Of a stretch of 64,000 bases of DNA, positions 1 to 64,000 are shown in pieces. A model generated the notes under the pieces. It worked only from the letters and a program-made list of their open reading frames with translations. It ran no database searches and had not been told where the DNA came from. Both the position numbers and the translations under genes were made by a program. The first letter of the stretch is position 1. Each line of letters opens with the position of its first letter. Origin of the DNA: Octopus bimaculoides (Eukaryota); contig NC_069000.1 in the NCBI RefSeq assembly GCF_001194135.2, positions 6,608,219 through 6,672,218 of the forward strand. Direction: 5' to 3'.

Positions 1-316
1 GCAAGCTATGGACACATAAGAGGTGCAGCAATATCAAAGGAAGGTTAACTAGGAAGTTAGTTTTTGTATGTGACACATGTTCAGGAGCAATAAACACTGT
101 AAATGTGAAGAAAACAAGTTCTGCCACATTCCAGGGAGAAAAACTAGAGGTAGTTGATAGCTTCCGCTATCTAGGTGACCAAGTTAGTAGTGGGGGAGGG
201 TGCGTTGAAAGTGTAGCTGCTAGAATAAGAATAGCCTGGGCAAAGTTCAGAGAGCTCTTGCCTCTGCTGGTGACAAAGGGTCTCTCTCTCAGAGTAAAAG
301 GCAGATTGTATGACGC

Positions 317-357
<41 letters not shown>

Positions 358-640
358 TGTATATATGGCCTAACTGACTCCCATGCCGGCAGCATGTAAA
401 AAGCACCATCCAAACATGGCTGATGCTAGCACCACCTGGCTGGCTCTCATGCTAGTGGCACATAAAAAGCACCTACTACACTCTCGGAGTGGTTGGCGTT
501 AGGAAGGGCATCCAGCTGTAGGAACACTGCCAGATAAGATTGGAGCCTGGTGCACCCTCCTGGCTTGCCAGCCCTCAGTCAAACCGTCCAACCCATGCCA
601 GCATGGAAAACGGACGTTAAACGATGATGATGATGAAGAT
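1..640 (+). mobile_element. RTE-clade LINE fragment (PHD-like finger, post-RT region, 3' UTR tail)
   Basis: An open frame from 3 to about 322 reads KLWTHKRCSNIKGRL...FVCDTC...LEVVDSFRYLGDQVSSGGGC...RIRIAWAKFRELLPLL...KGRLYDACV. It is broken by (TA)n and followed by the family 3' tail ending in (GAT)n at about 620-640. Confidence 0.9.
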
Positions 641-1317
641 GACCAGCTTCTTTTAGTTCCTACCTACCAAATCCACTCACAAGGTTTTGGTCGGCCAGAG
701 GTTATAATGAAAGACGCTTACCCAAGGTGCCACACAGTGGGACTGAACCCAGAACCGTCTGGTTTGGAATTTTACTATCAATGAGAGCATCACTGAATAC
801 TAGGTGTTTGAATTCATCCGTATCACATTGGCACATTGACATACATGGTGTTGGACCTTCCTCACACAAATGTAAGGAAATTTAATGGTTAGTGTTGTTT
901 ACCGAAAGGCCAGTTCTGACCTAAACAGACTTCCTGACGTGACCAATCCATCTTTTGTTGGGGACACAGACATGCAGTGTATATATGATTACGTTATCCA
1001 TGTTAAGACTATAGGGTGTGATTAAATAAATGTTTGGCTGCTATTTCTAACAGATCAAACGACCACTCAGTGACTCATCATTATTTGTGGCTGTCAGTAA
1101 TGTTGTTGTTGTCGTTTCAAGCCAGTGTGAAATGTTAATATTTGTGAGTGAGAAGTAGTAACTGTCACCAATCGCCAAGAGAATGTCGGGTGAGTTCCAT
1201 AAGTAATTCAGGGCAAGTCACCCATTATATACCTGTGTGCGTGAGTGTGTGTGCGTGAGTGTGTGCGTGAGTGTGTGTGCGTGAGTGTGTGCATGCACCA
1301 AAATAGACAGATTGATG

Positions 1318-1349
<32 letters not shown>

Positions 1350-2007
1350 CCAGAGACAGATGTATAGATTTGTTGGTAGAAAGAGAGAGAGGCAGATGGA
1401 TGGAGAGATAGATAGAGATAGATAGATAGAGAGAGATAGAGAGAGAGAGATACATAGATTTACACCAATGCTGTGGTGGTGGTTGATTTTAAAACCGAGG
1501 TCAGTCTGGTGACACTGACTGACCTACTTGTCAAAATATCGCATAACTTTCTCTCCCCGTCTCACTCATATATATATNNNNNNNNNNNNNNNNNNNNNNN
1601 NNNNNNNNNNNNNNNNNNNNNNNNNNNNNNNNNNNNNNNNNNNNNNNNNNNNNNNNNNNNNNNNNNNNNNNNNNNNNNNNNNNNNNNNNNNNNNNNNNNN
1701 NNNNNNNNNNNNNNGTATAGGTCTATTTCTCTTTATCAATACGAGCTATTTTTAACCTAACACTACACAAAAGGTATTTCTATTTATAGATGTACAGATG
1801 TTAACACTTGCCATTGATTCGTCCGCCTGAAACAGTGGTGACAGCGGTTGTGTCATTGAACCACCTCCACCCGCCACTGCCATGGTGTCCTTGGACTCCA
1901 AGGATCTGGTTTCGTTTCTCTCTTGGCACCGTTTTTTTTGTGTTTTTCCCTTTTTGTTTATTATCATTAGTTGTTATTTTTTTTGATATCATGACAAACT
2001 TTAATCT

Positions 2008-2181
2008 ATACTCTTTTACTTGTTTCAGTCATTTGACTGTGGCCCTGCTGGAGCACCGCCTTTAAGTCGAGCAAATCGACTTATTCTTTGTAAGCCTGCC
2101 GAACCGCTAGCTGACGGGGACATAAACACACCAGCATCGGTTGTCAAGCAATGCTAAGGGGACAAACACAGACACAAGCAT

Positions 2182-2212
<31 letters not shown>

Positions 2213-2382
2213 CGTATATACGACGGGCTTCTTTCAGTTTCCGTCTACCAAATCCACTCACAAGGCTTTGGTCGGCCCGAAGTTATAGTAGAAGACACTT
2301 GCCCAAGGTGCCACGCAGTGGGACTGAACCCGGAACCATGTGGTTGGTAAGCAAGCTACTTACCACACAGCCACTCCTGCGC
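2008..2382 (-). mobile_element. tRNA-derived SINE, family A (CORE-like centre), full length
   Basis: The minus strand has a tRNA-like head (ggcgcaggagtggctgtgtggtaag...gggttcagtccc), a CORE-like gtggcaccttgggcaagtgtcttc, an internal (TG)n and a tail ending aaacaagtaaaagagta. Other copies lie at about 645-770, 15390-15530, 21130-21350, 21965-22320, 28060-28310, 30815-31300, 31630-32011, 35290-35450, 42370-42490, 46850-46985, 51255-51425, 53660-53980 and 61167-61525. Confidence 0.85.
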
Positions 2383-2479
2383 CCTGTTGTTTTGTTTTTT
2401 TATGCTTAGGTCAGTCTTAGTCACTGCCGTAAATTACCCAGACGTGTTTTATACACACACACACACACACACACAACTC

Positions 2480-2779
2480 GGAAAGACTTCCTTTTGTGGC
2501 TTACCCTATAATCTTTATTTTTAAATATTACACACGGTAGAAAATTGATTTCCTACCATGTCTTATAATAATAATAATGAGGAGAAAGTCATAAAAATTG
2601 AGAATTTCTATTAAAAAAAACTTCATTTCAAAATTATGTTTATTCAAGTCCCAGTTTGCCTAACGTTAAGGCTTAAATTGCCTAACTCCATGAAATTTGC
2701 CTAACCCCGAGACATGGATATACATAATACAGAAATGAAGTATTTTTAATAGAAATTCTTAATTTTTATGACTTTCTCA

Positions 2780-2823
<44 letters not shown>

Positions 2824-2913
2824 AGAAATGGTAGGAAATAAATTTTCCACCATGTGTAATATGTTTTAAAAATTTTATGGGGTGGGGGGTGGGTAAAACA
2901 GGAAGTCTTTTCC
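2480..2913. repeat. Long inverted repeat (MITE-like fold-back)
   Basis: Arms about 2480-2629 and 2732-2913 are reverse complements; the core segments differ by only a few mismatches, and the internal (TAA)n differs in length between arms. Confidence 0.8.
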
Positions 2914-3183
2914 ACAACACATACACACACATACATGGGCGCATACATCAATTGAGCCATGTTCAATATTGATTTATTACTTTCAGCCAGTGGGTTGTGG
3001 CCATGCTGGGGCATGGGGTGGGATGAGACTGGTGCCATTTGTTCCATAAATATTTTGTAGGTGTGATGATAGTTTTGGACAGACATAATGTTGGAATAAT
3101 TGCCTTGAATTCAATGACATTCTGGTAGATTTTTATCTCGAAAATATTTGTATATATATACATATTTTTAGAACTTTATAACA

Positions 3184-3218
<35 letters not shown>

Positions 3219-3747
3219 NNNNNNNNNNNNNNNNNNNNNNNNNNNNNNNNNNNNNNNNNNNNNNNNNNNNNNNNNNNNNNNNNNNNNNNNNNNNNNNNNN
3301 NNNNNNNNNNNNNNNNNNNNNNNNNNNNNNNNNNNNNNNNNNNNNNNNNNNNNNNNNNNNNNNNNNNNNNNNNNNNNNNNNNNNNNNNNNNNNNNNNNNN
3401 NNNNNNNNNNNNNNNNNNNNNNNNNNNNNNNNNNNNNNNNNNNNNNNNNNNNNNNNNNNNNNNNNNNNNNNNNNNNNNNNNNNNNNNNNNNNNNNNNNNN
3501 NNNNTAGGGAAGAAAAGGGGTGAGCAGTAAAGGTCAGTAACATACAGTTAATTAGTGTAGCCACATGTGTGATTGTAGATACATGTACATACACACACAC
3601 ACACACGCATGCACATGCACGCATAGATATGCACATACATACGGTCGCATATTTAATTATGATAAAAAGGGTGAGAGGGAAAGAAAGATTTAGACAGGAG
3701 TTAGTTTGAGAACAAGAGAAGTGGTGGAAGGAGAACGTGTGTATGCA

Positions 3748-3796
<49 letters not shown>

Positions 3797-4346
3797 AATA
3801 CACAGCCTGAAGTTTCAAATCAAAATTTTTACATAAATATGACGGCTATAATCACATATGGAGTATACCCTTCCTTGTTTATCAAAAACAACATTCACAT
3901 ACATACATCTGTACATATACACACACACACACATATACACACTCACACATACACACACACATGTGCACATATATATATACCTACCTATACATACATCATA
4001 CATACATCCATCCATACAGCCATACATCTATACATACATTCATGCATCCAAACATGCATACATACATAATTCATACATACATACATGCGTACATACATAC
4101 ATACATGCGTACATACATACATACATCTTGTATGGGTAATTAGGGTAAATATCAATAATAATCTACAAGAATGTCTTTCAATTCAAGACAATTATTCCAA
4201 CATTATGTCTTTCCAAAACTATCATCACACCTACAAAATATTTATGGAACAAATGGCACCACTCTCACCCTATGCCATTGCATGGCCACAACCGACTGGC
4301 TGAAAGTAATAAATCGATTTTTTATTTTCCATATGTTTTTTATTTT

Positions 4347-4387
<41 letters not shown>

Positions 4388-5149
4388 CCTATATAAATCA
4401 AAATAAGCAACAAGGATATTCAGAGGTAATGCAGTACGATCATTTCAAGCAACGCCATTTAATTGAACAATGCAATCATTAAATCAATTTAAATGCAGAG
4501 CAATCCTCAGCTGCATAAAGACATAGAATTTAATTAAATTAAAACAGATGGACACTTTAGTATAATTTTACCTAAAATCTCCAAGAAGGTAAGGAGATAG
4601 ACAAAGAACATGCTGTCTTCACTTCAGCTTAGAAGCTACATAGGAGACAATGGTTACTACTGAATAGAAAATAGTGTGGTAAAAAATTGTAATTGTAAGG
4701 ACATGAATGTATGTCCCCTGGGAAATGAATGCTTTTGTAAGAACATAATATCTAAATGTTCAGTTAGAACACTAGTAGATGCATTTGTATATATTGGTAC
4801 AACTGCTGATTGTTCCAGACATTGGTATTGAAACTACATTGTATCCTTTATAAACATTAACATGAAGCACTGCACATCACTCACACTAACCTGATCTAGA
4901 AACCTAAGGAAAGAAAAGTGCAATACAACATGGACAGTAATATAAAACATATCCATACAATAAATTTTCAAGATCTTGCAATCTCTATTCTAAAGAGGCG
5001 CTATGTGTTTTGATGTGTACAGATAAACTTGTGAATAGGCACTCCAAAAGAGTTACTAGATGCAACCACAAACTAACATAGTCATTTTCACAGTTTTGCA
5101 AAAAAGAAAAAACATTTATTTGAAACTCTATTGATGCAATCTGCTTATT

Positions 5150-5690
5150 TTACTTAATTTTTCTTTATTATATTGAATTTATTTATCTCTGTTTTTAAAT
5201 ATAGTTAAATGTATGTAAGAAATATATACGTGTGTTTATATATATATCAAACTATATACACTACCTTGAATGCTGGACCTAGCCTATACTAATATTAACA
5301 TATATAGTAAAAATAGTAAGAATGTATGTTAGGAGTATATATGGGTGCATGTATAAATAGATATACGTGGGCATATCCTATTTTGCTCATATTGTCTGAA
5401 TATTGAATTCTATTTTATTCAACTTTATCGTATTGTATTATCTGTTTCTGTTTTTTTTTTTAGATAGTTAAAATGTAAGAAGTGTACAGGTGTACATATA
5501 TAAATAGATACATGAATGTATTTTTTTTATTTTACTTTCTTTTATTTCTGTCTCTAAGTATAGTAGGTGTATAAGTAAGAAGTGTATGTGTGTACATATA
5601 TAAATAGATATATACATATACATTTCATTTTACTTTATTATACTTTTTCTTGACTATATAATAGTAAGAATGCATGTAAGAAGTATATAT
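5150..5690 (+). repeat. Degenerate AT-rich tandem repeat
   Basis: The motif gtaagaagtgta...gtgtacatatataaatagata recurs about five times at irregular 90-160 bp spacing. Confidence 0.6.
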
Positions 5691-5696
5691 ATATAT

Positions 5697-6016
5697 AGTG
5701 CCACACCCTAACAGTTGAGGGAACCCGTGGAAGAGGTAAGCCCAGGAAGACCTGGGCTGAGGTGGTGAGGCAAGACCTTCGAACATTGGGCCTCACCAAG
5801 GCGATGACTACTGACCGAGACCTTTGGAAATGTGCTGTGCGTGAGAAGACCCGGCAAGCCAAGTAAGATCGTTGCCAGTGCCCCTGGACTGGCTCTTGTG
5901 CGGGTGGCACATAAGATGCACCATTTTGAGCGTGGCCATTGCCAGTACCGCCTGACTGGCCTCCGTAGGATTTTCGAGCAAGATCGTTGCCAGTGCCCCT
6001 GGACTGGCTTGTGCGG
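5697..6016 (+). mobile_element. RTE LINE 3' end (ORF C-terminus plus repeated 3' UTR modules)
   Basis: CHTLTVEGTRGRGKPRKTWAEVVRQDLRTLGL...DRDLWKCAVREKTRQAK* followed by tandem hairpin modules up to the gap. Confidence 0.85.
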
Positions 6017-8064
6017 NNNNNNNNNNNNNNNNNNNNNNNNNNNNNNNNNNNNNNNNNNNNNNNNNNNNNNNNNNNNNNNNNNNNNNNNNNNNNNNNNNNN
6101 NNNNNNNNNNNNNNNNNNNNNNNNNNNNNNNNNNNNNNNNNNNNNNNNNNNNNNNNNNNNNNNNNNNNNNNNNNNNNNNNNNNNNNNNNNNNNNNNNNNN
6201 NNNNNNNNNNNNNNNNNNNNNNNNNNNNNNNNNNNNNNNNNNNNNNNNNNNNNNNNNNNNNNNNNNNNNNNNNNNNNNNNNNNNNNNNNNNNNNNNNNNN
6301 NNNNNNNNNNNNNNNNNNNNNNNNNNNNNNNNNNNNNNNNNNNNNNNNNNNNNNNNNNNNNNNNNNNNNNNNNNNNNNNNNNNNNNNNNNNNNNNNNNNN
6401 NNNNNNNNNNNNNNNNNNNNNNNNNNNNNNNNNNNNNNNNNNNNNNNNNNNNNNNNNNNNNNNNNNNNNNNNNNNNNNNNNNNNNNNNNNNNNNNNNNNN
6501 NNNNNNNNNNNNNNNNNNNNNNNNNNNNNNNNNNNNNNNNNNNNNNNNNNNNNNNNNNNNNNNNNNNNNNNNNNNNNNNNNNNNNNNNNNNNNNNNNNNN
6601 NNNNNNNNNNNNNNNNNNNNNNNNNNNNNNNNNNNNNNNNNNNNNNNNNNNNNNNNNNNNNNNNNNNNNNNNNNNNNNNNNNNNNNNNNNNNNNNNNNNN
6701 NNNNNNNNNNNNNNNNNNNNNNNNNNNNNNNNNNNNNNNNNNNNNNNNNNNNNNNNNNNNNNNNNNNNNNATATATATATATTTATAATATAGATTTAAT
6801 CAAAAGATTAAATGTGGTACTTAAAATGTTTGAGGCACCAGAATTTGGTAGGGTAAAAACCAAAAACAAAATCAAGAGATTTGGTGAATAAAATTTGAAG
6901 AAAAGCAACAAAAATTCATTAGGTTATAGCAGTACGTACGTTTCGTACAAACTTCATTTATTTATGTAGTGAGAACACCACATAAGATGTGTAATGAAAA
7001 TGTACTCCTCAGCTGCATAATGGAAGTTCATTTTAGAAAGTCATTTTGTAGATGTGTGCAAAAACAAAAGCAGGAGATGAAGAAAATACCATCTTGACTG
7101 GGCTGTTAATCAAAGCATAACAACATGGGTAGAGGCTGATATCTTAACATTTCTGATGGTCTTAAGTATAAAAAAAAATTAAGATTTATATAAAACTACA
7201 TTGAGAGTATGTCTATAAGCTATTGTGTTTAGATCTGGTTTCTATCCTCAAACTGTTCCATTTTGTAGATGCAATTTAAAAATTTTTTTTATAAAGAACT
7301 CTGAAATTAGAAAAATCAAAAATCTGCAACAATCTCGGTCCCATGAGAATCGGATAATGGCTTTTCAACAGTGTAAAGAAACTGATTGTGGTAATCGTAG
7401 TTTTGATGGTGATTGTGGTGAAAGCAGAGACAGTGTTGATGATGATGATGGTCGAGATAAGTATGGAAGGAGGATAAAATAGTATCGGTGGTTATAATGG
7501 TGACAGGAGTGGTGATGCTGAGGTGATGGTGGTAATAGTGGTGTTGATGATAGTGTTAGTTGTGTGATGGTGGTATTGTAGTGGCTATACTGGTTGTGGT
7601 GGTGAAAGCGACTGTCGAGGTAACCATCATAACATTGATGGCAGTGTATGTGGTTGAAGTGGAAGCAATGACAATGCTGCTGATGATGGTGGTTGTGGTG
7701 GTGGTGGTGGGGATAGTGGTATGATAGTTGTGGTGACTGTGATATGGTGGTAGTGGTGGTGGTCGTCGTCGTCGTTGTCATCGTAGTGCTGCTCCTACTG
7801 GGTAGTTGTAGTGATGGCGGTAGTACTAGTGGTGTGGTGACATGCTGCTGGTTGTGGNNNNNNNNNNNNNNNNNNNNNNNNNNNNNNNNNNNNNNNNNNN
7901 NNNNNNNNNNNNNNNNNNNNNNNNNNNNNNNNGGTGGGTAATGTTGCTGGTGCTGGTAGGTGGTTGTGGTGCAGATGCTATTGGTCTAGTGATGGTGCTG
8001 GTCAGTTGTATCACCAAAACTGGTTCCGTTGGTGACAGCCCATCCATTGTACAGCCATTCGATG

Positions 8065-8785
8065 TGCAATGTCAGTGTGCATACACGACAGAGTGTAAGC
8101 GCCCTGAGAGAAAAGTTGGGCATATGAAGCATCGTAAGTGGTGTGCAAGAGAGATGACTGAGCTGGTATGGTCATGTGTTACGTATGGATGAGGACAGCC
8201 ATGTAAGGGAGTGCCACACTCTAACTGTGGAAGGAAACTGTGGTAGAGGTAGACCCAGGAAGACATGGGATGAGGTGGTGGAGCATGACCTTTGAACGTT
8301 GGGTCTCACAGAGGCAATGACAGGAGACCGAGACCTTTGCAGATATGCTGTGATTGAGAAGACCCGGCAACTAAAGTGAGATCATAGTCATGGCCGATGC
8401 CAGTGTTGCATGTCTGGCTCATTGAAAAGTACTCTTGGTGCGTCAGGCGATATGATATGCTTGAGAAGACCTGTTGAGTCAAGTAAAACCAAAATCGTAG
8501 TTGTGGCCAGTGCTCTTTGACTGGCTCCCATGCCGGTAGCATGTAAAAAAGCACCATCTGAATGTGATCGATGCCAGTGCTCCCTGACTGGCTGCTGTGC
8601 TGGTGGCGCATAAAAAGCACCCACTACACTCTTGGAGTGGTTGGCGCTAGGAAGGGCATCCAGCTGTAGAAACATTGCCAGATCAGATTGGAGCCTGGTG
8701 CAGCCGCTGATTCCCAGACCTCAAACCGTCCAACCCATGCCAGCATGGAAAACGGACATTAAACGATGATGATGATGATGATGAC
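8065..8785 (+). mobile_element. RTE LINE 3' fragment with complete 3' UTR
   Basis: Degenerate NVSVH...LREKLG...WYGHVLRMDEDS...GRGRPRKTWDEVV..DL; the 3' UTR ends in (GAT)n. Confidence 0.88.
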
Positions 8786-10029
8786 GAAACAAGTGCAAAA
8801 TCTGTTAACATGGTGTTATTGTTGCTCGGACTGAGCTGACCAATCCGATCAATGGTCAAAGACATTTCCAGCCGTGACCACCCTGTCTCTTAAGGTGAGT
8901 CTATAGCATGTGATCTGATGTCTAGTTTTCTTATTTTAGAAAGTAAGGTGTGATATGAAAAAGATCTAGCTGCTATTTCTAGCAAGTCGTTAGCCCATCT
9001 GCGCGTTAATATTTTATGGATGTTGGTAAAACATTTAAATAAGAAACCAAGTGAAATTGATCTGGGTAAAAACAAACAGAACACAGACGGACAGACGGAG
9101 AGGCAGACAGACAGACATCAGCAAGCAGAGAGAGGCAGACCGGCAGACAGAGGCAGATAGGTACAGACGGACAGACAGACAGACAGATTGGCAGGCAGAC
9201 AGATATAGAGATAGACAGATTGACAGACAAGCAGACAGATAGGGAGGCAGATAGAGTGAGGAAACAAGGGAGAGAGGAAGAGAGAGAAGTGAGAGAGAGA
9301 TAGTAATAGAATGAAAGACTAAGAGAGAAGGTGAACAGAAGTGGGTGTAGAAAGAGAGAAATGAAGAGAGAGAGAGAGAGAGAGAAAGGGTAGGGGTATT
9401 GAAGGAGATATAAACAGAGGGAGAGAATCACGGAGACAGGAGAAAAGGAGAGAAAGAGTGGGGGAGTAAAGGTGAGAAAGAAGGTGAAGCAGAAAGAGAG
9501 AGAGGGAGAGAGATAAAAGGAGAAAAATAAAGAACCCTCCCCCATCCCACCCCCTGCGCATATAACTACAGGTTCGTCACATGTTTTTGAATCTACGCGA
9601 ATAGAATTAAAAATAGCAGCGAAATCTCCCGGTTTTTCTTTTTGGAAAAGGAAGGACACATTGGATACTGTCATCAATGATAATAATATGCTTGGTGAAA
9701 ACGATGAAGATGCGATAGTCTCAACGAGAACGTCCTTAATCATCGATAGATCTGTTGGATCTGCGCTGACCTGGGGTTCAAACGAAATAAATTCCATTCA
9801 ACAAGATATCTTCCAAGTGGATGGATACTTGTTTCACAAAAATTTAAAATGGTAGCCAAATCTCCCTCAGATGACACTATACATTAGATAATGTAGTCGT
9901 AAATATTACAATTTATTTATCTTAAAAAGGAATTTAACAAAAAGGAATGTCACGGTGAGAACGCCTTTGATTATAAGGTCTACTGGATCAGGTTTGACCA
10001 AGGGTTAAATAACAGCAACAGCTGGCTTA

Positions 10030-10065
10030 TGAGATACAAGCTTAGCTTTCTATCTATCTACCTAC

Positions 10066-10096
<31 letters not shown>

Positions 10097-12200
10097 CCTA
10101 CCAGCTGTCTGCCTATCTATATATTTCTACATCTATCTACTAGCTCTTCTCTCTATCATTCTATTCACCTGTCTGTGCATGCATGTATATGTATGTATCT
10201 ACCTAGCAATATCTATCTATCTATCTATCTATCTACGTGCGTAGCTGTCAACCTATCTATATATTTATACGTCTATCTACTCACTCTCTCTTTCTTTCTC
10301 TTTATCTTTCAATCCACCAACCTCTCTGTGCATGCATGCATGCATGTGTGTATCTATTTATCTATATATCTGTCAATGTGCATAGTTGTCTACCTATCTA
10401 TCTATCTATCTACCTATCTATCTATCTATCCTTCATTTCCGCGCAAAAAACAAACAAACAAATAAAACTAATCGAGATCGATAGAAAACAAGTACAGTAT
10501 CGAAACAGGTACATACTGAGAAGTTCCATACAATCGACTGACACCCCAGCATGGCCGCAGTCAAATGTCTCTGCAACCAGAGAGGTGTGTAAATCGGAAA
10601 AACAATCAAACAAAATTAAAATCTAAAGTAATTAAAAATAGAGAAGACGAGTCAGCTGGTTGGCAGCCGCCTGCCTCTTTCAATGCGTTAACAAACATAT
10701 CTGTTGCTCGACCACCAGAGCACCTGGGAAAAGAAAAACACCTAAAAATAGGGTTTCCAGTCGCATTCTGTAGCTATATATAGAAAAGATTCCCTATATT
10801 TAGTTGTAGACGACAGCTTTTACCCTCTCTATTTCTCTCTTTCCCCCGATCTATCTCTCTTTTGTTCGTTGCCTCTGAAACTCCCTGTCTTCACATATTA
10901 GTCTTTCTCTCTCTCACTCGCGCCGCACTCTTGACGCTTACTCACTACTGTGCTACTCTTAGTCTTTCTTTTTCTCTCTTACTATTACTCTCTTGCTCAT
11001 ACCCTGTTGTCTCTGAAACTTCCTATATCCATTATTACTCTCTCTCTCTCTCTCTCTCACTCACTCTTAATCATTCACACAATACTCACTCTTATTTTCT
11101 TCCCCCTCTCTGTACTACTAATATTTTCTCCCCCTCTACTTCCTCTATCCCTCTTGCTCATACCCTGTTGCCTCTGAAACTCCCTCTCTTCACATATTAA
11201 TCTCTCTCTCTCTCACTCGCGCCGCACTCTTGACTCTTACTCACTACTCTTATTCTTTCTTTTTCTCTCTCACCCTTTCTCTCTATTTCTCTCAATGTTT
11301 TCCTCTTGCTCACGCAGTTTCCTCTTACCACTCCCCTCTCTTCCTGTGTTGCATTCTCTCACTCCCTTACCCCCTTGTTTGTTTAGTTTATCTCTCTCTC
11401 TCTCTCTTAACTCCTTTATCAATCCATGTTCTCTCATGCTTTCTCCTCTCTCTACCCCCCTCCCTTCGTCGTATACTTTCACTCTATTACCGCCCTTACT
11501 TTCTCTTCCTCACATCATTTTCAGTCTCTTTCTCTCGTCTGTCTCACTATTTCTCCCTCTCACCCTCTCTCTATCTATTAACTTCATTGTCTATCTTCTC
11601 TTTTCCCCCCCACTACCTTTCTCTCGTCCCTCAGTCTCTCTCTCTCTCTCTATCTCACTCGTACACACCATCACATACATTCTCGTACTCACTCTCTCTT
11701 GCTCTTCAGTATATACCCTCTCTGTCACTTTCTCCTCTCTCTCGCAATTCAAACACATTCATTCTCTCTTTCTCTCCACCCCTCTATATTTATCTTTCAT
11801 TCTATCTATCTCTCTATATATATCATTAATCTCTCCTCACATCTCTAACTATCTATATATCTGTCTCTAAGTAGCCATCTCTCTGTCTCTCCTTCCTCCT
11901 CTCTTTCTCATATCCACAGTGCCACTCTTTTTCTCTCTCGTTTTCTATTGCTCTCCCTTCTCAATCTTTTCATCTCTATCCATCTGTATCTATGTATTTA
12001 TCTAAATAGCTCTCTCCCTCTCTCTTCCCTACTTTCTCCCTTCTCTTGCTTCATCTCTTTCTCTTTTCCCTTACTCCGTCTCTCTCCCTCTTTATTTTGC
12101 TCCATCTTTTTCCCCTCCCTCTCTTGTTCCACCACTCTCACTCTAGCTCATCTTTCTCTCTCTCTCTCTTTTGTTCCATATCTCTCTTTCTCTCTCTCCC
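10030..12200. repeat. Long pyrimidine-rich (CT/TATC) low-complexity tract with an internal duplication
   Basis: (TATC)n and (CT)n; gttgcctctgaaactccc...cactcgcgccgcactcttgac occurs at about 10868 and about 11167. A mirror purine-rich (GA/GACA) tract lies at 9060-9540. Confidence 0.85.
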
Positions 12201-13128
12201 GCCATAACTACACACATATTTAAATATTACACAAAGCTAGGTCGCTTACTCACTCAGCTTCGTCAGAAGAACTCGACGTATTTCATATGGCCACACTTCC
12301 TTTCAGTTTGGGGGACCGCTTTATTTTATTTTATTTTCACTTTGTTCTAGTTTTAATTAATTAATATATCCCCCCCCCCCTCACTTTAATTCTTTCACTT
12401 AAATACTTATCTTGTCGTTCACTTCACATCCACAAATATATTTTCATTTCTCTTGTCGCACTATTCCAGAATTTTTCAATTTGTGTGTGTGTGTGTATAC
12501 GCATGATGTATGTATGTATGTATAGACTGACAGACAAACAGATAGATAGATGGATGGATAGATCGTGACTTTTCAAAACGTATTTATCTGTGAATATATG
12601 CTACGTGTATGTATAGGTACGTATGTGTAGGTACGTGCATATGTGCGTGTGTATGGCCACCTATTTTTTTACCTTGGGTGTCTATAAAGCACACTGGATA
12701 AATTAAATGAGTAGTCACTGGCATTATACACACAATGCATAATGCTAAATTTAGCATCAGTTTGGGATATATATAGCACGCATAGTTTATATATATATAT
12801 ATTCATATATATTCATATATATATATATATATGCATACTGCTTTTCTATAGATGTATAAATTAGCATATATAAATAGATAAATATAATGAATGTATGTGT
12901 GTTCATATTTGCATATGAATTACAAATATCTACATACATTTATACTACCCCTCCCCATATGTGTATGAGTGTGAGCGCGCGCGTGTGTGTGTGTGTGTGT
13001 GTGTGTGTTTAGTGATGCAAAGAGAAAATAATTTTATACTAAAGCACACGAAACTATCGGACTTGTGTCACTCTTGCTTTTACTAAATGTTAATAATGAA
13101 AATAAAAGATATATATATACTTTACTTT

Positions 13129-13200
13129 GGTACTACCAAAGCAGCGCGGACGCGCGACTGCACGACTGCGCGTTCGGGTCCGCGCTGCTTTAGTAGTACC
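13129..13200. mobile_element. 72-bp MITE-like element with 23-bp TIRs and a 9-bp target-site duplication (Mutator-like)
   Basis: GGTACTACCAAAGCAGCGCGGAC (13129-13151) and its reverse complement with 1 mismatch (13178-13200), flanked on both sides by CTTTACTTT (13120-13128 and 13201-13209). Confidence 0.7.
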
Positions 13201-13499
13201 CTTTACTTTGATACTTTGGTAGGCTTTGGCCATGTTGTACCTTTGGTATTCAAGTACTATTTTTGTCACCTTGTTTTGCACTTACACCCAAAATCACATT
13301 AATAACTTAAGCGTGAACTTTAGGATTTCTCGGTTTTCTGTGAATCGATTTTGATAAAACTTTTCCCAGCTGGTTTGCACGCTATGGCAGCACCATTGTT
13401 ATGTTTTCATTATTCTGTTAAATGTCCTTTCTCTTTTTATTTCAGATTCTTCAGTTTTTGGGTAAACCACGCTAATTGCGTCTCTCCTCTCTGAGAACA

Positions 13500-13958
13500 A
13501 TAGGACGTGGAAAAGGCCTTAACGATGAAGAAAAGTCTGTCATCAAGATGGAAAGTGTTAAAGGTACCTCTCTTCATGTCATTGCGGAGAAGTTAGGTCG
13601 TCATGTGGATATGGTTAGACAATTCCTGAAGGACCCTTCGCCAAGCAAGAAATGATCCGATTGTGGTACCTCCGAGACTGTGGCAGCTAGGAATTTAAGG
13701 AATATTGGCTGCAAGTTACGTGAGAAACCTGGACAAACAAGCAAATCCCTATTCAACGCTTCTGGACTTCCTCGTGTACCGAAAACCACCAGAAATCACA
13801 TCCTTGAGACCATGGCTTCCATGTGAGAAGCCCTGAAACTGCCTCCTTTAATGCCCTGTCACAGGTGTTTGAGGCTTCAATGGGCCCAAAAGTACATGAC
13901 ATTAGACACGAGTTGTGTTCTGTTCACTGACGAAACCAGGGCGACCCTTGACGGACCG
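13500..13958 (+). pseudogene. Tc1/Tc3-like (IS630-Tc1-mariner) transposase remnant
   Basis: (ATA for ATG)GRGKGLNDEEKSVI...IAEKLGRH...PPL..CHR.LRLQWAQKYM..D..CVLFTDETRATLDGP. It contains the HTH region and the first catalytic Asp motif, has two in-frame TGA stops and is truncated after LDGP. Confidence 0.88.
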
Positions 13959-13984
13959 AGCAAAATTGCAGTTATGGTAGATAC

Positions 13985-14205
13985 TGGTGTCACACAAATG
14001 GCACCCGTGCTGGTGGCACGTAATAGCACCCATTACACTCTCAGAGTGGTTGGCATTAGGAAGGGCAACCAGCTGTAGAAAACCACGCCAAATCAGACTG
14101 GAGTCTGATGCAGCCTCCCAGCTTACCAGTCCTGGTCAAACTATCCAACCCATGCCAGCATGGACAACAGACGTTAAATGATGATGATGATGACGAAGAT
14201 GATGA
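13985..14205 (+). mobile_element. RTE 3'-tail copy abutting and truncating the Tc1-like element
   Basis: Tail consensus (gtggttggcattaggaagggcaaccagctgtagaaacc ... acgttaaatgatgatgat). Further tail copies lie at about 15065-15310(+), 17600-17790(+), 24770-24940(-), 26100-26320(-), 36620-36750(+), 42000-42200(+), 57740-57850(-), 59050-59195(-), 60040-60680 (three), 62140-62270(+) and 63050-63270(+). Confidence 0.85.
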
Positions 14206-14502
14206 TGATGATGAACTGGCACTCCATTGGTCGACAAGGATTCCACTCGATCTGATCAATGCAATGGCCTGCTCATGAAATTGATGCACAAGTGACTGAG
14301 CTCTCCACAGATTCACATACCCTTGACATAGTTCTCAGGGAGACTCAGCATGACACAAAATGTGACAAGGCTGACTCTTCTGGACGCATTTTAACCAGAT
14401 GAGTTGAGACAGAAGTGATGTAAAATAAAATGTTTTGCCGCAGGACATGATATACTGCTGGGAAACAAATTCATGGCCTTATCCTTGAACTGAACACCCT
14501 AA

Positions 14503-14544
<42 letters not shown>

Positions 14545-16053
14545 GTCTTTGTTGGAGGTGACAAATATTTTCCATTTTATGTTTGAACTGGCCACACCCT
14601 TCCTCTTACACCCTGCCCACATTGTCATTCTAAAAATAATCATATCATCAAAATCTCAAAAATATGATGTAATGCATGATTAATTAACCCATTTACCTCC
14701 CATAATTCTATTAACTGGAATTTTTTTTAATGAAACTTTGATTTCTAGCATAAAGCAGCCTTAGAAACACGTTGGAACGATCAAAATAAGAAAGATATGG
14801 TATATAATTTTTTTTGTGCTGGGTTTCTTTGAGACATGTAATTTATTTTAAGGCTTACGCAAGGGTTTAAAGGTTGAGAAACACTGCTCTAAACATCTGA
14901 ACGAAACTCAGCCACTTTGCTTCCGTGAGGCCCAACATTCAAAAGATGTCCTTTACATGCCACCATCACAGGTACACTTGGCTTGACAGGTCCTCTCAAG
15001 CACAGCAGATCGCCAAAGGTCTCGGTCACTAGTCACTGCCTTTGTGAAGTTCAAAGTTCAAAGTGTCAGGTAAAAAGCACTTGTGTAGGTGCCACATAAA
15101 AAGCACCCAGTACACTCTATAAAGTGGTTGGCATTAGGAAGGGCATCCAGCCATAGAAACCAAGCCAAAACAGACACTAGATTCAGGTGCAGTCTTCTGA
15201 TCTGCCAGTTCCTGTCAAATTGTCCAACCCATGCCAGCATGGAAAATCGATGTTTGAAGATGAATGTTGATGATGACGATGATGGTGACAATGACAACGA
15301 TAATGATGATGATTCTCATAACGATGTTACAATAACTGCTTCACCTGGTCTTCCAGCAATCCCTATAACATAATCTCCTAATCTTTGTTAAATTTATTAT
15401 GGCTGAATTTTGCAACCACATGGTTTCAATTTCAGTCTCACTCCATGGTAAATGTCTTTCTCCTAAAGCCTCTAACTGACCAATACCTTGTGAGTAGATT
15501 TGGTGGACAGAAACTGTGAGGAAACCCGTTGTATATAAATGTGTGCGTGTGGGTGTTTGATGTGCAAATTTTTGCTATTGTTTTGTGTTCAGTCAGGCAT
15601 GGAAGTAATAGTGTAAACAGATGTCTTAGATTCAGGTCATGACATTTTTTGCATAGAAAGTTAATTTGTGTTGTGTTTTAAGGTTCACGAAAAAATGTTT
15701 GTAAATAAATCAGTTGGTCACACAGTATCGGATAGACTGGTATTGAGTAGGTTTCGGCGGTATTAGATTACCATCAAGAAAATTGAACTGGATATTCTGT
15801 TAGGCTGTAGTTAGGCTTTTATTATAACTATGTTTTAAGGCCTTTCTAGTCTGTTTGCTATTTGTATTTATATACAGGGTGTTCCAATTCTTGTGAAACC
15901 ATCCAACCCATGAAAGTATGGGAAATGGATGTTAAATGATGATTATGATGGTATATATAGACACACATACATATAAGAGACATATGTGTGTGCCTGCATG
16001 TGTGTGTGTATAGATATGTATGTGTATGTGTGTGTGTGTGTGTACATTCAACT

Positions 16054-16355
16054 TGCACATTTTCTGCTAAAATCTGCCTGTCTGAGGTTGGACTTAAATC
16101 TCATGTAAGACCACACAAGAGGGCTCTTCTTGGGTTCTACTGCTTATAGAACACGAGTGTACCTATTAGTTTGCTCTTGGCAATGTCACATATGCCACAG
16201 GATCTGCAAGTCTCAAGGAGGTCTACAGGAATATTTCAAGGTTTATCTTAGATCAGAGAGTAGAGGTATTTTAAGCTGCCCCAAGACTGGTGTGCAATTT
16301 ATGTGGATGTCCTTTCAAAAGTGTGTCTGGTCTAAAAAGCCACACAAGATCTCAT
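16054..16355 (+). pseudogene. Three degenerate C2H2-like fingers in three frames, probably the C-terminus of a LINE ORF
   Basis: CTFSAKICLSEVGLKSHVRPH (16054), CHICHRICKSQGGLQEYFKVY (16184) and CNLCGCPFKSVSGLKSHTRSH (16293); no TGEKP linkers; frameshifted relative to each other. Confidence 0.6.
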
Positions 16356-16907
16356 GTCAGAACTGGGCATCATATACCATGCAGACAAATCCTAACACAT
16401 TTTTTTTTCTCTCTTTCCATTTTTTTTTCTCTCTCACTCCTTTCCAATCAAGAGCGTAGGCTCGAAATGTCAAAGACTTTTCAATTCTTCCTGAGCATCA
16501 ACACCTGCTTGTTGTTCCTTCACATATCTTTGTCTTTTGTTTTCTATACATTTGAACCATACACACACACACACACGATATATATTTAGATACATAAATA
16601 TATAATATATATAATTATGTGTGTATGTAGACATATACACATACATATATTCATTCATACATAAATATCTGTGCATGCACACATGCATGTAAGCAAGGTA
16701 TGTATGCCTGAACTGTACATATGCAGTTGCATAACACACACACACACATCCATTAGTGAATATTAAGTGTTTTGCAGGAAGTCTTACAGAGAAGTCATAT
16801 ACAGGCGGGAAGTTGTAGTTTACACATACAACACAGGGAAGCATAACAGGATGCGAGTGTCTATCTATCTATCTCTCTATTTATCTATCTATCCATCCAT
16901 CCATCCA

Positions 16908-16947
<40 letters not shown>

Positions 16948-16967
16948 ATGCATGCATGCATATATAT

Positions 16968-17028
<61 letters not shown>

Positions 17029-18322
17029 NNNNNNNNNNNNNNNNNNNNNNNNNNNNNNNNNNNNNNNNNNNNNNNNNNNNNNNNNNNNNNNNNNNNNNNN
17101 NNNNNNNNNNNNNNNNNNNNNNNNNNNNNNNNNNNNNNNNNNNNNNNNNNNNNNNNNNNNNNNNNNNNNNNNNNNNNNNNNNNNNNNNNNNNNNNNNNNN
17201 NNNNNNNNNNNNNNNNNNNNNNNNNNNNNNNNNNNNNNNNNNNNNNNNNNNNNNNNNNNNNNNNNNNNNNNNNNNNNNNNNNNNNNNNNNNNNNNNNNNN
17301 NNNNNNNNNNNNNNNNNNNNNNNNNNNNNNNNNNNNNNNNNNNNNNNNNNNNNNNNNNNNNNNNNNNNNNNNNNNNNNNNNNNNNNNNNNNNNNNNNNNN
17401 NNNNNNNNNNNNNNNNNNNNNNNNNNNNNNNNNNNNNNNNNNNNNNNNNNNNNNNNNNNNNNNNNNNNNNNNNNNNNNNNNNNNNNNNNNNNNNNNNNNN
17501 NNNNNNNNNNNNNNNNNNNNNNNNNNNNNNNNNNNNNNNNNNNNNNNNNNNNNNNNNNNNNNNNNNNNNNNNNNNNNNNNNNNNNNNNNNNNNNNNNNNG
17601 ACACGTAAAAGCACCCACTACACTCTCTGAGTGGTTGGTGTTAGGAAGGGCATCCAGCTGTAGAAACTCTGCCAAATTAGATTGGAGCCTGGTGTTGCCA
17701 TCCGGTTTCACCAGTCCTCAGTCAAATCGTCCAACCCATGCTAGCATGGAAAGCGGACGTTAAACGATGATGATGATGATGATGATATATATATGAATGA
17801 TTTATATTTTGGATTCATTTCATTCATCGCGTTGTGGCGATGCTGAGGCACCTTCTTCTAGGTGTATTGTTCCTTCCAACTATTTGGCCTGTTATTCCTT
17901 TTATCGAATGTGAATTGTCGAATGGCTAAGTTAACTGTCACACACACACATGCACACCCGCAACGCCGGGTACGCAAGTTATGCATGCTGTTACGAGTAA
18001 CCTTGCAAGGGAGATAACTTGCTATATCCTTAGTTCCAAATTCGACATAATTACTCATGATGCTGTAACAGCATTTTTTAGAATCCATAGCTAGCTATAC
18101 ACAGACACACACACCCACAGACTCTCTCTCTCTCTCTCACAGACACACACATACACAGACAGACAGAAACACACACACACACGTAAACTGGGCACCTCAG
18201 ACGTTTGTGACCATCGCTTCCCCATAAATCACAGCTGGCTCCGTTGTTAATAGATTGGTGAATTCTCCAGACGGTACGCTTTCGTGTTACGTCTGAAGCT
18301 CTGTTTCTGTACGAAAATTAAA

Positions 18323-18353
<31 letters not shown>

Positions 18354-19158
18354 NNNNNNNNNNNNNNNNNNNNNNNNNNNNNNNNNNNNNNNNNNNNNNN
18401 NNNNNNNNNNNNNNNNNNNNNNNNNNNNNNNNNNNNNNNNNNNNNNNNNNNNNNNNNNNNNNNNNNNNNNNNNNNNNNNNNNNNNNNNNNNNNNNNNNNN
18501 NNNNNNNNNNNNNNNNNNNNNNNNNNNNNNNNNNNNNNNNNNNNNNNNNNNNNNNNNNNNNNNNNNNNNNNNNNNNNNNNNNNNNNNNNNNNNNNNNNNN
18601 NNNNNNNNNNNNNNNNNNNNNNNNNNNNNNNNNNNNNNNNNNNNNNNNNNNNNNNNNNNNNNNNNNNNNNNNNNNNNNNNNNNNNNNNNNNNNNNNNNNN
18701 NNNNNNNNNNNNNNNNNNNNNNNNNNNNNNNNNNNNNNNNNNNNNNNNNNNNNNNNNNNNNNNNNNNNNNNNNNNNNNNNNNNNNNNNNNNNNNNNNNNN
18801 NNNNNNNNNNNNNNNNNNNNNNNNNNNNNNNNNNNNNNNNNNNNNNNNNNNNNNNNNNNNNNNNNNNNNNNNNNNNNNNNNNNNNNNNNNNNNNNNNTAT
18901 ATATATACAGTTATATATCTTATATTTGTTTTAGTTATTGGAATGCGACCATGCTGGTGCACCGCTTTGAAGGGTTTCGAATCGTACAAATCGATTCCGG
19001 AACTTAATTAAATTTTTTTTTTTTTGGTAAAGTCTGGTACTTATTTTATCGATTTCTTTTTGCCAAACTGCTACATTATGGGAACGTAAACAAACCAGCA
19101 CCGGTCGTCAAGCGTTGTCGAGGTCGAAGACAGACAGAAACACACACACACACACACG

Positions 19159-19193
<35 letters not shown>

Positions 19194-22100
19194 GTGCAGT
19201 TACGATCTACGACATTCACAAGGCATCGGTCAGCCACCACCGCTATCACCGTCATTACCACCCTCGAACTACCCCCGAACCCACAATTACTAACTTGGTA
19301 TGTCTCCAGTTTCTGTCATCTTTCTGCTCTTTTCCAATCACCGCCCCAACATCATCTTCATCACCATCACTACAGCTATCGTAAACATTACCACTGCCGC
19401 CACCACCATGGCTGTCATCACCATCATTATCATCATGATCACCACTACCGCGATCATTCGTGTGCGTGTGTGCTAAGAGGCCGCAACCAACATTCACTTT
19501 CAGTTCAGATCTGTTCAATCCACGAGATGAGGATAAGTTATCTCCCTTACATCATTGCCTATTTTAGATTACGTCGCTAGTTTTGGGTTTATTCTCATTC
19601 TTTCTCTGTGTTTTGTTTTCTCTCACACAAACACACACATGCACAGTTTTACACACACACTTTTCTTTTTTCTTTCTTTTTAAAATTTTTTTCAATTGTG
19701 TTGTTTTGCTCAATTTTCTAATTTAATTTTGTAAAACTATTGAGCATTATCGAAATCTATATATATATATATAGGTAATCTTCAAATTTAGTGGGGTAAA
19801 AAAAGTAAATAAAAATATTCAAGGGAAATAACTGAACGACTTACCATTATTATCCGTTTTCTTTTAGATGTTTATAAATAAATCACACATGTGCTCTTTC
19901 TTTTCTTTTTTTTTTTTCTAAAACAGCATGCGACGGAATTTTTTCTTATAAAAGTTTAAAATGTCTTTTTCTTNNNNNNNNNNNNNNNNNNNNNNNNNNN
20001 NNNNNNNNNNNNNNNNNNNNNNNNNNNNNNNNNNNNNNNNNNNNNNNNNNNNNNNNNNNNNNNNNNNNNNNNNNNNNNNNNNNNNNNNNNNNNNNNNNNN
20101 NNNNNNNNNNNNNNNNNNNNNNNNNNNNNNNNNNNNNNNNNNNNNNNNNNNNNNNNNNNNNNNNNNNNNNNNNNNNNNNNNNNNNNNNNNNNNNNNNNNN
20201 NNNNNNNNNNNNNNNNNNNNNNNNNNNNNNNNNNNNNNNNNNNNNNNNNNNNNNNNNNNNNNNNNNNNNNNNNNNNNNNNNNNNNNNNNNNNNNNNNNNN
20301 NNNNNNNNNNNNNNNNNNNNNNNNNNNNNNNNNNNNNNNNNNNNNNNNNNNNNNNNNNNNNNNNNNNNNNNNNNNNNNNNNNNNNNNNNNNNNNNNNNNN
20401 NNNNNNNNNNNNNNNNNNNNNNNNNNNNNNNNNNNNNNNNNNNNNNNNNNNNNNNNNNNNNNNNNNNNNNNNNNNNNNNNNNNNNNNNNNNNNNNNNNNN
20501 NNNNNNNNNNNNNNNNNNNNNNNNNNNNNNNNNNNNNNNNNNNNNNNNNNNNNNNNNNNNNNNNNNNNNNNNNNNNNNNNNNNNNNNNNNNNNNNNNNNN
20601 NNNNNNNNNNNNNNNNNNNNNNNNNNNNNNNNNNNNNNNNNNNNNNNNNNNNNNNNNNNNNNNNNNNNNNNNNNNNNNNNNNNNNNNNNNNNNNNNNNNN
20701 NNNNNNNNNNNNNNNNNNNNNNNNNNNNNNNNNNNNNNNNNNNNNNNNNNNNNNNNNNNNNNNNNNNNNNNNNNNNNNNNNNNNNNNNNNNNNNNNNNNN
20801 NNNNNNNNNNNNNNNNNNNNNNNNNNNNNNNNNNNNNNATATGGTAATCTTCAAGTTTAGGGGGTAAAAAGATAAATAAAAATATCTCTTGTTTGAGTCT
20901 TTGGATTGCGATCGATCTTAGTAATATTTTTAAGCCTGGTACTATATATATATATATGGATCTTTCTACTTTGGCGGGCGCCACTTTTTATTTGTTTTTT
21001 GTTTAGTGTGTTTTCTACCGAAACACTTTAAAACTTCGTATACTTGTATATTCTGTCTTTCAAACTTGGGATACTGGTAGATCCCCCATGGATGCTGTTC
21101 GGACAACAGCGACTATATTGTTCAATATATTCTTATGAGTGGATTTAGTAAGCGGAAACTGACAGAAGCCTGCCGTGTGTGTGTGTGTGTGTGTGTGTGT
21201 TTGTCCACTACCATCGATTGACAATTAGTGATGGCTCGTTTACGTGTCTGTAATTTTACGGTTCGGCAAAAGGAAGTCCGACAGAATAAGTACCAGGCTT
21301 AAAAATATTACTAGGATCGATCGCAATCCAAAGACTCAAACAAGTAAAAGGTTAAAGATAAATTATTACCGGTTTCAAATCTTCGCGAGATCTTTTCTAT
21401 ATCTAGTTGCAGAAACGTCACGTTCCTGAAAGCCTTAATTTAGACCTCTGTAATGTGGAACGCTCTTCCCAATGACTTCCATACTACATGGCAATATGAA
21501 AAGGTTTTGCGTTATGAAATTCTACGTTACTGTAAGGCTTTTAAAAAATGCAGTGCTTCCGTAATGTGGGGAGCGGAGTATGCCAGCTATTATCAACTGA
21601 TTGAAGTAGGCTTCAGTATACAACACTAAACTGATGAGGTTCAATAAGGTCGAAACCTCCTTAGTTGTCCCCTCTTGCCTATTTCCCGAAGCTTGGAAAT
21701 AGATTTCGTAAAATTAATTCTTGAACTCAACCAAATTATCTCCCTTGTCTTTAAGAGTCGCTCACAAATTCCGGTATTTATTTCCTTTCTCCAACTAAAG
21801 GGAATATTTCAATTCAATGAAAATAATGTTTGTTAACGTCGCTCACTCCATAAACGATAATTCCTGAACTCATTGATGGAGCTGCTATATCTAGCAGAAC
21901 GAGCAACCACAAAGAGGTTTCATTGATGGTTCATTCTGTACACACACACACACACACATCATCTTTTTATCGAGTCATTTGACTACGGCCATGCCGGGTA
22001 CCTTGATGGATTTTAAGCGAAGAAATCGGCCAAAGCACTTATTTTTAAATGTGGTGCTAGATCTTGTTAAATCTAACCTATTCTCACGGAAAAGAGTTTT

Positions 22101-22526
22101 CCGAACCTCAAAATTACGGGGGACGTAAACAAACCAGCACCGGTTGTCAAACGCTGGGAGCACACACACACACGCACAATGAGATTCTTTCAGTTTCCGT
22201 CCAGGGATCTGACCCTGCCCCGGGGCTATAGTAGAAGACCCTCACCGAAGGTAGAACAGTGGGACTGGACCCCGAAACCATGTGGTTGGAAAGTAAACTC
22301 CTAACCACACAGCTATGCTATAAGGGAGAGAAAGACCCACTTTGGTCACGAACAACCATGGGATCGTACCTAGAAAGTTCCCCACCTAGGCACAATCCGG
22401 GAAGGTTATTTGTGGAAAAGGAGCAGGTGCCCATGCTCTTTCCAAGCCACCGATGTTATCCAAGGTTAAGGCAAAGGCCGATACAGCTTGGCACCTATGA
22501 CTTTTATGCTATACACAGACACACAC

Positions 22527-22638
<112 letters not shown>

Positions 22639-22649
22639 ATATATAAATA

Positions 22650-22919
22650 CATATGAAATGTTAAAAGTGACTTCGAAGTCTCGCCGGTTGTAGCACCGTA
22701 ACGAGAACCGGAATTTCGAACTCACCCTCAAGCTTTTCCTTGTCAGTGTGTGTGTGTGTATCAGTCTGTGTAGAATGTTTTCGTATCAAGAATCTTGGGA
22801 AACCAATACAAAAATGTACACATACATATTGTTGTATTACTTTTTCTGCGCATAAGATCGCCTCTATATATGTGCGTGTGTACATCTACATACATATGGC
22901 ATATAGAAATACCTATATA

Positions 22920-22975
<56 letters not shown>

Positions 22976-23431
22976 TACATTTATATTAATGGCTTTCAAA
23001 TAAAACTGCGAAGTTCCAAGACGAGATCACGTGATCACTATCTTCGAGACAAGAAAGAAAAGACAGGAAAACTGAAGTAGGAGGAGGAGGAGGAAGACGA
23101 GTAAGTTATAGACGTAGTAGGAGGAGAAGCAGTTGAGAGTGAAAAGTGGAGGTGGGGAAGAAGAAGCAGAAGATAATTGAAGTAGAAGGCGGGGGTGGAG
23201 GGAAAAGAGTCAGCAAAAAGGTAGAGAAGCAGCGGAAGTGGAGCAGGGGAGAAGAGAGCAAGAAAGAGAAAGAGAGAGGGTGAGAGAGCGGTAGGGTAGG
23301 AAGAGAAAGTTAAATGTAGACGAGGAGAAGGAGGAGGAAGAGGAGGATCACTAGAAATAGTAAAAGGTGAAGGGGAGGTAAACGAAGTGCTTTTTGAGGT
23401 GTTTAGATGTGTTCAGAAGTAAACATGAGTC
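22650..23431 (+). promoter_or_regulatory. Probable CRBN promoter / 5' UTR region
   Basis: CpG-rich unique sequence directly upstream of the inferred exon 1. It contains a perfect 12-bp palindrome GATCACGTGATC (23025-23036, with a TCACGTGA E-box), GACTTCGAAGTC (about 22669-22680), a CCGGAA ETS-type core near 22708 and a purine-rich tract at 23050-23390. The TSS cannot be determined. Confidence 0.5.
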
Positions 23432-42800
<19,369 letters not shown>

Positions 42801-44049
42801 AGAACGCTTTGTCTTGTGGGAAAAAAAAATAAATAAAGTCAAAAAGAAAAAACTGAAAAACAAAACAAAGCAATCCTCACTTTACCCCCTCCCTTCTCCA
42901 ATGAACAGAAAATATAAACTATCCCACCCCCATTTACCAAAAAAAAAAAAAGAAAACACTAAAAAGAAAAACAAACACTTATTCACAATGTTGCATTGTC
43001 TCTAGGCAAAAGTCTCTTGTCTTTAATAAAACACTAATTCTGTCCCAGTTTTAATGGCCTAACCCTGTATATTTTCCAACTATTAAAGCTAGACTGGCTG
43101 CTATAGAAATATTAGTGTCAATTTATTATTATTATTATTAAGAAGAGCTCTAAGTGATTGTTATAGATTGTTTATTCAACTGTTTAAATGATATTGTGAC
43201 AGCTTGTCTGTCTTTTTCAAGTTCAAAAACATTTAAGGTTACTCTTCACAAAAAAAAAAAAGACAAAAAAAACAATTTGATGATGGGAATTTTATTTTAC
43301 AATTTTTTACATTGTTATTTGCATTAAAAAGAATTTAAAAGAAAAATTAAATCTCTAAATATTTGAGACAAATCATTAATATAAATTATAATTTCGAACT
43401 TAATTAACCTTATCTAAAAATGAGATTAATTAATTAATAAAAAAACAGTAAAATTTTCTTAGGACACAAAATAGAAAAAAAAAAAAAAATCCAGATGATC
43501 TTCCTCGTTAAAGGTGATCAAAGCTAATTGGTCTCTTTGTATATTAACCATCAGCACACTGCATTTTCTCTAGAATTGTTTCCCCTGCCACTGCTCTGTT
43601 ACTACAAGGGAGAAAACTCATATAGTGACATGATGCACTTACAATGTGCTAAAGGTTAATAAATGGCAGCAGTGGAACAAGCATCGAAATGATTTGGTCT
43701 CTTCTGCAGATTATTAAATATATATCATGGAACAGCAGTAGGACTAGCAGAAAAATATTTATAAATATAATATCAGGTAATGGGAAAATATATTTACCTG
43801 CTACACAGTAAAAAAGATACATCCATTTGTCCATGTTCTGAGAAAGAGCCATTTTATGGAATAAATTATTGTGCTCTTAAGAAAAATCTTGTGCTAACAT
43901 GGAGTTTTGTCTTGTGAATCTTAATTTCTTTATTTGGTTGCCAATTTTCCAAAAAACATCAAAGAGAAAATGCATTTCATATTGAAGAACTCCATGCAAG
44001 ATTTTCATGAATGCACACTTCCACAAAACAGGGGATGCCTGTAACAAAA

Positions 44050-45885
44050 ATAATTCTAATTTTGGCACAAAGCCAGCAATTTTTAGGGGAGGGGGGTAGT
44101 TGATTACATTATGGCCAGTATTTCACTGGTATTTCATTTTATTGAGTCAGGAAGGATGACAGGCCGAGTCAACCTTGGTGGTATCTGAACACAGAATGTA
44201 AAAAGCTAGAAAAAAATGCTGCTGAACATTTCACCTTCTATGTTGATGATCCTGTTAGATTACCACCTTAATAAGAATTCTTTTTACTTCAGGCACAAGA
44301 CCTGAAATTTTGTCAGAGAGGGGACTAATCAATTACATCAACCCCAGTGCTTTACCAGCATTTCATTTCATAAACCCTGAGACGATGACACGCAAAGCAG
44401 ACCTCAGAACATTAAAAAAAACCCAGAAGAAATGCTAAGCATTTTGTCCAATGAGCTAATGGTTCCATCAGCTTGCCACCTTAATAATGATTCTTTCTAT
44501 TATGAGCATAAGAGCTGAAATTTGGGAAGGAGAGCTAGCCAATTACAACACCCAACCTCCTCAGCGTTCAACTGGCACTATTTTATCGACTCCCACCAAA
44601 AGGACAAAATGCAAAATTGATCTTGGCAGCATTTGAACTGTGAAAGCAGAAGAAAAATACTGCTATCATTTTGTCCAGCATGTTAACAATGCTGCCAGCT
44701 GCCTCGATAGTTTAAATTTCAGCACAAGGCCAGTAAGAGGAGGATAGCCAATTACATTGATCCTAGTACTTGATTGGCACTATATTTCATTGACCCCCTA
44801 CCAAAAAAATTAAAGGCAAAGTTGACCAAGGCATGATTCGAACTGAGAATGTAAGGCTGGGAGAAATGCACTAAGCATTTTGTCCTGCACACAAACAATT
44901 CTGCCAGCTTGCTGGGTTTTTTTTAATAATAATAATTATGGCTTCAAATTTTTGTATAATTCCAGAAATCCTGGTGGAGGGGTGAGGCGGGATCAAAGAG
45001 TTGATTATATCAACCCCAGTACTCTTACTGACCCTGAAATGATGAACGGCAAAGTCAATAATAATCCTTTTTACTATAGGTTATAAGGCCTGAAATTTTG
45101 AGGTAGGGGTCTGGTTGATTACATCAACCCCAGTGCTCAAACTGCTGCTTGTTTTATCAATGCTTTAACGACTCTGGCAATCTAACCATCCTCAATGCGC
45201 TGATAACGATAATAAAAATAAATAATTCATTCTATAAAAGGCAAAAGGCCCTAAAATTTTTTGAGAGGAGAGGGTTAGTTGATTACATCAACGTCAAAGT
45301 TCAGCTGGTACTTATTTTATTGACCCCGAAAGGATGAAAAGCAAAGTCAACCTTGGTGGAATTTGAACCTTGAGCTGAAGAAATGCCACGAAGCATTTTC
45401 TCTGGCACAGAAATAATTCTGTCAGTTCTTCCTTACCTTAATAATTATTTAAAAAATTTTGTCACTTGGGCAAACAATTTTTGAGGGGAGGGGGAAATCA
45501 ATTATGTTGGCCCCAGTACTTCATTGGTACTTATTTTATTAACCGTGAAGGGATGAAAAGCAAAGTCAAACTTGGTGGAATTTGAACTTAGAATGCTGAG
45601 CTGAAAGAAATTCTGCCAAGCATTTTGCCAGGCACAGTAATAATTCTGTTAGTGCATTGCCTTAATAAAAAAAAAAGGGGAGGGGGACACGGGGCCAACA
45701 GTTTTGAGAGGCGAGAAAATCAATTGCATCAACCCTAGTACTTTGCTGGTATTAGTTTTTCTGACCCTAAAAAGATGAAAGGCAAAATCAACCTTGATGG
45801 AATTTGAACTCGGAACGTTAAGCCGGACAAACTGTTGCTAAGCATTTAGTCTGATGTGCTAAGAACTCTGCCAGCTCACCGCCTC
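44050..45885 (-). mobile_element. Array of nine head-to-tail family-D SINE copies
   Basis: Approximate copies: 44050-44270, 44270-44485, 44485-44710, 44710-44915, 44930-45060 (partial), 45060-45200 (partial), 45220-45440, 45440-45665 and 45685-45885. All share the same orientation and are mutually divergent. Confidence 0.85.
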
Positions 45886-46414
45886 CGTCACACTGATGAT
45901 AATAATAAAAATAAATAATGCTGAGAGAAATTCATTGAAATATAAATTACAGAGAGGAGGGCTTTAAATAAATCATATCTCTCTGCCGAGGTACATGTAT
46001 TGGACGTACAAACAAGAAGAAAAATGTACTCAATACATGCGACACAGTTTATTCATTTATACAAAAACTGAGGCTTCCTTTTGCTCCTACTTATGTGAAT
46101 TTCTTCGGCAATGTTCCACAAAGACGGCCAGAGTAATAATAATAATAATAATAATAATAATGATAATAATAATAATAATGATACATGTGCAAAACTCTGA
46201 GTAAAGACAGAGTGGAGTCTCAACTTTAAATAAATGGATATATTTATATACATACACACAGATATACATACATATATATATATCTATATATTGATATATA
46301 CACACACACATAACCATTCATATACATATAATACACACACACACATATTAGTCTATTAGTAATCGGCCTTGTTCAACCGAGGCAAGCAGGCAAGTAGACA
46401 GCAACTGAAATTTT

Positions 46415-46724
46415 TCACAATCCGTTCATATTGATGTCAGTTGGCATGAGATAGTCGTGCATGGCATACTTCCAGGTCCACAGCCGGGCAATCCGTTCAA
46501 ACTCCTGTCGACCACTCACGTAAAGTCGACCAATTGTTGGTTCCATACAGACGTGGCAGTAAGGATCGGTCAACAAGGACTGGATGCTAATGAGAACTTT
46601 GGAAATAGTCAATGCCAGACTCCAGTTGTGGTGAATAGAATCAAGACCGATGTCTCCGTGACGACTGATGTTGGGATGGAATATTTTCGTGATAAAACGC
46701 ACTTTTGGAGGTTTCATGGGGTAA
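46415..46724 (-). CDS. morgue: morgue coding exon 7 (UBC fold, C-terminal half) to stop
   Basis: ttccag| YPMKPPKVRFITKIFHPNISRHGDIGLDSIHHNWSLALTISKVLISIQSLLTDP...ARLWTWKYA...; TGA at 46417-46415. Confidence 0.95.
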
Positions 46725-49700
46725 CTGGAAATAACAATTGGAGAAACACTAAGATATATTGACAATAGAGAGAGACACATACACACACATGCGATCATTT
46801 GTCTTATGTTCATTTTGCTGTCAGCATGGGTTAGATGAATACTTAGTATGGCTGCATGGTCGAGAAGTTTGCTTCCCAACTATGTGGTCTTCGATTCAGT
46901 TCCACTGTGTGGCATCTTGAGCAAGTGTTTTCTACTATATCCACAAGCTGACCAAAGCCTTGTAGATGGAAACTGGAAGAAACCTAGATGTCTGTGATGT
47001 TGAAGTAGAGCTCTTTGAAACTGAATGCAGGAGACTGCATGAAGAGGGGAGGAGATGTCGTCATCAACCCCTTGTGACTGTTGTTCAGGGTCACTTTTAG
47101 TGTCCTCAGTGACCTGTCAGCCATTTCCACTCCCATGAAAAACAATGTGCTGGAGCAGAGCAGGATGAATGTCCTGGATTAATGCCGTCATCACCTTCGA
47201 TGGGTTGTCATAAGCAATAATACTTATTATTCACAATAGGAGCACTCCGTTGGTTACGACGATGAGGGTCCCAGCTGATACGATCAATGGAAGAGCTTGC
47301 TCATGAGATTGACGTGCAAGTGGCTGAGCACTCCACAGGCATGCGTACCCTTCACAAACATCTCAGGGGAGATTCAGCGTGACACAGAGTGTGATAGGGC
47401 TGGCCCCTTGAAATACAGGCACTTCTCATTTTTGCTAGCTGAGTGGACTGGAGCAATGTGAAATGAAGTGTCTTGCTCAAGAACACAACACGCCACCAGG
47501 AATTGAACTCGCAACCCTATGATTGCGAGCCGAATACCCTAACCATTAAGCCACACGCCTTCACAATATGTCTTATATAAATAACTATCTTTAAAAAAGT
47601 GATGGTCATGGTAGGAATACAGAGCATAGATCTACATGATCAGAACTGACTTGGGATTGACCTGGGGCTAAACAACAACAAAAAACAATTATAGCCACTC
47701 ATTTTAATTACTATACTGTACATTAGATACTGTGGTCCCAGATATGCTTTGCCTGAATTAAAGATGGGATAGTCACAGTCGGAACGTCTTTGATCACAGA
47801 TCCACATGGTCAGGAATAAACAACGGCATTCATTAAAAATCTGATACTATGATATAAAAGAATGTCCTAGAAATGTTTCAACTCACCTGTCTGGAATCTG
47901 TAGGTACAATAAGAACTGACCGCCTTCATATGGACTTCCCTGGGGTCCAGTGATTGAAGCCTGCCAATGGCAGCAGTTTTGGTCTAATGGTGTTGCTTGA
48001 ATACCTTCAGGTGGGTCTGTCTTTAAGGTTTTCAATTCACTTCGTAATCTTCTGTGACGCCAGGAATTCTCTTTGATAGGAGGTGTGCTCTGCAGATTAA
48101 AAAGAAAATCAAAATAAGCAACAGGATATCAAGTAGTAATGCAGTATGACCGCTTCAAGTGGCTCCATTTAAGTGAACAATGCAATCATTACATCAAGAT
48201 AGCTCTGCATTTAAATTGATGTAATGCTTGCATTGTTCAATTAAATGGCGCCACCTGAAACAGTCGTACTGCATCACTACTTGATATCCTGTTGCTTATT
48301 TTGAATATATTCACCTTACTTCAAGCTATGCGGATAGTATCAGACTCATATTCACCTTCTTGCACCTTGAAGATAAGCCCTGACACATCATCATCACCAC
48401 CATCTTTTCTCTTTCCAACCAGGGTACCCATGTGTCTCTTCTTCAGAATCAGCAAGACACCTGTCTCTGCCCCTCAATTATACTTTAAGCTCTCATCACC
48501 TGGCATAAAGCCACTTCCCTTGGCTCTACTGCAGTGAATTTGTCTTTAGAAGTTAAAATATGTTACAAAACATATTTTAACTAATCTAAAGTTTGTTAAT
48601 TTTGATTATGTTACTGACACAAGGCATGTGACCAGCTAAGTCACACACTAAACACACATACAATTAGTGCTTGTATGTCATCACCATCCTGACTTTTAGC
48701 TGTCATTTTCGATGTCACCATCAGAAGGAGGTATCTACAACATTGTTTCATTCCAATTGTCTTGAAGCTTTTCTTATCCTTTGCCAGTTTGAACAAATAC
48801 ACAACTACCTGTTTTTATATATAATACATACAAAGATGGGGAATTAGTCACCGATTACAGAAGACGAACACAGCTAAGATGATGATGACAAAAATGAGGA
48901 ATAAGCAGTAAGTGATTACTAAAGAATTAGTGACAAAAAGAGTAGCGCACAGGTTCCCGAAAAACGGGATCCTAGTAGTCTGATTTGGGGACAAGACCTT
49001 TGAAGGTTGTACATAAGCAGCTAGGTACTGAAGCCTGTGAAAAGGTCTTTAATGGTATATAACTGAGTATTCAGATAGAATTAATGCTGGGAGGTGGAGT
49101 AAGTGATGGCTTAGTGGTTAGGACTTGATGTGAGTAAAGAAGTTAAGGGAACATACTCTTGGGGGTAATAAAGAATCCTTCTTCCTCTTTATATGAAAAG
49201 ACTGTGCTTGTGTGTATGTGTGTGTGTATACAAATATATATCATCATCCTCATTTAACGTCCGTCCATCCATCTGACGGACGGACAGACGTATGTATAAG
49301 GCTTTTGGCTGTTGCCATATTGGGTTACTCAGAAATATTTGAATAAACTCAAATCCACACACAGACACATACACACATAAATACACTTTTCATATAGAGG
49401 AGGAAGAGTGTCTTCTGATAAACATGGTGAATGGGAAGCAAATAAAATGATGGTGAAGTGTATGCAGGTTGAAACCCTGAGTTCAAATCCCAACAAAGTC
49501 AAATTTACATTTCATGCTGTCAAGGGTCACCACTAGAGCAGAGTGGACAGCATTAGAGACAGAATGGGAATGGAATCAGATTTGGTTTAGACCAGTTCCA
49601 CTCCTGCTGTCAGATGTTAAAGCGCTGAAGAAAATAATGAGCTTGTTTGTGAACAAAATTAGCGAATCATTAATTAGCAAAGACAAAAACAAAAATAAAC

Positions 49701-52700
49701 CCAAAGTCAATAAGTTTGAAAACTGAGCTGTTTAAAAACACATGTCAGGGAACTGGTTAGCATGTGTTATGTAAGAAAGCATGGAAGCTAACAGATGTAC
49801 TTACTGTGTTACATATGGACCATGCTGGTTTAGAAACCTGCCAGGTACAAATGAAAACTAAAAGTTATGTCTCATAGACACAAACATGGCTGGCTGGTTA
49901 AGAAGTTAAGCTGATTACCCCCTCCCCACCCATAATCAATTGGTATTTATTTTATTGACCCTAAAAAAGATGAAAGGTAAAGTCAACCCTAGAGGAATTT
50001 GAGCTCTGAATGCAAAGATGGACGAAATGTTGCTAAGAATTCTGCCCAGCGTGCTTTATGATTCTGTCACCTTGCCGCCTTAAAAAGGAAATAAACATTG
50101 ATATAACTATCACCACCGCAACTTCAGCTCCTCTCCATTAATTCTCTAAATGCTCTTCAAACACCCAGGCTTTGTCTTTCCCATCTTGTTCCCTTTATTG
50201 GGTCTTATTTCTCAGGGTAAAGGCTAAAGACCCCCTTTGGTTATAAATGACCATAAGATTTCACCTAGAAAGTTCCTCTCTGAGGTACAAGTCCAAGCAA
50301 GTCTGTTTACTGCAGACCAGCCCCCCCCCCCCTGCACACCAAGGGAAAGGCAAAGGCTGATATATAGCATGGCACTAGAGATGTTGCAACTCATTTCTAC
50401 AGATGAGTGAACTGGAGCAATGTGAAATAAAGTGTCTTGCTCAAGAACAAAACAGCCCGGTCCAGGAATCGAACTCACTACCACATGATTGTGAGCCTGA
50501 TGCTCTAACCACTGAGTCATGTGCCTTCAGGCTCAGCAGTATGCTCAAGTATGTCATTGCTAAACTTTAACCTTAACTCTTCCTCACCCATATCCAAACT
50601 GAAGATCAAGCACATTATCTCTCACAAGTGTGGGATGTGAGTAGGGGAGACAACTTTAAACATCATTAGGGAACTGTGCCAAACTTCTTCGGCCACATAA
50701 CAGAAAAATGAAATAAAATAAAATAAAATATATATATTATATAAAACAAGGAGTTTCGGTTACCTGAAGCATCATACTTTCCAAACAATAACGGCATGGC
50801 GAACTCTCTAGTCTGTAAAGGAGAAAAAATGATAAACCAAGATGACTAAGCTAAACGAAAATACATTCTGGTACATAATTATCCAATGACACACACACCA
50901 AAGAACCACAGTCGTCATTCACAAGCGTGAATGACTTTGTGGTTTGTGATCATGCTTTTCTTAATTGTTTTTAGGTTCCTATGTAGATGTGAGAAGACAC
51001 AGGACTGTTTCTTGGTCCTCCCACCCCTTGATGTGTTTCAGTGGAAAACCAAGCATGTGACAGTTGGAGGGAAAGAGAGGGCCACGCCAACACTAGGCTG
51101 GATGCCCTTCATCGCTCAACCTTCACCTGTTTCCATGCAAGGTAAATATTTCACCCTGGCCAGACACGTTTCCATAAAAAACTGGCAACAAAAGACACCA
51201 CTTATATGATGGTGACACTCATTTACAACTACCATGCCATATCAATACAAAGAAGCACACACATATGATGGGCTTCTTTTCCGTTTCCATCTACTAAACC
51301 CACTCACAAGGCTTTAGTTGGCCTGACATTACAACAGAAGACGCTTGCCCCATGTGCCATGGAGTAGGACTGAAGCTGAAACCATATGGTGGGGAAAGCA
51401 AACTTTACAACCACACCTGAGCCTACCTGGTATATTACATACAGGAATACTACTCCCGTTTTAAAGACAAGGTAAAATTTGAAAGTAATTTAGCTGCTAA
51501 GTTTAGAAGATCAAATGACCAAGCAGGGACTTAGTCAAGGGATTAGAATGTACCCAGGCTGTTACACTGTACCTTGCCTACAATTATCACAACATACCAC
51601 TGTGTGTTGTATGGTAAGAACACATGATCAGTGGAACAACAGACCTTCAAATCCTATCTAGTCACTGAAACCAACTACCCCTGTGTATAACATATCTTCT
51701 GACATCAGGTTCCACAACAGAGAAGTTTTTGTAAAACATTAAAAAAAATTACAAGATTTATATTGATTTCAAGAATACTCACAGTTTCGAATATATCGTT
51801 TTCCAACACTTCACTTTGTAATACGGTCGGAAAAGAGGCCAACGCAGGCTAATGAAATGCTTCCACTGGGTTTGTGTTGTTTCTGCATCGAGGATCTGCC
51901 ACCATCTCGAACATACATTCCCGGCCATCCATCGTGAGATATCATCGAGGTGACGGAAAACTACCAGTAATACTGTGTAAAGATGAACAGATAAATAAAT
52001 GACAGACAGAGGAAGCTACCAGTAACAGTAGTAGGTAAATAGAGACAATGTAGAACAAACTGCCAATAATGGTGTGTAGAGATGAGAGAGAGGAAACTCG
52101 TAGTAATAGTGAGCTGACAGTTCTGTTCTATTCTGGACCCACCCACCTTATGAAACACAGCGCAGCTTTGCCCTTTGACCTTCCACTTCGTCATTGTCGT
52201 CGCACCCATCTTCAGCACAACTACGTCTTTCTTTCTGGGTGGAATCTTGTTTTAATGTAAGGCCACCTAGCTATATAAAGTGTCTCTTTGTGTGTAGAAA
52301 TGTCTGCATATTTTAATAACAAGGCTACCACCAAGCAAGCAAGCACAACCTAGTTGTGCCCGTCACTCTCGAATTTTATAATCCCCGTCTGTAATTAATT
52401 CTCCATTTATATAACCTAATGTTGGTGTCAAAAGGGTTAAGAGAGATGATGGAGAAATCACTGAGTGCTAAAGGGTTGAGAATTTGGTACCTTCAGGTGG
52501 CAGAGAGTCTACAAGACCTTCAGGAATAGATTCTTTGTCAGTGTCGCGAGCAATAGTCAGAGAAGTAATTCTTTCGGTTAGTTTGTCCATTTTGTGAGAA
52601 TGGGATTTCACTACGTGAGTTCTTTTATCTTTCTGAGTGTAGAAATCAGCTGCGGCATCTGGTTCTTCATTGCCAGAATCATCTGAATCGGCTTTCTGGA

Positions 52701-54444
52701 AGTAAAAAAAAAAAATTTTTTTAAATAAAAAAAAATCACTGAAAAAATTTACAAACAAATTATTGTTTAGCTCTTAATTGTTTGTTTTTTTTTATACGCT
52801 ACTTCCCATGAGTTATTCTTGCTTCACCCCCAACACCTGCATCAGAGGTCATGTGAAGATTCAGAAGCTTTCTTTCCTCCTCTTACATAGCCATAAAAAA
52901 AAACCCTACCAAAAACAGAGGTTGAAATAACGTTTTGGATTTGATTTCTTGAGGGTATCCCCACCTCCTCTACATTGGCCCCCTCCAAGAAATAGAGAAA
53001 ATGGAGAATTTCTACTTACTTCTGTGTAGACTTGTTGTTCATCTTCATCTTTGTTGATGTCATAAGAGAACAGGAATAAATGGCATGTTCCACATATAGG
53101 CTGTCCAAAGTTGTTGCTATAGAACCCACTGCACATGGAACAGGTGGGGTACTGAAAGGAAGGCAAGGAGAAAAAGAAAAAGAGAAACATTTTGTGTCAA
53201 GTTCATCATCATCATCATCATGATTATAATTAAATAATAATAGAAACTCCCCCCCCCCCCCCATATATACAATCTTTATTTGTGGATGAATAATACTACC
53301 AATAGTTTTATTTGGAAAAAAATCTCCGCAATTTTCAAGTGAGTCACTTAAAAATTGTGGAGACTCTTTCCACATGAAACCAATTTTCACAAGCTTCATG
53401 CAACTGAAAAAGAGTTAATCACTGAAAGGGATCACAAATGACCCTTGTTATTTCTAGTATGAAAATAGTAAGTAGGGTGAAATTTGAAGGTGATTTGGCT
53501 GCTATTTCTACAGGCTGACCAACCATACAGAGGTTTCATAATAATAACACCATTTAACAAACAGTCACCCCAATTAACAACGTGGCTTGTCTGTCGAATA
53601 CAAATACCAAACATTACTAACATTCTTCTTTAAAGACAGCATTTAGTAAAGATTTTATCTTTTATCTTTTATTTGTTTCAGTTATTACATTGTGGCCATG
53701 CTGGAGCACTGCCCTGAAGAACTTCTAGTCAAATGAATTGACCCCAGGATTTATTTCTTTAGCAGACCATTTTGTTATGAGGATGTAAACACACCAACAC
53801 CAGTTGTCAAGTGGTGGTGGGAGACAGACACACACACACATATGATGGGCTTCTTTCAGTTTCCATCTACCAAATCCACTCAAACATTTGGTCAACCCAA
53901 GTCTATAGCAGAAGACACTTGCCCAAAGTGCCAAACAGTGGAACTGAACCTGGGAGGCAAAGCTCTTGCCATACAGCTAAACATTGGGTGTTTAGCCCCA
54001 GGCTGGCTCTGATCCAACAGACCTATAATGAAAGGCATTCCAGCTATGACCATCCAATCTTTTTCTTCAGTAATTATATATTCAGGACAACATGTTCCAA
54101 ATGTGACCTCCGATAACACATTTTTTTTTTTGCCCCTGAAGACAGAAAAGTATGCGTTGATGGAGAATTGTCTGCTATTTTTAGCAAGTTTAGTGATTAC
54201 AGGGGACCCTGTGTCATAAGGATCAATAAACTGCTAAAACGTCTTTGATCATAGGTTGGTGTGATATTCGTTGTATGTTCCCACTTAGAAACCTAGCAGA
54301 ATAGCAATCTAAGGTGAAGTACTCAATACATAACGTAGAGTGAATATATTCTGATAAAAAAATGACTCTTCACTTGACAAACACAAGTCTTGTAAAAGAT
54401 TTTGGGTGATCTGTATATTTGTACACACAGAGCCATATACATAT

Positions 54445-54497
<53 letters not shown>

Positions 54498-55489
54498 TGA
54501 CTCTTTACACAAAATCAAAGAAAACGTTATGGAAAAATACAGCACTACATGCATAATAATGCACGCAAACATGGACATGTTTTTTTACTATCTAAAACGA
54601 AGTCCGTATCTAGAGCGATAGTTTTGATAAACAAACAATATTTTTATACACAATTTACGACTATTAAAAACTACGCAAATGAATAATGTGTGTGTGTTGT
54701 TTAACCGTAGGTCAACCGTGTCGAGTATCGTCAAATGCATGACAGTCCATGTTTTTAATTGTATCAATGGAATGTTACTTTACAATGGGTCTTTCTCAGT
54801 TTAGGACGATAGGGTACGTGGAATAAAGAAATTTGGCTGCTATTATCTGTCGGACGAGCAACCACTTGGTAGAAGCTCATCCGCTTATGCGTGTGTGTTG
54901 TGTGTGTGCGTGTGTGTGTATGTATATATATATATATATATAAAAGAAGCCTACATATATATATATATATGTGCGTATATATGCACACACATATACATAC
55001 ATACTCGCTATGTTGTTCTCGATAGTACTAGATTACAAGGAAAAACTACAAAAGAGGACGTTAATAAATTAATTGGGTTTTACTATAAACTTAAAACGTA
55101 GAAAACCTCTTTCATAAGTATGTTTATATATATGCATAATATATATACATAAGCGATCTGCAGAAAGATCGCCAATACATATATACGCATATATGTATTT
55201 GGTCTATGTGTGTGTAAACTAACATTAATTGTGCGGATGGAAATTATTCAATTAACGAGAAACATCCATAAAAAAACATCGACAAAAACCAAAATAACAA
55301 TTAAAGAATTTTGAAAAACCTCCCCAAATGAAGCAAGCATTTTAGATGAAACAGCAAAAAGCCCGACCACAAATCTCTACAAGGCTTGACAGAGTGTATA
55401 ATGTAGCAAGGATAGATATATAATGTTGCTAGAGACATTACCTCGGGTTCTAGAAATTCCCAAACATCGACATGGAACTTTAAACTCAT
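46415..55489 (-). CDS. morgue: Morgue-like protein: C4 zinc finger + F-box + ubiquitin-conjugating-enzyme variant (catalytic Cys to Gly), 7 coding exons, about 378 aa
   Basis: Minus-strand exons 55489-55442, 53151-53020, 52695-52491, 51972-51783, 50812-50764, 48089-47887 and 46724-46415 are GT-AG and phase-consistent; total 1137 nt. Motifs: CSMC-x12-CGTC; F-box LPPEVLLVVFRHLD...VCSRW; UBC fold RRLRSEL...W.ASITGPQGSPYEGG.F...YPMKPPKVRFITKIFHPNISRHGDIGLD. This domain combination is the established architecture of Drosophila Morgue. Confidence 0.92.
47241..47563 (-). mobile_element. SINE family E in morgue intron 6
   Basis: Reverse complement of the 41189-41510 copy. Confidence 0.82.
47887..48089 (-). 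CDS. morgue: morgue coding exon 6 (UBC fold, N-terminal half)
   Basis: ctgcag| STPPIKENSWRHRRLRSELKTLKTDPPEGIQATPLDQNCCHWQASITGPQGSPYEGGQFLLYLQIPD |gtgagt. Confidence 0.95.
48109..48304. repeat. Palindromic MITE: 89-bp arms, 18-nt spacer
   Basis: 48109-48197 vs 48216-48304 are reverse complements with about 8 mismatches; a one-armed relative lies at about 4396-4500. Confidence 0.88.
50200..50530 (-). mobile_element. tRNA-derived SINE sharing the family-E head and centre but with a different 3' tail
   Basis: The head and centre match family E; the tail (ccaagggaaaggcaaaggc.gata..gc.tggcac) recurs at about 22330-22500. Confidence 0.65.
50764..50812 (-). CDS. morgue: morgue coding exon 5
   Basis: tttacag| LESSPCRYCLESMMLQ |gtaacc; this 49-nt exon supplies exactly the phase 2-to-0 bridge needed between exons 4 and 6. 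Confidence 0.85.
51783..51972 (-). CDS. morgue: morgue coding exon 4 (F-box)
   Basis: acacag| VLLVVFRHLDDISRWMAGNVCSRWWQILDAETTQTQWKHFISLRWPLF...IYSK |gtgagt; absent from the ORF track. Confidence 0.9.
52491..52695 (-). CDS. morgue: morgue coding exon 3 (acidic linker, start of F-box)
   Basis: ttccag| KADSDDSGNEEPD...GLVDSLPPE g|gtacca. Confidence 0.9.
53020..53151 (-). CDS. morgue: morgue coding exon 2 (C4 zinc finger)
   Basis: tttcag| YPTCSMCSGFYSNNFGQPICGTCHLFLFSYDINKDEDEQQVYTE |gtaagt. Confidence 0.92.
53660..53980 (-). mobile_element. SINE family A in morgue intron 1
   Basis: Colinear with the 2008-2382 copy. Confidence 0.8.
55442..55489 (-). CDS. morgue: morgue coding exon 1
   Basis: ATG MSLKFHVDVWEFLEPE |gtaatg, phase 0 matching exon 2; CpG-rich context. 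Confidence 0.75.
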
Positions 55490-55751
55490 TTTACAAAACC
55501 CGACAGCAGTCAGGTCGAGGCGTCACCACGAGACTTGTTCGAAAATAAAGATATAAACTCTTAATCTGTCATTCGTACTTTTTTGATCCAAAACAAGAAC
55601 ACAAAATTGTTTTATAATTAAATTATGTATTTATAAGGAGGATATTTTTTAAATAATGGAATTTTTTATTTTTGTTGTAAAATAACTACATTTTTTAATA
55701 GTTATATTTTTATTTCTGATTATATATTTTGATATTCAAACATTTTTAATT

Positions 55752-55816
<65 letters not shown>

Positions 55817-56651
55817 NNNNNNNNNNNNNNNNNNNNNNNNNNNNNNNNNNNNNNNNNNNNNNNNNNNNNNNNNNNNNNNNNNNNNNNNNNNNNNNNNNNN
55901 NNNNNNNNNNNNNNNNNNNNNNNNNNNNNNNNNNNNNNNNNNNNNNNNNNNNNNNNNNNNNNNNNNNNNNNNNNNNNNNNNNNNNNNNNNNNNNNNNNNN
56001 NNNNNNNNNNNNNNNNNNNNNNNNNNNNNNNNNNNNNNNNNNNNNNNNNNNNNNNNNNNNNNNNNNNNNNNNNNNNNNNNNNNNNNNNNNNNNNNNNNNN
56101 NNNNNNNNNNNNNNNNNNNNNNNNNNNNNNNNNNNNNNNNNNNNNNNNNNNNNNNNNNNNNNNNNNNNNNNNNNNNNNNNNNNNNNNNNNNNNNNNNNNN
56201 NNNNNNNNNNNNNNNNNNNNNNNNNNNNNNNNNNNNNNNNNNAAACGAATTATGTAAAACAATGCCGTTACCGAACAAGACGGTTGTTCCGCCACCCGGT
56301 TTCGATTCCCGGTTATAGCCATTTCAATTTAATTAGTTTTCATTTGGTCTTTAGTTTTTAATGCCGTTTGTAAAAGTTGTTCACATTATAGTGGTTTAAT
56401 TTTCTTCCCAACAATATTCTAAGCTTCATGTTTTAGAAAGAAAATAGAATAAAGCACTTAAAAGAACACAACATACGAATTTACTAAGAATGTGAACTAT
56501 GTGAATAGTTATCTAACTTTGTATGCAAGTGTGTTTTTGAGACGAACGAACCGGGTGTTAATTCTTTGTAAAACCATAAAACCTAGGAATATACCAATTA
56601 ATGGCATAATTAACTCTTAATTCGCTGTTATTTCACAACATTCCTTAAACA
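55490..56651. promoter_or_regulatory. Probable bidirectional promoter between morgue and INTS8
   Basis: Divergent start codons at 55489 (-) and 56652 (+), nominally 1.16 kb apart including a 426-N gap; CpG-retaining sequence on both sides. Confidence 0.65.
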
Positions 56652-56781
56652 ATGAGTGAATGTGTAATGTCTTCGTCAGGCCGACCGAGCATGGGGCCTA
56701 TAACCCTGCCTGCGGTCGCCTGGTTTGAGTTCCTCTTGGACGAATCTTTACTCGAAAAACATTTAAAAGAACTGAACCCAG
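56652..56781 (+). CDS. INTS8: INTS8 coding exon 1
   Basis: MSECVMSSSGRPSMGPITLPAVAWFEFLLDESLLEKHLKELNP g|gtacgt; a second possible start ATG lies at 56667. Confidence 0.93.
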
Positions 56782-59009
56782 GTACGTTTGTCATATTACA
56801 CAATACCGCACAGTTTCGTTTGCTATCACATCACTGAAAACCATTGTTATAATAACACTCAATAGCTTTGTTTAATATTACCCAGTGTTACTATTATAAT
56901 ATTATGAAGCTTATTGCTATGATATCCAATATTATTGCCTGTTATTACTCAATATCATTGTTATGAGATCACCAAATATTGTTTTAATATCACACTATAT
57001 CATTGTCTAATATTACTCGATTTCAGAGGTGCCACACTCAATATCAATGTTGTGATATCGCACAGATCATCTCTGAGCAGGTGTACAAATTCTAGTATAG
57101 TAGAATGTGAAAGATGAAATCGGTACATATATTGGACCATTTAACTTATTGAATGAGTTAATGATATTATTATTGGTATAATATATCGATATTATTGTTT
57201 CAATATAGTAATATTTCTAAAATACGTTGACCTGATTTCCATATTAGCATGTTATAAGGCGGCGCGCTGACAGTATCGTTAGCACGCCGGGCAAAATGCT
57301 TAGCGGTACTTCGTCCGTCTCTACGCTCTGAGTTCAAATCCCACCGAGGTCGACTTTGCCTTTCATCCTTTCGGGGTCGATGAAATAAGTACCAGTTGAG
57401 CACTGGAATCGATGTAGTCAACTTAGTCCCTCCCTACAAATTTCACGCCTTGTGCCTATAGTAGATAAAATTATTAGCATGTTATGTTGACATTGTTGAG
57501 TTGTTCACTTCTAGTTTCTTCAACTGTTTCCATTTTCTTTTAAAGATCCAACCCCAGGACAAATGATAGTCCATTTCATGCAACAGGCTGAAACTCACAG
57601 CAATGCTGCCCTCCCTACTCACAATAAAACCAATTCAGAATTGAGTAACAACCATACAGGATCTGTGGACATCAAATCAGAGGATATTCCAGGTAAGTCA
57701 TTAAACACAAATTTTCTTTTTCTGTCCGATCTGGCAATGTTCCTACAGATGGATGACCTTAATGCCAACCACTCCAAGAGTTTAGTGGATCCTTTTTACA
57801 TGCTACAGGAGCCAGTCAAGGGGCACTGGCATCGACCACTGAAATCTCACAGCTGTAGGACAATACACGATTAATTCAAAACAATGTGAATATATAAGCA
57901 TTGCATTTGGTAGAGTAATCTGAACGTTAATGGATTAAGAGAGTCAGTCATATAGTATTGAATGTAGAAATATAAATTGTCTAATGCTTTCTGATATGGT
58001 CTTCTGTTTTATTTTCTGCTACCAGAAATAAAGCTGCCAGGGTTTAACAAAAAGGTCAAAGCCTTGAAGATTCTTGCTCTGAAAGTTGCTGCATTTCTTC
58101 AGTGGGATTTGGAAGTTTTAAGTAAAAGGTTTGTATCAGAACTGTGTTTCTTTTGTAGCTTCTTCTGTCCTTGTTACAAGCCCCTAATTCGTTAGCATTT
58201 AAACCAGCCATGTTTGGCTCAAATATTCTACCTGTTCTATGTTCAAACCAGTTAGATCTGGCCTCTCATACCTACCCTACAATATCATTCTAAAGATAAA
58301 CACTCACATTGAAATCTTGAAGCTATGAGATAATGAATGATTAATTCAAAACCCTGAGAATAAATAAGCATTACATTTGACAGAAATTTGTGTGTTAAAG
58401 GAAGCCTCTACATGGTTCCTCAACTTGCTAGAAATAACAGGTTGAACTGAATCTCCTTCAAATCACACACCTTACCTTAGTGAATCGCGAAATGATACAT
58501 TGAATAATGTAGTCTTAGATACACTGTCCCTAAAAAAAAAATAGCGTGGCCACAGTTGGAATTCTTTTGATTATAGGTCTGCTCAATCAGGATTGATCTG
58601 GGACTAAAGACACCTACTTAATGAATGGTGACAGTAGTGGTGGTGGTGGTGGTCTGTGATGATTGAAAGTGATTTTGCTTAATCATTAGCAATTATCTTA
58701 ACTACTTTATGAATGTAAGGCTCTCATTCTTCTATGAAAACCATTTTCATTAACAATATATGTTTCACTGGTGGTTTATAATAATGTCTTTCTGTTTGTC
58801 TTATTTTGTTCCTTTTTCTTTACAGCCTCCCATTAACCATGACTCAGACCTTGCTGCTTGAACTGGTGCGGACGTGTGTGGGTAGCGGAAGCATCGAGAA
58901 AGTTAATACGGTTCAGGATTACGACAATTTGAGTGATGAGGCTGCATTTTCCATGCAGCTCTTTCACAGATGGTAAATATCTTATACATACATACATACA
59001 TACATACAT

Positions 59010-59055
<46 letters not shown>

Positions 59056-62000
59056 TCATCATCATCATCGTTTAACGTCCGCTTTCCATGCTAGCATGGG
59101 TTGGACGATTTGACTGAGGACTGGTGAAACCGGATGGCAACACCAGGCTCCAGTCTGATTTGGCAGAGTCAGACTGGAGCCTGGTGTTGCCATCCNNNNN
59201 NNNNNNNNNNNNNNNNNNNNNNNNNNNNNNNNNNNNNNNNNNNNNNNNNNNNNNNNNNNNNNNNNNNNNNNNNNNNNNNNNNNNNNNNNNNNNNNNNNNN
59301 NNNNNNNNNNNNNNNNNNNNNNNNNNNNNNNNNNNNNNNNNNNNTAGGGTGGCCCAAAAGTAGGTTTACAGTTGTTCAACTATCTCTTTTGCTTTCATAT
59401 ATTAACAGTTTAGATCTTAATTATAAAAAAAATATGAAACCATTATTCTATGCTAATTTAGTTAATTGTAAGATAGAAATTTAAATGTAATAAAATGTTT
59501 TAAAAGAACATAATCTTCTCATATATATATATATATATATATACTCGTGTTTGACCTGTATCAGGCCGACAGCAGTGTGTGCAGCAATGACAAATTGCAT
59601 GAATTGGCCAACAAGGCCAAGTCTTGTTTGAACACCGTCAGATCTGGACAAGGTTTGTAACTAATGCATATATTTACCTAATTATTACTCTTTTTTTCCA
59701 GGAGTATCGAAACAGTTGTTATGGATACTTTTCCCAACCGTCCACAAAAGACAAGTTTTGTATCTGTGTAAGTGTTTCTTTTCTAAATGGTTTTAAACTG
59801 ATTTCAGGAAAGATTTACAGCAATCACATATATTAACATTATTACTATTCACCCTTTTAATGTGGAGAAGCCATATATCTCCTCTATAGCATGACCCCTC
59901 TTGTGGCCCTTCTATCATACTTTAGTCTCTCAGCGCCTGACACAAAGTCACTTCCCCCTTTCTAATTGCCCCTTCCCCACTTAATCATGGGGGCTTTTCT
60001 CTTTCCTGTTTTTTTTTTCTGTCTTGCAACTTACTTGGTGACCTCACTTGTTCCAGAGGCATGAAAAAAAGCACCCTGTATGCACTGTAAGGTGATTGAC
60101 ATTAGGAAGAGCATCCAGCCATAGAATACAGGCCAAAGCTGACAGTGGAGCTTGGCACAACACTGCAACTTGCTAGATGCTGTCAAGCCGTCCATCACAT
60201 ACCAGCATGGAACATGGATGTTAATGATGATTTTATATATATGGTGTCACACAAAACGCATCCAGTCCACACTGTAAAGTGGTTGGCATTTGGAAGGGCA
60301 TCCTACTGTAAAAACACCATGCCAAAACTGACTTTGCCTGTGCTTGTGCGATGTAAAAAGTACTCTACACCCTGATGAGTGGTTGGTGTTGGGAAGGGCA
60401 TGCAGCTTTAAAAACCGTGCAGCCAGTTCCTGTCAAACTGTCCAACCCATGCCAGCATGGAAGGTGGACATTAAACGATATATATATATCAATCATCGTT
60501 TAACATGCCCTTTTCCATGCTGGCATAGGTCAGACAGTTTGACAAGAACAGATGATCCAAAAGGCTGCAATAGGTTCTATGTCTGCTTTGGTATGGTTTC
60601 TACAGCTGGATGCCCTTCCTAATGCCAACCACTCCACAGAATGTACTGGGTGCTTTTTTTCATGACACCAATACTAGTTAGGTCACCTAGCAAGTTTCAA
60701 AGACAGAAAAACAAAATAGGAATTTCAAAAGAAGTTTCTATAAAACTAGCTTTTAAACATCGAATGGCTATGGTGGGGTTCCACCAGAATAGAATAGTAA
60801 TCAAAGGGATTCGAAGGTAAAAGAAATGGTTCAGAATCACTGGGGTGGAGTCTACCTCGTTGATGCTTGCAGATTTACTGTTGATGTCTTGTGTAGTCTT
60901 ATGTTTTAATATGAACAAGTAAATGACTGCTGATGTAGGTTTTAACTCTTTTTTTTTTATTTTTTTATTTTTTTTATTTTTGCAGACCTGGAGTACAAGA
61001 AACTATGTTTACCTTGGCAGGTATCAATGAATCTCTAGTTCGTCTTGTAAGTCAGGCATTCCTATATTCCATGATCACCACCACCGTTACTGAATGTCGT
61101 TTCAGAGGTCATCATATTTGACCTCACTTTTTGAAATATTGATTGTGTGTGTGTGTGTGTGTGTATCTTTTCTCTATTACTTGTTTCAGTCATTAGACTG
61201 TAGCCATGCTGGGGCACCACCTTGATGATGAAATTTTAGTCAAACGAATCAACCCCAGAACTTATTTTATAAAGCCTCATACTTATCCAATTGTCAAATC
61301 ACTAAGTTACAGGGATGTAAACACACCAACACCAGTTAAGCGATGGTGGGGGCACAGACACAAAGACACACACACATAATGGGCTTCTTTCAGTTTCTGT
61401 CTTTCAAATCTATTTACGAGGCATTGGCCATCCTGAGGCTATAATAGAAGACACTTTCCCAAGGTGCCACACAATAGGACTGAACCCAGAACCATGTTGT
61501 TGGTTCTTACCATACAACCTCACCTGATATGTATGCATGTAAATATGTGTGTATATTTGTATGTATATCCATGTGTGTGCATATATATGTGTAGATGTAA
61601 ATATTAAATCTTTCATCCCTAAACATAAAGTTAATTAGTTCTAAAATCTAGAATCTCATAAACAATGACAAATGTACACATTTAATTAATATCACTTTCT
61701 CTTTTTAATTACTTTTTGTTACATTCCCCAATTACATGTTAACTACATTTTAAAATTACCTTTATTACATTTTTCTTACCTTATTCTTTATTTTAAGTTA
61801 TGTTTATTTTATTATTTTTTTTTTTTTTCCAGTTGAAAGATCAAATAAAAAGTTCTGTTGAAAATCTGCAGACATTTCTTCAGAGTTGTCGGAATCTTAA
61901 AGTTCCAACATTATCGTATTTTTCGATTCCTACTGAAAATACCGATCCATTGGAGAATCTTTCTGAACACTGTGTCAATATTTCGGTGAATGAATTTAAA

Positions 62001-63800
62001 ACTCAGGTAATTAGTTTAGTTGATGAATTTCTCTTCAAATTGCTACAGTAATTGACACAGCACAGATATCTTTATATCTTTATCAAGAAGACTAAGATAG
62101 GATCTATGGCCCTCACAGGTCCTCATAGGAAGTTGTTTACAGCCCAGTCTGTAAAGTGGTTGGTGTTAGGAAGGGCATCCATTTGTAAAAACTATACCAA
62201 ACAGACCTTACTGATGCTGGTGCCATGTAAAAGGTAACCATCTGCTCTGTAAAGTGGCTGGCATTAGGAAGGTTCAGTATTGTCTCCTTTATGTTATCCT
62301 TCAGTGTTGAATTTTATGTTATTGAAGCTACCTTTATTCACCTCAGGTTTTCTATCTGAGTACCCTAATATTTAGTCACAGTCATGCCAGGGTAATAACT
62401 GGGTACCTTAAATAGCTAGCCACAGCCATGCCAGGGTAATAACCTAACTGGTACCCTAATATAACCCTTAGTGGTTAGTGTGTTGGACTCATGATTGTAA
62501 GGTTGTGGTTTTGATTCCTGGACGGAGCGATGTGTTGAGTTCTTGAACAAAACACTTCGTTTTATGTTGCCCCAGTCCACTCAGCTGGCAAAAATGAGTA
62601 ATCCTGCAACAGACAGGTGCCCTGTTCAAGTGGGGAGTACATAAGCCATGGAAACCAGAAAATCAGCCCTTATGAGTCTGTATGACTTGAGAAAGAAACA
62701 AAAAAAAAAACATTCTAGTCACAGCCATGCCAGGGTGATAATCTAACTGGGTACCCTAATATCTTGTCACAACTATGTCAAAGTAATATAGAAAATATAT
62801 TTTAAAAATGGTTTATGCAATGTTTTTCAGGTGTCCTATTCTTTGGGAATGTACTTTTTCCATTTAGAAGAATATTCTGAAGCATATGAAATGTTCAAGA
62901 TCACAGAAGAATCTTTTGTACCAGTGAGTATGTCCTTTAATTCTTTTACTTGTTTCAATCATTGGACTGTGGCCATGCTGGGGCACTGCCACAAAAGATT
63001 TCAACTAATTATATGAACCCCCTTAATTCTTTGGCATGCATTCTGTTTCATGATGCCATGTAAAAGCACCTGTGTGGTGCCACATAAAAGCACCCAGAAC
63101 ACACTCTGTAAAGTGGTTGGTGTTAGGAAGGGTATCCAGCTGTAGAAACCAAGCCAAATTAGACTGGAGTCTGATGCAGCTTCTCAGCTTGTCAGCTCTG
63201 GTCAGGCTGTCCAACCCATGCCAGCATGGACAACAGATGTTAGATGAGGAGGATGATGATGATGATGATGATGGTTATATATATATCTGTTTTATTATCA
63301 TTATTTATATTTATGTGTGTATGTTGTGTTATCAATATGTATGTATGCCTATTGTACAAAGAATAAATCCTGGGGTTAATTTCTTCGACTAAAGGCGGTG
63401 TTACAGCATGGCCACAGCCACATTCTGTGTCATACTGAATCTCCTCCAAGAAATACGTTAAGGGTACATGTATCTGAGGAGTGCTCAGCCACTTGCACGT
63501 TAATTTCATGAGCAAGCTGTTCTGTTGATCAGATCAACTGGAACCCTCGTCGTTGTAACTGACGGAGTGCCGTAGTAATATATGAGTATGTCATAATATG
63601 TATGTGTTGGTTTATATTTGTAATTACATCTGTGGATGTCCAATTATCTGTTGCAGCGAGGTTACTACTGTCGAGTGAACGATGAACATCTGAGAGGCTA
63701 TCTGGTTGCCTGCCGCAATATGTTGTCTGTCTCGTTGCCTTCTTCATACACCCTGTCTCATTTTGAAAGAGCAGAAGAATCAAAAACCAAAAACTATGAG
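56652..63800 (+). CDS. INTS8: Integrator complex subunit 8, 5' part (9 exons; continues beyond window)
   Basis: Exons 56652-56781, 57546-57692, 58026-58128, 58826-58972, 59702-59767, 60986-61046, 61833-62006, 62831-62923 and 63657-63800 are GT-AG and phase-consistent. Motifs match INTS8: WFEFLLDESLLEKHL, LKILALKVAAFLQWDLEVL, QLFHRW, VSYSLG, HLRGYLVAC. Confidence 0.93.
57255..57478 (+). mobile_element. tRNA-derived SINE, family D (about 220 bp), CpG-intact copy
   Basis: taaggcggcgcgctgacagtatcgttagc head, gagttcaaatcc B-box, central gtcgactttgcctttcatcctttcggggtcgatgaaataagtacc and an ATT-rich tail. Other single copies lie at about 35850-36060(-) and 49900-50085(-). Confidence 0.85.
57546..57692 (+). 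CDS. INTS8: INTS8 coding exon 2
   Basis: taaag| DPTPGQMIVHFMQQAE...SEDIP g|gtaagt. Confidence 0.9.
58026..58128 (+). CDS. INTS8: INTS8 coding exon 3
   Basis: accag| EIKLPGFNKKVKALKILALKVAAFLQWDLEVLSK |gtttgt. Confidence 0.93.
58185..58400. mobile_element. Degenerate MITE, piggyBac-like ends in better-preserved relatives
   Basis: Related fragments at 14580-14700, 30905-30965, 34607-34760 and 57870-57940 show ttaacc(c/t)tttagcatt ... aatgctaaa(a/g)ggttaa termini, i.e. TTAA-flanked CC ends. Confidence 0.5.
58826..58972 (+). CDS. INTS8: INTS8 coding exon 4
   Basis: ttacag| LPLTMTQTLLLELVRTC...AAFSMQLFHR |gtaaat. Confidence 0.92.
59702..59767 (+). CDS. INTS8: INTS8 coding exon 5
   Basis: ttccag| (W)SIETVVMDTFPNRPQKTSFVS |gtaagt. 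Confidence 0.88.
60986..61046 (+). CDS. INTS8: INTS8 coding exon 6
   Basis: ttgcag| PGVQETMFTLAGINESLVRL |gtaagt; the downstream donor at 61047 gives the phase required by exon 7. Confidence 0.82.
61167..61525 (-). mobile_element. SINE family A in INTS8 intron 6
   Basis: Colinear with the 2008-2382 copy. Confidence 0.8.
61833..62006 (+). CDS. INTS8: INTS8 coding exon 7
   Basis: ttccag| LKDQIKSSVENLQ...ISVNEFKTQ |gtaatt. Confidence 0.9.
62374..62790 (+). repeat. About 45-bp minisatellite interrupted by a SINE
   Basis: The unit agtcacagccatgccagggtaataa(cctaa)ctgggtaccctaatat occurs at 62374, 62418 and 62717, with a degenerate copy at about 62766. Confidence 0.75.
62831..62923 (+). CDS. INTS8: INTS8 coding exon 8
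   Basis: tttcag| VSYSLGMYFFHLEEYSEAYEMFKITEESFVP |gtgagt. Confidence 0.9.
63657..63800 (+). CDS. INTS8: INTS8 coding exon 9
   Basis: ttgcag| RGYYCRVNDEHLRGYLVACRNML...KTKNYE |gtaaga. Confidence 0.9.
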
Positions 63801-63916
63801 GTAAGAAGCACACATTCTTATATATATTTGTTGAATGATACAAGTATTAATTTTCAATGATATTGAGGTCTACCTCTTTTGTTGTCATACGTAGTTTGTC
63901 TCTGTATATGCATATG

Positions 63917-64000
<84 letters not shown>
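63917..64000. repeat. (TA)n(CA)n microsatellite, representative of dozens of TA, CA, GA, TATC, GAT and TAA tracts in the window
   Basis: Direct reading; most N-gaps are bordered by (TA)n. Confidence 0.95.

Follow-up and report, generated by a model that had tools for sequence, protein, structure and literature searches.

Morgue of Drosophila melanogaster, together with its orthologs, is the closest described relative of the protein analysed here. According to the 2013 paper that summarises the survey of its distribution, from which we take the family definition, a Morgue combines in one protein a zinc finger, an F-box and a UBC domain in which the catalytic cysteine is replaced by glycine (PMC3787007). 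The finger is N-terminal and of the form CX2CX12CX2C, the central F-box as a rule has five tryptophans that are conserved, and glycine at the active-site position is found in no other UEV (PMC3787007). The fly protein binds SkpA through its F-box, and SkpA co-purifies with it from adult flies; it associates with DIAP1 in vitro, and K48-polyubiquitin is bound by both its N- and its C-terminal regions (PMC3787007).

We analysed a stretch of 64,000 nucleotides from Octopus bimaculoides (contig NC_069000.1, positions 6,608,219 to 6,672,218; referred to as the window, with coordinates counted from its first nucleotide). It contains a gene, LOC106869184, which a sequence-only reading had described as a Morgue-type chimera. 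To judge from its sequence, the gene is almost certainly a Morgue ortholog that is non-catalytic at the canonical site. Overall, the gene very probably encodes a Morgue ortholog with a UEV domain, which may act by an SCF-adaptor/ubiquitin-reader mechanism. The protein is real and intact; it had been predicted before, and within a family that has been described it is nothing out of the ordinary.

Domain organisation and predicted structure

LOC106869184 occupies the minus strand from 55489 to 46415. Seven spliced segments give an ORF of 1137 nucleotides that encodes 378 residues; all six introns are of the GT-AG type, and their phases in the spliced window sequence are 0, 0, 1, 2, 0 and 2. The seven-exon, phase-consistent ORF of the sequence-only reading is thereby borne out, and its translation is identical, residue for residue, to RefSeq XP_014770298.1, which is isoform X2 of the gene and is named only 'uncharacterized protein'. 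Exon 1 (55442–55489) starts with the ATG at 55489–55487, encodes residues 1–16 (MSLKFHVDVWEFLEPE) and is followed immediately by its donor GT. An in-frame stop codon lies 5' of this ATG; in O. sinensis an ATG is present eight codons further upstream, at a codon that is CTG in O. bimaculoides.

Exon 2 (53020–53151; residues 17–60; donor GT at 53019) encodes a C4 zinc finger at 53142–53083, C20-S-M-C23-x12-C36-G-T-C39, with the CX2CX12CX2C spacing of Morgue. Exon 3 (52491–52695; residues 61–128) contributes an acidic motif, KADSDDSGNEEP, at 52695–52660, a disordered spacer and the start of the F-box, LPPE. Exon 4 (51783–51972; residues 129–191) encodes the helices of the F-box and a helical extension, with the five conserved tryptophans (W143, W152, W165, W173 and W185). 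Exon 5 (50764–50812; residues 192–208), of just 49 nucleotides, encodes a linker, LESSPCRYCLESMMLQ, with an invariant CxxC formed by C198 and C201. The UBC/UEV domain is divided between exon 6 (47887–48089; residues 209–275), which provides the N-terminal half comprising helix 1 and strands 1–3, and exon 7 (46415–46724; residues 276–378), which provides the C-terminal half and ends in a TGA stop codon at 46417–46415. An AATAAA sequence motif 362 nucleotides past the stop (46048–46053, minus strand) is a candidate polyadenylation signal.

The zinc finger, F-box and complete UBC fold proposed from the sequence are thus confirmed. Two of them have Pfam matches, both far above chance: F-box-like at residues 123–156 (E = 1.5e-6; 28.3 bits, the cut-off being 24.3) and UQ_con over profile positions 1–139 of 140 (E = 5.8e-42). 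When the N-terminal 217 residues were compared with the PDB, only a weak match to the Skp2 F-box was obtained (residues 115–160, E = 0.063), with no match for the zinc finger. The best solved relative of the UBC domain is UBE2D2 (E = 1.8e-44, ~50% identity), and in our reading the fold is UBE2D-derived. An AF2 model has a mean pLDDT of 80.5, falling below 50 in the spacer at residues 55–96, and a pTM of 0.79, a value that suggests joint packing of F-box and UEV into a single body. Superposed on UbcH5 structures, the model gives target-normalised TM scores of 0.93–0.95 and rmsd values of 1.4–1.5 Å at 50–51% identity.

The HPN motif of the UBC domain (residues 292–294; 46678–46670) is intact. 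Eight residues past its asparagine the chain, reading HPNISRHGDIGLD, has Gly302, which aligns opposite position 85 of UBE2D2; its codon in the window is GGT (46648–46646), as the sequence-only reading had it. The UBC fold and HPN of an active E2 are present, and the catalytic cysteine expected eight residues past the HPN asparagine is absent. Since there is no thiol at the catalytic position, ubiquitin would not be accepted there from E1, and the domain is to be regarded as a UEV and not as an enzyme.

Family membership and conservation

A protein search gave 839 homologs at E ≤ 1e-10, the best 120 of which all have E ≤ 4e-121. Among the matches listed, full-length homologs of the same architecture come from molluscs, annelids, nemerteans, a priapulid and arthropods, as well as from two hemichordates; the ZnF–F-box–UEV fusion is present in more than 100 species and at least six phyla. 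The earlier statement that Morgue occurs in several protostome phyla, molluscs included, therefore holds, but the family is not limited to protostomes, and with copies in hemichordates the protein predates the protostome lineages from which it had been described. Identity to the octopus protein is 92% in cephalopods, 72–78% in other molluscs, 72% in a nemertean, 63–67% in annelids, 58% in the priapulid and about 50–59% in arthropods, an order that, as far as sequence identity goes, tracks animal phylogeny.

Many of the listed arthropod homologs are named 'morgue' or 'modifier of rpr and grim, ubiquitously expressed' by NCBI. These are the closest named relatives, 50–59% identical over 77–96% of the octopus protein with E values of about 1e-134 to 1e-121. 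The link to D. melanogaster Morgue runs through them and through the published family definition, and the octopus protein possesses every Morgue-defining sequence feature given in the literature. The proposed identity is supported on this basis.

Conservation was counted in an alignment of 122 homologs. Gly302 is present in all 122, and HPN in 121, that is, wherever the column is covered. The pattern CX2CX12CX2C is found in 117, the remaining five being short or partial models, and the four finger cysteine columns show zero substitutions wherever they are covered. Each of the five F-box tryptophans occurs in 111–122 of the homologs (91–100%). All 122 homologs have the linker cysteines C198 and C201, and 121/122 have the acidic motif DSGxx[ED]P; some of the invariant motifs are apparently undescribed. 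Comparison with the mRNA of a decapodiform cephalopod gives pN = 0.05 and pS = 0.87, with pN/pS about 0.06, which indicates strong purifying selection on the gene; because synonymous sites are saturated at this pS, we quote pN and pS and no corrected dN/dS.

A possible mode of action

The role of the protein in cephalopods had been called uncharacterised, and a literature search indeed gave nothing relevant. By analogy with Drosophila, octopus Morgue may act as an SCF adaptor and ubiquitin reader, a proposal whose chances we put at about even. The F-box would dock on Skp1 and thereby on a Cullin-RING ligase, while the UEV and the N-terminal region would bind K48-linked polyubiquitin non-covalently; in addition, or instead, Morgue might bind RING proteins such as IAPs, which are normal users of UBE2D. 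Clients would in this way be brought to ubiquitination and proteasomal turnover, and caspase activation would be favoured. In flies, circadian light responses would be affected too.

The same Morgue ortholog might instead work through its UEV independently of SCF, as a pseudo-E2 decoy that occupies RING E3s (IAPs, for example) or caps or shields K48 chains, with neither F-box nor Cullin taking part. We consider this unlikely. In flies the F-box is dispensable for the lethality and the cell-death enhancement that follow over-expression, and deletion of the UEV domain weakens both effects (PMC3787007), which speaks for a decoy of this kind. So does a UEV half identical to UBE2D2 in which much of the RING- and ubiquitin-facing surface is kept, namely R5, P61, the K63-equivalent, S94, A96 and the crossover helix. 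However, two key RING-contact positions of UBE2D2 are altered, F62 to Met or Leu (Met in octopus) and P95 to an invariant Leu. Moreover, the F-box and its five tryptophans are conserved across phyla as much as the UEV, which argues that the F-box is used, and the co-purification of SkpA with fly Morgue likewise speaks against a purely SCF-independent protein.

The former active site

In the UEV, N77, D87, W93, S94, A96 and the crossover helix of UBE2D2 are kept, and the conserved changes cluster at UBE2D2 positions 79–83, 85, 88–89, 92, 95 and 118–120. Across the aligned sequences the rim S-R-H-G-D-I-G...H-N and the loop C-x-x-C-M-E are near-frozen from octopus to insects and hemichordates. 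We read this rim, which differs from that of UBE2D2 and is frozen across phyla, as belonging to a repurposed binding cleft and not to a decayed site. A further step, which we consider unlikely, takes the 'dead' domain to be rebuilt and not merely inactive: the rim and loop, with the linker CxxC just upstream, could constitute a second site for metal or a pocket with linkage specificity, and the disordered DSG-N-E-E-P could serve as a degron or for docking. If the first were true, the pocket would read the ubiquitin tail or the K48 isopeptide; if the second, Morgue would itself be regulated by another ligase.

The loop CHVC (46558–46547) holds C332 and C335, the latter at UBE2D2 position 118; the two cysteines lie on either side of the residue that corresponds to D117 of UBE2D2, within the active-site gate loop. 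Were another cysteine, most plausibly C335, to take the thioester, Morgue would be an atypical active E2 and hence an E2–E3 hybrid. We regard this as highly improbable. It is true that 120/122 homologs have C335 and 106/122 have C332, and that HPN and D87 are kept, but E1-to-E2 transfer requires exact positioning of the acceptor cysteine, and a lineage of two related homologs has lost C332 and C335 with all else kept. A Morgue thioester has never been reported. Furthermore, replacement of fly Gly421 by Ala, Cys or Ser leaves the lethality and cell-death assays unchanged (PMC3787007), so that restoring the cysteine itself is without phenotype.

An inter-domain pairing of C149 with C335 was also considered, prompted by the observation that the only two proteins without C149 also lack C332 and C335. 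It was rejected because C149 is a general F-box consensus cysteine (VC-K/S-RW, as in Skp2) and because these two proteins are 74% identical, so that their losses probably represent one evolutionary event.

The database names of homologs and the strong UQ_con match would suit an ordinary E2 (E2-17 kDa, E2 D2, UBC9 or UBE2O) whose glycine is a sequencing or assembly error, a reading of negligible probability that is already refuted by the GGT codon in the window and by the glycine across the homologs, among them seven further cephalopod sequences whose genomic and transcriptomic sources are independent. Nor could A-to-I RNA editing convert GGT into a cysteine codon.

Splicing, transcripts and non-coding features

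The exon set of the sequence-only reading corresponds to isoform X2 and missed an eighth, alternative exon. This cassette of 33 nucleotides (49805–49837, minus strand; VSKPAWSICNT; phase 0-0), flanked by the acceptor ..ctggcag and the donor gtaagtac, is skipped in X2 and included only in RefSeq isoform X1, of 389 residues; it is missing from the decapodiform transcripts L001–L006. These RNA-derived contigs, from another cephalopod whose protein is 92% identical by BLASTP, are collinear with exons 2, 3, 4, 6 and 7, and their alignments break where splice sites are predicted, to within an alignment overhang of 2–3 nucleotides, so that in this cephalopod a single mRNA carries both the F-box and the UBC part. 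For O. bimaculoides itself no transcript support was found, the exact proteins being on record from the genome contig alone. The order finger–F-box–UEV in a single polypeptide is given by the spliced ORF, equal to XP_014770298.1, and by the cephalopod transcripts that cross exon junctions.

With an exon 5 so short and an intron 5 of 2.7 kb, the window by itself offers only short signals for the join, and a zinc finger/F-box gene joined in silico to an E2 gene, or a decaying pseudogene, might be suspected. We give such an artefact next to no weight; for the cephalopods taken together it stands refuted by the contiguous transcripts across the join, the recurrence of the fusion in so many species and phyla, the conservation of the linker exon itself with its invariant CxxC, and the low pN/pS, and the single body suggested by the AF2 pTM points the same way.

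An intronic inverted repeat (48102–48311, minus strand) with arms of 96 nucleotides that are 89% complementary ends 13 nucleotides upstream of the exon 6 acceptor. Its RNA has an MFE of -136 kcal/mol (z = -20.7), and there is no second copy in the window. It is probably part of a transposon-like insertion; an influence on splicing is speculative. An Rfam scan of 45500–56000 gave 11 matches, all to miRNA families and far under the gathering scores; ten of them fall within TA/TG microsatellites and the eleventh within the intronic hairpin, and we took them as chance. No tRNA genes were detected in a tRNA scan of the window. By eye, intron sequences look tRNA-like or SINE-like. Eight other ORFs in the window have no Pfam domain, and no neighbouring gene was identified there.

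Naming and comparison with known systems

The main value of these results lies in curation. Mislabelling of the octopus gene as an ordinary E2 had been feared; its RefSeq model proves complete, but such mislabelling does occur on full-length models in other molluscs, where homologs are called E2-17 kDa, UBE2O, UBC9 or E2 D2. Morgue-like is a suitable name for the octopus gene and for its orthologs in cephalopods, in place of 'uncharacterized', 'E2-17 kDa', 'UBC9' or 'UBE2O', and because the catalytic cysteine is absent these genes should inherit neither E2 activity nor the name of an E2 enzyme. The invariant glycine, the linker CxxC and the DSG motif, picked out by their conservation, are concrete targets for mutation.

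Octopus Morgue shares with D. melanogaster Morgue and its orthologs the order of the domains, the CX2CX12CX2C finger, the five-tryptophan F-box and a UEV with HPN and glycine. It differs from the fly protein in being shorter, at 378 residues, with the glycine at 302 in place of 421 (numbering of PMC3787007), and in having an alternative insertion of 11 residues between linker and UEV. To UBE2D2/UbcH5b it is about 50% identical across the UBC core, with HPN, D87, W93 and the crossover helix kept. Unlike this canonical class I E2, it has glycine in place of C85, changes that ring the active site, F62M and P95L, and some 215 residues fused N-terminal to the UBC fold.

Classical UEVs such as Mms2/UEV1A and TSG101 also have a UBC fold without the catalytic cysteine, and bind ubiquitin non-covalently (PMC3787007), whereas the UEV of Morgue has its nearest relative in UBE2D, retains HPN and has an F-box fused to it. 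The arrangement of an N-terminal F-box followed by a C-terminal protein-binding domain is that of FBXO-type SCF receptors such as Skp2, with which the F-box aligns through the VC(K/S)RW motif, although the sequence match is weak, as noted above. In contrast to those receptors, the 'substrate-binding' domain of the octopus protein is an E2 fold, and we know of no other F-box family in which an E2 fold takes that place.

Gene structure and transcript support

Reading of the minus strand from 55600 to 46300, with seven segments joined as the sequence-only reading had implied, gives a spliced open reading frame of 1137 nt (378 codons, TGA stop) from exons at 55489–55442, 53151–53020, 52695–52491, 51972–51783, 50812–50764, 48089–47887 and 46724–46415. 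The introns, which total about 7.9 kb and have phases 0,0,1,2,0,2, are all bounded by GT...AG with a pyrimidine-rich tract before each acceptor, so that the proposed phase-consistent, 7-exon frame is borne out. The G+C content is 44% in the exons versus 39% across the gene span. Translation likewise recovers, on the minus strand, the CSMC-x12-CGTC finger (53142–53083), the intact HPN motif (46678–46670) and, eight residues past its Asn, the anticipated Gly encoded by GGT at 46648–46646 (HPNISRHGDIGLD).

An exact-sequence look-up showed the translation to be identical, residue for residue, to XP_014770298.1. The gene model is thus real, and it had already been predicted correctly and completely in RefSeq. 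The 90% cluster of this protein also takes in orthologues from O. sinensis/vulgaris, Argonauta hians and Acanthosepion pharaonis, together with transcriptome assemblies of another cephalopod.

Six 1.5-kb RNA-derived contigs from a decapodiform cephalopod (L001–L006) encode a protein of 386 residues, P0001, whose BLASTP identity to the octopus protein is 92%. They are collinear with exons 2, 3, 4, 6 and 7; each aligned segment stops at a predicted splice site to within an overhang of 2–3 nt, and consecutive query segments abut. Exon 5 is below scorable length in this alignment and is accounted for by a query gap of 46–49 nt. We conclude from this arrangement that the finger, the F-box and the UBC domain are carried by one mRNA in cephalopods. 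The splicing of F-box to UBC exons on which the sequence-only reading depended is therefore seen in another cephalopod, although the exact-sequence look-up found no transcript from O. bimaculoides itself. Comparison of the octopus coding sequence with the decapodiform transcript gives a pN of 0.05 against a saturated pS of 0.87, which points to strong purifying selection on every domain.

RefSeq isoform X1, of 389 residues, owes its 11 additional residues (VSKPAWSICNT) to a 33-nt, phase 0 cassette exon at 49837–49805, lying between exons 5 and 6 (minus strand; AG acceptor, GTAAGT donor). The insert is identical in O. sinensis isoform X1, and the exon is absent from the decapodiform transcripts. 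It sits between the exon of the CxxC linker and the first UEV exon, lengthening the F-box–UEV tether by 11 residues and adding one Cys.

Flanking sequence and repeats

The O. sinensis protein starts eight codons further upstream (MTAVGFCK-MSLK...). O. bimaculoides has CTG in place of this ATG (55490–55513, minus strand), preceded by an in-frame stop, and its start is accordingly shifted. An assembly gap (55817–56242) whose near edge is 328 nt upstream of the ATG leaves the promoter region incomplete in the window, which limits any reading of it and of the 5′ UTR. An AATAAA motif lies 362 nt past the stop codon on the minus strand.

The window contains 13 N-runs (4836 N in total), and the surroundings of the gene are rich in repeats and gaps. 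At least three SINE-like families occupy the introns and 3′ flank, with copies 72–93% identical and some inverted: the first at 45530–45624, 45752–45846 and 49947–50041, the second at 47437–47490 and 50401–50454, and the third at 46895–46956 and 53887–53948. Inspection by eye shows further copies of the first as far as about 44300. ARAGORN found no tRNA in the window or in these repeats, an Rfam scan of the gene region gave no credible family, the other long ORFs of the window had no Pfam domain, and nothing gene-like was seen on the plus strand of the gene region.

An intronic inverted repeat at 48102–48311 (minus strand), with 96-nt arms that are 89% complementary, stops 13 nt short of the exon 6 acceptor. 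Its RNA fold has an energy of −136 kcal/mol (z = −20.7 relative to shuffles), and no second copy was found within the window. A MITE-like insertion is one possible origin. With a splice site so near and an alternative exon upstream of it, dsRNA of this length could influence splicing or serve as an ADAR substrate.

Domain architecture and family membership

Pfam searches bear out both an F-box (F-box-like, residues 123–156, E=1.5e-6, exceeding the gathering score) and a complete UBC fold (UQ_con, residues 222–358, E=5.8e-42, profile positions 1–139 of 140); no Pfam or PDB relative of the zinc finger was found. Among proteins of solved structure UBE2D2/UbcH5b comes closest (E=1.8e-44), in an ungapped alignment that sets Gly302 opposite position 85. 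An AlphaFold2 model built on 122 homologues (mean pLDDT 80.5, pTM 0.79) predicts a disordered spacer at residues 55–96 and F-box helices with pLDDT of 94–97. Its UBC core superimposes on UbcH5 structures with an rmsd of 1.4–1.5 Å and a target-normalised TM of 0.93–0.95.

A homology search with the octopus protein returned 839 proteins at E<=1e-10. The best 120 are nearly all full length, and 119 have both F-box and UQ_con in precomputed Pfam assignments, P0025 having UQ_con only. Among these 120, BLASTP identity to the octopus protein tracks animal phylogeny, with values among the matches listed of 92% for cephalopods, 72–78% for gastropods and bivalves, 72% for a nemertean, 63–67% for annelids, 58% for a priapulid and about 50–59% for arthropods. 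NCBI calls many arthropod matches "morgue" or gives them the full name of the Drosophila gene, "modifier of rpr and grim, ubiquitously expressed".

Morgue is defined by a finger of the form CX2CX12CX2C, an F-box in which five Trp residues are typically conserved and a UEV domain with Gly for the active-site Cys, a feature of "no other UEV" (PMC3787007). The octopus protein has every one of these sequence features. Across the 122-homologue alignment Gly302 never varies, every sequence that extends over the four finger Cys and HPN has them, and the five Trp are 91–100% conserved. The Morgue-type architecture is thus supported, as is the interpretation, from sequence, of the gene as an unnamed member of this known family.

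The sequence-only reading had also warned of mislabelling as an E2. This does not apply here, the complete RefSeq model being named "uncharacterized protein", but it does apply to full-length orthologues elsewhere: Ubiquitin-conjugating enzyme E2-17 kDa in Acanthosepion pharaonis, E2-17 kDa in Camponotus, UBE2O in Patella vulgata, UBC9 in Biomphalaria pfeifferi and Mya arenaria, e2 d2 in Plakobranchus ocellatus and E2 5A in spiders and Atta. The UniRef cluster carries the generic name "E2 ubiquitin-conjugating enzyme". All the orthologues named as active E2s lack the catalytic Cys.

The literature consulted lists Morgue from protostome superphyla and no others. The family extends beyond protostomes: two hemichordates, Saccoglossus kowalevskii (P0080) and Glandiceps talaboti (P0048, encoded on a 28-Mb contig), each possess a full-length protein bearing finger, F-box and Gly. 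The family therefore probably predates the protostome–deuterostome split.

Conserved motifs

With the gene itself already known to RefSeq, the remaining interest lies in the hemichordate copies and in conserved motifs absent from the Morgue paper. A CxxC linker, a C-x-x-C-M-E loop, an SRHGD rim and a disordered DSG-N-E-E-P segment are invariant features in the homologues that receive no mention in PMC3787007. The linker pair (residues 198/201, between F-box and UEV; 50764–50812, minus strand) is present in 122/122 homologues; the loop pair (residues 332/335, beside the former active site; 46547–46558, minus strand) is found in 106/122 and 120/122, respectively. One lineage (P0034 and P0075) has lost the loop pair and kept the linker pair. 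These cysteines might make up a second metal site or a disulfide. The motif (E)K-x-D-x-x-D-S-G-[NT]-[DE]-E-P (residues 61–72; 52660–52695, minus strand), present in 121/122 homologues, lies in a segment predicted by AlphaFold to be disordered (pLDDT below 50) and looks like a short linear motif; it resembles β-TrCP/Slimb-type DSG degrons and CK2 sites.

An E2-derived domain without the canonical catalytic thiol

The canonical catalytic thiol is missing in every member of the 122-homologue alignment. No Cys codon can arise from GGT by A-to-I RNA editing, which is common in octopus.

Fly Morgue binds SkpA via its F-box, associates in vitro with DIAP1 and lowers its level, and binds K48-linked ubiquitin multimers through both N- and C-terminal regions; its loss or over-expression alters cell death and circadian light responses (PMC3787007). 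The octopus protein is best read as an SCF-linked adaptor, whose E2-derived domain would bind, non-covalently, ubiquitin chains and/or RING proteins that normally use UBE2D. The main rival is a pseudo-E2 acting independently of SCF; in its favour, the F-box is dispensable for fly over-expression phenotypes, and substitutions of Gly421, the fly equivalent of Gly302, are without effect in over-expression assays (PMC3787007).

As to the E2-derived domain of the putative adaptor, residues at least 95% conserved in Morgue yet unlike UBE2D2 gather round the former active site (UBE2D2 79–83, 85, 88–89, 92 and 118–120) and at two RING-contact positions (F62 to M/L and P95 to an invariant L). Retained from UBE2D2 are N77, D87 and the crossover helix. 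This comparison supports a "repurposed" rather than a "decayed" UEV domain.
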